From NCBI GenBank assembly GCA_965224085.1, contig CBDCYI010000005.1, positions 1,792,001 through 1,856,000 on the forward strand: a stretch of DNA of 64,000 bases, given 5' to 3'. The notes under the pieces were generated by a model. The model saw only the letters and a list, made by a program, of their open reading frames with translations, was not told where the DNA came from and made no database searches. Source of the DNA: Candidatus Marinacidobacterales bacterium (GTDB lineage Bacteria; Acidobacteriota; Vicinamibacteria; Marinacidobacterales; SMYC01). The position numbers and the translations under genes were made by a program. Shown here piece after piece: positions 1 to 64,000 of the stretch (its first letter is position 1; every line of letters begins with the position of its first letter).

Positions 1-1
1 C

Positions 2-724
2 GCGTCTCGTCGTACGGCTGAGCAGTTGATGCTCGAAGGGCGAGTCCAAGTAGACGGCGAAGTCATCACAGAGCTCGGAAGCGTTGCCGATCCGGACGCG
101 CAAGAAATCCGAGTCGATGGCTCCCGCGTGCGTGCCCGCCTTACTCGGCGCTACGTCGCGATCAACAAACCGCCCGGCTATGTCACCACGAGGTCGGACC
201 CGGGCCGGCGGCGGACGGTCATGGAGCTACTTCCCATCGCCTATCAGAGTTTGTTCCCGGTAGGCAGGCTCGACATGGCGACGAGCGGCCTCTTGGTCCT
301 GACCGACGACGGCGAGCTGGCGCAGAGACTGACCCATCCAAAATATCGGGTCGACAAAATCTATCTCGTGACCGTCGTCGGGATTCCGGGAGCGAGCGTA
401 TTTGAGAAGGCGGCGCGCGGCATCGTCGTCGAAGGCGAGCGTCTTTCGATCGAACACGTCCGTGTCCTTAGCTCGAGGCAAAGCAAGGATGCTTCCAGAC
501 CACGAACCCGAATGCGGGTGACTTTGCGCCAGGGTAAGAACCGGGAGATTCGGCGTCTGTTTCGCGCTCTCGGCTATCCGGTCGTCGAGCTGCACCGCGA
601 GCGCATCGGGCCGCTCTCCGTGCGAGGCCTCGCGCCTGGCGCTTTCCGGAAGCTGACCCCCGCCGAGGTCGCCACGCTAAAAAACGAAGCGCCGATGCGG
701 GCGCGGCGGACAAAGGTCAAGTGA
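2..724 (+). CDS. rluB: 23S rRNA pseudouridine synthase RluB/RsuA family (5'-partial, begins before window)
   Basis: S4-domain end (ASRRTAEQLMLEGRV), NKPPG, GRLD catalytic motif, GKNREIRR; upstream of cmk. Confidence 0.9.
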   Translation, partial: ASRRTAEQLMLEGRVQVDGEVITELGSVADPDAQEIRVDGSRVRARLTRRYVAINKPPGYVTTRSDPGRRRTVMELLPIAYQSLFPVGRLDMATSGLLVLTDDGELAQRLTHPKYRVDKIYLVTVVGIPGASVFEKAARGIVVEGERLSIEHVRVLSSRQSKDASRPRTRMRVTLRQGKNREIRRLFRALGYPVVELHRERIGPLSVRGLAPGAFRKLTPAEVATLKNEAPMRARRTKVK

Positions 725-1395
725 TCGCTCGAAACCGCCCTATCATCGCTATCGACGGGCCGGCTGGCGCGGGAAAGACCACCGCGGCCCGGAACATCGC
801 CGAGCGGCTGTCATTGCTCTATTTGGATACGGGCGCTACGTTCCGGGCCGTCGCGCTCAAAGCGCTGCGCGAGCGCATCGATATGAGCGACGGCGCTGCG
901 CTCGCTACTTTGGCGGCGAACTCTCGGATCGAGTTCGCGGGGGAGCGTTTCGAGCGCATCCTTCTCGATGGGGAGGACGTGAGCGAGGCCATTCGGGAGC
1001 AGCGCGTCGCGAACGCTTCGTCGAGAATCGCCGTCCACCCTGAGCTCCGGGCCCACCTCGTCGGCCTATGGCGTGCGATCGGAGCAAACGGCGGCGTAGT
1101 TCTGGAAGGGCGCGACATCGGAACCGTCGTCTTCCCGGACGCCGACGTCAAGTTCTTCCTCGATGCTCGCCCTGGCGAGCGCGCCAAACGCCGCTTCACC
1201 GAACAGGCCGAAAAGGAGTCCGTGACACTTCGTCGGATAACCCACGACCTCGAGGTCCGTGACGAATCCGACCGCAACCGCGCCCACTCCCCTCTCCGCC
1301 GCGCCGAAGACGCCATAGAAATCGACACCACCAACCGAACCCCCGAACAAACCCTGCAAGAACTCCTAAAAGCCGCCACCCAAAAACTAAACTAG
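721..1395 (+). CDS. cmk: cytidylate kinase
   Basis: IAIDGPAGAGKTT P-loop, LDTGA, EGRDIGTVVFPDA. Confidence 0.97.
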   Translation: MIARNRPIIAIDGPAGAGKTTAARNIAERLSLLYLDTGATFRAVALKALRERIDMSDGAALATLAANSRIEFAGERFERILLDGEDVSEAIREQRVANASSRIAVHPELRAHLVGLWRAIGANGGVVLEGRDIGTVVFPDADVKFFLDARPGERAKRRFTEQAEKESVTLRRITHDLEVRDESDRNRAHSPLRRAEDAIEIDTTNRTPEQTLQELLKAATQKLN

Positions 1396-1486
1396 CACCC
1401 AACCTGTCCCGAAGACTAAGATGGCCGTATACGCCCATCAGAGGCACCCACGCCACGTGCCCCTGAATGCTGCATGCTCAGGCCAC

Positions 1487-1516
1487 TTGACATAAACCAA
1501 TTAAATAGAGTAGGAT
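1487..1516 (+). promoter_or_regulatory. sigma70 promoter upstream of rpsA
   Basis: TTGACA-18 nt AT-rich spacer-TAGGAT. Confidence 0.6.
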
Positions 1517-1631
1517 AACGGCTTGCAGGTTAAGCCCGCCCCGTTAAAAGCGAGCCCATCCAAAAAAGCAATCTCGGCCGTTTGCGTGCGCACCTGTAAA
1601 TCATCGAGTTCTAGGAGGAAACAAACCAGGC

Positions 1632-3416
1632 ATGGTGGAAACCAACAACGCAACGCAAAGCCTCGTCGAAGGAGGTGACGGGGAGCAAATCGAAGATTTC
1701 ATTCCCGCCGCGGAATACGAAAAGCTTTTGGACGCCTACAACAGCAACATCACCGAGGGCGAAGTCGTCTCGGGCAAAGTGCTGCAGGTTTCGGACAGTG
1801 AAGTGGTCGTCGATGTCGGCTACAAGTCCGAAGGCATGATCAACGTCAACGAGTTCCGGGACGAGACCGGAGCGATCACGGTAAAACCCGGTGACACCGT
1901 CGACGTTCTTCTGGAAAAGGCCGAAGACAAGAACGGCTATCTCGTGCTCTCGCGCGAGAAAGCCGAGAAGATGAAAGTCTGGGACGTCATCGAAGAGGCC
2001 TATAACACCAAAGCGATCGTCAAAGGGCGTGTCATCGAGCGCATCAAAGGCGGCCTCGCCGTCGATATCGGCGTGCGTGCGTTCTTGCCCGGATCTCAAG
2101 TGGATGTGCGCCCGGTACGTAATCTCGACAGCCTAAAAGGGCAAGAGCTCGAGATGCGGGTCATCAAAGTCAATAAGAAGCGCGGCAACATAGTTCTTTC
2201 CCGCAAAGTCGTGCTCGAAGAAGGTCTCACCGAGCGGAAGTCCGAAACGCTCGACGCGCTCGAAGAGGGCCGTGTCTTTCGCGGGGTTGTCAAGAACCTT
2301 ACGGATTACGGCGCTTTCATTGATCTCGGCGGCATCGACGGCCTTCTCCACATCACCGACATGTCCTTCGGGCGTATCCAGCACCCGTCGGAGCTGTTCA
2401 ACGTGGGCGACCAAACCGAGGTCGTCGTACTGAAGTTCGACCGCGAGCAAGAGCGTGTCTCGCTCGGCTTCAAACAACTCTCGGCCGACCCTTGGGAATC
2501 GGCGCAGTCTCGCTTTCCCACCGGGGAGCGCGTGAAAGGCAAAGTCGTCAGCCTCACCGATTACGGCGCTTTCGTCGAGCTCGAGCCAGGCGTCGAGGGC
2601 CTCATCCACGTCTCCGAGATGTCGTGGAGCAAGCGCGTGAAGCACCCTTCGAAAGTACTCACGGTCGGCGACGAAATCGAAGCCATGGTTCTCCAAGTCG
2701 ACAGCCAAGAGCGCCGCATTAGCCTTGGTCTCAAACAGATCGAGCCGAACCCGTGGCAGCAGCTCGCGGAAAAATATCAAACAGGTGCGCGCATCGAGGG
2801 CAAAGTACGAAACCTCACCGATTTCGGCGCCTTTGTCGAAGTGGCGGATGGTATCGACGGCCTCATCCACATCTCTGACATGAGCTGGAACAAGCGCGTG
2901 AGCCATCCCTCGGAAGTTCTCAAAAAGGGTGACACGGTCGACGCCCTCGTTCTGAACATCGACGCCGAGAACCAGCGCCTTTCGCTCGGTTTGAAGCAGA
3001 TGGGCGAGGACACGTGGGAAGAGTTCTTCAACCGTCATCAAGAAGGCGATGTCGTGGACGGCAAAGTGGTCCGGTTCACGAATTTCGGAGCCTTCATCGA
3101 GATCGAGGAAGGGATCGAAGGTCTCTTGCACGTCTCGGAAGTCGAGGACGAGCGCGTCGAACAAGCCGAGGACAAGCTCGTGGTCGGCGACTCCTACCGC
3201 ATGAAGATCATCAAGATGTCGCAGCAGGAGCGCAAGATCGGGCTCTCGATTCGAGCGGTCAACGTGGAAGACTACGAAGCGCATTACTCGAGCCAAGGCT
3301 CTCCCGATGCCACCTTGGGAGACGTCGCGGATTTCGGGGCGGACTGGGGCTCGAGCTCTCGAGCCAATCCCGAGACCGACGCGGCGGACAAGACGGAGAG
3401 CGAGTCGGAAGGATAG
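1632..3416 (+). CDS. rpsA: 30S ribosomal protein S1
   Basis: six S1 repeats (DYGAFIDLGGIDGLLHITDMS etc.); cmk-rpsA-ihfB synteny. Confidence 0.98.
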   Translation: MVETNNATQSLVEGGDGEQIEDFIPAAEYEKLLDAYNSNITEGEVVSGKVLQVSDSEVVVDVGYKSEGMINVNEFRDETGAITVKPGDTVDVLLEKAEDKNGYLVLSREKAEKMKVWDVIEEAYNTKAIVKGRVIERIKGGLAVDIGVRAFLPGSQVDVRPVRNLDSLKGQELEMRVIKVNKKRGNIVLSRKVVLEEGLTERKSETLDALEEGRVFRGVVKNLTDYGAFIDLGGIDGLLHITDMSFGRIQHPSELFNVGDQTEVVVLKFDREQERVSLGFKQLSADPWESAQSRFPTGERVKGKVVSLTDYGAFVELEPGVEGLIHVSEMSWSKRVKHPSKVLTVGDEIEAMVLQVDSQERRISLGLKQIEPNPWQQLAEKYQTGARIEGKVRNLTDFGAFVEVADGIDGLIHISDMSWNKRVSHPSEVLKKGDTVDALVLNIDAENQRLSLGLKQMGEDTWEEFFNRHQEGDVVDGKVVRFTNFGAFIEIEEGIEGLLHVSEVEDERVEQAEDKLVVGDSYRMKIIKMSQQERKIGLSIRAVNVEDYEAHYSSQGSPDATLGDVADFGADWGSSSRANPETDAADKTESESEG

Positions 3417-3514
3417 GATCTCTGTGGCGGCTCGGCATCGGCGCTCGCGACAAATAGCTATCGGGAGCTACCGGGCCGGGCCGCTCCGGTATTTGAGAAG
3501 GGAGTCTTTCAGTC

Positions 3515-3832
3515 ATGACGAAAGCGGAACTGATCGAAGAAGTGTCGCGAGTGTCGGATTTGACCAAAAAACACTCTGAGATCATCGTGGATACCGTTTT
3601 CAAGAGCATCATCAATGCTCTTCACCGTGGCGACAAGATCGAGCTTCGAGGCTTCGGTAGCTTTCGGATCCGGCAGCGCGAGTCCCGCAAGGGACGTAAT
3701 CCGAAGACGGGCGAGCGCGTCGATGTGCCCGCGAAGAAAGTTCCCTATTTCAAACCGGGCAAAGAGCTCAAAGAGCTCATCAACCAGACTCAGCAGGAAG
3801 AGCTCGCGCCGCCGCCTCAGGCTGAGCTCTAG
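3515..3832 (+). CDS. ihfB: integration host factor beta / HU family
   Basis: MTKAELI, IELRGFGSF, GRNPKTGE, FKPGKELK; follows rpsA. Confidence 0.9.
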   Translation: MTKAELIEEVSRVSDLTKKHSEIIVDTVFKSIINALHRGDKIELRGFGSFRIRQRESRKGRNPKTGERVDVPAKKVPYFKPGKELKELINQTQQEELAPPPQAEL

Positions 3833-3908
3833 CGACACCGTTCTTCGCTGCCCGTACACCGCTTTGTATTTACATGAGCTCCGCCCGGAGTAAACTGAGG
3901 CCAACGCC

Positions 3909-6900
3909 ATGACGACGTCCGTGACGCGGTACGAGCCCACTAATCCGGTGCGTTTCGTGACGGCCGCGTCGCTTTTTGACGGCCACGACGCTTCCATCAA
4001 CATCATCCGCCGCCTTCTCCAAGCGCGTGGCGTCGAAGTGATCCACCTCGGGCATAATCGCTCCGTCGCGGAGATCGTGGACGCCGTCATCGAAGAAGAC
4101 GCGCACGCGGTTGCGGTGAGCTCTTATCAGGGCGGTCACAACCAATATTTTCGCTATCTCGTCGACCGGCTTCGCGACGGCGGCGCGCCGCACGTCAAAG
4201 TGTTCGGCGGCGGCGGCGGCGTCATTATCCCGAGCGAGATTAGAGCGCTCGAAGCCTACGGCATAACCAAGATCTACTCTCCGGAAGACGGCTTGAGCCT
4301 CGGCCTAGCCGGCATTATCGACCATATGGTGCGAGAAGCGGACTTTACGCTCGCGCCCGTCTCTAGAAACGGCGACTTGTCCTGGCTCGAGGCGGGCGAA
4401 GTCCCTAAGCTCGCGCGTCTCATCACCCAAGCCGAGGCCGACGAACCCGGGCTGAGCGCCGAGCTCGACAAACGTGTCGGGAAGATCGCGGAGGAGCGGA
4501 GAGTGCCCGTCCTCGGCATCACGGGTACCGGAGGCGCAGGGAAAAGCTCTTTGACGGACGAGATCATACGACGGCTCGTCGCGGATGCGCCCGAGCTTCG
4601 GATCGGAGTCGTGTCGGTCGACCCGTCGAAGCGAAAGACGGGCGGTGCGCTTCTCGGTGACCGCATTCGCATGAACGCCATCGACCACGAACACGTTTTC
4701 ATGCGAAGCCTTGCGACGCGCGGCTCGGGCTCCGAGCTTTCCCACGCGACCGACGAAGCGATCCGGATTCTCAAAGCCTCCGGGTTCGACATCATTTTCG
4801 TCGAGACGAGCGGTATCGGGCAGGGATCGTCGGCCGTCGCGGACATCTGCGACGTGAGCCTCTATGTCATGACCCCGGAATATGGCGCGGCGTCCCAGCT
4901 CGAGAAGATCGACATGCTCGACTTTGCCGACGTGGTGGCGATCAACAAATTCGATCGTCGCGGCAGCGATGACGCGCTTCGCGACGTGCGCAAGCAGTTT
5001 CGCCGGAACAAACAAATCTTGCACGACTTGGCCCCAACCGATGACGCGCTGCCTATTTACGGAACCATCGCGAGCCAGTTTGGCGATCGCGGCGTCACCG
5101 CACTGTACCTGCATCTACTCGCTCGCATGCGCGCTCTCGTTCCCGAGCTGCCGGCATCGTCATTGAGCGTCCCTGCCGGTGTCTCGACTGGAGTGCGTCA
5201 TGCGCTCATCCCGGACAAGCGCGTACGTTATCTCGGCGAGATTGCGGAGCTTGCTCGGAGCGAGCGCGCCCGCGTCGAGGAGCAAGTGAGTATCGCCCGG
5301 CGCTTGCAACATCTCGATGGCGCCGCCAAAGAGTGCCGTGAGCCAGAGGTCGAGGCGGCCCTTCGCCGAAGGTATGATGAGCTTCGGAAGGATCTCGATG
5401 ATGAGAGCTGGCGGCTCATCGAGTCTTGGCCCGAGCTCAAGTCGCATTACGCTCGAGAGACGGTGGGCTTCGAAGTGCGCGGCCGCGAGGTCCGAGTCGA
5501 AGCTACGACGAAGACCTTGAGCGGGGGCGTCGTTCCCAAAGTGGCTCTCCCTCGATTCGAGGATTGGGGCGAGATCTTGCGATTTCGTTTGAATGAGAAC
5601 ATCCCCGGCGAGTATCCGTTCACTGCCGGTGTCTATCCCTTCAAACGCAGCGAAGAATCTCCGCGCCGCCAATTCGCCGGTGAAGGCGGGCCGCGGCGCA
5701 CGAATGAGCGCTTCCACTTTCTTTCACGCAACGACAAAGCGAAGCGTCTTTCGACGGCCTTCGATAGCGTGACCCTCTACGGTGAAGAGCCGGACGAGCG
5801 GCCCGACATCTACGGAAAGATCGGCGAGGGGGGCGTCTCGATCGCCACCCTCGACGACATCAAAGAGCTCTATGCCGGATTCGACCTCGGAGACTCGCGG
5901 ACGAGCGTGTCGATGACGATCAACGGCCCCGCGCCGACCATCCTCGCCATGTTTTTCAACACGGTCATCGACCAGCAGTTGGAGCGTTTCGAGCGCGAGC
6001 AGGCAAGGGCTGCGAGCGCCGACGAGCGCGAGCGTATCGCGAGCGACACTCTCCGTGTGGTCCGCGGCACCGTCCAAGCGGACATATTGAAAGAGGATCA
6101 AGCGCAGAACACGTGCATCTTTTCGACGGAGTTCTCGCTACGCCTGATGGGGGATGTACAGCAATATTTCATCGACAAAAACGTGCGGAACTTCTACTCG
6201 GTATCGATCTCGGGGTACCACATCGCAGAAGCGGGGGCGAACCCGTTAACCCAGCTCGCCTTCACCCTCGCGAACGGCTTTACCTATGTCGAGTATTACC
6301 TCGCTCGAGGCATGCCGATCGATTCCTTCGCGCCGAACCTGTCCTTTTTCTTCAGCAACGGGCTCGACCCGGAATACTCGGTGATGGGACGCGTCGCGAG
6401 GCGGCTTTGGGCGCGCGTTTTGAAGCACTGCTACGGTGCGAACGAGCGCAGCCAAAAGTTCAAATACCACATCCAGACTTCGGGCCGCACCCTTCATGCC
6501 CGCGAAATTCAATTCAATGATATCCGCACGACGCTCCAAGCGTTGACCGCGGTCTACGACAACTGCAACTCGCTCCACACCAACGCCTATGACGAGGCGA
6601 TCACGACGCCGACGGCGGAGTCCGTGCGCCGCGCGATGGCCATCCAACAGATCATTCACAAAGAGTTCGGTATCGTGAACAACGAGAACCCGCTTCAAGG
6701 CTCCTACATCATGGAAGAGCTGACCGACTTCGTGGAAGAAGCGGTGCTCGCGGAGTTCGACCGCATCAACGCGCGCGGGGGCGTCTTGGGCGCGATCGAG
6801 CTTCAATATCAAAGAAGCCGCATTCAGGAAGAGTCGCTTCACTACGAGCTCAAGAAGGACAGCGGCGAGCTTCCCGTCGTGGGCGTGAATTGTTTCCTCG

Positions 6901-7175
6901 ATCCCGACGCTGCCACTGCCGACGTTGAGCCGCCTCGCGAGGTGCAGCTCGCGCGCGCATCGGATCAGGAAAAGCGAGATCAGATCGATCGCCTGCGCGG
7001 CTTTAAGGCCCGTCATGAAGGAGAAACGGCGGATGCGCTCGCGCGTTTGAAGAAGGTGGCGCTCGCCGAGGAAAACGTGTTTGCGGAGTTGATGCACACG
7101 GTTCGGGTAGCGAGCCTTGGTCAAATCACCCATGCGCTCTACGAAGTGGGCGGGCAATATCGGAGAGCGATGTGA
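3909..7175 (+). CDS. icmF: fused isobutyryl-CoA mutase / MeaB GTPase IcmF
   Basis: N-terminal B12-binding [13 protein letters not shown] GTPase, mutase domain with RQFAGEG (Phe at the specificity position). Confidence 0.92.
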
Positions 7176-7579
7176 ACGCTTCCCCTCGGCCCCTTCGAAT
7201 CCTGGTCGCGAAACCCGGGCTCGATGGGCATGACCGCGGAGCGCTTGTTGTCGCGCGCGCGCTGCGAGATGCAGGCATGGAAGCGATTTACACGGGGCTT
7301 CGTCGGACGCCCGAACAGATCGTGGAGGCTGCGCTTCAAGAAGATGTCGATGCCATCGGCGTGTCGATCCTTTCGGGCGCGCATCAACATCTACTGTCCC
7401 GCATCCTGGGGCTCCTGAAAGAGAAGGAAATGAGCGACGTGCTCCTATTCGCGGGCGGCATCATCCCCGACCAGGACGTCTCCAGTCTTTTGGAAATGGG
7501 CGTGGCGGCGGTTTTCCAGCCGGCCTCGTCCACGTGTGAGATCACAGACTTCCTATTCGAGCGGCTAAAGCCTTCGTAA
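7172..7579 (+). CDS. stand-alone cobalamin-binding subunit of an acyl-CoA mutase
   Basis: [26 protein letters not shown] motifs. Confidence 0.93.
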
Positions 7580-7604
7580 GGAAGGAATTATGATGTTGCC
7601 TCGG

Positions 7605-7633
7605 TTGACACGATCCCGCGCTGGTGCTACCAT
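7605..7633 (+). promoter_or_regulatory. sigma70 promoter of the RomR-like gene
   Basis: TTGACA-17 nt-TACCAT with extended TG; GGAGG RBS before ATG 7720. Confidence 0.7.
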
Positions 7634-7719
7634 TTTCAAACTTGCGGAATCACGCTCTGTGATCGCGATTCGCACGTCCAAGATACGGCAATCGATCTCG
7701 GAATCCGGAAGGAGGGGCG

Positions 7720-9360
7720 ATGGGACATAAAATCCTGCTCGCCGACGACAGCATTACGATACAAAAGGTTATCGAGCTAACGTTTTCCGACGAGGATTTC
7801 GAGCTCCACACCGTTGGAAACGGACAGAAGGCGATGGACGAGATTCGTTCCGTCCGACCAGACATCGTTCTATGCGACATTATCATGCCGGAGAAGAACG
7901 GGTACGAAGTTTGCGAATTCATCAAGTCCAGCGACGACTTGAAGCAAATACCGGTATTGCTTCTGACCGGAGCATTCGAGCCTTTTGATCAAGAGCGCGC
8001 CAAGGCTGCCGGGTGTGAAAGCTTTCTCGCGAAACCGTTCGAGCCTCAAACACTCATTGCCAAGGTCAAGGAGCTTCTCACCGGAGCGACTGGCGACGTG
8101 GCACAAGCTGCGGCCCCGCCCGCACAGCCGCCTGCGCCCGTACCTCTTGCTCCGCCGCCACCCGCTCCACCACTAGCCGCTCCACCGCCAGCACCAGAGC
8201 CCGACTTCACCAACTTGCCCATCGAAGACGAGACCGTGCTCGTTCAGCCTCCTTCGTTAGGCACGCCCCCGCCCATGACTGGGCCGCAAATACCTGCGCC
8301 ACCGATGCCGCCGCCCATCGAGACGCCAGCCATCGATGATCTCGATGACGCCTTCGCCGTGGAAGCGGGTGAGCGTGAGCTCGCGATGGATCCCGGAGAC
8401 CATACGATGCTGCTCGCGGCTCCGGACGCCCCGGCGACGCCTCTGTCCACGAGCGGCGATGATATCTGGAGCGAAGTGCCCGAGGCACCGGCTGCGCCCG
8501 CCGCGCCGGCCTCCATGGAACCCGAGCCGCCAGCGATCGATGAGGAAGCACAGGCTGCCACGGTCTTCATGTCCCCGCCGCTCTCATCCGAGCCGGCCGA
8601 CGCTGGTATCGGCGAAACCATCGAAGAAGAGCTCGACAGGAGTGAAGCCGAAGACCCCGACGCGACGTGGCAAGTGCCGAGCGGAACAAAGGTGGTGATA
8701 CCGCAGGCCGATGGTGGGCTGAGTGATGTCCCGCCCGCGCCGGGTGGTTTCGAACCACCTCCGTCGCCGACGCCAGTGACCGATGCTGCCCCGCCGGACG
8801 AGCGGCCCACGATAGCGATGCCGATGGAGCCTCTACCCGGTGCGGACCTGTTCGTGGAGCCGACGGGCGATGATGTGGCTCCGCCCATCCCGTCGCCCAT
8901 CCCTTCGATCGACATGCCAGTGACGATGGAAGAGCTGGCTGCGGGAGCCGATGCTTTTTCGCCGGCACCACCGAGCTCCCCCGAGCCGAGTCCTCCCGAG
9001 TATCCACAACCTCCGGACTCGCCAAATATGCTAAGCGAGGTCGAAACACCTTTTGCTCCAGTAGCGTCGGTGACGCCTGAACCGCCCGCGCCACCCGTGG
9101 CTCCGCCCGCCGCTGAACCGCCTGTTCCCATAGACGTGACCCAACCCGCGCCCCCACCGGTCGCGAGCTCGGAGCCGGAGACGCCTACGCCGGGTGGCGT
9201 GGACGACGATCTCGTCGAGCGCATCGCGCAACGTGTCGTCGACAAGCTCTCTTCCAAAGTCATAAAGGAGATCGCTTGGGAAGTCGTTCCGGATTTGGCC
9301 GAGGGCCTCATCCAGAAGGAAATCGACGTGTTGAAGTCTAAGATGCCGAAATCGGGGTAG
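7720..9360 (+). CDS. RomR-like response regulator (receiver, Pro/acidic disordered linker, conserved C-terminal helix)
   Basis: ILLADDS...DIIMP...KPF receiver; about 370 aa P/A/E/D-rich linker; C-terminal KEIAWEVVPDLAEGLIQKEI. Confidence 0.8.
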   Translation: MGHKILLADDSITIQKVIELTFSDEDFELHTVGNGQKAMDEIRSVRPDIVLCDIIMPEKNGYEVCEFIKSSDDLKQIPVLLLTGAFEPFDQERAKAAGCESFLAKPFEPQTLIAKVKELLTGATGDVAQAAAPPAQPPAPVPLAPPPPAPPLAAPPPAPEPDFTNLPIEDETVLVQPPSLGTPPPMTGPQIPAPPMPPPIETPAIDDLDDAFAVEAGERELAMDPGDHTMLLAAPDAPATPLSTSGDDIWSEVPEAPAAPAAPASMEPEPPAIDEEAQAATVFMSPPLSSEPADAGIGETIEEELDRSEAEDPDATWQVPSGTKVVIPQADGGLSDVPPAPGGFEPPPSPTPVTDAAPPDERPTIAMPMEPLPGADLFVEPTGDDVAPPIPSPIPSIDMPVTMEELAAGADAFSPAPPSSPEPSPPEYPQPPDSPNMLSEVETPFAPVASVTPEPPAPPVAPPAAEPPVPIDVTQPAPPPVASSEPETPTPGGVDDDLVERIAQRVVDKLSSKVIKEIAWEVVPDLAEGLIQKEIDVLKSKMPKSG

Positions 9361-9464
9361 CGACCTCGAACGCGAAGCCTTCCCTCGCCGCGAGACTCAG
9401 AGCCCAAGGTGCCGGTTTCGGTGCCTTTATCCTTCACGTCGGCCGCTGCGTTTCGACGAACGAC

Positions 9465-10148
9465 TTGGCGCTTCATTATGCGAAGCACGCGGCGCCTCAC
9501 GGAAGTCTCTTTCTCGCGAGCGAGCAGAGTGGCGGACGTGGACGTTGGAAACGGCGCTGGGAATCGGCCCCAGGTGGCCTCTATCTGAGCATTCTCCTTC
9601 GGCCCGAAGCTGACTTCGCGCCATCGCTCCTGCCTCTTCTCACTTCGGTCTCTACGGCGGAAGCGATTCACGACATCTGCGGGCTCGACGTGCGCTTGCG
9701 ATGGCCGAATGACCTCTATGTGAACGAGCGAAAGCTCGCCGGGATTCTGTGCGAAGGTTCTTACACAGGCTCGCGGGCGGAGGTCTTCGTCGTCGGCATC
9801 GGCATCAATGTGGGCCAGCCGCTGGAAAGCTTTCCGACGGACGTCCGGGATCGAGCGACGTCTATCCAAGGGGTTCATGCCGGAGCGCTCGAGACGGAGG
9901 CGGTCGCGGCTCGCGTCGTGTCGCGCTTCGAATATTGGTGGAGCGAGCGCGAAGCGGCGCGCGTTTTGGCCCGCTGCCGTGAGCTCGCGGCAGTTGATAC
10001 TGGACGGAGGGTTCTCGTGCAGCCGCGCGAAGGAGAGGGCTATCGTGCGATCATCCACGGTCTTGCCGATGATGGTGGGCTGGCGGTGGAGGTTGCGGAT
10101 GGGACGCGTCGCGTGCTTTATTCGGATGACGTTCTTTATCTGAAGTAG
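9465..10148 (+). CDS. birA: biotin-protein ligase (true start likely upstream; STND motif precedes the TTG)
   Basis: QSGGRGRWKRRW, RWPND, KLAGILCE, GIGINV. Confidence 0.9.
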   Translation: MALHYAKHAAPHGSLFLASEQSGGRGRWKRRWESAPGGLYLSILLRPEADFAPSLLPLLTSVSTAEAIHDICGLDVRLRWPNDLYVNERKLAGILCEGSYTGSRAEVFVVGIGINVGQPLESFPTDVRDRATSIQGVHAGALETEAVAARVVSRFEYWWSEREAARVLARCRELAAVDTGRRVLVQPREGEGYRAIIHGLADDGGLAVEVADGTRRVLYSDDVLYLK

Positions 10149-10159
10149 GGGCGTTCTTT

Positions 10160-10798
10160 TTGGATGGCGAAGGACATTATTATGGGTTGGTCGCGGACTA
10201 TTTCGTCGAGTGCCGGGGAAGCCCGCTCTTCATCACTCCGGCGGAATGGTTTCTCATCTTTCGCTGGGAAGAGCAGAGGATACCGCTGTCGGTCGTCAAA
10301 GAAGGGATCGATCGTGTCTTCGAGCGGCCGAAAACACGCGCCAAGCCGCGTAAGCTCGGCTATTGCCGGCAAACAGTGGAAGCTGCCTTTCGTCGTTTTC
10401 GTGAAGTGAGTCTCGGAGGGGGGAAGCGCGAAAAAGACAGCGAGCCACCCTTCGACCCTAGCGGACATCTCGAAGCGATCGCTGCCGCGATCGAAGGCCT
10501 CGACGTCAAAACTGCGAGCGGTATCGCGTCACGAGTCCGTGACTTGATCGATTCGGACCAAAGCCTCGTCGGAATCGAAGACGACCTCACCGCCATCGAC
10601 AAAGAGCTCCTCGATGCCATCGAAGTCGAGCTCGAAGACGACGTGCGGAGCGAGCTGCTTCGCGAGGCTCAGGACTCGCTCGCCTCATATCGAGAACGGA
10701 TGCCGAAAAAGGTTTATGACGCGGCGGCGAGGAGCGCTTATCGCCGCAGATTGCGCTTGAGGCGCGCTCTGCCCCGAGTCACTCTTTTCGACGTCTAG
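10160..10798 (+). CDS. hypothetical protein
   Basis: 212 aa ORF in operon between birA and rlmD; its TAG stop is part of the IS target site. Confidence 0.75.
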   Translation: MDGEGHYYGLVADYFVECRGSPLFITPAEWFLIFRWEEQRIPLSVVKEGIDRVFERPKTRAKPRKLGYCRQTVEAAFRRFREVSLGGGKREKDSEPPFDPSGHLEAIAAAIEGLDVKTASGIASRVRDLIDSDQSLVGIEDDLTAIDKELLDAIEVELEDDVRSELLREAQDSLASYRERMPKKVYDAAARSAYRRRLRLRRALPRVTLFDV

Positions 10799-10801
10799 CT
10801 A

Positions 10802-12485
10802 GTACCCGTCCTGACAGGTGTAAGAGGTTGAGAAAAAAGGGGTAATCGCAAATTTAGGGCTAGCCTTCTGAGGGAGTGTCGTTTAGTATCGAGTCGACAA
10901 AAACGCAGATTCTAAACGACTTAACTCCAAAGGAGACCAGCCCTAAATGCGAAAAACGATCAACCCACAACCAAGCCTTCGCGAGCCCTGGCTGGAGCTG
11001 GAGCACGCACGCGAACTCGAAACGATATCATCGCTGCTCGATGCCCATCCTAAGCTCAATGAGCTGGTACTGCAAGACCTGAGGTCGGTCACCCCATCGG
11101 CAGGGAGCGATGTTGGTCGTGGGGGAATGAGCGCGGAGCAGGTTCTCCGGGCGTTGTTGGTCAAGCAGCTGAATCAGTTCACCTATCGGGAGCTGGCGTT
11201 TCACTTGGCAGACTCTCGAAGCTATCGGACGTTTTGCCAGCTCGGCATCATAGAGCCGAGCCCGTCGAAGTCGACCCTAGCAGCAAACATCAAAGCCGTG
11301 AAGTTCGAAACGCTGGAGAAAATCAACCGAGAGTTGGTGAGTGTTGCCGAGAAGACCGCGATCGAAAAAGGAAGAAAAGTACGAGTGGACTGCACGGTAG
11401 TGGAGTCGAATATTCATTCTCCTACGGACTCCGAGCTTCTTTATGACTGCGTCCGAGTTCTCACTCGCCTCATGTGCCGAACTCGCGAACTGCTGGGTAC
11501 AGTAGTGGTCTTCGGCAATCGAACGCGTCGAGCGAAGAGACGTCGACTGGGAGTTCTAAACGCGAAGGATAAGGAACAAAGGCGTCGCGTCTATCGAGAT
11601 CTACTGAAGGTGTCGGAAGAAACCTATCGCTCCGCTCAACGCGTTGCAGACCAGTTGGACGAGTCCGGCTTGACCGAGCCGGTGAAGCGAGCGAGTGCGG
11701 AGAAGATCGCCGCGGATTTTAAGCACTTTCTCGTCCTCACCGAAAAAGTCATCAACCAAACTCGGCGTAGAGTGATTGATGAAGAGCGTGTGCCTGCGGA
11801 GGAAAAGGTCGTTTCGATCTTCGAAGAACACACCGACATTATTCGCAAAGACCGGCGCGAGACTCTCTACGGTCACAAGGTGTGTTTGACTGGTGGCTCG
11901 TCCTCGATGATTTTGGATTGCGTGATCTTGGATGGGAATCCGTCCGATTCAACTCTCGCGGAAACCATGATCGACCGTCAAGTCGAACTCTACGAACGGG
12001 CCCCGCGCCAGGTTGCCTACGATGGCGCGTTTTCTTCAAAGGCAAACTTGGAAGCCATCAAAGGCAAGGGAGTTGAAGATGTTGCCTTTACCAAGGCTCA
12101 CTTCGCGGTGACCGATATGGTCAAGAGTTCCTGGGTCTATCAACGCCTACGGCGATTTCGCTGCGGAATCGAAGGCGTCATTTCGTTCTTGAAACGAGTC
12201 TTTGGTCTCGACCGATGCACATGGCGCTCATTGCCTTCTTTCAAATCCTACGTATGGAGTTCCATCATCACCTGCAACCTGTTGGTAATGGCAAGGCACC
12301 TATTACGATAATAATGATTACTCTTACTGCGTTTATAGCCATGGATTGCTGACGATTCGCCTCTCGTTTCGTCCAAGATTTTCATTCGCTTCCGAGCCTA
12401 CGAGGTGCCGACTGAAAACGTATAATACCCACATCTTCGATAGGCCTCTCGTACACCACAAGTTATGGTGTTTCTGGACAGGAAC
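10802..12485 (+). mobile_element. ISNCY/IS5-like insertion sequence, copy 1 (1684 bp)
   Basis: imperfect IR GTACCCGTCCTGACA / TTTCTGGACAGGAAC; 6-bp direct repeat TAGCTA at 10796-10801 and 12486-12491; near-identical copies at 50042 and 52357. Confidence 0.95.
10947..12311 (+). CDS. DDE transposase (ISNCY/IS5-like)
   Basis: VRVDCTVVESNIHSPTD, YDGAF, RCGIEGVISFLKR; GGAG RBS. Confidence 0.95.
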   Translation: MRKTINPQPSLREPWLELEHARELETISSLLDAHPKLNELVLQDLRSVTPSAGSDVGRGGMSAEQVLRALLVKQLNQFTYRELAFHLADSRSYRTFCQLGIIEPSPSKSTLAANIKAVKFETLEKINRELVSVAEKTAIEKGRKVRVDCTVVESNIHSPTDSELLYDCVRVLTRLMCRTRELLGTVVVFGNRTRRAKRRRLGVLNAKDKEQRRRVYRDLLKVSEETYRSAQRVADQLDESGLTEPVKRASAEKIAADFKHFLVLTEKVINQTRRRVIDEERVPAEEKVVSIFEEHTDIIRKDRRETLYGHKVCLTGGSSSMILDCVILDGNPSDSTLAETMIDRQVELYERAPRQVAYDGAFSSKANLEAIKGKGVEDVAFTKAHFAVTDMVKSSWVYQRLRRFRCGIEGVISFLKRVFGLDRCTWRSLPSFKSYVWSSIITCNLLVMARHLLR

Positions 12486-12571
12486 TAGCTAGAGCTGTTG
12501 CAAAAGCCCGTTTAGCGTCAAGGCGTTCATTTGTTTGAGCACAGGAGTGAGGCCGTTGGTTGTACTGCTTG

Positions 12572-12917
12572 TTAGGAACGCGCCTGTCGGGCACGGTCGA
12601 GCGTATTTTGCTTGTTGATGTCCGCGAGTTCTCGCAGACAATCCTGCAAGCTCTGCCATGCGGCGACGCCTTCGCGGATACGCTTGTGTGCGGCTTGGGG
12701 CACATAGTAGCCGGTAGTCTTGCCGTGCTTGCCACGAAAATTGATATAGAGGTGAGGGCCATGCTTTGGCCCGGGCCCGTGGCACCGACAAGTGGGCGTA
12801 CCGCAGGTACGATAGGTTTCGGAGGGTGTGCCGAAGATCGCCCTTCGCGCATATTGTTGAATCTGTTGTAGGAGCTGGTCCCGACGTTTACGTGGATCGG
12901 AATGAAGGGTTCGGCAT
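12572..12917 (-). pseudogene. DUF6788-like IS accessory protein, frameshifted near 12894
   Basis: RTCGTPTCRCHGPGPKHGPHLY motif; ATG at 12917 is out of frame by one base. Confidence 0.7.
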
Positions 12918-14328
12918 TTTCGCTGTCCTTTCTTCGCCGCTTGACTCGAGCGATCGATATGAGGTTTTGGCTGATAACGCACCACCCGACGTAACGCTTG
13001 AATCCTCGGTCGCCCTTGTAGGTGGCGCGAAGCATAGCGAAGCGGTGCTTGAGGGTGCTGATGCGGGACTCGACGCCCCCGCGCCACTTGAGGGCTCGAC
13101 GGAACCAGCGCTTTTTTTGAACCTTGGCTCGTTTTTTCGAGGGTCGTCCTCGAGCCGGCAACACCACTTTCTTTACACCGAGATCTATGGCCTTGCGTTC
13201 ATTGTCTGCCGAAAAGAATCCGCGGTCAGCGGTCGCCATCTCCGGCGCACGAGCGAACTGTTTTTTGTGTTGCTCCAGCGCGGGCATCCACTGAGTTTGG
13301 TCCGCCGGATTGCCTGCGGCAACTTCGTAGTGGCTAACAATGCCGTTCTCCACCTCATCAATTCGCACGAGTCGTCCAAACTCGGTCGGCTTCCATGTTT
13401 TGCCTTTTCGGATCACGGCCGTATGCTCCTCGAACAGGCTGACGATCTTGTCCGGATGGTGACGATGGCCCCCTAAAACACGGGCCTTTGTCTGAGCTAA
13501 CACCTTTTTGCACAGTGGCAGATAATGTTCGAGTTGGCTCTGATTGCTTATGATGCTCACCAGCGAACCCACGACCGGAAGCTTTCCGCTCTTGAGCGAC
13601 TGAATAACCTCGTCGGCTTGCCGGACCACGCTGCGCGCCGTGCCCATGAGCTTGCGATAACTTTGCTTGAACTTGACTTGGCTCGATTCGGTGAACGACT
13701 TGCTGGCGCGGTCGATCTCAAGCTGCCTGTTTTTCGTTGATCGGCTGTGGTCCACCACCTTGAGCGCACCTTGAGCACAAGCCTTTGCAATACACTTCAG
13801 ACTACGGGTGAGCACCCGGATGCCATCGGCAAGCAGTGAGCTATCTGTGGGGTAATGGATGTTGCTCTCCACTACCGTCGTATCCGTGCGTAACTTGCGT
13901 CCCGTAGCCACCTTTTCGTCTCGAGCCTGAGCGACCACACGGGCATGGATTTTCTCTACGAACGCATCACCGAGTAGGGAAAAGTTGCGACTGAATGTGG
14001 AGTAGTTGGGAATCGAATCGTCGTCGAAGCGAGTGAAGCGCCGATACACGAGGCTAGAACGGATCTCCCGCTCGAGGACTCGGAAGGACCATCCTTTGAT
14101 GTGCTTGAGTACACAGCTGCGGAGCAAGCGGTCAGGCGCGATACTCACCCGGCCGGTACGCGGTGAGAGCGGGAAACGACCAGCGAGCGATTCTCTCGTC
14201 AGTTCTATCAGCTCGGGGTCCTCGAGGAGCGTGTCGACGGGTTCGAGTAGATCATCCTTGATGAGCGACGCCTGTTTGGAGAAGTTGACGTAGAAGAGGG
14301 CGGACTGCCTGGTAACGGTCCCTATAAC
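12888..14328 (-). CDS. DDE transposase; probable non-canonical GTT start, stop lost through the same frameshift
   Basis: LRTDTTVVESNIHYPTD, ADRGF, RGGVESRISTLK; frame stays open 60 codons upstream of the GTG at 14148. Confidence 0.85.
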
Positions 14329-14540
14329 GCCTAATAAATATCATCCCTTAGGCTACAAGTCAAGAAAAAAACGACCAAATACAAAATAGTTGGGAAAATT
14401 CTTGCGGATCGATCCAGGCGCGTTTGGCGCCGGCAAATCACAGATCTGTCAGCTGCCCGATTGGACGCGGATTGAAACCAACGGTGAAAGCGGTTACGTT
14501 TTGCAACAGGCTCTAGCTAAGCTAGAGAGAGAGACTTCAC

Positions 14541-15896
14541 TTGAAGCGTTTCGAGCTCGAGATCGAGAAAATTGTCGCGGGCGGCGACGGTCTCGCCCGC
14601 CACGAAGGACGCGTGGTCTTCGTTCCCGGGACCGTACCCGGTGAGAGACATCAGGTCGAGACGATTAGCGAAAAGAAAAACTTCATCAGAGCGAGAAGCG
14701 TCGCGCTCCTGGAATCGGCGGAGCACCGGCGTGAGGCTCCGTGTCCTTATTACGGACGGTGTGGTGGGTGCTCCTTGATGCATCTCTTACCCGCGGCTGC
14801 GCTCGAAGCGAAGCGCGACATCCTGCTCGAAAGCCTCGCGCGCGAGCGCATCTCGCACCGCACCGTCACGGCGACGCCATTTCCGGAAACGGGCTATCGC
14901 ACCCGAATGCGACTGCATCTCTCACGAAGTGGAAACGAGCTCGTTATGGGATTCCGCGGTCGCGCGAGCCACGCGGTGCACGACATCGAGCATTGTCTTC
15001 TCGCTTCGGGGCCCCTGAACGCGACATGGCGCGCCATCCGCTCTTGGTTCCACGAGGATACGACGCGAGCACATGGATTGAAATCGATCGAGCTTCAAGA
15101 ATCCAGCCATCAGCCAGGGAGGATTATCGGTCGATTTCTCGTCCAATCTAGTCATGGCGTACGTGAATTCGAAAAGCGTGATTCTTTTGAGCTCCTCGAG
15201 CACGCGGGGCTTCAAGGCTTCATCGTGGAGGCGGAACGCGGCGGCGGGCGGGAGCTTCGCGTCGGGAGCCCTATCGTGGAGCATCGTGTGGGCGAGCTCA
15301 TGCTTCGGCAAACCGCCGGCAGCTTTTTTCAAGCGAATCGGTTCGCTCTCGACCAGCTCGTCCAGATCGTTGCTCCGAAGTCGGCGGTGGCGCGATGGAT
15401 CGACCTCTATTGTGGCGTCGGTCTTTTCTCGCTTCCCTTCGCTTCCGCAGCGGGAGAGCTCTTCGGGGTCGAGAGCGCATCGCGATCACTCTCGGACGCC
15501 AAGGCCAATGCGAAAGCTGCCGGACAACAGAGCGTGCGGAACGTGCGCTTCATCCAGCAAGACGCTGCGGCCTTCGCGGAGGCGTTTTCGTTCAAACCGG
15601 ACGATATCGTCATCCTCGACCCGCCGCGTGGCGGCCTTCCACGGGCCCTCTGCGAGCGCCTTGTCGCGAGTTCGGTCGAGCGCCTGCATTATGTCTCCTG
15701 TGATCCCCCGGCTTTCGCGAGGGATGCGCGCTTACTCGTTGCGGGCGGCTTCGAGATCAAAGCACTCGAGCTCGTCGATCTCTTTCCAAATACCCATCAC
15801 TTCGAGACCATCGCGTCCTTCATCCGTCGCCCTGCACTCTCCAGACTTGATTCTGTGCCCGCCACCTCATCATCCGAAAGACCTGCAAACAGTTGA
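14541..15896 (+). CDS. rlmD: 23S rRNA m5U methyltransferase RlmD/TrmA family
   Basis: TRAM N-terminus, CPYYGRCGGC Fe-S motif, FFQAN, DLYCGVG, DPPR, YVSCD, FPNTHHFE. Confidence 0.9.
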   Translation: MKRFELEIEKIVAGGDGLARHEGRVVFVPGTVPGERHQVETISEKKNFIRARSVALLESAEHRREAPCPYYGRCGGCSLMHLLPAAALEAKRDILLESLARERISHRTVTATPFPETGYRTRMRLHLSRSGNELVMGFRGRASHAVHDIEHCLLASGPLNATWRAIRSWFHEDTTRAHGLKSIELQESSHQPGRIIGRFLVQSSHGVREFEKRDSFELLEHAGLQGFIVEAERGGGRELRVGSPIVEHRVGELMLRQTAGSFFQANRFALDQLVQIVAPKSAVARWIDLYCGVGLFSLPFASAAGELFGVESASRSLSDAKANAKAAGQQSVRNVRFIQQDAAAFAEAFSFKPDDIVILDPPRGGLPRALCERLVASSVERLHYVSCDPPAFARDARLLVAGGFEIKALELVDLFPNTHHFETIASFIRRPALSRLDSVPATSSSERPANS

Positions 15897-15926
15897 CGTT
15901 CTAGATCGAAATCGGCGCGGGTTTTT

Positions 15927-18114
15927 GTGAGAGCGCCGGCGCTTCTACCGTGTCTTGCGCTCGTATCCGGCGTCCTGCTGGCTCCTTTCGAAAGCCCCGG
16001 GCCTCCTCTGTGCACGGCGGCTATCGTCCTCGCGGCCGCGACGGTCTCGGCACGCCGCGGTTGGCTGCGCACAGGCTCGGCCTCGGTCGCCGTGGCGTTC
16101 TTTCTCATGGGGAATGCGGCCGACGCGCTGCGAGGGACAACGAGTTCCACGCTTCGCGATCTCTATCGACGCGAGGGCGCGCGCGCCTTCGTGTCTCCGC
16201 GTCGCGTCGAGGGCCGGCTGCGTCGCGAGCCCGAGCGCGCGCGCGCCGCGACACTGCTTGCGTTGGACGTCCGACGCGTCGATGTCGCGGGCCAAGAGGT
16301 CCGCGTCCAAGGTGGCTTGAAGGTGAGTGTTCGCGGGGTCCATCGAGGCCGCCTCGAGGCACTCGCGGCCGGCGATCGTCTCGTTTTCTGGACGCGCCTC
16401 CGCCTGCCCTCCTATTTTCGTAACGGGGGCGGCTTCGACGGGGCGGCGTATCTCGCCCGCCAAGAGATCGAGCTTCTTGGCTCGACCAAGAGTGGACTTC
16501 TTGTGACGCTCGACGAAAAAGGGTCGTTTTGGTCATCCTTCATCTCGCGGCTTCGTCTTCGCGCTCAAAGACGCCTCGAGCGTCGGCTCTCCGAAGAAAC
16601 CTTCGGGGTGGTCGCGGCGCTCGTCACGGGTGAACGTGCAGGGCTCTCGGCTGAGCTCGAGCGCCTCTACCAACGTGCCGGCATTTATCACGTCATGGCC
16701 ATCAGCGGTGCTCATGTTGCCCTTTGGATCCTCTTTCTCCATGCGCTCATGCGTCGCTGCGGTGTGAGCTCATCGAGCTCACTCCTCGTTCTTCTTGCCC
16801 TGTTACCGCTCTATGCCGCGTTTTGCGGGGATGGACCCGCTTCACTCGAGGCTCGCATTCGCGGGCAGGCTTGCACTGCCACTCGCGATCTCCATCGCCG
16901 CGCAGCTCGGTGTCGTGCCGGTCGCGGCGTGGCATTTTCATCGCTTGAGCCCCGTCGCGCCGATCGCGAGCCTCGCCGCCATGCCGGCCGCAGCCATCGT
17001 CTGCATTCTCGGCGTGGCACTTATCGCCTTTTCGGAAGTTTCCCTCGTCTCGGGGCTTGTCGCTTTTGCGACGACGCAGGCGGTCGCGGTGTTGAACTTC
17101 ATCGCTGTGCTCGCCGCGCATCTTCCGGTCGCCTCGCTGCGCGTCGGGGCGCCGTCTCCGACTTGGGTCGTGTTTTACGCGCCGGCGCTCTTACTTGTCA
17201 TCTCGCCCTCGCGGCGCCGCTTCGGCGCCGGTGCCTGTATCCTCGTCGTCTTGGTGGCGTCGCTGGCCTTTTCGTGGCCGCACTGGCCGCACAAGGGCGA
17301 CGTGCTCGAAATGGCCGTTCTCGACGTCGGCCACGGTGATGCCATCGTGCTATCCCTTCCCGACGGCAAAAACGTGCTGGTGGATGGCGGTGGACTGGGC
17401 CACTCGTCGCTCGATATCGGTGAAAGCGTTCTCGTTCCCTATCTTCTCAATCGTGGTGTTCGAAAGTTGGACGCGGTGATCGTGACGCATGCGGATTTCG
17501 ATCACGTGGGAGGGCTCTTCACGGTGATGGAGGAGCTCGAGGTCAATGCCCTCTGGGAAGGAGATCCCGAGTGGGCCTTGTCGCATCGCCCGGCTTATCG
17601 CGCTTTACATGAGCGTGCTGCTGGGGCCGGGATAACGGCCCATGTGCTGACGAGCGGCGAAAGCTTTTCTTGGGGCGGCGTGCAATTCGAAGTTCTGGCG
17701 GCGTCGCACTCGGGATTCGAGAGATCGAACGATCGCTCCGTGGTTCTGCGGATCACCTATGGAGGCCGGAGCCTCTTGCTTACCGGAGACGCGGAGCGAG
17801 CGCTCGAGGCGGCGCTCGTTCGATCCGGAGCGGATTTACGCGCGGACGTTCTCAAGGTCGCCCATCATGGAAGCCGAAGCTCGAGCACCGAACCCTTTCT
17901 CGACGCTGTGCGCCCGCAGCTAGCCATCATCTCTGCCCGTCGCGCTCCATCACGTCCCCTGCCGTCTGCCCGCGTGCTCCACCGGTTGAGGGAGCGCGGG
18001 ATCGAGTATCTTCGCACCGACCATAACGGTACGGTGACCGTCCGCATCCGCGAGGATGGGCAGATGAGCGTTTCGACCTATCGGGGCGGATCAGTTCTTG
18101 GCTTCCGCCCATAA
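15927..18114 (+). pseudogene. comEC: ComEC/Rec2 competence protein with internal deletion and frameshift near 16830
   Basis: OB region plus HVMAISGAHV in one frame; TM helices plus beta-lactamase fold (DVGHGD, THADFDH, KVAHHGS) in another; the conserved core between them is absent. Confidence 0.85.
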
Positions 18115-18861
18115 TCGCTCCAGCTCTGCCATCGTAACGGACTCGACGGATTTGCCGTCGGCCGCGAGCCGCTTTTCCATGAACCGAAAACGCTTGGAGA
18201 ACTTCTCGTTCGCATCCAAGAGTGCCACCTCGCCGTCTGTTCTCGAAAGCCGCGCAAAATTGACGATCGCGAAGAGTAAATCGCCGAGCTCTTCGTGAAC
18301 CGAGGATTCGTTTCCCGCGCGCACGGCCTCTTTCAGCTCGAGAACCTCTTCATCGATTTTTTTGAGAACTTGCTCGCGAGAGTCCCAGTCGAAACCTGCG
18401 TGGGCGGCCCGCTTCGAGAGCTTGGCCGCACGTCCCAGGGCGGGGAGCGAGTGTTCTACGCCGTCGAGATGCGATGTGGGCGAGGGCTTCTCCTTGGCTT
18501 TGATGTCTTCCCAGTGTGCGAGCGCCGCTCCCGCGCCGTCGGCGGTCTTGGACTCGAAGACGTGTGGATGACGCCGGATCAGCTTTTCTCGGATCCCACG
18601 CACGATCTCGGGCATCGTGAACGCCCCCGCTTCAATCCCCACTTGAGCGACGAAAACGACTTCGAGGAGAAGGTCGCCGAGCTCTTCGCAAACGGCTTCC
18701 GTGTTGTTTTGTCCGATCGCGTCCACGAGCTCGTAGGCTTCTTCGAGTACGAAGGACCGCAAAGACGCCATCGTTTGCTCGCGATCCCAAGCGCATCCAT
18801 CTGGAGCGCGAAGCCTCGCCATCAGTTCAATGAGCATTTCGAACTCTTCACCTGCGCTCAC
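18091..18861 (-). CDS. mazG: nucleoside triphosphate pyrophosphohydrolase MazG
   Basis: LRAPDGCAWDREQT, EELGDLL twice, RRHPHVF, GFDW. Confidence 0.96.
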   Translation of the reverse strand: MSAGEEFEMLIELMARLRAPDGCAWDREQTMASLRSFVLEEAYELVDAIGQNNTEAVCEELGDLLLEVVFVAQVGIEAGAFTMPEIVRGIREKLIRRHPHVFESKTADGAGAALAHWEDIKAKEKPSPTSHLDGVEHSLPALGRAAKLSKRAAHAGFDWDSREQVLKKIDEEVLELKEAVRAGNESSVHEELGDLLFAIVNFARLSRTDGEVALLDANEKFSKRFRFMEKRLAADGKSVESVTMAELERLWAEAKN

Positions 18862-19030
18862 GTTCCTTCATGCCTTTCTTTCGCTTCTTTGGTGGGGTAT
18901 CGTCTGTAAATTCTTGAAAAAATTAGAGATATAGTAGCGTCCGTCTGTTGATCCGCCTATCTCGCTATGCTATTTTCGGGAATTATAAGAAACGATTGAC
19001 AAGGCACCCGTGATCGTGTATTCTACGATC

Positions 19031-20011
19031 ATGATGACGCGATACAACTCCCCAGGGCGAGGGCACCGGGAAGGCATAACCGTTGTTCAGCTCATGGACA
19101 TGTTCCCGACCGATGAAGCGGCAACCAAATGGTTCGAGGCTGCAATCTGGCATGGCACTCGGTGCTGCGGACATTGCGGTAGCCTCAGCACCAGCGAAGT
19201 CCCGAACGAAAAGCCGATGCCCTACTGGTGCTCCACCTGCCGGAGCTACTTCAGCGTTCGCACGGGCACCCCTATTGCCCATTCTAAGATCGCGCTCCGC
19301 AAATGGGTTATCGCCATCTACCTCTGCTTGACTAGTCTCAAAGGCGTCTCGAGCATGAAGCTCCACCGAGACATCGGCGTCTCACAGGCCGCGGCTTGGT
19401 TCATGCTCCATCGGATTCGAGAAGCGTGGAGCGGTCCTAACGGCAAATCGTTCGCCGGGCCTGTCGAGGTAGACGAAACCTTCTTCGGCGGGAAGGCTCG
19501 CAACATGCAGCACGCCCACAAGCGCGAGCAGGCTATTAAGGGCCGAGGATCCGCAGGGAAGACGGCCGTCATCGGCGCGAAGGACCGCCGGACGAACCGT
19601 GTCAGCGCCGAGGTCATCGGCAACACCGACCAACCGACGCTCCAAGGCTTCGTCGCGAAGAATGTCGATCCTAGCGCGAAGCTCTACACCGACGACCACA
19701 GAGGCTATGTCGGTCTACCCAATCACGAGACGGTGAAGCACAGCGTCAAAGAGTACGTCAACGGAATGGTGCACACCAACGGGATTGAGAGCTTCTGGTC
19801 GATGCTCAAGCGGGCGCACAAGGGGGCGTTCCACAAGATGAGCCCCAAGCACTTACAACGCTACGTTAATGAGTTCGCTGAGAAGCACAACATCCGCGAC
19901 CTAGGAACTCTCGACCAAATGCTCGACACCGTCGCTCGGCTTGTCGGACACCGACTTCTCTACCGTGACCTCGTCGCCAAGAACGGGCTCAGTTCGATGG
20001 CGAGGTCGTAA
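19031..20011 (+). CDS. IS1595-family transposase
   Basis: CGHC...CSTC zinc ribbon, VEVDET, YTDD, HTNGIESFWSMLKR. Confidence 0.93.
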   Translation: MMTRYNSPGRGHREGITVVQLMDMFPTDEAATKWFEAAIWHGTRCCGHCGSLSTSEVPNEKPMPYWCSTCRSYFSVRTGTPIAHSKIALRKWVIAIYLCLTSLKGVSSMKLHRDIGVSQAAAWFMLHRIREAWSGPNGKSFAGPVEVDETFFGGKARNMQHAHKREQAIKGRGSAGKTAVIGAKDRRTNRVSAEVIGNTDQPTLQGFVAKNVDPSAKLYTDDHRGYVGLPNHETVKHSVKEYVNGMVHTNGIESFWSMLKRAHKGAFHKMSPKHLQRYVNEFAEKHNIRDLGTLDQMLDTVARLVGHRLLYRDLVAKNGLSSMARS

Positions 20012-20088
20012 GGGACTCAGCAACGCGCGGGCCAATCTCTCCGGCGTGGCGCCGGCCAGGTCGCGCTCGGGGATGATCATCGGTGGTC

Positions 20089-20443
20089 TCATAGCTTCAC
20101 CTTGATGTTACCGACCCGGTCCTCTACGCGTTCGAGCCGCTTATCCATCTTCTCGGTCCTACGGCCCAATGAGGTCTAGCTTCTGACCGAATACTCCAAA
20201 ATTGTGCTCAAGGGTGCTGAACCGGTGACCCATCGCGTCGAGCTTTGACGACAGCCCGTCGATTTTACCCGACACTTTTTCGATGTCGTCGATTATCTCT
20301 CCTTGCCTGAACCCGTACTTCTCGTCGAGCCTCGTCGCGATTGCGTCTGCCAGTTCATGCGCGAACTTAGGGTCTTTTGCCATCAGAGCCGCAAGCCTTT
20401 CAATGTCTTGATCCGATAGACCGTCTGCATTATAATCCAGCAC
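20089..20443 (-). pseudogene. coiled-coil passenger protein with +1 frameshift at 20165-20167
   Basis: 94 aa ORF; heptad pattern continues in the adjacent frame (RRTEKMDKRLERVEDRVGNIKVKL*) to a TGA overlapping the ATG at 20092. Confidence 0.55.
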
Positions 20444-20487
20444 AGAAGTTCTCCCTGTCTCCGCGCTGTCACGCGGTGATGATTTAA

Positions 20488-20524
20488 AAGCCCCGGGGGT
20501 AATTCCCCGGGGCTTCTGCTTTTC
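20488..20524. terminator. intrinsic terminator hairpin, possibly bidirectional
   Basis: AAGCCCCGGGG-GTAATT-CCCCGGGGCTT, with an A run 5' and a T-rich tail 3'. Confidence 0.7.
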
Positions 20525-20859
20525 AGGCTCTACTCTATCACTACCTCGGCGGATTGGTGTAGAACCTCACAATCCCTCTGTTTCTGAGGTCGTCTGTATA
20601 TCCGATAGCGATGTAGAAGCCCAGCTGTGCGCTGAATGTGAAGCTTTTAGTGCTGCCAAGCCTCCAGCCTGTTGTTACCGAACGCATTGACAAAATGATC
20701 CGCGCCATACTCCCATATTGGCTCGAAGTTTCGATTCTCGCCTCGGATGAAGTTCAAATTGGCTCCCACGCCCCCCGTGTTCGAACATCCTCGCGGTCAT
20801 CAGGCTGCAACGTCAATGGAATCCGGCCTGGATCGCGTGCTACGTCCTCACGGCGGGCC

Positions 20860-21529
20860 GCTCTCGTTTGGCTGCGCTTCTATATCTTTTATGCGACGTT
20901 GGCCGCGGCCGTAGTGGGTCTGCTTGTTGGGAATCGGAGGAATCCCATCTTGGGGCTTGTCACGCAATTGAGCCTCGTCTTCGCCGTCCTCTTTGCTCCT
21001 GACCTACACACCGGTCGGGCAGGAAGTGCTACTTAGAAGCCGTTTCCTGGATTTGGGGCTCCTTCAGTTCTCCCGAACCGACCTCTCGCGCGCGGCAAGC
21101 GGCTATGGCAGCGACGCGGATATCTCCACTGTGGCTGGCTTGCTCAGCGCCCTGCCGATCGGCATCATGCATTTGCTGTTTGGACCTTTTCCGTGGACGG
21201 TGAGCAATCTGCGCCAGACCTTGGCGCTCCCCGACGTGCTGGCTTGGTACGCGCTCACACCGGCGCTCATCGCCGGTATCGGCCTGGCTTTGAAGCGGCT
21301 CCGACAGACGATGCCCATCCTCGTCTTTACAACTGCGCTGACGCTTGCCTATGGTGCCTTTCTCGGCAATGTCGGCACCGCCTACCGGCAGCGAACCCAG
21401 ATCATGATGTTCTACTTTCTGTTCGTCGCGGATGGTCTGCACCGCAAACGCCGGATGGCCGGAAGCGAGGAGCCGAGTGCGACACAGTCCGCTCGAAATC
21501 AGACCTTGAATCCGATCGCGCACCAATAG
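20860..21529 (+). pseudogene. C-terminal remnant of a polysaccharide-locus membrane protein
   Basis: hydrophobic segments in two frames joined near 20995; GNVGTAYRQR motif; no credible N-terminus. Confidence 0.55.
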
Positions 21530-22344
21530 GGCGGTCCGCTCGAAAAACGAATATCCATGAGACCAGCCTCGAGCAACATAACTTCGATCTGTCGAGCTGT
21601 GAACCGCTGCTCGAGCGGTGTTCCGAAACGATCGCGCGCGTCCGTTCTCATCGTATACAGGCTTCGATCGCGATAGGCCGAAAGGGGCCATTGGGAGACG
21701 TCGATGCCCAGGGCTTGTGTAAATCGCGCGGCCTGTGCGAGGGGCCAGTAAATCGATAGGGCGAGAGCGTCACAGCAAAGATCTTTGATTCGAGACGGCA
21801 AGCTAGCGACAACAAGCCGGACAGCATCCGATCCGCGCCACAAGCATCGAAACCACAACGGCCGATTGTCGAAGGCGTAGTAGAGATAGACGAGAAAAGG
21901 CGCTCCCTTTTTGAGCACTCGCACCGAGCTCGCGAGCGCTGCCGCAGGGTCCGGGACGTGGTGCAAGACGCCGAGCGCATAGGCGAAGTCCAGCGAGTTG
22001 TCTTCGAAGGGCAACGCGTCGACGCTCGCATGGTGAAGAATGACGTTGTCGTAGCGGTGGAGCTTCACCCGGGACACTTGAAGCGCTTCCTCGCTAGGAT
22101 CCACGCAATGCAGCTCGCCGACGTTTCGGCGCGCTACGAAGTGCGCCCACCGTCCGCTGCCGCAGCCGATATCGGCGCCCCGCGCTCGTTGCGGGAGCGA
22201 TTCCCAGGGAAAGATTGCAAAATATTCCTCAAATAGACGCTCGAGCTCGTCGACGTCGACGTCTTCCTGGTCGAATCGCGACCACTCTTGCGAGAACGAT
22301 TCCACCGTTCTGTGATGGACGTTGTCGAGTATTAGCCTCTTCAT
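21499..22344 (-). CDS. class I SAM-dependent methyltransferase
   Basis: DIGCGSGRW, LPFEDNSLD, GVLHHVPDP. Confidence 0.9.
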   Translation of the reverse strand: MKRLILDNVHHRTVESFSQEWSRFDQEDVDVDELERLFEEYFAIFPWESLPQRARGADIGCGSGRWAHFVARRNVGELHCVDPSEEALQVSRVKLHRYDNVILHHASVDALPFEDNSLDFAYALGVLHHVPDPAAALASSVRVLKKGAPFLVYLYYAFDNRPLWFRCLWRGSDAVRLVVASLPSRIKDLCCDALALSIYWPLAQAARFTQALGIDVSQWPLSAYRDRSLYTMRTDARDRFGTPLEQRFTARQIEVMLLEAGLMDIRFSSGPPYWCAIGFKV

Positions 22345-24336
22345 TCGCCGTGCTTGCTTCCCGACGCCCGATAGCGCGCGAGAGCCGATTCGGCTTCAGA
22401 TCCCGAGCCGGCCGCGCGCCGCATCATCAACGGGTCGTCGTCGACATAAGGGGCGATAACGCTGATCGCGTCGAAAGGGGTGAGCCCCGGCTCGAGCTCG
22501 CGCCCGCGTTCGAGCTGCTCGAGTGCTTCGTCAAGACGGCATCTCGACGCGAGGTAGAGAGCGTAATTGGCGCGCAGGCTCGAATGGTGGGGCTCGAGCT
22601 CGAGCGCGCGTTCGAACAGCTCGTCGGCCAGCGCGTCGTTGCCTCGGTTCGCTTCCGTCCATGCGAGCTCGAACCAGTAGCGGCCGCGGGCTGGCGCGAG
22701 GCGAATGGCTTCGCGAAAGGATAAGGCGGCTTGCTCGAGCCTTATCTCGCGAAAGCGTGCGGCATCTCGAGGCCGAAACGCGTCCTCGTTGTAGAGCCGT
22801 CCGATGAGGAATACGGTCTCGGCGTTTTGAGGAACACGCTTGCGCGATCGCGCGAGCTCTTGAATCAGATCCATAAACTCGGCCGGATCCGTCAAGAGAG
22901 GATCGATCCGTCGCGCCAGCCGCCGGCTCTGGCCCGCATCCACGGTGAGGATCGTCAGCCCGAGACAGATGACGGCGAGCGGTGCGGCGGCGAGAACGTG
23001 AAGACGGCGAGGCTTCCATCGGCGGGGAGGCCCGTCCGCGTGCGCGGCGATGAGGCCGACCATGCTCGCAAACAGCAGGGTGTTCGAGGGGATGTGTAGA
23101 TTGAAATCGTAGAGACCGTGAACCAAGAGCGCAGCCACCCCCGCGATGAGCCCCGAGAGCAGCCCCCGGGCTCGTTGCGACCTTTCCCCTTCGATCGCTC
23201 TCGAGGCCACGCGCCCGATCGCGCCAAAGAACGCAAGTGCTATTAGGATGCCGAGAATGCCGGTCTCGCACAGGAGCTGGACCCAGTCGCTCTCCGCATA
23301 TTCGGCCCGCATCTCCGCACGCCCGCTGCGATAGCCCGGAATTACCGCGGCATAAGTCCCGAGGCCGGTTCCCAAAGCCGGCGCGTCGAAAGCGATGCCC
23401 AAGGAGTCGTACCAGAGGTCCAAACGGAACTGCACCGAGTCGTCGGTACCCGGATCCTTGAGCGTCGAGAACCGATCGGCAAGACTCGATGGCGCGGAGG
23501 CTGCGAGAAAGAGCGCCACCGCGACGGCCCCGGCGAGGATGAGTGCCTGTCGTCTCGAGAGCCAAGCAAGCACGGTGAGGCCCACGCCCGCTGCGATGAG
23601 ACCGCCGCGGGAATGGGACAAAAAGAGTGAGATCCCCATGAGGCCCGATGTTCCGCCGAGAAGAACCGCCAGCGCCGCGTTGCGGCGCAAGGTTCCGAAC
23701 GCGGCGCCGAGGGTCAAGAGTCCGCAAGCCTCGGTGAAACCAGCGAAGTGATTGTGGTTCACGAACGGGCCATAGGGCGTTCCCGAAGGGACGGGGAATC
23801 GTCCGTAGAGAACCGTTCCGTAGCGCGCCTTTTGGAACACGGCAAAAAGTGCGAGCGCCACACCGAGAAATGCCACGGTATAGACGAGGACCCGTCTCTC
23901 GGCGCCGCAGCGAAAGAGTTGGCTCGCAAGCCAGAAAGCGGCGAGAAAACCCGCGAGCTGAAGAAAGCCGGAGCGTGTCTGAAAAGTCTCGAGAGACATC
24001 GGATGCCAGGCACGGTCGCCGGTGACCGGTCCTTGCCGCATCGTAGTCGCGAGCGATCGCGGGCGCCAAAGTTTCGCTGAAACTCGAGGGGAGCGGCACT
24101 TGCTGGACCGCTACGAGAGCAAGGGCCGCTGCGAGCCATTGCCACCCCGGGGTCCGATAGGCGCGACCGAAATAAAGACGGCTCAGAAGAAACAACCCCT
24201 CGAGCAGAAGGAGTGCGGAAGCCAGAGCGGCTGCGGGGCCGGGCGTCACCGAGCCGAAAGGCCATGGGGCGACGACGATGAGCAGAAGAAGGGCGAGGCG
24301 AAACGCCCAGTCGCAGGCCCGCTCGCATGGGCTCAT
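22341..24336 (-). pseudogene. O-antigen ligase family protein with C-terminal TPRs, frameshifted near 24030
   Basis: PWPFGSV N-terminus in one frame; GPFVNHNHFAG, SHSRGG, GTGLGTY, DFNLHIPSN in another. Confidence 0.8.
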
Positions 24337-24647
24337 GCGAGCGGTCGCAGATAGAGTTCTGCATGATAGCGGCGGAGAGTCCGCGTCGCTCCTGCTCTAG
24401 TGATTAAAATGTTGGCTGTCGAAAGTACTTAGAAAGATCTTAGCACACGGCTTAGGACAGCCGTCCGACGTGAGGGTAAAACCACCTCGAGCTGTGGGGC
24501 CCTCAAAAGGGTTTTGAAGGGATTCGCCCACGTACCCATGCGACCACGCGTCTCGAAGCTGATCGCGCTCGGGCTCAAGTGTTTGTGGAAACTCTTTGGG
24601 TGGAGCGTTTATCGACCTTCTCGTTCGAGTGCTCGCTCCGTCAGAGT

Positions 24648-24664
24648 TTGGCAAAGCTCTTGCT
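24648..24664 (+). promoter_or_regulatory. sigma54 (-24/-12) promoter
   Basis: TTGGCAAAGCTCTTGCT matches TGGCA-N6-TTGCT with exact GG-N10-GC spacing. Confidence 0.65.
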
Positions 24665-24674
24665 ATAGACACCC

Positions 24675-24862
24675 CGTATTGAGAACAACGCAAACACGCT
24701 GCTGCCACCTAGCAATTCTTGGGTTTGCCGCTCGGCCATGTGAACCGCGCGGCGTCAGAGCGAGGTGGGGTCGGAGTGGGTGTGAAGGTCGATTCCGGTA
24801 ACGGTCCCGGGCTTCGGTTTTGCGCATCCAAGTTGGGGGCTCCGACCCCGCCCGCCTTTCAA
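24675..24862 (+). ncRNA. candidate sigma54-dependent structured small RNA
   Basis: rod-like hairpin 24764-24852 with many G-U pairs; no credible ORF. Confidence 0.45.
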
Positions 24863-24910
24863 AATTCACGATCGGCATCAGGGCCGTGATCTATCCCTTC
24901 CTTGCCTCAC

Positions 24911-25834
24911 TCAACTCCTTGCGGCTTGCCAGATGTCTACACAGCCTTTGTAATTTTGGGCGATGGCATCGATCGCGGCCGACTCCTCCATCGAGTTGTC
25001 CAGGTAGCCTTTGAGCGCTTCACTGAAGTTAGTGCGGCCGACGGCGAAGCCGATGAAGCCATCGACCGGCGCCGAGACTTTCAGCCACTCATGGACTTTC
25101 TCTTTGCTGGAGCCGCGCCCGAGGAGGATTGAGCCGCACTTGGCGCGCTCGTCGTTCGAGCGGACTTGGGCGGCGACGGCCTCGGCGTGCTCGCGCTTGT
25201 CGAGCCCTTCGATCTTCCAGATATCCGGCTCGATGCCGAAATCCTGGATTTCCTGGATCGCCTGGACCATGTGCTTGGGACGGATTTCCGAATCGTAGCT
25301 CTCGCCAGCGGCTTTATCGTCGTCGGACGTCGCCGGGACGAGGAGCTCGAACATGTAATAGTGGTCGTCGTTCGCGTGGATGTAATCCGAGAGAAGCTTG
25401 AGCCGTGTCAGCTGCTCGCGGTTCATCAAAGCGTCGTCTTCGGGATGGTAACGGACGAGAACTTTCACGATTTTCGGCGACAAGTAGCGCAGGTGATCTT
25501 CCCAACGCGCGCCATATTCGAAATCGAAGACCGATTGACCGCTCTTTTCGACGCAGACGGCCGCAGGGATGCCGCGGGAGAGCGCGTCACTCAGGATGTG
25601 GCTGCCGAATTGCGCGTCGACGAGGATTCCGACTTGTTCCTTCGGTACGCCCATCTCAATCGCTCTTAGAAGGCCGCGATAGATGAGGGTTTTCCCGCCG
25701 GAGACCTGCACGAATTGATCCTGCTCCGGGTCGATGGTGGGTGCTCCTTTGAAATCGTAAAACGTTTTCGTGAAGCTGCCCCGATGATCAAAAGGTTGCA
25801 CGAAAAGGGGCTTATCGTATCCAATGGCTTTCAT
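24911..25834 (-). CDS. DUF2090 / IolC-associated class I aldolase-like protein
   Basis: PFDHRGSF, VEKSGQ, VKVLVRYHP, FELLVP, PDIWKIEG, LLGRG, GFAVGRT. Confidence 0.8.
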   Translation of the reverse strand: MKAIGYDKPLFVQPFDHRGSFTKTFYDFKGAPTIDPEQDQFVQVSGGKTLIYRGLLRAIEMGVPKEQVGILVDAQFGSHILSDALSRGIPAAVCVEKSGQSVFDFEYGARWEDHLRYLSPKIVKVLVRYHPEDDALMNREQLTRLKLLSDYIHANDDHYYMFELLVPATSDDDKAAGESYDSEIRPKHMVQAIQEIQDFGIEPDIWKIEGLDKREHAEAVAAQVRSNDERAKCGSILLGRGSSKEKVHEWLKVSAPVDGFIGFAVGRTNFSEALKGYLDNSMEESAAIDAIAQNYKGCVDIWQAARS

Positions 25835-26011
25835 CTAGATGGAACCTCCAATCGCGCTCGCGCGCGGTCGAGCGGGCGGCTAGTCTACTGCGGGCCCTCG
25901 CCGCGAAGCAACTCGCATCGGACGGCGAAAGCACGGAACCTTTTCCCGCCACGTCCGACAAAGATTGTGTATGAGAGCAACGGCCTCTAGGTGAGGGCCC
26001 GAAAGGGACTA

Positions 26012-27120
26012 GTGGACTGTAACAAATAAGCATTTAGTGATATACTTCTCTCATGCAAGAGAGGACCAGCGTTGTTTTGACTCGAGCGGAACGTAGGGAA
26101 CTTGGCAAACGAGTTTCGAGCCGTAGCGGTCGTGCTGACGACGCGCGGATTGCTCGCGTGTTGCTCTTGTTGGACGAAGGTGCGAGCTACACGCAGGTGC
26201 AGCAGTGGGTAGGCTGCACGGCGCCTTTTGTCAGCAAGTGGAAGCGCCGATTCTTGGAGGAGCGGCTGGCAGGTCTGTACTCGCGTCACGAGGGACGTCC
26301 GGTTCAGGTGCTCACGCCTCGGATGGAAGCACGGATTCTTTCGTGGACTCAAAAGAGCCCGACCGACGGCTCGACTCACTGGAGCACGCGCCGACTTGCG
26401 AAGAAACTGGGAATCCATCACATGATGGTGGCTCGTACTTGGAAAAAACACGGTCTACAGCCACACCGAATTGAATATTACAAAGCGTCCAACGACCCGG
26501 ATTTCGAGAAGAAGGCAGCGGATGTCATCGGTCTCTATATGAATCCGCCTCAGCACGCTGCGGTGTTTTGTATTGACGAGAAAACGGCGATCCAAGCCCT
26601 GGATCGACGGGACCCGATCTTGCCGTTGTCTCCCGGGCGGGCCGAAAGACACGGTTTCGAGTACGTCCGGAATGGAACGCTTTCTCTCTACGCCGCCTTT
26701 GACACGAAGACGGGGGAAGTTTTTGGCAAGACCGTCCGCCGACATACCAGCCAGGAGTTTGTCGCCTTCTTGGAGCAGCTGGTTGCGAGCCACAAGCGAA
26801 AGCGTGAAATTCACGTCATCCTCGACAATCTCTCGGCCCACAAAACTGCCAAGGTCACCGAGTTCCTCCAGGCCAATCCGAAACTCCAATTGCACTTCAC
26901 ACCCACCTACTCCTCCTGGCTGAACAAAGTCGAGCTCTGGTTCTCCAAGATCGAGCGCGACCTGATCCATCGAGGAGTGTTCACCTCCACCAAAGACCTA
27001 ACCCGCAAGATCATGCGCTACATTCGCAAGTACAACAAAGACCCTAAGCCCGTGAAGTGGACCTACAACGATCCGTCACGGCGCATCAAAACTACTAAAC
27101 GTTCAGCTGTTACAGTCCAC
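26012..27120 (+). mobile_element. IS630-family element
   Basis: perfect 13-bp IR GTGGACTGTAACA / TGTTACAGTCCAC; TA duplication within CTAG. Confidence 0.95.
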
Positions 27121-27123
27121 TAG
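26053..27123 (+). CDS. IS630-family transposase
   Basis: HTH, IDEKTAIQAL, ILDNLSAHK, PTYSSWLNKVELWF; stop codon formed by the target TA. Confidence 0.95.
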   Translation: MQERTSVVLTRAERRELGKRVSSRSGRADDARIARVLLLLDEGASYTQVQQWVGCTAPFVSKWKRRFLEERLAGLYSRHEGRPVQVLTPRMEARILSWTQKSPTDGSTHWSTRRLAKKLGIHHMMVARTWKKHGLQPHRIEYYKASNDPDFEKKAADVIGLYMNPPQHAAVFCIDEKTAIQALDRRDPILPLSPGRAERHGFEYVRNGTLSLYAAFDTKTGEVFGKTVRRHTSQEFVAFLEQLVASHKRKREIHVILDNLSAHKTAKVTEFLQANPKLQLHFTPTYSSWLNKVELWFSKIERDLIHRGVFTSTKDLTRKIMRYIRKYNKDPKPVKWTYNDPSRRIKTTKRSAVTVH

Positions 27124-27326
27124 AGGTCGTTCGGAAGTCAAGGCCAACAGCAATACCTGCCACATAGCGGCCTCTCGGGCTTCGGCTCGGGGGGCGCTCC
27201 CACTAAGAGCCCGCGCAAGAATAACTACCGAAGGCGTCGGGATAAGCGCGCGTCGCCCTTGTCGTTTTGGTACGATGGGACACTATCGAGAGAAAGGTGG
27301 TTCTCGTTTTGCCGCTCAAGGACAAG

Positions 27327-28673
27327 ATGGCTTGGGTCGTTGGCTTTATCCTTGTGACGCTCGTTGCGGGTAACGGTTCGGCCCAAACGCTCCAGGAACA
27401 AATTCTCGAAGCGCGGGATAAAGTCACGCCGGCGCTCGTCAATGTGCAACCCATCACCGACGTCTTCTCCTCGGGAGAGCGCCGAAGCTCGACAGGCGTG
27501 GGAAGCGGCTTCATCTTCGACGCGAATGGGCACGTCATTACGAACTACCACGTGGCAGGTAAGGCGAAGCGTCTCATCATTACCTTGAGCAACAAGCAAC
27601 GTGTTCCCGGTGTTCTCATAGGCGAAGATCCGCTGACCGATATCGCCGTCTTGAGACTCGAGCTCGACGAAGGTCAGAGCATGCCGGCGCACGTGGCGCT
27701 CGGGGATTCGGACGAGCTATCCGTCGGTGAATATGTGATGGCGCTCGGAAGCCCGCTCGCATTGCAGCGCTCGCTTTCGTTCGGCGTCGTCAGCAGCAAG
27801 GACCGTTATTTGTCCGATTCCTTCAAGCTTCCTACCGGGGAGAAGACCGGATCGTTCAACACGTGGATCCAGACGGATGCGGCGATCAATCCCGGCAATA
27901 GCGGCGGCCCCCTCGTGAACTTGAAGGGGGAGGTCGTGGGGGTCAACGCGAGAGGGGCTTTTGGCGCCTCGAGCATTGGCTTCGCAATCCCCGTAAACAT
28001 TGTCAGAGAGGTCGCCGCACAGCTCATCGAGACGGGCCACGTGGAACGCAGTTGGCTCGGTCTGACCTTTCAGCCGCGCGAGGAGCTCGCGCAGTATTTC
28101 GAAGCAGAGTCCGTACCCGGCGTCGTCATCCGCAGCGTCGATCCCGACTCGCCTGCCGAGCGCGTCGGCATCCGCGCGGGCGACATGCTTCTGGCTTATC
28201 GAGGCGAGCGCACGTCAGCCCAGTTCACCGAAGAGCTTCCTCTGATCTACAAGAAGATCGCCGACACGCCCATCGGATCCGAAGTTGCGGTCGCCGTGGC
28301 TCGTGGAGGCGACGTTCTTGAGTTCACGGTCACGACGGAAGAACGGGGGGCATCGAGCGCGGACGAGACGGAATTCGAGAGCTGGGGGTTTACGGCGCGC
28401 GGCATTACCCGCGAGCTCGCGCTCGAATTCAGCTTGCCGGACAATCTCGGCGTCATGGTCGCGGGCGTAAAGCCCAACGGCGCGGCCTTCCACGGGCAGC
28501 TCTTTCCTGGGGATCGTGTCGTGGCCGTCGAAGACGAGTTCGTCGGCGACCTCGACGAACTCCGTGAGATCTATCGGAGCTTCAACGACGCGCGCACCGA
28601 TGCCGTTCTTCTCACCGTTATGCGACGCCACTCGCGGCGTTGGATGCTCATCGAGCCAAGCTATGAGAACTGA
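27327..28673 (+). CDS. HtrA/DegP-family serine protease with PDZ domains (start uncertain)
   Basis: ITNYHV (His), TDIAV (Asp), TDAAINPGNSGGP (Ser); signal peptide; two PDZ-like regions. Confidence 0.92.
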   Translation: MAWVVGFILVTLVAGNGSAQTLQEQILEARDKVTPALVNVQPITDVFSSGERRSSTGVGSGFIFDANGHVITNYHVAGKAKRLIITLSNKQRVPGVLIGEDPLTDIAVLRLELDEGQSMPAHVALGDSDELSVGEYVMALGSPLALQRSLSFGVVSSKDRYLSDSFKLPTGEKTGSFNTWIQTDAAINPGNSGGPLVNLKGEVVGVNARGAFGASSIGFAIPVNIVREVAAQLIETGHVERSWLGLTFQPREELAQYFEAESVPGVVIRSVDPDSPAERVGIRAGDMLLAYRGERTSAQFTEELPLIYKKIADTPIGSEVAVAVARGGDVLEFTVTTEERGASSADETEFESWGFTARGITRELALEFSLPDNLGVMVAGVKPNGAAFHGQLFPGDRVVAVEDEFVGDLDELREIYRSFNDARTDAVLLTVMRRHSRRWMLIEPSYEN

Positions 28674-30120
28674 GTTTTTCTGCGTGGCGCTTTTGGCGCT
28701 GGCCGCCTCCGTTAGTGTTGCCCAAAACGAGACCGCGCAAAAGATCCGATCGATCGAATCCCGCTACAGAAAGAGCGTCGTGCAAGTGCGCTACCGCCAA
28801 CAAGTCAGCCGCTCGACCGCCGAGCCGCCGGCCGAGGAAGAACTCACGACGACCGGCGTCGTCGTGACCGCCGACGGCCTCGTGATGGTGAGCGCGATCA
28901 TTTACGAGCCGTTCAACCAAGTGCCGCACGGCGTCGGGATTCGTTTTCCCGGCTCTGTCAATCGCGTCGAAGCCGCGATTCCGGAAGCGCATGTCCGATT
29001 CATGAATGGCAACGAATATTCGGCCACGCTCTTAGGACGCGATCCCGAAGCCGATGTTGCTTTTTTTCGCATCGACACGGGTGCGGAGGACGCGGCGTTC
29101 GTACCTGCCGTCTTCGAAGCCGGCACCGACGTCACCGTGGGCGAGGAGGTTTTTGTGGTGAGCCTTTTGAGGGAGCCTCTCGGCCCGGCTGTCGCGGTGG
29201 AGCTTTCGCGTGTTCAGGCTATGACGATGCGGCCGCCCTCAGGCTTCATTGTCGCGACAGGCGCCTCCGATCCCGTCGGATCGCTCGTCGTCTCGCGGGA
29301 AGGCGCCATCCTCGGTTATCTGGACGCGCTCACCGTGCCAGTGCCGGATACGCGTAGCCGGAATCCCTTGGCCTTTCTTTCGATCATGCGCGACCTTCCC
29401 AAAGGTGTGGGGCGCGGCTTCGCGCGTCCCGCGCGGGATTTCGTCGATGCGGGCGTCCGCGTTCCCGAAGCGGCGCCGGTTCGGCGCGGCTGGCTCGGCG
29501 TGGAGATGCAGCCGGTGACACAAAAGCTCGCGAGCCACATGAACCTTCCTGTGGATAAAGGCATTCTTCTCGGCTATGTCTATCGCAACTCGCCCGCCGA
29601 AAGCGCGGGCCTTGAAGTCGGTGACGTACTCATCGAGCTCGAAGGCGAGCTGGTCGACGTGAATCGTGACGAAGACCTTGGAACGTTTGCGGAGAAGTTG
29701 CTTCGCGCTGGCGCCGGCGCCTCTCTCGAGATCGGCTACCTTCGAGAGGGGGCTCCGACCACGACGACCGTCCGTCTCGCGCCCGCGCCGCGCTCAGCTC
29801 GTGAGGCGGAGACGATCAAAGTCGGAGAGCTCGATCTCACAGTCCGGGAACTCACCTATGACTATCGGGCCACACGCTTTCTCGAGCCCGAGCGCCAAGG
29901 CGTCGTCGTGGTGCAGCCTCCGGTCGCGGTGAGCAGCAACCCGAACCGAGTAGCCCCCGGCGATTTGCTCGTCCGCTTCGACGATAAGCCCATCGAAGAT
30001 CTCGAGAGTTTCCGGGCTGTGCTCGCGAACGTGCGCGAGCGGCAGCCGGACGAGGTCGTGCTCTTCGTCGAGCGCGGGCGGGAGAGCTTCTTCTTTGCCG
30101 TCAAGCCTGATTGGGATTAG
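28663..30120 (+). CDS. HtrA-like PDZ protein with degenerate catalytic triad
   Basis: signal peptide, trypsin-like fold remnants, RRGWLGV, two PDZ regions; no TNxHV and no GNSGG. Confidence 0.8.
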   Translation: MRTEFFCVALLALAASVSVAQNETAQKIRSIESRYRKSVVQVRYRQQVSRSTAEPPAEEELTTTGVVVTADGLVMVSAIIYEPFNQVPHGVGIRFPGSVNRVEAAIPEAHVRFMNGNEYSATLLGRDPEADVAFFRIDTGAEDAAFVPAVFEAGTDVTVGEEVFVVSLLREPLGPAVAVELSRVQAMTMRPPSGFIVATGASDPVGSLVVSREGAILGYLDALTVPVPDTRSRNPLAFLSIMRDLPKGVGRGFARPARDFVDAGVRVPEAAPVRRGWLGVEMQPVTQKLASHMNLPVDKGILLGYVYRNSPAESAGLEVGDVLIELEGELVDVNRDEDLGTFAEKLLRAGAGASLEIGYLREGAPTTTTVRLAPAPRSAREAETIKVGELDLTVRELTYDYRATRFLEPERQGVVVVQPPVAVSSNPNRVAPGDLLVRFDDKPIEDLESFRAVLANVRERQPDEVVLFVERGRESFFFAVKPDWD

Positions 30121-30248
30121 GCCCGCGATCACAGAAAAAAAGCGTAGGACACCGCTCTCAAGACGCAAGAAAAGACGCGGAAGGGCTGCAGGTACCGGAT
30201 GCTTGATTTGCTGGGCGGGGGTTACGAGAACACTCCGTCGCTCCCTCG

Positions 30249-33143
30249 TTGACGGATGGTGCGGTTCGGGCTAGATTTCCCGACGTGGAACCGGATCGCA
30301 TCGTTGTGCGCGGGGCGCGCCAGCATAATCTGAAGAATATTACCGTCGAGTTTCCGAAGAAGAAGCTTGTCGTTTTTAGCGGGGTGTCGGGCTCGGGGAA
30401 GTCGTCCCTTGCGCTCGACACGCTCTACGCCGAGGGCCAGCGGCGCTATGTCGAGTCGCTCTCTAGCTATGCTCGGCAATTTCTCGGGCAGATGGACAAG
30501 CCGTTCTACGACACGATTCGCGGCTTGTCGCCGACGATTTCCGTCGACCAGAAGTCATCGAGCCACAACCCGCGCTCGACGGTGGGAACGATCACGGAGA
30601 TCTACGACTATCTTCGGGTGCTCTTTGCGCGGATCGGAAGACTCTTTTGTCATCAATGCGGCCGCGCGGTTGCTCGGCAGACGCCGCAGCAAATCGTCGA
30701 GGAAATCGCTCGTCTTCCCGAGGGCTCCCGTTTTCACATCTTGGCGCCGCTCGTGAGCACCCGTAAGGGCGAGCACAAATCAGTGCTCGAAAAAGCACGT
30801 CGGAGCGGCTTTTCCCGGGTGCGCGTCGACGGGAAGATCTACTCGCTTGAGGATTTGATCGAGCTCGAAAAGAACAAAAAGCACGATATCGAGATCGTCG
30901 TCGATCGATTGGTCCGCAAAGCGAATTTCTTGGAGAAGTCGCGATCCCGTTTGACGGACTCGGTCGAAACGGCGCTTCGTTCCGGGGCGGGTGTTCTCAT
31001 CGTGCACCGCGACGGTATGGACGATTTGCTTCTTTCCGAGCATCAAGCGTGTCATCACTGCGGGATCTCCTTTCCCGAGCTGTCCCCGCAACTGTTCTCG
31101 TTCAACTCGCCGCAAGGCATGTGCTCTGAATGTAACGGCCTCGGCACAAAAGCGGAGATGGACGAAGAGCTCATGGTGCCGGACCCGTCCTTGAGCATCA
31201 ACGATGGTGCGGTAAAACCTTGGGGCGCCATCGAGGACAAAGGAGGATGGCGCGCTGCTGTGATCCGTTCGCTCGCTCGCCATCACAAGATTGATTTGAC
31301 CAAGCGCTGGACCGCGCTCAGCGCGAGTTCCCGTCGCGTCATTCTGCACGGCAACAACAAAGAGAAGATCACAGTCAGGCGCGGTCGCCGCTCGTTCAAA
31401 ACGCGCTTCGAGGGGCTCGTCCCGATCATGATGCGGCGCATGAAAGAGACCCAATCGGAAGCCGTTCGCAAGCACTACGCGCAGTTCATGTCGAGCAAGC
31501 CGTGCTCGAGCTGCGAGGGCGCGCGCCTGCGTCCGGAGGCGCTTTCGGTTCGTATCGATGAGAAGTCGATCGCCGCGCTCGCGGGGAGCGCCATCGACGA
31601 CGCCTTTCTCTTCGCCACGACCGTCGAGCTTGCTGGAACGGACGCGCTCATCGGCTCGGAGCTGTTGAAGGAGATCGTCAACCGTCTCCGATTCTTGCGA
31701 GATGTCGGGCTGGGCTACTTGACGCTCGACCGGCTCGCCCCGACGCTCTCGGGGGGGGAGGCGCAGCGGATCCGGCTCGCGAGCCAGATCGGCTCCGAGC
31801 TCACTGGGGTGGTTTACATTCTCGACGAGCCGTCGATTGGGCTACACGCGCGCGACAACGCACGTCTTCTCGGCGCGCTCTGTCACTTGAGGGACATGGG
31901 CAACACGGTGGTGGTCGTCGAGCACGACCGGGACACGATCGAAGCGGCCGACTATGTCGTCGATTTTGGCCCTGGCGCCGGGGTTCACGGCGGGGAGGTC
32001 GTTGCTACTGGCACCGCTAAAGATCTCGAGCGTTATCCGGCTTCGGTGACAGGGCAGTTTCTCTCGGGCAAGCTCTCGATCCCGGTCCCTCCGGAGCGGC
32101 GCAAGATCTCGCCGCGCTTCGTCGAGATTCGCGGCGCGAGAGCGAACAACCTTCAGAGCCTCGACGTGAAGATCCCGCTTGGCGTGCTCATCGGCGTGAC
32201 CGGCGTCTCGGGTGCGGGAAAGAGCACGCTCGTGAACGAGATCCTCTACCCGGCGCTGGCGCGCGCTTTGAACCGGGCCGAGAAGCTACCCGGTGCCCAT
32301 CGGCTTGTGCGCGGGCTCGAAAACCTCGACAAAGTCATCGATATCGATCAATCGCCCATTGGACGGACTCCACGCTCGAATCCGGCCACCTATACGAAAG
32401 CTTTCGACGAGATCCGCGGGTTCTTCGCGCATCTTCCCGAGGCGCGCGCGCGAGGCTACAAGCCAGGGCGCTTTTCCTTCAACGTGAAGGGCGGCCGATG
32501 CGAGCATTGCGACGGCGACGGTGTCATAAAAGTCGAGATGCATTTTCTCGCCGACGTCTACGTACCGTGCGAGGAGTGCCGCGGGCGCCGCTTCAACGAC
32601 GCGACGCTCGAAGTGAAATATAAAGGCCTCTCCATTGCCGATGTGCTCGATCTCACGGTCGCCGAAGCAGCTGAGCTCTTCGAGAACCATCCTTCGATCC
32701 GCCGCATTTTGAAGACGTTGATCGAGGTTGGACTCGGCTATATCCGGCTCGGGCAAAGCTCGCCCACGCTTTCCGGCGGCGAGGCGCAACGGGTGAAGCT
32801 CTCGCGCGAGCTCGCGAAGCGGTCCACGGGCCGCACGTTCTACATTCTGGACGAGCCAACGACGGGGCTTCACTTCCAGGACATCGCGCGCCTTTTGAAA
32901 GTGCTCGAGAAGCTCGTCGAAGGCGGGAACACAGTGCTCGTCATCGAGCACAACATGGACGTCTTGAAGACGGTCGACTACATCATCGATTTGGGACCCG
33001 AAGGCGGCAAGCATGGAGGCTATCTCGTCGCGACGGGAACACCGGAGGAAGTCGCGGCGGAGCCGAGCTCCCACACCGGACGCGCGCTACGGGAAACGCT
33101 CGACGCCTCTCCGTTCGACGTTCCGGTGAAGAAGACGAGCTAA
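30249..33143 (+). CDS. uvrA: excinuclease ABC subunit A
   Basis: GARQHNLKN, GVSGSGKSSL, two LSGGEAQR signatures, zinc fingers. Confidence 0.98.
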   Translation: MTDGAVRARFPDVEPDRIVVRGARQHNLKNITVEFPKKKLVVFSGVSGSGKSSLALDTLYAEGQRRYVESLSSYARQFLGQMDKPFYDTIRGLSPTISVDQKSSSHNPRSTVGTITEIYDYLRVLFARIGRLFCHQCGRAVARQTPQQIVEEIARLPEGSRFHILAPLVSTRKGEHKSVLEKARRSGFSRVRVDGKIYSLEDLIELEKNKKHDIEIVVDRLVRKANFLEKSRSRLTDSVETALRSGAGVLIVHRDGMDDLLLSEHQACHHCGISFPELSPQLFSFNSPQGMCSECNGLGTKAEMDEELMVPDPSLSINDGAVKPWGAIEDKGGWRAAVIRSLARHHKIDLTKRWTALSASSRRVILHGNNKEKITVRRGRRSFKTRFEGLVPIMMRRMKETQSEAVRKHYAQFMSSKPCSSCEGARLRPEALSVRIDEKSIAALAGSAIDDAFLFATTVELAGTDALIGSELLKEIVNRLRFLRDVGLGYLTLDRLAPTLSGGEAQRIRLASQIGSELTGVVYILDEPSIGLHARDNARLLGALCHLRDMGNTVVVVEHDRDTIEAADYVVDFGPGAGVHGGEVVATGTAKDLERYPASVTGQFLSGKLSIPVPPERRKISPRFVEIRGARANNLQSLDVKIPLGVLIGVTGVSGAGKSTLVNEILYPALARALNRAEKLPGAHRLVRGLENLDKVIDIDQSPIGRTPRSNPATYTKAFDEIRGFFAHLPEARARGYKPGRFSFNVKGGRCEHCDGDGVIKVEMHFLADVYVPCEECRGRRFNDATLEVKYKGLSIADVLDLTVAEAAELFENHPSIRRILKTLIEVGLGYIRLGQSSPTLSGGEAQRVKLSRELAKRSTGRTFYILDEPTTGLHFQDIARLLKVLEKLVEGGNTVLVIEHNMDVLKTVDYIIDLGPEGGKHGGYLVATGTPEEVAAEPSSHTGRALRETLDASPFDVPVKKTS

Positions 33144-33147
33144 GACC

Positions 33148-33331
33148 ATGCTCTGTGCGGCCGCCCTTCTCCTCGTCGCCGGCGAGCTTTGGACCGCCTC
33201 GGTGATCCGCGGACTGCGCGAGACCGAGGATGTTCGCGACGCACCCGCCATCGAGCAAGCGTTCGCGCGCCGCCTCGCCGAGCTAGAACGCTTTCCCTTG
33301 GATCTCGCCCCAACGGATCTGGAAGCCGAGC
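33148..33331 (+). pseudogene. N-terminal stub of a membrane/secreted protein truncated by IS6
   Basis: hydrophobic N-terminus just after uvrA; ORF runs into the IS end. Confidence 0.5.
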
Positions 33332-34144
33332 GGTATTGTCAAGTTGACGTTGAGCGAGCGAACCTATTGCGTCGAGCTGATTTCCTTTGCTCTCATCGGA
33401 CGGCACAGGTTACCTCCTGCCAGACGATGAAAGCGCGGTCTCGTAGCTCCCGATGATGATGCGCTTGCAACAAATGCCGTCCGACGCGAAAGAGGTTTTG
33501 CACGAGTCCATGCACGGTCAAGAATCGTTGCGCCTGCCCAGGAGCTTTAAACTTCCGCATCTGTCGTTCCCGTTGTCGCGTCGGTTCGTGCGAGACTTCG
33601 GCTAGGTTGTTTCTGTACTGGTCAGTGTCGTGGACGACGGACGGCATGACCTCGCGGTGAGCGGCGCTGTAGCTTCTCAGTTTGTCGGTGACCAGCTGCC
33701 AGGGCGGACGGCCTTGCCCTTTCAACAGCTTGCGGAAGAATCGTTTGGCGGCTTTCTGATCACGGCGAGGCTGGACGAGGATATCAATCACATCACCATC
33801 TTGGTCTACCGCGCGCCAGAGGTATTGGCGTTCGCCTTGTATCTTTATGAAAGACCTCGTCCGGGTGCCACGTGTCACCAAGGCGACCCTGCCGACGCTT
33901 CAGTCGCCGAGCGTATTCCGGCCCGAACTTGATGCACCAAAGTCGGATCGCTTCGTAGGAAACCGTGATGCCTCGCTGAGCAAGCAGCTCTTCGACGTTT
34001 CGAAAGCTCACGCAGAATCGGTGGTAGAGCCAGACGGCGTGGCTGATGATTTCCGGTGGAAATCGATAGCCGTGGTAGCTTGGCGCATCGGTCTTCATTG
34101 GACCATTCTGTCAGTCACCAGCTCAATTTGACAGCAATGGCACC
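33332..34144 (-). mobile_element. IS6-family element
   Basis: ends GGTATTGTCAAGTTGA / TCAATTTGACAGCA; no target duplication. Confidence 0.85.
33393..34098 (-). pseudogene. IS6-family transposase, +1 frameshift near 33851
   Basis: YRFPPEIISHAVWLY...WHPDEVF, then IKIQGERQYLWRAVD...VTDKLRSY...NNLAEVSH in the next frame. Confidence 0.9.
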
Positions 34145-34590
34145 GCCCGCGTGGGCGGAGGTCATCGGGGAGTGACCGAAATCGTTCGTTCACTCGAAAG
34201 TACCTCTCGAGTCCGAGCGCGCGGGTCGCCTCCTCCAGAAACATGGCTTTCCTGCCGTTCGCCTCCACGAGGACCCATTCGAGCATCGGACGGGCGATGG
34301 CCATCGGGGAGGGCGGGGCTCCCGCCCCCGGAGCCGATGTCGATGGACAGGCCGATTTCCGGTACCCAATTCAGGGCAGCGAGGGGCTCAGCGGAAATAG
34401 CGACGGACGCGCTCTTCGCTGCTACCAAAGCTCGTGAGCCCCGCCGCGCGGTCGAAACTCTTGACCAGAGCGTCCAGTATCTCTAGGCGCGTAAAACGCT
34501 TCTGCGCCGATTGCCGGTGTAGCTACCGCACCGAGAGCGTCGGTGATTTGCTTCTCGAAGGACGACGGGGTAGCGAACGTCAGGACGTGC
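34145..34590 (-). pseudogene. rsmG: 16S rRNA m7G527 methyltransferase, two frameshifts and 3' truncation
   Basis: GLTSFGSSEERVRRYF / AEPLAA...DIGSGGGSPALP / MAIARP...LVEANGRKAMFL in three frames; origin-region synteny. Confidence 0.75.
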
Positions 34591-34598
34591 TCGTGCTT

Positions 34599-35072
34599 CT
34601 AGTCGTCAGGAAGGATGATGACGCGCTTCATGATGCCCTCGCCCTCGCTCTCGGTCGTTACACCGTCGATTTCAGCGACCGCGAGGTGAACAACGCGGCG
34701 TTCGTAGGGGTTCATCCGACCCAGCTCTTCTTCCTCCCCGGTCCGCTTGACCCGCTCCGAGACGCGAGCCGCGATTTCCTGGAGCTCCACCTCCTTCCGC
34801 GCCCGGTAGCCGTCGCAGTCCACCACGAGCCGGCGATCGTCTAGATCGCGACCGAAAATACGATTCGCAAGATACTGAAACACGTCGAGGATCTCAGCCC
34901 GGTTCCGGATCATCAGGTCTCGGTCTTGGCCGGAAAGGTTGACGCAAAGCACATCCGGGTCCGCCTCCACGAGATCGACGCCAAGGTCCCAGTCGAGGTG
35001 CTCGACCATCTGTTCCATGAACTCTCGGACGTCGCCCGCGAGCGCATCTACTTCAGAGACTTCTTCCGCCAC
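34599..35072 (-). CDS. jag: Jag/KhpB KH-R3H RNA-binding protein (short form)
   Basis: FQYLAN, VVDCDGYR, MNPYERRVVH, TESEGEG; follows yidC. Confidence 0.9.
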   Translation of the reverse strand: MAEEVSEVDALAGDVREFMEQMVEHLDWDLGVDLVEADPDVLCVNLSGQDRDLMIRNRAEILDVFQYLANRIFGRDLDDRRLVVDCDGYRARKEVELQEIAARVSERVKRTGEEEELGRMNPYERRVVHLAVAEIDGVTTESEGEGIMKRVIILPDD

Positions 35073-35078
35073 TGACTC

Positions 35079-36863
35079 TCAAACTCCCTGCTTCTCGCCC
35101 TTCTGGCGTTTGTTACTCTTGCCCTTCTTGACCGATTTCACGGCTTTCGCGTCCTTGAGCGCTTTCTCCTCCCGCTCCAACAGGAATCGGTTCGTCGTCA
35201 ACTGCTGCGCCATCGACACAAGGTTATTCGAGAACCAGTACAGCACCAAGCCTGACGGCGCCAACGCCAAGATGAACGTGAACATGATGGGCATGAACGA
35301 CATGATTTTCTGCTGCATGGGATCCGCGCTCGTCTGCGGAGTCATCTTCTGGATCGCCATCTGCGTGGCGCCCATGAGAACGGGCAAGACGTACACCGGG
35401 TCATAAACGGAGAGGTCTTGAATCCAGAAAATGAAAGGGGCCTGTCGAAGCTCGATCGACGACATGAGTAGGCGATAGAAGGCGAAGAAAAACGGGATCA
35501 TCAGCAACATCGGAAGACACCCGGAAAGCGGAGAAGCGTTGTTCTCCTTGTAGAGCGTCATGATTTCCTGATTCATGTGCTGATAGCGCGGATCGGTCGG
35601 CTTCACCTTCTTGTAGCGATCGCGGATTTTCTGTATCTGCGGCGCTAACTTCTGCATCCTACGCATCGAAACGAAGCTGTAATGCTTGAGTGGCACCAAG
35701 GCGACGTTGATAGCGACCGTCAAAAGAACGATCGCAAAACCCCAATTCCCAACGAACGCATAAATCTTCAGCAAAGCAGAGCGCAACAAAAGCGCGGGGT
35801 AGCGCATCCATGAGCCGAACTCGATGATCTGGCTCATGCCCGGCGCCAATGCCTCGAGCCTCTCGAGTTTTTTGGGTCCCATGTAAAGTGTAAAGATCGC
35901 CTTCGAGCTCGGCGCCTCGAGCGCCGCCGTGATCACTTCCCGCTCGGCGCGTTTCTCATCCTCCGTCGGAACCACGCCTGTCTCGAATCGCGACGCATAG
36001 AGGCCGTCGTCGGCCGGCAATATCAAGCCTGTGAAGTAATGCGACGCGACGCCCGTCGCCGTCACGCTCACGCCTGTGCCTGAGCCTTCGTCCACGTCCT
36101 GCGCGGTGAAAAGCTCCACCTCACCCCGCGAGACGACGACGCCTTTGTCCACCCCAACGTAGTGGCTCTTTGTGATCTCGTTCCCAATACCCCCGCCATA
36201 GAGAACCTGTTTGCCGACTTCCTCCCCGCGCTCCGATACCGATACCTCGACATGGATCCGATAAGTCGCACCCAAGAATGTCAGGTGCTTCTCAACGGCA
36301 AGGCCACGCCCGTCCGCCCACCTGAAGCTGACAGTCTTCTCTTCCCCGTCCGCGACCGACATTTTTCTCGGCGCGTCGGTCTCGAAAAGCGCCATCGACA
36401 CCGTTTCCGTGTCAAGAGGCGACGAAAGCCTCAGGTCCAACGGCCGAATATTTAAGTGCTCGGCGGCGCCCAGACCAACCATTTCATAGGGTTCTCGGGC
36501 GTTACTCAAATGTTCTTGCAGTCGCATACTCAAAAGCCGGGCACCGCGGTTGGAAAGAACCAGACGGTACAGGCTCGTTTCAACGACGACCTCGCGCTCC
36601 GCTGAAGCCGCTCGGATTTCATACTCCGACTCTTCTGCGCGCTCCGGCCGGTCCTCTGGCTCCCGTGACGGCGCTCTCTCTACAGACGGGGCCTGCTTAC
36701 TTGGAGACGCCGGCACGTCTGCGGGCGCGCTCAATCTGCTTCCGCCGTTTTCGACGAAAGGAGAAGACCCGTCTTCCGGCATCGGTGGCGGAGGAAAAAA
36801 TCGTGGCCACAGGGAGACGAGGAGGAACGTCGACCCAAAGAACAAGAGTAATCGTTTTTCCAT
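35079..36863 (-). CDS. yidC: membrane protein insertase YidC
   Basis: GNWGFAIVLLT, GCLPML, ELRQAPF.FWIQDLS, PSGLVLYW. Confidence 0.97.
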   Translation of the reverse strand: MEKRLLLFFGSTFLLVSLWPRFFPPPPMPEDGSSPFVENGGSRLSAPADVPASPSKQAPSVERAPSREPEDRPERAEESEYEIRAASAEREVVVETSLYRLVLSNRGARLLSMRLQEHLSNAREPYEMVGLGAAEHLNIRPLDLRLSSPLDTETVSMALFETDAPRKMSVADGEEKTVSFRWADGRGLAVEKHLTFLGATYRIHVEVSVSERGEEVGKQVLYGGGIGNEITKSHYVGVDKGVVVSRGEVELFTAQDVDEGSGTGVSVTATGVASHYFTGLILPADDGLYASRFETGVVPTEDEKRAEREVITAALEAPSSKAIFTLYMGPKKLERLEALAPGMSQIIEFGSWMRYPALLLRSALLKIYAFVGNWGFAIVLLTVAINVALVPLKHYSFVSMRRMQKLAPQIQKIRDRYKKVKPTDPRYQHMNQEIMTLYKENNASPLSGCLPMLLMIPFFFAFYRLLMSSIELRQAPFIFWIQDLSVYDPVYVLPVLMGATQMAIQKMTPQTSADPMQQKIMSFMPIMFTFILALAPSGLVLYWFSNNLVSMAQQLTTNRFLLEREEKALKDAKAVKSVKKGKSNKRQKGEKQGV

Positions 36864-36883
36864 CTGGCCTCTTCAATTCCTCT

Positions 36884-37129
36884 TCACGGAACGCGGTCCG
36901 CCCCACCGGGATGGAACGGTTGGCAGCGTAAAAGCCGCGCGGCCATCAGCCACAACCCCCTCATGGCGCCGTATTTCGCGATCGCTTCGTCCGAATAACG
37001 TGAGCACGACGGATAGAAACGACACGCTCCACGGAAAACAAGACCGAGCGTCACCTGATACACGCGGATGGCCCATCTCAGCAGTGAGCCCAGAACCGCC
37101 CCATCGATGAACTTAAGGAATTTTCTCAA
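36884..37129 (-). CDS. yidD: membrane protein insertion efficiency factor
   Basis: CRFYPSCS.Y...RLLRCQPFHPGG.D.VP. Confidence 0.95.
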   Translation of the reverse strand: MRKFLKFIDGAVLGSLLRWAIRVYQVTLGLVFRGACRFYPSCSRYSDEAIAKYGAMRGLWLMAARLLRCQPFHPGGADRVP

Positions 37130-37478
37130 GCAGCCTTCCTACGTGCTTCACGTAAGCCGCGTCAATGTCTCCGAAACTTGCTTCTTTGATCGGGCCCCGC
37201 GCGACGAGCACCATGTCCGCCGAAACATCCCGCGTCGGTTTCCTCTTTCGGAAGACTTCCCGGAGCAGACGCTTCGCGCGATTTCTCGTCACGGCACCGC
37301 CGACGCGGCGGCTCGCGACGACGCCTACCCGGAGCGGGCCCTGGCTTCTCTCCACGATGAATGCGACGAAGAAACGACTGACGATACGCCGACCCTCCTC
37401 GTACGCTTTTACGAACTCTCTTTTCTGCCGGAGACGTAAGTCTGCCGTCAACCGCTCATCACGACGCCGTCCGTTCAC
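37113..37478 (-). CDS. rnpA: ribonuclease P protein component
   Basis: [16 protein letters not shown]. Confidence 0.95.
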
Positions 37479-37609
37479 GCCGCCAGGCGATGTCGCCCTT
37501 TGCGCCGCCGACGCGCCAGCACGGCGCGTCCTGCTTTGGAACTCATGCGAGCGCGGAACCCGTGCGTCTTCTTGCGACGACGGTTATTCGGTTGAAAGGT
37601 TCGCTTCAT
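37475..37609 (-). CDS. rpmH: 50S ribosomal protein L34 (missing from the ORF track)
   Basis: translates to [44 protein letters not shown]. Confidence 0.98.
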
Positions 37610-37979
37610 AGAAATTCCTTACTTCAAAAATCGGTTCCGCGCTCGCTAGAGCTAGATACGCCATGATAGCGCAGCCAAAGCGAAAACAATTATGCTACTC
37701 CGCGACTTGGGAGCTGTCAACCGCTCCTTCGTGCAAAAAGATCTCATCATTTCCATATTTTCGCTTGTCCACCAATCGAGCCCTATGCTAGATTACCCGC
37801 CTTGTCCTAAGTCGACAATGTTGAACACTTTTCCAGCGGGGATGGGGGTCCCCCGTATGGCGTATTTTCCACACCTGTTGAAAAAGCTGTGGATATTTCC
37901 CGGCCCCACAAAGTTTGCTCCGGCGGTGCAGCTTTCTTGCTTTGTATCTATAACTTCTTTCTTGGCAACCATATAGGAC

Positions 37980-39329
37980 ATGAACCTCTGGGAAGAAGTA
38001 CTTCACAAGGTCGAGTCCAAGGTCAACCAGCATAGTTTCAACACTTGGTTTCGACCCACTCGCCTCCTTTTCGAGGCTGGAAATACGGTCGGTGTGCTCG
38101 TCCCTAATAACCACTTCCGCGATTGGCTCAACAAACACTATTCCGGCGTGATTCACGAGTCCCTCGACGAGCTCCACCGCCCGGATTTAGAAGTCGTTTT
38201 CGAGACCAACAAAGCTGGTGAGTCAGCATCTTCCCCGGAAGATGCTACCGATGCGCCCCTTGCCAGCGACACTTCAAAAGCCCGGGCTACGCGTAGCACC
38301 TATACGCCTACGACGCCGCCCCTCAATTTGAAATACCAATTCCAGAGTTATGTCGTAGGGACGAGCAACCAGTTCGCTCACGCGGCCGCCCGCGCCGTCG
38401 CTGAGGCGCCTTCGCGAGCCTACAACCCCCTATTCATCTACGGGGGGGTAGGTCTCGGCAAGACCCACCTACTTCACGCCATTGGTCACCAAATTCTCGA
38501 TCAACAACCATCCTTCGAGCTCGTATACATCTCGGCCGAGATGTTCATGAATGAGCTCATCAACGCAATCCGCTACGACCGCATTCTGGACTTTCGCGAC
38601 AAGCACCGCTCCTTCGACGTCTTGCTCGTTGACGATATCCAGTTCATCGCCGGCAAGGAACGTACTCAGGAGGAGTTTTTTCACACGTTCAACGCGCTCT
38701 ACGACGCCCAAAAGCAAATCGTCATATCTAGTGATTCCCCGCCCAGGGAAATCCCTACCCTCGAAGAACGCCTACGATCGCGCTTCGAGTGGGGCCTCAC
38801 GGCGGATATTCAAGCTCCTGACCTCGAGACCAAGATCGCCATCCTTCGAAAAAAGGCCGATGCCGAAGCCGTAGAGCTCCCGGACAACGTTGCCATCTTC
38901 ATCGCCTCACGTATCAAGTCGAATATTCGCGAGCTCGAAGGGTCCCTCATCCGCCTCATCGCCTACGCGTCTCTGACCGGCCGCTCCATCGATCTCGCCT
39001 TGACCCAGGATGTTCTCAAAGACTTGCTGCCGAGCGAGGACCGTCTCATCAACCTCGACGCCATCCAAAAGTTCATCGCCGACCACTACCGCCTAAAAGT
39101 TGCCGACCTCAAAGCGCGCAACAATGCTAAATCTGTCGCCCTACCTCGACAAATCGCTATGTACCTCGGAAAATCCTTAACCAAGGCAAGCCTACCCGAC
39201 ATCGGTAAGGCGTTCGGCGGAAAACATCACTCCACGGTCATCCATTCCGTCCGCAAGATCGCGAACCTGCGAAAGAGCGACCCTGAGTTCGACAAGGTTG
39301 TCCAGGGTTTTCTCAACTCTTTTCGCTAG
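37980..39329 (+). CDS. dnaA: chromosomal replication initiator DnaA
   Basis: YNPLFIYGGVGLGKTHL, DDIQF, QEEFFHTFN, RELEG, HSTVIH. Confidence 0.98.
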   Translation: MNLWEEVLHKVESKVNQHSFNTWFRPTRLLFEAGNTVGVLVPNNHFRDWLNKHYSGVIHESLDELHRPDLEVVFETNKAGESASSPEDATDAPLASDTSKARATRSTYTPTTPPLNLKYQFQSYVVGTSNQFAHAAARAVAEAPSRAYNPLFIYGGVGLGKTHLLHAIGHQILDQQPSFELVYISAEMFMNELINAIRYDRILDFRDKHRSFDVLLVDDIQFIAGKERTQEEFFHTFNALYDAQKQIVISSDSPPREIPTLEERLRSRFEWGLTADIQAPDLETKIAILRKKADAEAVELPDNVAIFIASRIKSNIRELEGSLIRLIAYASLTGRSIDLALTQDVLKDLLPSEDRLINLDAIQKFIADHYRLKVADLKARNNAKSVALPRQIAMYLGKSLTKASLPDIGKAFGGKHHSTVIHSVRKIANLRKSDPEFDKVVQGFLNSFR

Positions 39330-39339
39330 CCGGGTGCAT

Positions 39340-39585
39340 CAGTGGAAATTTCCACAATTCCCTGTGCATAAGGCTGTGTAACTACTTACAATGCTTTGTT
39401 CATGCCCTACCCAACCCGGGTTATGGACATTTATGCACGAACATTAAACTGAGTCATCCACAGGAAATTCGAATTATAAATCATTTAAAATAAACAACTT
39501 AAACACCGTCGGGACTTTCTTTAACAGCCCCTTATTGATATAATTAAAAGGTATATATCTTTCTGATCTTAGAAAAGATTATAAA
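39340..39585. other. oriC: DnaA-box cluster plus AT-rich unwinding element
   Basis: ATTTCCACA 39348, TGTGCATAA 39363, TTATGGACA 39421, TTATGCACG 39431, TCATCCACA 39454; AT-rich tracts 39470-39585; more boxes upstream of dnaA (TTTTCCACA 37865, TGTGGATAT 37888). Confidence 0.85.
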
Positions 39586-39598
39586 GGAAAGCGAACTC

Positions 39599-40708
39599 AT
39601 GGAGTTTACCGCCAAGAAGGATGAGCTACTTCGAGAGCTCGCGCTCATTCAAGGGATCGTCGAGAGGAAGAATACGATCCCGATTCTGGCCAATGTTCTC
39701 ATCGACGCCCATGACGGGTCGCTGGAGCTTGCGGCAACGGACCTCGATGTAGGTCTCAAATGTAAACTCCCGGCGACCGTGCACGAGCCAGGCGCCTTGA
39801 CGCTATCGGCAAAAAAACTCTACGAGATCGTTCGTGCGGTCTCCGAAAGCGAGATCCGGATCAAGGAGCTAGAGAATAGCTGGGCCACCATCGAGAGTGG
39901 GCGCTCCTTTTTCAAGATGGTGGGGCTCGGTAAAGAAGAGTTCCCCTCACTTGCGGAACCGCCATCCGACGGTTTCATATCTGTTCCCGGTGCCGTCCTG
40001 ACCGAGCTCATCAATAAGACGAGTTTTGCTATCACCGCTGATGACAACCGCTATTTTTTGAACGGCGCTCGCCTCGAGCTAACGGAGAGCGACATGCGTA
40101 TGGTCGCGACCGATGGCCATAGGCTTGCCTACATTTCGGCAAAGCGGACGAACGAGGATTCCGGCGCGGCTTGCGTCATCGTTCCCAAGAAGACACTTCT
40201 CGAGCTCGTCAAGATTCTTGGCGACGAGGAACGGTGTGTAGAATTTGCTCAAGGGGAAAACCATCTCTTCTTTAGGCTCGGCGAGCGCTTTCTCGTCTCG
40301 AAGCGCGTCGATGATCAGTTTCCCGCCTATGACAAAGTCTTGCCGCAAGGCAACGACAAGACCGTTATTTGCGGTCGAGAGGCCCTGGCGGGTGCTATCC
40401 GCCGTGTTTCGCTTCTGGCGAACGAGCGCTCGCGGGCCGTTCGCTTCGGCATCGAGTCGGGCCGCGTGGAAGTATCTTCCCAAAGTCCTGAGCTCGGAGA
40501 AGCTAAAGAATCTATCGAAGCTGGCTATGACGGAGACGAGATCCAAATAGGGTTCAATGGTCAGTACCTCCTCGATTTCTTGAATGCTGCGAACACGACG
40601 GAGATTCGCTTCGAGTTGAAGGACGATTCCTCTCAAGGGTTGCTCCGACCGGCGGATGAAGGTGATGAAAGGGATTACCGCTATGTCGTCATGCCGATGA
40701 GGCTTTAG
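39599..40708 (+). CDS. dnaN: DNA polymerase III beta clamp
   Basis: TIPILANV, ATDGHRL, IGFNGQYLLD, VVMPMRL. Confidence 0.97.
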   Translation: MEFTAKKDELLRELALIQGIVERKNTIPILANVLIDAHDGSLELAATDLDVGLKCKLPATVHEPGALTLSAKKLYEIVRAVSESEIRIKELENSWATIESGRSFFKMVGLGKEEFPSLAEPPSDGFISVPGAVLTELINKTSFAITADDNRYFLNGARLELTESDMRMVATDGHRLAYISAKRTNEDSGAACVIVPKKTLLELVKILGDEERCVEFAQGENHLFFRLGERFLVSKRVDDQFPAYDKVLPQGNDKTVICGREALAGAIRRVSLLANERSRAVRFGIESGRVEVSSQSPELGEAKESIEAGYDGDEIQIGFNGQYLLDFLNAANTTEIRFELKDDSSQGLLRPADEGDERDYRYVVMPMRL

Positions 40709-40805
40709 ACGAAGCCAAAAAAAACGAATGAACGAAAGCCGGGCCTTGTCACCAGGACCCGGCGTCCCTTTAGCAAGCTACAGCTTGGGCGCGCTCGCCA
40801 GCTAA

Positions 40806-43298
<2,493 letters not shown>

Positions 43299-43354
43299 GA
43301 CCAGCGATCTAAAATCGACCCGCCCGATATTATTAGGTAATTCAGGAGTCAAGG

Positions 43355-45805
43355 ATGGCCACCACGGCTGAACGACTGCCCGTCAACATCGAAGACGAAA
43401 TGAAGCGGTCCTATATGGACTACGCGATGTCGGTCATCATTGGCCGCGCATTGCCGGACGTTCGCGACGGCTTGAAACCGGTCCATCGGCGGGTCCTCTA
43501 CGCGATGTACCGTGAAGGGCTCTTATCGAACCGGGCCTATTCAAAATGCGCGGGAATCGTCGGCGAGGTTCTCAAGAAATATCACCCGCATGGAGACTCC
43601 GCCGTCTACGACACGCTCGTCCGCATGGCACAGGACTTCAATCTGCGGACTCCGCTCATCGACGGCCAGGGAAATTTTGGCTCCGTAGACGGCGACCCAC
43701 CCGCGGCCTATCGATACACGGAAGCCCGTTTGACGGCGCTTGCCGAGAGCATGATGAGGGACATCGACAAGGATACCGTCGACTTCGTCCCGAATTTCGA
43801 TGGCAATACGGCGGAGCCCACCGTGCTGCCGACCGCCGCACCCAACTTGCTCGTCAACGGATCCGCGGGTATCGCGGTCGGAATGGCGACGAATATTCCG
43901 CCGCACAACCTCCGAGAAGTCGTGGACGGGATTCTCTACGCGCTCGAGAACCAGTCGATGGACGACGAGGAGCTCACGACGGGGCTTCTCGGGATCATCA
44001 AAGGCCCGGATTTTCCAACCGCGGCTTTCCTTCACGGACGTGGCGGGATCGAGCAGGCCTATCGCACCGGCCGCGGCTCGATTCAGCTGCGTGCCCGAGC
44101 GACGATCGAGGATACACGGAAAGACCGCCAGGCCATCATCATCACAGAAATTCCCTATCAAGTGAACAAAGCGAAACTCCAGGAGAAGATTGGCGAGCTC
44201 GTTCGCGACAAGAAGCTCGACGGTATCTCCGACATGAGGGACGAGTCCGATCGTCGCGGCATGCGGATTGTCATCGACTTGAAACGTGGCGAAGTCGGTC
44301 AGGTCGTCCTCAACAATCTTTACAAACATACGACGCTTCAAACGAGCTTCGGCATCATCCTTCTCGCGATCGTCGACAACCGCCCGAAGGTCCTCAAGCT
44401 CATCGAGGTGCTGCGTCTGTTCATCGACTTCCGTCGTGACATCGTTCGCAGGCGAACGGCCTACGAGCTCCGAAAAGCCGAAGCGCGCGCGCATATCCTC
44501 GAAGGCTTCGTCGTAGCACTCGACCATCTCGATGCCGTGATCGAGCTCATCCGTGCGTCGAAAGACCCCGCCGCGGCCCGTTCGGCTCTGATCGAGCAAT
44601 ACGAGCTCAGCGAGATCCAAGCCCAAGCGGTTCTCGATTTGCAGTTGCAACGGCTCACGGGGATGGAGCGCGACAAGATCATCACCGAGCACGAAGAGAT
44701 CCAAAAGCGCATCGCGGAGCTGAGGGCGATTCTGGCAAGTGCCACGAAGATCGACGCCATCGTTCGTGAAGAGCTCGAAGAAGTGAAAGAGAAGTTCGGA
44801 GAGGACCGTCGCACCGAGATCATCGCAAAAACGCAGGAGATCAGCGTCGAGGACATGATCGCCGAAGAGGACATGGTCATCACCGTGTCCCATTCCGGTT
44901 ATGTGAAGCGCAGCCCCCTCTCCGTCTACCGCAAGCAGAAACGCGGCGGCAAAGGCCGGAAGGGGATGCAGACGCGTGAAGAGGACTTTGTCGACCACCT
45001 CTTCATTGCCTCGACCCATGCGTACATCATGATATTCACCAACCACGGCAAGGTTTATTGGTTGAAGGTTCACGAGATCCCTGCGGTTGGCGCCGCCGGC
45101 AAAGGCAAGGCCATCGTGAACTTGGTCGCCATGCGGCCCGAGGAAACCCTCGCCGCCGTCTGTGCGGTGAAGGAATTCCCTGAGGACCGGTTCGTCCTTA
45201 TGGCGACAAGAAAAGGCACCATCAAGAAGACACCTTTGTCCTCCTTCAAAAACCCGAACGCGCGGGGCCTCATCGCGATCGCTATCGACACTGACGACGA
45301 GCTCATCGTGGCGGCGATCACCGAGGGCGACAGCCAGGTGGTTCTCGCCTCCCGCTCAGGTAAAACGATCCGATTCACGGAGACCGATGTCCGCATCACG
45401 GGGCGTACCACGCGGGGCGTGAGGGGCATCCGCCTCGGAGCAGGAGATGCTGTGGTGAGCATGGCGGTCGTAAACACCGAGGGAACGCTTTTGACCGTCA
45501 CCGAGAAAGGCTACGGGAAGAGGAGCCACGTCGAAAGCTACCGGTTCCAGACTCGCGGCGGCCAAGGCGTCATCAACATCAAAACCACGAAGCGCAACGG
45601 CGATGTTGTCGCCGTACCATTCGTGAACGACGAAGACGAAGTCATGGCCATCACCGCGCAAGGCATGATCCTCCGGCTGCGCGTCAAAGATTTCAACATT
45701 CTGGGCCGCATCACGCAGGGTGTACGGCTCATCCATCTCGATGAAGGGGATCAGGTGGTCGCGGTCGCAAAGCTCGCCGAGAAGGTCGACGACAACGGCA
45801 AGTGA
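43355..45805 (+). CDS. gyrA: DNA gyrase subunit A
   Basis: DGLKPVHRR, HPHGD, AAYRYTEARL, GyrA-box QKRGGKG. Confidence 0.98.
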   Translation: MATTAERLPVNIEDEMKRSYMDYAMSVIIGRALPDVRDGLKPVHRRVLYAMYREGLLSNRAYSKCAGIVGEVLKKYHPHGDSAVYDTLVRMAQDFNLRTPLIDGQGNFGSVDGDPPAAYRYTEARLTALAESMMRDIDKDTVDFVPNFDGNTAEPTVLPTAAPNLLVNGSAGIAVGMATNIPPHNLREVVDGILYALENQSMDDEELTTGLLGIIKGPDFPTAAFLHGRGGIEQAYRTGRGSIQLRARATIEDTRKDRQAIIITEIPYQVNKAKLQEKIGELVRDKKLDGISDMRDESDRRGMRIVIDLKRGEVGQVVLNNLYKHTTLQTSFGIILLAIVDNRPKVLKLIEVLRLFIDFRRDIVRRRTAYELRKAEARAHILEGFVVALDHLDAVIELIRASKDPAAARSALIEQYELSEIQAQAVLDLQLQRLTGMERDKIITEHEEIQKRIAELRAILASATKIDAIVREELEEVKEKFGEDRRTEIIAKTQEISVEDMIAEEDMVITVSHSGYVKRSPLSVYRKQKRGGKGRKGMQTREEDFVDHLFIASTHAYIMIFTNHGKVYWLKVHEIPAVGAAGKGKAIVNLVAMRPEETLAAVCAVKEFPEDRFVLMATRKGTIKKTPLSSFKNPNARGLIAIAIDTDDELIVAAITEGDSQVVLASRSGKTIRFTETDVRITGRTTRGVRGIRLGAGDAVVSMAVVNTEGTLLTVTEKGYGKRSHVESYRFQTRGGQGVINIKTTKRNGDVVAVPFVNDEDEVMAITAQGMILRLRVKDFNILGRITQGVRLIHLDEGDQVVAVAKLAEKVDDNGK

Positions 45806-45919
45806 TTGGCTATCCGCCCATCGACTGATATACACTCGTCGCGATCGGGGTCCCGAGTGTCCTTACAGGGCACGAGGGCCCGCCCGCGCCGGCAGCAATT
45901 ACCACCGTATCGACTCTTT

Positions 45920-46805
45920 ATGGCCGCCTTTGTTCTGCGAGCAGCGCTCCTCTCGTTCGCCATCGCTGCAATCGGATGCGGCAGCCGCGGCGACCGACTC
46001 TTCGCCGAAGCCCAGCGAGCGATGGAGGACGACGACAGTCAAAAGCGCCGCGCGGCTCTATAAAGAGGTCACCATCCAGGCGCCCGAAAGCCCACTGGCC
46101 GCCGAGGCGCATTACGAGCTCGCTCGGATCTACTATCTACGCCTAAAGAACGTCGAGGCGGCCCGGGACAGCCTCATGACCGTCCTGCAGGATTATCCAG
46201 ATTCCACGCTCGGGCAACCTGCGCGGCACTTGCTGGCGCGGCTCTATGACGAGGTCTTCAAGGAGCCACAAAAAGCCTTGATGCACTATCGCGCCCTTTT
46301 AGCGGAGGACCTCGAGGACGACCTCCGGCGCGACACGCTTCTCGCGATAGCCCATTGCTACTATGCGCTCAACGCGCTCGACGCCGCCAAAGACGCTTAT
46401 CGCCGCGCGCTGGCTCCGAGCTATCACCCGGATACGGACGGCGCTTACTTGCGGCTTGCAAACCTCGAGTGGCTTTCCGGCGGCACCGACGAATCGCTGC
46501 GCTTGCTGCGCGATCTCCAAACAAAGACCGCGGACCTGGAGCGCCGCCGCGAAGCGATGTTGAGCGAAATCGAGATACTCCTGAGTTTGGGACGCTTCCC
46601 CGACGCTCATGCGCGGCTCCGTGAGGCCGAGAGAGCCTTTCCGCGCTCGACCGAGCTACAAGAGCTTTCTATCCGCCTTCAAGCCACGGAAACTCTCCTC
46701 GCCTCGCTCGACGGCGCCGGAGAGGAAGCCCTTTTGCAAGAACAGCAAAAGAAAATAAGATGGGGTGGTCGCCGCCGCCGAAGGCCGGCACCAAGAGAAC
46801 CCTAG
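45920..46805 (+). pseudogene. TPR lipoprotein, frameshifted near 46040
   Basis: lipobox AIGC signal in one frame, TPR helices in the next. Confidence 0.7.
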
Positions 46806-47040
46806 TCCCCGCTATCAGTAGTTCGTCACGCAAATCTCGGGCCCTTTTGCGCGCTGGCGTCGTTGCTGCATGGTTTGCAGTTCGGCTTCGGGCCTGGCCC
46901 TCCAAAATAACCCAATGTACGTCATCGTCACGCCTCGCCAGCCCACAAAATGACCTCGAGCTTTATGCACGAGCCGCGGGTCCGAGCACTAGTGGCCCCG
47001 GTGGGCAAAACGTGGTCTGATCGACCCATATGGGGGAAGC

Positions 47041-47712
47041 ATGAAACGGCTCATGGTGTGCGCCGTGGCGGCGGCTCTTTCGGGTGTCGCCTGTGTTGGA
47101 CCGGAAGAAGAGATCCTCGAGCGCTACCTGCTGGCATCCCAGAGGGGAGACAGCCCCACTGTTGCCGCGCTCTCCATGGTGGCGTTTCCGGAGGACGACG
47201 TTCAATCCTGGAACATTCTCGAGGTCGGCAAGTTGCGCACCGAGCCGTACACCATCCCCGTGCTCCGGGAGACCGTCGGGCTGGCGGAAGACGAGCGTGA
47301 TGCGCAGTTCAAAGCCTTCGGCGACTTTCGAAGGAAGAACTACGCGTCGCTCACACGCATCCAAGCCCGCCTTAGAGAGGAGCCGGACTATCATTTCTCA
47401 GGCCGCCTCGGAGAGCTGCAGGATGAGTGGGATGCGTTTCGAGTCGAGCGCAGCGAAGTTGTCGCCAAGCTTCACGATGCGGAGATCGCCTTCGAGCGCG
47501 AGCTCCGCCGCGTGAACAAATCGTTGCAACGCGAATCGAGCCCCGAATATCTGACGGGGGAGATGCTTCTCAAAAACGCCCGCGTACGCGTCACGACCGA
47601 GGTGGGCGACGGACATTTCGACTTCACGCTGACGCAATACGCGTTGAAGAATCAGTTCGACGCGCTCGTGCCGGCGCGCTGGATCATCACCGCCGTCGAG
47701 AAGACGAGCTAA
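47041..47712 (+). CDS. hypothetical lipoprotein with coiled-coil core
   Basis: MKRLMVCAVAAALSGVAC lipobox; GGGG RBS. Confidence 0.8.
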   Translation: MKRLMVCAVAAALSGVACVGPEEEILERYLLASQRGDSPTVAALSMVAFPEDDVQSWNILEVGKLRTEPYTIPVLRETVGLAEDERDAQFKAFGDFRRKNYASLTRIQARLREEPDYHFSGRLGELQDEWDAFRVERSEVVAKLHDAEIAFERELRRVNKSLQRESSPEYLTGEMLLKNARVRVTTEVGDGHFDFTLTQYALKNQFDALVPARWIITAVEKTS

Positions 47713-49838
47713 CTCAAGATCTGAAGTTTCGCGTACTGGGCCACCAGCCGCTTCCGGCCCGCGTTTCGGAAAACGACCGTGATCTTGCGATCGGGTCCGC
47801 TGCCGGTGGCGTCGACGATTCTGCCCTCGCCAAACTTGTCGTGACGTACAAGTGCTCCCGGCCGCAGCGAGCCGCGGTGGCTCTTCGGGGAGCCAGGCCC
47901 GCTCTCGAGCGGGACGCGGCTCAGCTGCCCGCCATGCAGGTCACTGTCCGGGATTTCCGCCAAAAAGCGCGAGGGCTGTCGAGAGTTCGTCTGATAGGAG
48001 AATCGCCGTGACTCGGCGAAGCAAAGGTAAAGCTTACGCTTCGCGCGCGTCATCCCGACATAGAACAAGCGTCGCTCCTCCTCGAGGGCTTTGGGATCCC
48101 CGCTCGCCCGGATGTGCGGGAACAGGCCTTCTTCGAGCCCAGCGAGAAACACAACGTCGAACTCCAGGCCTTTGGCGGCGTGAAGCGTCATGAGAAGACA
48201 CGGCGCCGGTCCATCGACTGTGTCGATATCGGTGAGCAAACCCACACCGTCGAGAAAACCGTGAAGCGCCGGCGCGGCTTCGCGGGCTTCGTACTCTGCT
48301 GCTGCTGCGATGAGCTGCGCGAGATTTTCTTTACGCTCCCGCGCCGCGGCCTCGCCCTCGCGTTCGAGCTCCGCGAGAAGGCCGGCCGTATCGAGCGCAC
48401 CGCGGACGAGCTCGGAGGGTCTGCTCTGTGCAGCCTTTTTGGTCATCGTCAGAACAACCTCGCGAAATTGCGTGAGCCCGAGCCGAGGGCGTCCCGGCAA
48501 GAGATCGCCGTCGAGGACTTCGTGGGCGGCGTCCCAAAGCGAGCAGCCTGCCGCAGCCGCAGTGCGCTGGAGCATGGCGGTCGTGGCTTGGCCCACGCCC
48601 CGCTGCGGGACGTTGACGACGCGAACGAAGCTGGCGTCGTCGTGCGGGTTCGACACGAGACGGACATAGGCGAGAACGTCTTTGATCTCGCGGCGATCGT
48701 AGAAGCGCAGGCCACCGAGAACACAGTGCGGCACGCCTCGCGCGACGAGCTCTTCTTCGAAGATCCGCGTTTGCGCGTGGGTACGGAGCAAGATGGCCGC
48801 CCGCGCATTGGGCTCGTCGCGCCGCGTCCGATCGAGGGTGCGCGCCACGAAAGCTGCCTCTTCGCGATCGTCTTCGGCGCCGTGGAGCTCTGGTCGCGTG
48901 CCTTCGTCGAGGCTCGCGATCAAGCGCTTGTCTTTCCGCGAGCGGTTGTTTTGGATGACCGCGCTCGCGGCGCGGAGGATGGCCGCCCCCGAGCGATAGT
49001 TCACTTCGAGCTTTACGGTTCTGGCGTTTTTGAAGTCGGACTCGAAATCGAGGATATTCCGCAGGTCCGCGCCGCGAAAGCTGTAGATGGATTGATCCTC
49101 GTCACCGACGACGAAGACGTTCCCGTGAGGTGCAAGGAGGCGCAGAAGACGGTACTGGATCCTGTTCGTGTCCTGATATTCGTCGACGAGTAGGTGACGA
49201 AAGCGCCGCTCCGCGAATCCTTGCGCCCGCTCGGAGCACTCCATGAGCTCTACGCTCCGCAGCAGCAAATCGTCGAAGTCGACCGCACCTTGAGCGTCGA
49301 GCTCTTTCTGATATTGCGGCGCGACCATTTCCAGGACTTGGTGAAAGCGGGGATCTCCCGAGCGGCGCCCGGAAAAAGCGCGGAGCTTGTACTCGGAGAC
49401 CGCCGCTGCGATGCGCGCCAGCGGAAACTCGCGCTCCGACAGGTTCTGCGCGCGACAGATGCGGCGTAGCAAGGCTTTCCGGTCGTCGGTGGTGTAGAGC
49501 GTGAAACCCGAGCGCAGGCCGACATCCTCCCCGAATCGGCGAAGAAGCCGCAGCGCTAGCGCGTGAAAAGTGTGAATCGCCACGTCCTTTCCCGAATCGC
49601 TCAAGAGCGCGCGCACGCGGGCGCGCATCTCGTCCGCGGCTTTGTTGGTGAACGTCACCGCGAGGATCGTCTCCGGTGCGTTGCCACGGCCTTCGATGAG
49701 ATAGGCGATGCGGTGCACGATGACGCGTGTTTTGCCAGACCCAGCCCCGGCGAGCACGAGAAGCGCCCCGTCGGGTGCCGTTACCGCTTCGCGTTGCTGA
49801 TCATTCAAGTGATCGAGAAGGGCCTCGGGCATCGGCAC
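47709..49838 (-). CDS. uvrD: UvrD/PcrA DNA helicase
   Basis: AGAGSGKT, TFTNKAA, DEYQDTN, VGDEDQSIY, MTLHAAKGLEF, YVGMTRA, Tudor-like C-terminus. Confidence 0.96.
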   Translation of the reverse strand: MPMPEALLDHLNDQQREAVTAPDGALLVLAGAGSGKTRVIVHRIAYLIEGRGNAPETILAVTFTNKAADEMRARVRALLSDSGKDVAIHTFHALALRLLRRFGEDVGLRSGFTLYTTDDRKALLRRICRAQNLSEREFPLARIAAAVSEYKLRAFSGRRSGDPRFHQVLEMVAPQYQKELDAQGAVDFDDLLLRSVELMECSERAQGFAERRFRHLLVDEYQDTNRIQYRLLRLLAPHGNVFVVGDEDQSIYSFRGADLRNILDFESDFKNARTVKLEVNYRSGAAILRAASAVIQNNRSRKDKRLIASLDEGTRPELHGAEDDREEAAFVARTLDRTRRDEPNARAAILLRTHAQTRIFEEELVARGVPHCVLGGLRFYDRREIKDVLAYVRLVSNPHDDASFVRVVNVPQRGVGQATTAMLQRTAAAAGCSLWDAAHEVLDGDLLPGRPRLGLTQFREVVLTMTKKAAQSRPSELVRGALDTAGLLAELEREGEAAARERKENLAQLIAAAAEYEAREAAPALHGFLDGVGLLTDIDTVDGPAPCLLMTLHAAKGLEFDVVFLAGLEEGLFPHIRASGDPKALEEERRLFYVGMTRAKRKLYLCFAESRRFSYQTNSRQPSRFLAEIPDSDLHGGQLSRVPLESGPGSPKSHRGSLRPGALVRHDKFGEGRIVDATGSGPDRKITVVFRNAGRKRLVAQYAKLQILS

Positions 49839-50126
49839 AGTTTAGCTCATGCCGAAGACCGCGCTCCGATAAAAGCTACCCGACCCTATTGATCATTGTG
49901 GCGCGACTCTCCCCGCTCCGGAGACCGTCACCGACACTATCGGGTTTCCCAAGTACCGGACGACGCCCGCGCCCGCGACCTGACCGCTGAGGCTCTCGCG
50001 CACATTGTTCCTCATTCTTTTCCCCCCGAGCTAACTAACTAGTACCCGTCCTGACAGGTGTAAGAGGTTGAGAAAAAAGGGGTAATCGCAAATTTAGGGC
50101 TAGCCTTCTGAGGGAGTGTCGTTTAG

Positions 50127-50751
50127 TCCGCTAATAAACCCGCCGCCTCTGGCGGCGTGACCCGAAGAGCATCGAGCGATCCGGCGTGTGCTAGGTTCCC
50201 CCTCCGGGAAGACCCTGTGGGGCCTCCGAAAGGAGAACCTGCATGCACGAATGGAAAAGCCTGTCGCAAGTGCGATGGGAATGCAAGTACCACGTGGTGA
50301 TCATCCCCAAGTATCGTAGAAGGGTGTTATATGGGGACCTTCGGCGTCGCGTGGGGCGAATTCTTCGAGAGCTTTGTGAGCAGAGAGGAGTAGAACTGAT
50401 AGAAGGCAACGCGCAACCGGACCACATCCACCTGTGTATGAGCATCCCTCCCAAGTACAGCGTATCTCACACGATCGGTTTTCTGAAAGGGAAGAGTGCG
50501 GTACGCATCCACCGAGAATTGCTGAAAGAACGTCGTATGACGGGCTTGCATTTTTGGGCGAAGGGGTACTGTGTGAGTACGGTTGGGACGAGGAGCGAAT
50601 AAGAAAGTACATCCGGGAGCAAGAAAAGCTTGAGTCTCGCCAAGGTGATCTCGACCTGAGTTAACGAGAGACGGCCCCAAGCCTTCCCAACGTCATCGGC
50701 CCCCTCGGGGGGGCCTTCCTAAACCCACGCCCTATGGGCGTGGTCGGTTAG
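50127..50751 (+). mobile_element. IS200/IS605-family tnpA-only element (625 bp)
   Basis: inserted after TTAG and ends in TTAG; subterminal hairpins CGCCGC-CTCTG-GCGGCG and CCACGCCC-TAT-GGGCGTGG, each preceded by AAAC. Confidence 0.92.
50243..50664 (+). pseudogene. tnpA: HUH Y1 transposase TnpA, frameshifted near 50586
   Basis: CKYHVVIIPKYRR, DHIH, LKGKS, FWAKGYCVSTVG; the catalytic YIREQ helix lies in another frame. Confidence 0.88.
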
Positions 50752-50811
50752 TATCGAGTCGACAAAAACGCAGATTCTAAACGACTTAACTCCAAAGGAG
50801 ACCAGCCCTAA

Positions 50812-52176
50812 ATGCGAAAAACGATCAACCCACAACCAAGCCTTCGCGAGCCCTGGCTGGAGCTGGAGCACGCACGCGAGCTCGAAACGATATCATCGCT
50901 GCTCGATGCCCATCCTAAGCTCAATGAGCTGGTACTGCAAGACCTGAGGTCGGTCACCCCATCGGCAGGGAGCGATGTTGGTCGTGGGGGAATGAGCGCG
51001 GAGCAGGTTCTCCGGGCGTTGTTGGTCAAGCAGCTGAATCAGTTCACCTATCGGGAGCTGGCGTTTCACTTGGCAGACTCTCGAAGCTATCGGACGTTTT
51101 GCCAGCTCGGCATCATAGAGCCGAGCCCGTCGAAGTCGACCCTAGCAGCAAACATCAAAGCCGTGAAGTTCGAAACGCTGGAGAAAATCAACCGAGAGTT
51201 GGTGAGTGTTGCCGAGAAGACCGCGATCGAAAAAGGAAGAAAAGTACGAGTGGACTGCACGGTAGTGGAGTCGAATATTCATTCTCCTACGGACTCCGAG
51301 CTTCTTTATGACTGCGTCCGAGTTCTCACTCGCCTCATGTGCCGAACTCGCGAACTGCTGGGTACAGTAGTGGTCTTCGGCAATCGAACGCGTCGAGCGA
51401 AGAGACGTCGACTGGGAGTTCTAAACGCGAAGGATAAGGAACAAAGGCGTCGCGTCTATCGAGATCTACTGAAGGTGTCGGAAGAAACCTATCGCTCCGC
51501 TCAACGCGTTGCAGACCAGTTGGACGAGTCCGGCTTGACCGAGCCGGTGAAGCGAGCGAGTGCGGAGAAGATCGCCGCGGATTTTAAGCACTTTCTCGTC
51601 CTCACCGAAAAAGTCATCAACCAAACTCGGCGTAGAGTGATTGATGAAGAGCGTGTGCCTGCGGAGGAAAAGGTCGTTTCGATCTTCGAAGAACACACCG
51701 ACATTATTCGCAAAGACCGGCGCGAGACTCTCTACGGTCACAAGGTGTGTTTGACTGGTGGCTCGTCCTCGATGATTTTGGATTGCGTGATCTTGGATGG
51801 GAATCCGTCCGATTCAACTCTCGCGGAAACCATGATCGACCGTCAAGTCGAACTCTACGAACGGGCCCCGCGCCAGGTTGCCTACGATGGCGCGTTTTCT
51901 TCAAAGGCAAACTTGGAAGCCATCAAAGGCAAGGGAGTTGAAGATGTTGCCTTTACCAAGGCTCACTTCGCGGTGACCGATATGGTCAAGAGTTCCTGGG
52001 TCTATCAACGCCTACGGCGATTTCGCTGCGGAATCGAAGGCGTCATTTCGTTCTTGAAACGAGTCTTTGGTCTCGACCGATGCACATGGCGCTCATTGCC
52101 TTCTTTCAAATCCTACGTATGGAGTTCCATCATCACCTGCAACCTGTTGGTAATGGCAAGGCACCTATTACGATAA
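50812..52176 (+). CDS. DDE transposase, copy 2
   Basis: protein identical to 10947..12311. Confidence 0.95.
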   Translation: MRKTINPQPSLREPWLELEHARELETISSLLDAHPKLNELVLQDLRSVTPSAGSDVGRGGMSAEQVLRALLVKQLNQFTYRELAFHLADSRSYRTFCQLGIIEPSPSKSTLAANIKAVKFETLEKINRELVSVAEKTAIEKGRKVRVDCTVVESNIHSPTDSELLYDCVRVLTRLMCRTRELLGTVVVFGNRTRRAKRRRLGVLNAKDKEQRRRVYRDLLKVSEETYRSAQRVADQLDESGLTEPVKRASAEKIAADFKHFLVLTEKVINQTRRRVIDEERVPAEEKVVSIFEEHTDIIRKDRRETLYGHKVCLTGGSSSMILDCVILDGNPSDSTLAETMIDRQVELYERAPRQVAYDGAFSSKANLEAIKGKGVEDVAFTKAHFAVTDMVKSSWVYQRLRRFRCGIEGVISFLKRVFGLDRCTWRSLPSFKSYVWSSIITCNLLVMARHLLR

Positions 52177-52356
52177 TAATGATTACTCTTACTGCGTTTA
52201 TAGCCATGGATTGCTGACGATTCGCCTCTCGTTTCGTCCAAGATTTTCATTCGCTTCCGAGCCTACGAGGTGCCGACTGAAAACGTATAATACCCACATC
52301 TTCGATAGGCCTCTCGTACACCACAAGTTATGGTGTTTCTGGACAGGAACTAACTA

Positions 52357-54040
52357 GTACCCGTCCTGACAGGTGTAAGAGGTTGAGAAAAAAGGGGTAA
52401 TCGCAAATTTAGGGCTAGCCTTCTGAGGGAGTGTCGTTTAGTATCGAGTCGACAAAAACGCAGATTCTAAACGACTTAACTCCAAAGGAGACCAGCCCTA
52501 AATGCGAAAAACGATCAACCCACAACCAAGCCTTCGCGAGCCCTGGCTGGAGCTGGAGCACGCACGCGAGCTCGAAACGATATCATCGCTGCTCGATGCC
52601 CATCCTAAGCTGAATGAGCTGGTACTGCAAGACCTGAGGTCGGTCACCCCATCGGCAGGGAGCGATGTTGGTCGTGGGGGAATGAGCGCGGAGCAGGTTC
52701 TCCGGGCGTTGTTGGTCAAGCAGCTGAATCAGTTCACCTATCGGGAGCTGGCGTTTCACTTGGCAGACTCTCGAAGCTATCGGACGTTTTGCCAGCTCGG
52801 CATCATAGAGCCGAGCCCGTCGAAGTCGACCCTAGCAGCAAACATCAAAGCCGTGAAGTTCGAAACGCTGGAGAAAATCAACCGAGAGTTGGTGAGTGTT
52901 GCCGAGAAGACCGCGATCGAAAAAGGAAGAAAAGTACGAGTGGACTGCACGGTAGTGGAGTCGAATATTCATTCTCCTACGGACTCCGAGCTTCTTTATG
53001 ACTGCGTCCGAGTTCTCACTCGCCTCATGTGCCGAACTCGCGAACTGCTGGGTACAGTAGTGGTCTTCGGCAATCGAACGCGTCGAGCGAAGAGACGTCG
53101 ACTGGGAGTTCTAAACGCGAAGGATAAGGAACAAAGGCGTCGCGTCTATCGAGATCTACTGAAGGTGTCGGAAGAAACCTATCGCTCCGCTCAACGCGTT
53201 GCAGACCAGTTGGACGAGTCCGGCTTGACCGAGCCGGTGAAGCGAGCGAGTGCGGAGAAGATCGCCGCGGATTTTAAGCACTTTCTCGTCCTCACCGAAA
53301 AAGTCATCAACCAAACTCGGCGTAGAGTGATTGATGAAGAGCGTGTGCCTGCGGAGGAAAAGGTCGTTTCGATCTTCGAAGAACACACCGACATTATTCG
53401 CAAAGACCGGCGCGAGACTCTCTACGGTCACAAGGTGTGTTTGACTGGTGGCTCGTCCTCGATGATTTTGGATTGCGTGATCTTGGATGGGAATCCGTCC
53501 GATTCAACTCTCGCGGAAACCATGATCGACCGTCAAGTCGAACTCTACGAACGGGCCCCGCGCCAGGTTGCCTACGATGGCGCGTTTTCTTCAAAGGCAA
53601 ACTTGGAAGCCATCAAAGGCAAGGGAGTTGAAGATGTTGCCTTTACCAAGGCTCACTTCGCGGTGACCGATATGGTCAAGAGTTCCTGGGTCTATCAACG
53701 CCTACGGCGATTTCGCTGCGGAATCGAAGGCGTCATTTCGTTCTTGAAACGAGTCTTTGGTCTCGACCGATGCACATGGCGCTCATTGCCTTCTTTCAAA
53801 TCCTACGTATGGAGTTCCATCATCACCTGCAACCTGTTGGTAATGGCAAGGCACCTATTACGATAATAATGATTACTCTTACTGCGTTTATAGCCATGGA
53901 TTGCTGACGATTCGCCTCTCGTTTCGTCCAAGATTTTCATTCGCTTCCGAGCCTACGAGGTGCCGACTGAAAACGTATAATACCCACATCTTCGATAGGC
54001 CTCTCGTACACCACAAGTTATGGTGTTTCTGGACAGGAAC
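52357..54040 (+). mobile_element. ISNCY/IS5-like element, copy 3 (1684 bp, tandem to copy 2)
   Basis: same ends; TAACTA at 52351-52356 and 54041-54046. Confidence 0.95.
52502..53866 (+). CDS. DDE transposase, copy 3
   Basis: protein identical to 10947..12311. Confidence 0.95.
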   Translation: MRKTINPQPSLREPWLELEHARELETISSLLDAHPKLNELVLQDLRSVTPSAGSDVGRGGMSAEQVLRALLVKQLNQFTYRELAFHLADSRSYRTFCQLGIIEPSPSKSTLAANIKAVKFETLEKINRELVSVAEKTAIEKGRKVRVDCTVVESNIHSPTDSELLYDCVRVLTRLMCRTRELLGTVVVFGNRTRRAKRRRLGVLNAKDKEQRRRVYRDLLKVSEETYRSAQRVADQLDESGLTEPVKRASAEKIAADFKHFLVLTEKVINQTRRRVIDEERVPAEEKVVSIFEEHTDIIRKDRRETLYGHKVCLTGGSSSMILDCVILDGNPSDSTLAETMIDRQVELYERAPRQVAYDGAFSSKANLEAIKGKGVEDVAFTKAHFAVTDMVKSSWVYQRLRRFRCGIEGVISFLKRVFGLDRCTWRSLPSFKSYVWSSIITCNLLVMARHLLR

Positions 54041-54370
54041 TAACTAGAAACAAATAAAGAGGTATTCCGTTACTTCCTCTCGAAGGCGCCCGGAGTGCTA
54101 TTCGGTCGCCCTTACAGAGAAAGGCGCAAACTCGAGGCTGGAACTGGCACCCACGACCCGAGAAAATTACCCTCTGCGTACCACCACGTTAAAGGTAGGA
54201 AAAATCAGGATTAGGCGGCGTGCCAGCCGATGAGTCGCAGGCTCCGTCTCACAAAAGCCGTGGGGTAAACGACTGCGCCCCGCTATTGTTATCTCGCCCG
54301 CTTCAAAGCTATCCCGCGACGGGCAGGGATATCACCGTCTACCGAGACCGAAGGCAGTGCTTCGAAAAAG

Positions 54371-56212
54371 CTACTCGACCGTGACCGACTTCGCGAGGTT
54401 TCTCGGCTGGTCCACGTCGCAGCCGCGACGTACGGCGATGTGATACGCGAGCAATTGGAGCGGCACGACGCTCACCATCGGCGAGATCGTGTCCGGATGC
54501 TGTGGGATTCGAATGACGTGGTCCCTATCGTCGTCCAGTACGGGGAGTAAGCGATCGTCGCCCTCGGTAATGAGCGCGATGATGCGGGCTCCGCGCGCTT
54601 TAGCCTCCTGGATGTTGCTCGCGATCTTGTCGTAGAGAGGGTTGTCGAGCGCGAGCGCGACGAGCGGCATACGGTCGTCGATGAGTGCTATCGGACCGTG
54701 CTTCATCTCGCCCGCCGGGTAGCCTTCGGCGTGGATATAAGAAAGCTCTTTGAGCTTGAGCGCACCTTCGAGTGCGATCGGGTAGAGATGGCCACGGCCG
54801 AGAAAGAGGAAGTTCCCTACGAGATAGAACTCGCGCGCAACATTCATGAGATCATCCGTGAGCTCGAGCGCCTGCTCCATGATGTGCGGTGTACGCGCGA
54901 GGTCCGCCAGGCGCTCGCGCGCCGCGTCGCGGTCCAGCCGTCCGAGCCGTTGCGCGAGGTGGATTGCGAGGAGATAGAGCGAGACGACCTGGGACGTGAA
55001 CGTCTTCGTCGCCGCCACGCCGATCTCCGGACCGGCATGGGTATAGAGCGTATCGTCGCAAAGCCGTGTAGCCATCGAGCCCATGGCGTTGCAGATGGCG
55101 AGGGTCTTAGCACCCGACTCCTTCGCGGTCTTGAGCGCCGCTAGAGTATCGGCGGTTTCGCCGGACTGCGTGATCCCAATTACGAGCTGATCCTCTCCGA
55201 GGATCGGGTCGCGGTAGCGAAACTCCGATGCAACGTCTACGTCGACTGGGATGCGGGCGAGCCCCTCGATATAGAATTTTCCCACCTGTGCTGCGAGCCA
55301 GCTCGTGCCGCAGGCCGCGATCGAGATGCGGCTCAACTTCGTGACGAAAGTGTCTTCGAGCTCGACTTCACTCAAGTGGACGAGCCCGGAATCGAGCGAG
55401 TAGCGGCCCAAAAGCGTGTCGCGGACGGCGCGGGGCTGCTCGAAAATCTCTTTGAGCATGAAGTGCGTGTAGCCTTGCTTTTCGACTTGAACCGGATCCC
55501 AATTAATCCGCTGAGGCTCTCGCTTCTGCTCGCGTCCGTTCTTGTCGACGACGGTGACCTCGCCCCGGTTCAATATCGCGACATCGCCATCGTCGAGAAA
55601 CACGGCCGAGCGCGTGTGGCTCAAAAAGGCCGGGACATCCGAGGCGATGAAAGACTCGTCTTCCCCGATGCCGAGCACGAGCGGCGGGCCGTAGCGCGCG
55701 CCGACAAGTACGTCCGGCTGTTCTGCCGTCAACGCAACGAAGGCGAAAACACCATCGAGCTCTTCGAGCGAGAGCTGTACCGCTTGGGCGAGATCGCCAT
55801 CGAAATGCTTTTCTATTGTGTGTGAGATGATCTCGGTGTCGGTCTCGGTCACGAATCTGTGACCTTGTTCCACGAGCTCTTGCTTGAGGGCGAGATAGTT
55901 CTCGATGATGCCGTTATGCACGACGACGATCGATCCCGTGCAATCGCGGTGCGGGTGCGCGTTCTCCTCGTTCGGCCGGCCATGCGTCGCCCAGCGCGTG
56001 TGACCGAGGCCGTAGGATCCATTCAATTTGCTATGGTCGAGCTGCCGCGCGAGGTTGTCGAGCTTCCCCTCGGAGCGAAGCACCTCGAGCCCTCGGGACC
56101 CCACGACCGCGATTCCTGCGGAGTCGTAGCCGCGATACTCCAAAGAGCGGAGACCTGCGAGTAGCATTTCGCTCGCGGGCCGCTCGCCCATATAACCGAT
56201 AATGCCGCACAT
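54371..56212 (-). CDS. glmS: glutamine-fructose-6-phosphate aminotransferase
   Basis: [42 protein letters not shown]. Confidence 0.98.
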
Positions 56213-56215
56213 TGC

Positions 56216-57367
56216 TCAGCGTTCCCTTCGTTCCTTTCGTCCTGAGCTTTTTGGTCGGGCCCAGCCTTTTTTGTTGACTTGCCGGCTTCTCGCGAGCGCG
56301 AGCGCGTACGCGGGAACGTCCTTCACGACGCAGGAGCCGGCGGCGACGAAAGCGCCTTTTCCGACGCGCACGGGTGCGACGAGCTGCACGTCGCTTCCCA
56401 CGAAAGCGCCGTCGCCAATAACGGTACGGCTCTTCACCTTGCCGTCGTAGTTGCACGTGATCGTTCCCGCGCCGAGATTGGCGCCGCGTCCGACAGTCGC
56501 GTCCCCGACATAGCTCAAGTGGGACGCTTTGGCGCCGGCTGCGATCCGAGAGTTCTTGAGTTCGACGAAGTTTCCGATACGCGCCGCATCGCCGACGTCC
56601 GACGCCGGACGGATATGCGCGAAGGGGCCGATGGAAGCGTCCTTGCCGATACGGCTTTCGCGGACGAAGCAGTGATCGAGAATCTTCGTTCCCGCTCCAA
56701 TCGATGCGTCGATGAGGTGGCTGAAACTTCCAATGATACAACCCTTCGCGATGCGAGAGTCGCCCTCAATGATCACCCATGGCGAAAGCACTGTGCCCGC
56801 GCCGACGGAGATCTCGGGGTCGACATAGACGCTCGACGGATCCGGGACGAGGACGCCGCGCCGCATGAGGCTCTCGACTTTGCGCCGGCGCAGAACAATG
56901 TGGGCTTGGCTCCAAGCCTCTGCATTCTCGACGCGTAGCAAATCGTCGTCGGTCGCGGGGAAGACAGGAGCAGGTCGAAGGAGCTTCGCGAGCTCGTGAA
57001 GCGTCCGCGCGCGAACGCCCTTCATCGCCTGCGCTTCGGCTGCGAGAACCACAGGAAGACCGCCACCGCTTGCGAAAAGAGCGGCGGGAGCGCTGGCACT
57101 CGCTTTGCTCGCTTTCAGAAGCCGCTTCAGCGCGCTCGCTTCGAAGCAAGGGAGCTCGGCGGGAAGGCAAACAATCGTGTCGCGCATCGCTGCGAGCTCG
57201 CGTGTCGTCGCCGTGTCGACGCCGTCCGGAGCGCTCTTCCCGATCCATAGGACACGGCGCGGCTTGAGAGCTCGGGCCGCGAGCAGCGTGCGCTCCCAAA
57301 CGGCCGTCCCGAGTAACGGCGTGAAAGCGAATCGACTCTTGCCTGGCCAGAGCGCGATGATTGTCAT
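56216..57367 (-). CDS. glmU: GlmU-like protein: intact acetyltransferase beta-helix, degenerate uridyltransferase domain
   Basis: IGPFAHIRP, GNFVELK, ASHLSYVGDA, GAGTITCNYDG present; LAAGxGTRM, GD and EYYLTD absent. Confidence 0.85.
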   Translation of the reverse strand: MTIIALWPGKSRFAFTPLLGTAVWERTLLAARALKPRRVLWIGKSAPDGVDTATTRELAAMRDTIVCLPAELPCFEASALKRLLKASKASASAPAALFASGGGLPVVLAAEAQAMKGVRARTLHELAKLLRPAPVFPATDDDLLRVENAEAWSQAHIVLRRRKVESLMRRGVLVPDPSSVYVDPEISVGAGTVLSPWVIIEGDSRIAKGCIIGSFSHLIDASIGAGTKILDHCFVRESRIGKDASIGPFAHIRPASDVGDAARIGNFVELKNSRIAAGAKASHLSYVGDATVGRGANLGAGTITCNYDGKVKSRTVIGDGAFVGSDVQLVAPVRVGKGAFVAAGSCVVKDVPAYALALARSRQVNKKGWARPKSSGRKERRER

Positions 57368-57371
57368 GGCG

Positions 57372-58391
57372 TCAAGGGGTAGTGTTAGTGTGCGCCATTC
57401 CCGCATGCGCGCGATGAAATATGGACTGAAGCGCGCCCGCGGTCTTCACGCCGTCGTGCCGCACGACGGGTCCAGGCTGGAGCAAGTCTTCGCTGACGAT
57501 CGGGCAAGGAAGCCTGTCGCCTCTCGAATGACGAACCGGCTCCGCGCCGTCTTCACGATAGTGCGCAAGTACCTTGGCGGGAACAGGAGCCGAATTTCTA
57601 AGCACGTGCGAAATCTCGAGCCCGGGCGCGTGCTCTAAAAGGGCATCGATGTGGTCGGCGACCGTGTAGCCGGTCGTCTCGCCCGGCTGGGTCATGACAT
57701 TCGCGAGATAGACGACGTCGGCGCCGGAGCTCGCGATGGCCTCGACCACGCCGGGAACGAGCAAATTTGGTACGAGGCTCGTATAGAGCGAACCAGGTCC
57801 TATCAATACGAGGTCTGCTTGGGAAAGTGCGTTGAGGGCGCCTCGCGGTGGCCGGCAGTCCGCTGGCTGGAGATGGACGCGTCGCACCCGCTGTGGCGAG
57901 CCCGTGATATTTGTCTCGCCCCGCACCAACGAGCCGTCGTCGAGCTCTGCGCGAAGCGAGACACGCTGGTTCGTCGAAGGAAAAATGCGACCACGTATGG
58001 CCAGGACTTGGCTCGCCGCCCGCACGGCTTCGCTGAAGTCGCCGGTCACGCCGGTAAGAGCGGTCAGGAAAAGATTCCCGAAGTTGTGCCCCGCTAAGTC
58101 TCCCGAGCCTTCGAATCGATACTGAAAAAGGGAAGACAAGAGAGACTCGTCGGCGGAGAGAGACACGAGGCAGTTGCGAATGTCGCCGGGCGGCAACATC
58201 TGAAACTCGTCGCGTAGACGTCCAGAGCTGCCGCCGTCATCCGTGACCGTGACGAGCGCGGAGAGGTCGGCGAAATAGACGTCGTCCTTGGAAGGTTCCG
58301 GCGGAGGGTCCATGAACTGCTTGAGCCCGGCGAGAAGCGCGGACAGACCGGTGCCTCCGCCAATGGCGAAGACCCTAAGGCCGTAAATCAC
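57372..58391 (-). CDS. yvcK: YvcK/GlmR family UDP-GlcNAc-binding protein
   Basis: IGGGTGL, VTVTDDGGSSGRLR, PPGDIRNCL, HNFGNL, GPGSLYTS, RHD; GTG start inferred. Confidence 0.93.
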   Translation of the reverse strand: MIYGLRVFAIGGGTGLSALLAGLKQFMDPPPEPSKDDVYFADLSALVTVTDDGGSSGRLRDEFQMLPPGDIRNCLVSLSADESLLSSLFQYRFEGSGDLAGHNFGNLFLTALTGVTGDFSEAVRAASQVLAIRGRIFPSTNQRVSLRAELDDGSLVRGETNITGSPQRVRRVHLQPADCRPPRGALNALSQADLVLIGPGSLYTSLVPNLLVPGVVEAIASSGADVVYLANVMTQPGETTGYTVADHIDALLEHAPGLEISHVLRNSAPVPAKVLAHYREDGAEPVRHSRGDRLPCPIVSEDLLQPGPVVRHDGVKTAGALQSIFHRAHAGMAHTNTTP

Positions 58392-58404
58392 GAGACCGCG
58401 GCTT

Positions 58405-58964
58405 CTACGTGTCGGCGAGTAGCGCTGCCACCTCGGCCTCGCGGCGAACGCTATTGAAGTCCTCGTCGCCTCTCGCGTGGAATAGCGAGGTCGGGTCGCT
58501 GTTGATGGCTTGTTGGAGATATTTCGCGCTTGCCGGAGCGTCGCCCGCCAGCGCGTGCGCCGCCGCCAGGCAGTATTGAACATGAGAGCTCTTGGGCTCG
58601 AGCTCGATGGCCTTCGACAATTGTTTGATGGCTTGTGCGGCATCGCCTTCATTGAGATATCGCCTTCATTGAGATACATGACGCCGAAATTGACCATTTC
58701 CTCGGCCGACTTGGGACGGCGCTGCGGCGTGAGCTGCCGCACGCAAATCTTGAGATAGGAGTCGACTCGTTCGAGCAGCTCCTTTTCCTCGGGGTAGGTG
58801 GCGGTCAAGCGCTCGAGCTGTTCTTTCGCGCGTTGCGCATCTCCCTTGTAGAGTGCTTTGACGGCTTTCTCTAGCCCGTCAACGGCCTTGTTGTACTTCT
58901 CGTTTGAACCGCCCCCCTTCTTCTTGCTCTTTGCGGCCTTGGAGCGCGTCGTTTTCTTCGCCAA
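58405..58964 (-). pseudogene. TPR protein frameshifted by a 17-bp tandem duplication
   Basis: removing one repeat unit joins YLNEGDAAQAIKQLSKAIELEP...DEDFNSVR in one frame. Confidence 0.85.
58642..58675. repeat. perfect 17-bp tandem duplication
   Basis: ATCGCCTTCATTGAGAT x2. Confidence 0.95.
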
Positions 58965-59068
58965 TGCAACCTCCTTTGAAACTCTAGCGATAGCGTCCGA
59001 CCGGGCACCGGGAATCGAGACGCGGCCGTCGCTGGGACACTCGTTGGTTGGAATACCAAATTATAGAA

Positions 59069-59518
59069 TCAGTTAGGGTCCCGGATCAACTTGAGCCGCT
59101 CGCGTGTGTCCTCCTCGAGGAGCGCATCGGGTGGTACACCCCGATCGCGCGCTCTTTCAAGGAGTTCCGTCGTCTTCATGCCAATGGCCCGGATGGCTTC
59201 GGGGCTTCGTCGCTCGCCTTCGAGAAGGAAGCGAACACCCTGGATACGGGCGCCCGCGTCGACGAGAAAATCGAGCGCATAGGTGATGCCTCTCGCCGTC
59301 AACGCGACGCCGGCCTCCGCCCCGGTCAAAATATTGTTGGCGGAGCCAGCGACGACGCTAGCCATCAGTCGCTTCGCCGTGTCGGTGTCGACGACGACGC
59401 CGATGGCGCATGGTGCGAAGAGCTCGAAGTCAACGTCGTAGATAGCGTCGGGAGGCACTTCACGAAAAGACGTCGTCTCTCGGAGAGCTTCGAGCGGAAG
59501 GATTTCTTCAACGTCCAT
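59069..59518 (-). CDS. stand-alone C-terminal fragment of a Leu/Phe/Val dehydrogenase NAD-binding domain
   Basis: FAPCAIG, VAGSANNIL, GITYALDFLVDAGARI. Confidence 0.65.
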   Translation of the reverse strand: MDVEEILPLEALRETTSFREVPPDAIYDVDFELFAPCAIGVVVDTDTAKRLMASVVAGSANNILTGAEAGVALTARGITYALDFLVDAGARIQGVRFLLEGERRSPEAIRAIGMKTTELLERARDRGVPPDALLEEDTRERLKLIRDPN

Positions 59519-60341
59519 GGGTCGCGAGCTCATTGTAGACGTCGCGCGTCGAGAGGCCATGCTCTTTGGCGAGCTTCTTGGCGGCATCGCGTGCCGACAA
59601 ACCGTCCGAGCGCAGCTCGGCGAAGCGGGGCGAGAGGCTAGCGATCGTAACGGGCGTTTTGTCACCGCCACGCTCACCGCTCACAACGATCGTGAGCTCT
59701 CCCTTGAAGCGACGTCCCAGCGCCCACGCGGCGAGCTCATGGAGCGTGTCGGCCTGGTGCTCTTCGTGAAGCTTCGTCATCTCGCGGAGGACACAGGCCG
59801 AGCGCGGCCCGAGCAGCGCTTCGAGATCCGTCAGCAACTGGGTGACGCGGCCCGGGGCTTCATAAAGCACGAGGGTGCCTGGAGCGTCTCGTAGCGCCTC
59901 GAGCACCTTTCGTCGCGCGCCGCCCTTGCGCGGAACAAAGCCGACAAAGGTGAAGCTCGATGTGGGAAGCCCTGCGACCGAGAGAGCTGCGAGAAGAGCG
60001 CTTGCGCCCGGCACCGGGCGCACCGTGATGCCCGCCTCCCGCGCGGCCGAAACGAGCCGGTAACCGGGGTCCGAGACGAGCGGTGTCCCCGCGTCGGAGA
60101 CGAGTGCTACGTTCTCCCCGGCCGCGAGGCGCTCGACGAGCTTCGGCGCACGCACGGCCTCATTATGCTCGTGATAGGAGAGCGTCTTGGTGGCGATGTC
60201 GAAGTGACGGAGGAGCCTCCGGGTCACCCGCGTGTCCTCGCAGGCGATGAGATCCACAGACTGAAGCACCTCCTTCGCCCGGTACGTCATGTCGCCTAGG
60301 TTCCCGATCGGCGTCGATACGACAAAGAGGGTACCCGTCAC
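59508..60341 (-). CDS. rsmI: 16S rRNA C1402 2'-O-methyltransferase
   Basis: VSTPIGNLGD, ACEDTR, VSDAGTPLVSDPG, REMTKLHEE. Confidence 0.96.
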   Translation of the reverse strand: MTGTLFVVSTPIGNLGDMTYRAKEVLQSVDLIACEDTRVTRRLLRHFDIATKTLSYHEHNEAVRAPKLVERLAAGENVALVSDAGTPLVSDPGYRLVSAAREAGITVRPVPGASALLAALSVAGLPTSSFTFVGFVPRKGGARRKVLEALRDAPGTLVLYEAPGRVTQLLTDLEALLGPRSACVLREMTKLHEEHQADTLHELAAWALGRRFKGELTIVVSGERGGDKTPVTIASLSPRFAELRSDGLSARDAAKKLAKEHGLSTRDVYNELATHGR

Positions 60342-60431
60342 GGCGCACGATCGTATCAACTTTGCGCGCGATTGCACGCCTCAGGTGCCTGTGGTACGTT
60401 TTTTGGTCGCGCTATAGTTCAAAGGTATCCA

Positions 60432-61238
60432 GTGTCCCAAAGAGAGAACAGCCAAGAAAACCCCATCGAGCTTTCGGTGGTTTTCCCTGCCTACAACGAT
60501 GCCGGCACTATCCCGAGCATGGTCATCGGGGCACGTCTCGCCGCGCGGAAGCTCGCCGATAGTTACGAGATCGTCGTCGTCAACGATGGAAGCACCGACC
60601 ACACGGCCGAGGTGCTGTGCGAGCTCGAATCCGTGTTTCCCGAGCTTCGCGTCATCCACCACCCGGCCAACCGCGGCTATGGCGGCGCTCTGCGAACGGG
60701 GTTTCAGGCGGCGAAGAAAGACCTCATTTTTTACACCGATGGCGACGCGCAATACGATCCGCGCGAGATGTCGCGGCTGTTCGAGGCGTGGCATTCAGGG
60801 AGCGATTTCGTCAACGGTAGAAAGGCTGGGCGCGCGGATCCGCTGCACCGCGTCATCATTGGACGTCTCTATCACTGGAGCGTGCGCGTCGCTTTCGGGC
60901 TAAAGCTCAGCGATGTCGATTGCGATTTTCGTTTGTTCCGCCGCGCCATCTTCGAAAAAGTCGAACTCACAAAAGACAGCGGGGTCATTTGCGTCGAGCT
61001 CATGAAGAAGGTTCAAGATCACGGCTTTCGCGTCCAGGAAGTGCCGGTGCACCATTTCCACCGGGTCTATGGCAAGAGTCAGTTCTTCAACTTCCCACGC
61101 GTCGCGAAAACGCTTTTGGATCTCACGAAGCTGTGGCTCGATCTCGTCGTGCGGAAGACGCATCTCCGGACAGCCGAGCCGACTGCCGAAGCTTCGCGCT
61201 CCTCGTCCACGCGCGACCCCGAGCGCGTCGCGCGCTGA
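60432..61238 (+). CDS. GT2 glycosyltransferase (DPM1/ArnC-like)
   Basis: VVFPAYND, VNDGSTD, NRGYGGA, TDGDAQYDP. Confidence 0.92.
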   Translation: MSQRENSQENPIELSVVFPAYNDAGTIPSMVIGARLAARKLADSYEIVVVNDGSTDHTAEVLCELESVFPELRVIHHPANRGYGGALRTGFQAAKKDLIFYTDGDAQYDPREMSRLFEAWHSGSDFVNGRKAGRADPLHRVIIGRLYHWSVRVAFGLKLSDVDCDFRLFRRAIFEKVELTKDSGVICVELMKKVQDHGFRVQEVPVHHFHRVYGKSQFFNFPRVAKTLLDLTKLWLDLVVRKTHLRTAEPTAEASRSSSTRDPERVAR

Positions 61239-61271
61239 GCCGCGGTCTTTCGAAACCGCTGAAGTAAACTG

Positions 61272-62288
61272 ATGGACGACAAACGCCGCGAGCTCTATCA
61301 AAAGACCTTCGAGAATAAGAAAGTTCTGATCACGGGCGGCCTCGGCTTCATCGGCAGCAATCTAGCCCGCGCGCTCGTCCCCCTCGGCGCTAAAGTTCTA
61401 CTCGTCGACTCGCTCATTCCTGACTATGGAGGCAACCTGTTCAACGTCGACGGGATCGAAAAGAGCGTGCAAGTCAATATCGCCGACGTCCGCGACAAGA
61501 ACGGTATGCAATATCTTGTCCGCGGCCAGAATTTTCTATTCAACCTCGCCGGCCAGGTCAGCCACGTCGACAGCATGACCGACCCGCTGACCGATCTTGA
61601 GATCAACTGCCGAAGCCAGCTCTCCATCCTCGAGGCCTGCCGGCATGCGAACCCAGAGGTCCGTATCATCTATGCCAGCACGCGGCAAATCTATGGGAAG
61701 CCGGTCGAGCTCCCCGCGAGTGAAGACCATCCCATACGCCCCACCGACGTGAACGGCATCAACAAAGCGAGCGGCGAGAGGTATCACCAGATTTATTGCG
61801 AAGTGTATGGGCTTCGCACGACGTCGCTGCGGCTCACCAACACTTACGGGCCGCGCCAGTTGATGAAACACAACCGGCAAGGCTTTGCGGGATGGTTCGT
61901 ACGGCGCGTCGTGCTGGAGGAGGAGATCCTGCTCTTCGGCGACGGCGAGCAGAAACGTGACTTCAACTACGTGGACGATGTCGTCGACGCCTTTCTTTTG
62001 AGTGCTGCTTCCGAAAAAGCCTTGGGCGAGACGTTCAACCTCGGCGCCAACCCGCCTATCTCTCTGCGCACCTACGTCGAGCTCCTGTACAAAGTATCGG
62101 GGAAAGAGGCGACCTACCAGCTCGTGCCCTTCCCTGAGGAGCGCCTCCGCATCGATATCGGGGATTTCTACACGGATTATTCGAAGATAGAGCGGCAGTT
62201 GGGCTGGCGACCCGAGACCACTTTGAGCGACGGGTTGAGGAAGACGGTCGATTATTACCGCGAGAACATCGAGCATTATCTGAAGTGA
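61272..62288 (+). CDS. NAD-dependent epimerase/dehydratase
   Basis: TGGLGFIGS, LTNTYGPR, RDFNYVDD; YxxxK replaced by NGINK. Confidence 0.92.
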   Translation: MDDKRRELYQKTFENKKVLITGGLGFIGSNLARALVPLGAKVLLVDSLIPDYGGNLFNVDGIEKSVQVNIADVRDKNGMQYLVRGQNFLFNLAGQVSHVDSMTDPLTDLEINCRSQLSILEACRHANPEVRIIYASTRQIYGKPVELPASEDHPIRPTDVNGINKASGERYHQIYCEVYGLRTTSLRLTNTYGPRQLMKHNRQGFAGWFVRRVVLEEEILLFGDGEQKRDFNYVDDVVDAFLLSAASEKALGETFNLGANPPISLRTYVELLYKVSGKEATYQLVPFPEERLRIDIGDFYTDYSKIERQLGWRPETTLSDGLRKTVDYYRENIEHYLK

Positions 62289-63385
62289 GTGGCCGCACCG
62301 TTCGGTTCAACGACCTCCGAATCTGTGATACCGATCTCGCGCGCGAAGTTCGAACGGCGATCGAGCGCGTCGTGAGCTCAGGGTGGTACGTGTTGGGTCC
62401 GGAGGTCCAGGCGTTCGAGAAGGAATATGCGCGCGCGGCCGGGGCGCGCTGCGGCGTAAGCGTCGCTTCGGGAACGGATGCCATTAGCCTCTCTTTGATG
62501 GCGCTTGGCGTGGGCGCGGGCGACGAGGTCGTGACGTCTCCGTTGACGGCGATTTTCACCGCGCTCGCGATTAGCCGGCTCGGTGCTCGCCCTGTTTTCG
62601 CCGATGTAGACCCGGAAACCCTCACCCTCTCGCCCGCATCTGTGGAAGAGCGTATCACCGGCAGGACCAAGGCCATCGTTCCGGTCCATCTTTACGGGAA
62701 CGCGTGCTCAATGGACCCGCTGCTCGAGCTCGCCGAGACGCGAGGGCTCGTCGTCGTCGAAGACGCGTGTCAAGCGCATGGTGCGCGTTATCATGACCGC
62801 CCTCTCGGAGCTCTCGGCCGCGTGGGTGCCTTTAGCTTCTACCCCACCAAGAATCTCGGTGCACTCGGCGATGGCGGCTTCATCACGACGGACGATGATG
62901 AGCTTGCTACGACGCTCGCGCGTTTGAGAAATGGCGGTCAGCAGAGTCGCTATATCCACACGGAGGTGGGGATCAATAGTCGTCTCGACGAGATACAGGC
63001 GGCGGTCCTTCGCGCCAAGCTTCCGCATCTCGAGACATGGAATCGGCGCCGCCGCGAGCTCGCCGCCCGCTACGAAGAGGGGCTCGAGGGAACGGAGCTT
63101 CGCGCGACCGGCGTTCTCGATGGTGTGTTGTCGGCACGGCATCTATTCGTCGTGCGTACCCCCTCGCGGGACGCTTGGATGGAACGGCTCGCCTCGCGAG
63201 GCGTCCAAACGCTCGTGCACTACCCGGTGCCAGCACATCTCCAGCCGGCTTATCGCGAGTTGGGGCAGGGGGAGGGAAGCTGTCCGGTCGCGGAGGAAGC
63301 GGCGAGCTCGACTTTGTCTCTACCACTCTACCCATCGATGTCCGATGATGACGTCGACTACGTCCTCGAAAGCGTGCGCTCATGA
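62285..63385 (+). CDS. DegT/DnrJ/EryC1/StrS sugar aminotransferase
   Basis: SGTDA, VHLYG, EDACQAHGA, SFYPTKNLGALGDGG, NSRLDEIQAA. Confidence 0.95.
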   Translation: MSGRTVRFNDLRICDTDLAREVRTAIERVVSSGWYVLGPEVQAFEKEYARAAGARCGVSVASGTDAISLSLMALGVGAGDEVVTSPLTAIFTALAISRLGARPVFADVDPETLTLSPASVEERITGRTKAIVPVHLYGNACSMDPLLELAETRGLVVVEDACQAHGARYHDRPLGALGRVGAFSFYPTKNLGALGDGGFITTDDDELATTLARLRNGGQQSRYIHTEVGINSRLDEIQAAVLRAKLPHLETWNRRRRELAARYEEGLEGTELRATGVLDGVLSARHLFVVRTPSRDAWMERLASRGVQTLVHYPVPAHLQPAYRELGQGEGSCPVAEEAASSTLSLPLYPSMSDDDVDYVLESVRS

Positions 63386-63771
63386 AACACTCTCGTCGTG
63401 CTGCGCGCCCACGAGCGGCGCGGATTTCGAGCCTCTCAGCTCGTGCTCACCGGACCAAGGACGAAGGAAGAGCAAAGTATCGCGCGACGGGAGTCCGCGA
63501 CGCTCTGCCCTTCCTCATGCGCGTCGGATGACGACCCAAGAGAGAACGATCGGTCCCAACCTTGCTCGAATGCGTTCTTCTCGGGCCGCCATCACGGCGC
63601 ACCATCCATCCCCGCATCTGAACTCATTGCAACGGCGATGCCAGGCGCGCGCGCACACGAAAACACTGCAACCTCTTCCATGAGAAACGTTTAGGCCGGG
63701 AGCTCGAATCGTTGGGACTGTAGTCCCGACGGTCACATACGAGGCGAGCGAGCGCAATGTAGCGAAGCCCG

Positions 63772-64000
63772 CTACAGATCGGTGGACTCGCGCTCTTTTC
63801 TCGACCGCAGATTCTTGTGGATCAGCGTGCGGTGCATGCAAACTCCTTCGCCGCCCGGCTGATATTGCCATCCGTCTGCGCGAGTGCATAGTCGACGAAA
63901 CGGTCCTCGAGCTCTTGAGCATAGATCCCCGACAGCTCCTGAAGCTCATTCCGTCGCCTTTTGAGCTGCGAGTAGTCCTGTGGAACCTCAGCCATGATTC
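63772..64000 (-). pseudogene. C-terminal Fis-type HTH of a probable sigma54 activator (5'-partial), frameshift near 63839
   Basis: LEDRFVDYALAQTDGNISRAAKEF, then MHRTLIHKNL in another frame. Confidence 0.65.

Follow-up and report, generated by a model that had tools for sequence, protein, structure and literature searches.

The GlmU homologue encoded in a 64,000-nucleotide stretch of a Candidatus Marinacidobacterales genome (hereafter the window) has an intact acetyltransferase half and a uridyltransferase half without catalytic motifs, and a separate 382-aa protein with intact nucleotidyltransferase motifs is encoded elsewhere in the same genome. With moderate confidence, we propose that the pathway to UDP-GlcNAc is split: the degenerate GlmU would have become a monofunctional GlcN-1-P N-acetyltransferase, the GlcNAc-1-P uridyltransferase step would be supplied in trans by the 382-aa protein, encoded about 760 kb away, and YvcK, encoded next to GlmU, would serve as a partner of the GlmR type. 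The 382-aa protein probably combines a live sugar-1-phosphate nucleotidyltransferase domain with a C-terminal beta-helix that lacks the acetyltransferase histidine, and of the two distant paralogues that would share the pathway, each would have a live domain and a dead one. GlmU is considered essential and universally bifunctional, and it is treated as a target for antibiotics. The arrangement proposed here would be a second way of splitting the UDP-GlcNAc pathway, different from that based on NagU and fixed across one order of the Acidobacteriota, and would add a variant to the recently described alternative routes to UDP-GlcNAc.

The gene cluster and its degenerate GlmU

The cluster runs on the minus strand from a small TPR-like gene through yvcK and glmU to glmS (Table 1). 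Four bases separate the yvcK stop from the glmU ATG and three the glmU stop from the glmS ATG, as the initial annotation had read them. A 396-aa reading of GlmU from an ATG at 57406, 5' of the start shared by the orthologues, is possible in this genome only. The glmS product scores 811 bits against TIGR01135 (cut-off 418) and has a GATase and two SIS domains. As glmM, murA, and two lpxA genes are also present in the genome, UDP-GlcNAc is needed by the cell. TPR-like ORFs are found 5' of yvcK in loci of family f1, to which the window's genome belongs. When the intact orthologue of a congeneric closed genome (G002) was used as a tblastn query, two pieces in different frames were obtained; the frameshift is due to the 17-bp tandem duplication, and the shifted frame continues into yvcK to form a 530-aa open frame. 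The promoter-like site matches the consensus at 10 of 12 positions, and because shuffled sequence is already expected to give 1.3 such sites, compared with two in the region, it is a weak candidate.

Table 1. Features of the cluster (window positions) and of the stand-alone nucleotidyltransferase (genome G000, contig C5)
Feature	Coordinates	Strand	Basis or remark
glmS, glutamine--fructose-6-phosphate aminotransferase, 613 aa, end of cluster	54371..56212	-	TIGR01135
Degenerate glmU, 383 aa	56216-57367	-	Counted from ATG common to orthologues
GlmU C-terminal left-handed beta-helix, residues ~171-383 + stop codon, GlcN-1-P N-acetyltransferase domain	56216..56857	-	Hexapep Pfam, alignment
GlmU long helical arm between both domains, residues ~141-170	56858..56947	-	AF2, GlmU alignment
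GlmU degenerate N-domain, residues 1-140, fold of a nucleotidyltransferase, catalytic motifs lost	56948..57367	-	
yvcK/glmR, 339 aa, GTG start, CofD-family UDP-GlcNAc-binding protein	57372..58391	-	TIGR01826, PF01933
Small TPR-like gene 5' of yvcK, conserved in family f1, carrying a frameshift here	58405..58964	-	
17-bp tandem duplication (TATCTCAATGAAGGCGA x2) inside TPR-like gene	58643..58676	-	Direct sequence reading
Promoter-like site TTGATC-18-TATAAT, 5' of cluster	59060..59089	-	Consensus match only
382-aa nucleotidyltransferase + beta-helix protein	G000:C5:1031719-1032864		~760 kb from window

Profile, PDB alignment, and invariant motifs agree with the initial annotation that this 383-aa GlmU homologue has a complete acetyltransferase beta-helix. 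Against TIGR01173 it scores 288.6 bits (cut-off 366.85), with a match confined to profile positions 222-450, and its C-terminal helix matches PDB GlmU chains at E 8e-57. Among 30 orthologues, 50 columns of the C-domain are invariant, including H283 of SHLSYVGDA, Y286, G288, D289, N297, G299-G301, and T304-G309, as well as the block NLGAGTITCNYDG; the acetyltransferase motifs HLSY[VL]GD and GAGTITCNYDG are both present. The AF2 model (pLDDT 80) has the architecture of GlmU, in which a nucleotidyltransferase fold is followed by a helical arm (helix 149-169, aligning with the GlmU arm) and a beta-helix. Its best matches by Foldseek and VIA are GlmU, over model residues 1-363, with Z 23.5 over the same residues against structure 1g95. 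The protein thus resembles the bifunctional GlmU of E. coli and S. pneumoniae (TIGR01173) in its N-domain, arm, and left-handed beta-helix, in its acetyltransferase motifs, and in the position of its gene directly 5' of glmS, but differs in that its N-domain is shorter and without any uridyltransferase signature residue, leaving the whole protein below the TIGR01173 cut-off.

The shortening of the N-domain and the loss of its motifs, likewise recognized in the initial annotation, were borne out. Neither the Pfam NTP_transferase nor an NCBIfam nucleotidyltransferase profile matched the N-domain. PDB GlmU chains align only from residue ~133-141 onward, which corresponds to chain residue ~213-221, so that the N-terminal part is about 80 residues short. 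Homology of this part to canonical GlmU is supported with probability 100 when profiles are aligned (13 canonical proteins from Acidobacteriota); in this alignment, the degenerate protein is gapped at QxxQxGTGHA and at the PTGYGR...EINSGIY...EYYLTD lobe, while SGDVPL pairs with PAELPC and LGxNT with LRVEN. The uridyltransferase signature that is invariant in the 13 canonical proteins (LAAGxGTR, a conserved Lys, QxxQxGTGHA, GDxP, the EYYLTD lobe, and GxN) is missing, gapped, or variable in the 30 degenerate ones; in alignment A2, canonical G12, R16, K23, Q71, Q74, G76, T77, D101, E153, N168, E194, and N226 fall in gaps or variable columns. With dead N-terminal and intact C-terminal motifs, this GlmU almost certainly has acetyltransferase activity only, as had been proposed.

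No GlmU above the TIGR01173 cut-off was found in the 31 sampled genomes of the order, compared with 51 of 60 in other orders of the class; 30 of the 31 have a sub-cut-off match like that in the window, and the remaining one (G039) has no match. Since the loss is order-wide, it is old rather than a local decay, which upholds the earlier view of an ancient erosion. A second canonical glmU was sought in the window's genome and not found, and no second GlmU-like match better than E 8.8e-8 occurs in any of 41 genomes. Therefore, the uridyltransferase step must come from a non-orthologous source, most likely an enzyme encoded at a separate locus and not the neighbouring YvcK.

A stand-alone nucleotidyltransferase elsewhere in the genome

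The initial annotation looked to YvcK for this step, but the search that it had itself suggested, for a stand-alone NTP_transferase, yielded the 382-aa candidate, whose distribution within the class coincides exactly with that of the degenerate GlmU. Among the candidates scored, orthologues occur in 31/31 genomes of the order, in 0/60 of the others in the class, and in 1/120 other genomes of the phylum sample, that one being without a GlmU match; as only 16-21 first-look candidates were scored per genome in these class and phylum searches, weak matches could be missed. Of 41 relatives including the window's genome, 37 carry an orthologue and G018 has fragments; G029 (96% complete) lacks it even by profile search. 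It is also missing from G011 and G031, which are only 75% and 73% complete.

The 382-aa protein matches PF00483 with 92.7 bits and has the motifs of sugar-1-phosphate nucleotidyltransferases, with G9, S11, R13, K23, Q77, G82, T83, D104, D105, E148, K149, P150, G162, Y164, E184, E186, W216, and D217 invariant in 17 orthologues. ST0452 of Sulfolobus tokodaii (2ggo, 5z09, 5z0a; TIGR03992) is its nearest solved relative over the full length, both as the best PDB sequence match (5z09, 2ggo; E 3e-30) and, among structures, as the top match over the whole length (Z 27.9 with 347 aligned residues), and the two share the nucleotidyltransferase motifs and the layout of nucleotidyltransferase plus beta-helix. 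ST0452 is reported to have both activities. The 382-aa protein differs from it in having only ~24% identity, in scoring below the cut-off of TIGR03992 Arch_glmU (236.8 bits against 292.1), although this is its top NCBIfam profile, and in lacking the HLSYVGD histidine: PHLSYVGDS of ST0452 aligns to GAGATVLDS (HLSYVGDS against GATVLDS), and no invariant His occurs in the beta-helix among the 17 orthologues. Acetyltransferase activity is therefore unlikely.

GlcNAc-1-P is the substrate that we propose for this protein. Structure does not fix the specificity, because RmlA, GalU, and GlmU lie within ~2 Z units of each other as fold matches of its N-domain, with ST0452 likewise tied, and the neighbouring genes (a GNAT gene in f1, LptF/LptG in family f3) are uninformative. 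As a testable candidate for a bacterial GlcNAc-1-P uridyltransferase of the ST0452 type, it also carries a warning. Relatives of the protein are already named bifunctional GlmU in one public source, and proteins of this type and of the degenerate GlmU type are both at risk of such annotation.

It is conceivable, though unlikely, that another nucleotidyltransferase makes UDP-GlcNAc by relaxed specificity and that the 382-aa protein activates a different sugar. Besides RmlA, GalU, and GlgC, each above its own equivalog cut-off, the window's genome encodes a ManC-like paralogue with a nucleotidyltransferase-LbH layout (C11:1457658), and most relatives have a second match of this kind. Furthermore, among the 60 genomes from the other orders of the class, 8 combine a GlmU reduced to its C-terminal part with the absence of any orthologue of the 382-aa protein, and in five of these the N-type match is no more than comparably weak (68-75 bits); other solutions must therefore exist, of which the ManC-like paralogue could be one, and the fold comparison cannot separate the specificities. 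However, the ManC-like protein, GalU, and RmlA are not limited to lineages that have lost the GlmU N-domain, as the 382-aa protein is, and RmlA, GalU, and GlgC score as enzymes for other substrates.

The proposed assignment of the uridyltransferase step to the 382-aa protein has a counterpart in NagU. Fong et al. (bioRxiv 10.64898/2026.06.23.733835) describe how, in Staphylococcus and certain other bacteria, a uridyltransferase of eukaryote-like type replaces that of GlmU: NagU, a separate enzyme, makes UDP-GlcNAc, and GlmU is impaired, truncated, or left with its acetyltransferase part only. Both systems would pair a separately encoded uridyltransferase with an impaired GlmU, but the candidate here is a bacterial/archaeal-type nucleotidyltransferase-LbH protein, and the degenerate GlmU holds on to its dead N-domain rather than losing it. 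We searched for proteins of PF01704 (UDPGP), the family in which NagU and other UDP-sugar pyrophosphorylases of eukaryote type are expected. None was found in the window's genome and 18 other f1 genomes (0/19), whereas one is present in 14/14 f3 genomes, which to that extent share the NagU-type feature, and in G029, where the gene is split over two frames.

The place of YvcK

The yvcK product belongs to its family by TIGR01826 (340.1 bits, cut-off 196) and PF01933 (342.8 bits). Mean column identity among the order sequences is 73%, and the gene is tightly packed against glmU. The window protein reads VTVTDDGGSSG, a stretch retained in 17 of 19 YvcKs of the order; the DDGGSSG core with its DD pair (D51, D52) is invariant in all 19. 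These features of YvcK count against the split that we propose. In B. subtilis YvcK, the UDP-GlcNAc-binding residues are Y265 and R301. The protein is like GlmR/YvcK of Bacillus subtilis and Listeria monocytogenes in its TIGR01826 score and DD motif; it differs in its neighbourhood, as yvcK usually lies with rapZ (yvcJ) and whiA, and here, as widely in the Acidobacteriota, with glmU and glmS. A rapZ-like gene lies on another contig than yvcK (C11:1319088).

According to the initial annotation, YvcK may have taken over the uridyltransferase step from GlmU. That YvcK is the main GlcNAc-1-P uridyltransferase, working with the adjoining acetyltransferase-only GlmU, seems improbable to us. PMC10128056 reports that the GlmR proteins of Listeria, Bacillus, and Staphylococcus, once purified, convert UTP and GlcNAc-1-P to UDP-GlcNAc; consecutive aspartates are reported there and in PMC13046274 as catalytic (Lm D40/D41, Bs D38/D39), and the Bacillus D38A/D39A mutants fail to complement (PMC13046274). 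The strict conservation of the DD pair in the order fits such a role, as do the gene order yvcK-glmU-glmS, kept in 13/15 f1 and 6/6 f2 loci, and G029, which has yvcK and lacks the stand-alone orthologue. Against it, yvcK was not found in any of the 14 f3 genomes, which have the same degenerate GlmU, is missing from the G007 locus, and is lacking in four of five genomes checked in other orders of the class whose GlmU has only its C-terminal part. In G002, an in-frame deletion of ~153 codons has removed the DD motif from yvcK, and the degenerate GlmU and the stand-alone nucleotidyltransferase are both intact.

Nor is the adjacency as unusual as it had appeared, or coupled to the decay of the N-domain. 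Directly 3' of yvcK, at least 14 loci from other Acidobacteriota have a canonical, motif-bearing glmU (TIGR01173 499-584 bits); adjacency is therefore not specific to degenerate GlmU and is more simply read as predating the degeneration. As part of the explanation that we moderately favour, the cluster would be an ordinary acidobacterial glmR(yvcK)-glmU-glmS operon with an altered GlmU. Because this linkage is common in the phylum, it lends independent support to a link of GlmR with GlmS and UDP-GlcNAc outside the Firmicutes, and the shared operon makes such a functional link plausible here. YvcK would act as it does in Firmicutes, as a UDP-GlcNAc-sensing partner of GlmS that appears dispensable in parts of the order, with at most an accessory uridyltransferase role like that in Listeria and Bacillus.

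Retention of the GlmU N-domain

Despite its lost motifs, the N-domain of the degenerate GlmU is well folded in the model (pLDDT ~85-94) and superposes on IspD-type nucleotidyltransferases with Z 17.5 and an rmsd of 2.2-2.4 A over 153-155 residues. In 10 within-genus pairs, its dN/dS is 0.15-0.44, compared with 0.06-0.16 for the C-domain; purifying selection still acts on the N-domain. Positions 1-175 contain no invariant residue, polar or otherwise, among the 30 orthologues (G20, A30, L83, W152, and A155 are near-invariant), and the P-loop-equivalent region varies freely (WPGKSR, WPQRGN, STQPNP, YPEDPA).

One reading, to which we give little credence, is that the dead N-domain is a docking or allosteric module tying the acetyltransferase to YvcK and/or the stand-alone nucleotidyltransferase, with YvcK as a condition-dependent and sometimes principal GlcNAc-1-P uridyltransferase in f1 and f2, and with f3 having swapped YvcK for a NagU-like enzyme; if true, a UDP-GlcNAc metabolon would have arisen from a half-dead enzyme and a CofD-family protein. 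The kept fold and purifying selection might also suggest that the short domain still performs uridyl transfer through a rebuilt active site, but without an invariant polar residue, with the base-binding loop and the sugar-binding lobe deleted, and with a freely varying P-loop region, this is scarcely credible. In the split pathway that we propose, the shortened, catalytically dead N-domain would be retained for a structural or regulatory role, making this GlmU a natural case of a catalytically dead domain held by selection.

A GlmU homologue with a degenerate N-terminal domain

The 383-aa GlmU homologue of the window (GlmU*) is very probably a monofunctional GlmU. It covers only profile positions 222-450 of TIGR01173, with 288.6 bits (cut-off 366.85), and a Pfam scan returned Hexapep matches and no NTP_transferase match. 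Solved GlmU chains align only from residue ~133-141 of GlmU*, corresponding to chain residue ~213-221; therefore, the protein has about 140 residues where canonical GlmU has about 220. We compared an alignment of 30 GlmU* orthologues (A1) with one of 13 canonical acidobacterial GlmUs (A2), profile to profile. The two aligned with a probability of 100, and the N-terminal part of GlmU* is, judged from sequence, homologous to the canonical N-domain, with the pairings 'LLGxPVW'/'GGKPLL', 'PAELPC'/'SGDVPL', and 'LRVEN'/'LGxNT'. In the same comparison, the base-binding QxxQxGTGHA loop and the entire PTGYGR...EINSGIY...EYYLTD sugar lobe of canonical GlmU fall in gaps of A1. Across the 30 orthologues, residues 1-175 hold no invariant column (G20, A30, L83, W152, and A155 are near-invariant) and the C-domain holds 50, including the HLSY.GD and GAGTITCNYDG blocks.

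The N-domain is nevertheless predicted, from modeling and substitution rates, to be a still folded domain under selection. Over residues 1-160, the block-mean pLDDT of an AlphaFold2 model based on A1 is ~85-94. Compared as a whole, this model has GlmU chains as matches across residues 1-363 (Z 23.5, 333 aligned), in agreement with Foldseek; taken by themselves, residues 1-162 resemble nucleotidyltransferases of the IspD type (Z 17.5, rmsd 2.2-2.4 A, 153-155 aligned). Within-genus dN/dS over 10 pairs ranges from 0.15 to 0.44 in the N-domain, compared with 0.06-0.16 in the C-domain, which points to selection that is relaxed, yet clearly purifying. Recent pseudogenisation of the N-domain was rejected because the loss spans the order and dN/dS stays below 0.45. 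A word-based search with residues 1-165 retrieved four genus-level clusters only and is silent on a wider spread of the N-domain.

GlmU* lies third in a four-gene cluster on the minus strand, in the order TPR-like gene, yvcK, glmU*, and glmS, whose coordinates are collected in the table together with those of other features. By their profile scores, yvcK and glmS are clear members of their families. The initial annotation had the spacings right: 4 bases separate the yvcK stop from the glmU* ATG, and 3 bases separate the glmU* stop from the glmS ATG.

Coordinates of the features discussed (window positions unless a genome is named; G000 is the window's own genome, G002 a closed genome from its genus)
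Feature	Position	Strand	Remarks
Promoter-like hexamer pair	59089-59060	-	upstream of the TPR-like gene; consensus match only
Small TPR-like gene	58405-58964	-	upstream of yvcK
17-bp tandem duplication	58643-58676		in the TPR-like gene
530-aa ORF	57372-58964		shifted frame of the TPR-like gene, open into yvcK
yvcK	57372-58391	-	339 aa, GTG start; TIGR01826 340 bits (cut-off 196)
glmU*	56216-57367	-	383 aa
glmS	54371-56212	-	613 aa; TIGR01135 811 bits (cut-off 418)
454-aa ORF, second copy	52502-53866	+	just downstream of glmS
454-aa ORF, first copy	50812-52176	+	in tandem with the second copy
119-aa ORF	50243-50602	+	adjoins the 454-aa ORF pair
382-aa protein gene	G000:C5:1031719-1032864		top family TIGR03992 (archaeal GlmU)
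155-aa open frame (locus L005)	G000:C5:1019725-1020108		MurU model positions 2-122 of 226 only
yvcK deletion (locus L026)	G002:C1:8858035-8862165		yvcK region at ~2642-3181 of the locus

The TPR-like gene, which is conserved upstream of yvcK and has an intact orthologue in G002, is frameshifted in the window by the tandem duplication. Since the shifted frame is open into yvcK, a fusion of the N-terminal fragment with YvcK could be translated. The tandem ORFs downstream of glmS encode identical 454-aa proteins and seem to be copies of a single insertion sequence; the adjoining 119-aa ORF resembles an IS200/IS605-type transposase.

Distribution of the degenerate GlmU

Degenerate GlmU is an old, order-wide state. 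GlmU* was found in 40 of the 41 genomes of the order sample, G000 included, and was absent from one (G039, 91% complete); none of the 41 has a second GlmU-like match better than E 8.8e-8. These order-sample counts, as well as those below for the 382-aa protein, yvcK, and PF01704, include the unpublished genome G027. In a class sample of 91 genomes, none of the 31 from the order reached the TIGR01173 cut-off, versus 51 of 60 from other orders, and canonical GlmU was present in 94 of 121 genomes of a phylum sample, whose counts include the unpublished genomes G063 and G088. None of the sequences used here comes from G027, G063, or G088. The nearest homologues of a protein from a neighbouring pathway carry the public labels Acidobacteria or Vicinamibacteria. 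The possibility of a further glmU in the window's own genome, which the initial annotation had named as something to look for, was rejected, as the genome search found no other. UDP-GlcNAc is still required, because glmM, murA, and two lpxA genes are present in this genome.

Other forms of GlmU were seen outside the order. Eight of the 60 other-order genomes of the class (G098, G165, G166, G181, G187, G202, G207, and G211) have a C-domain-only GlmU, in some cases as open frames of ~237-299 aa (loci L163-L167), and loss of the N-domain seems to have occurred independently in them. Seven genomes of the phylum sample (G048, G097, G109, G121, G133, G145, and G157) carry GlmU as two genes located apart from each other, one covering profile positions 2 to ~265-333 and the other ~198-231 to 452. 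Within the order, which comprises families f1 (that of the window), f2, and f3, the neighbour of glmU* in seven of nine f3 loci (L043-L051) is not a full glmS but a gene whose resemblance to GlmS (~28-32% identity) is limited to the C-terminal SIS half, and no yvcK is nearby.

YvcK as the proposed partner

The initial annotation proposed that YvcK (GlmR) may have taken over the uridyltransferase step. PMC10128056 and PMC13046274 support GlmR as an accessory uridyltransferase in Firmicutes, and the DD pair named there is conserved in the YvcK of this cluster. Adjacency was examined at 80 loci around GlmU C-domains from many phyla, retrieved with search patterns from the universal C-domain of A1. 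The flanks of 16 loci contain yvcK, which lies directly upstream of glmU in 15 (gaps of -4 to 257 bp, by first-start-codon calls) and 2.4 kb away in L077. All 15 scanned GlmUs, from 14 adjacent loci and L077 (L103, whose ORF call contained a stop codon, was left out), are canonical, with 499-584 bits and a visible LAAGxGTR. With 14 adjacent yvcK loci carrying a canonical GlmU, yvcK-glmU adjacency is not tied to N-domain decay.

The distribution of yvcK also speaks against a replacement of the GlmU N-domain by YvcK. The gene was found in 17 of 18 f1 and 8 of 8 f2 genomes and in 0 of 14 f3 genomes, though f3 carries the same kind of degenerate GlmU, and it occurs in one of five other-order genomes with a C-domain-only GlmU that were checked. 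In the f1 genome G007 (84% complete), yvcK is missing at the locus, and the TPR-like gene directly adjoins glmU*. In G002 (9.2 Mb), yvcK has lost ~153 codons in frame, and with them the VTVTDDGGSSG segment that holds the DD motif; the flanking TPR-like gene, glmU*, and glmS and the stand-alone transferase described below are all intact. Co-folding of GlmU* and YvcK on their alignments (A1 and A4) scored 0.00 against a mark of 0.32, which counts neither for nor against binding. The observation behind the proposal was real and the idea of a split, non-orthologous pathway held up, but YvcK is probably the wrong partner.

A stand-alone nucleotidyltransferase outside the window

A search of the window's own genome for stand-alone nucleotidyltransferases, as had been recommended, gave six matches: RmlA, GalU, and GlgC, all over their equivalog cut-offs, a ManC-like protein, a 155-aa MurU-like open frame, and a 382-aa protein. 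The last scores 236.8 bits with TIGR03992, below the cut-off of 292.1; among solved structures, its closest relative is ST0452 of Sulfolobus tokodaii, aligned over the full length at E 3e-30. ST0452 is also the best full-length match (Z 27.9, 347 aligned) of a model made from 17 orthologues; the N-domain alone ties in fold with RmlA, GalU, and GlmU, so that sugar specificity is not assignable by fold. Invariant in the 17 orthologues are G9, S11, R13, K23, Q77, G82, T83, D104, D105, E148-P150, E184, E186, and D217. In contrast to ST0452, which has 'HLSYVGDS', the beta-helix reads 'GATVLDS' and has no invariant histidine. Because the nucleotidyltransferase motifs are invariant and the beta-helix histidine is absent, the 382-aa protein looks like the mirror image of GlmU*, with a live transferase domain and a structural beta-helix.

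Orthologues at E 2.9e-67 or better occur in 37 of the 41 order genomes, G000 included. The gene is in fragments in G018, where assembly frameshifts are suggested because yvcK is split as well, and no orthologue was found in G011 (75% complete), G031 (73%), or G029 (96%), the last being the one well-assembled exception. In genome searches that scored only part of the first-look candidates, the protein is present in 31 of 31 genomes of the order versus 0 of 60 others in the class sample, and in one of 120 others (G051, without a GlmU match) in the phylum sample. Within the class it therefore coincides with degenerate GlmU, although, kin not being independent, a single event or a few may account for the 31-versus-0 contrast. 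None of the eight C-domain-only-GlmU genomes of other orders has an orthologue, and yvcK is likewise missing from four of the five that were checked (G098, G165, G166, and G211), which indicates that further solutions exist. The neighbours of the gene, a GNAT gene in f1 and LptF/LptG and tRNA synthetase genes in f3, are none of them pathway-specific.

On balance, we lean towards a model in which the ST0452-like 382-aa enzyme would be the main uridyltransferase, partnering an acetyltransferase-only GlmU*, and YvcK would be a GlmR-type regulator or accessory. The assignment of GlcNAc-1-P as its substrate is inferred from the closest relative, the phyletic pattern, and elimination; the ManC-like paralogue could conceivably be the uridyltransferase instead.

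We expect eukaryote-type enzymes such as NagU to fall in the family PF01704 (UDPGP). The 382-aa protein and a PF01704 protein occur together in all 14 f3 genomes, and none of 19 f1 genomes, G000 included, has the latter; among f1/f2 genomes, a PF01704 gene is present in G029 alone, where it is split over two frames. According to a June 2026 preprint (10.64898/2026.06.23.733835), a eukaryote-like NagU makes most UDP-GlcNAc in Staphylococcus aureus, many NagU-bearing bacteria have a truncated or split GlmU, and alternative UDP-GlcNAc routes are 'not rare'. Family f3 fits that description with its PF01704 protein and degenerate GlmU, whereas the window's family differs in lacking PF01704 and pairing GlmU* with an ST0452-like enzyme. 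Our literature search found no description of this pairing, although supplements, including the extended data of the preprint, may list members of the order, and nothing on bacterial homologues of ST0452.

In f3 loci L141-L147, the 382-aa transferase gene has two neighbours: a gene for a fused LptF/LptG-type lipopolysaccharide export permease and an unannotated one (~300 aa), which overlaps the start of the transferase gene. In the window's own genome, the 155-aa open frame matches only the first half of the model for MurU, the N-acetylmuramate-1-P uridylyltransferase, and could be a truncated gene; the 382-aa transferase is encoded ~12 kb away.
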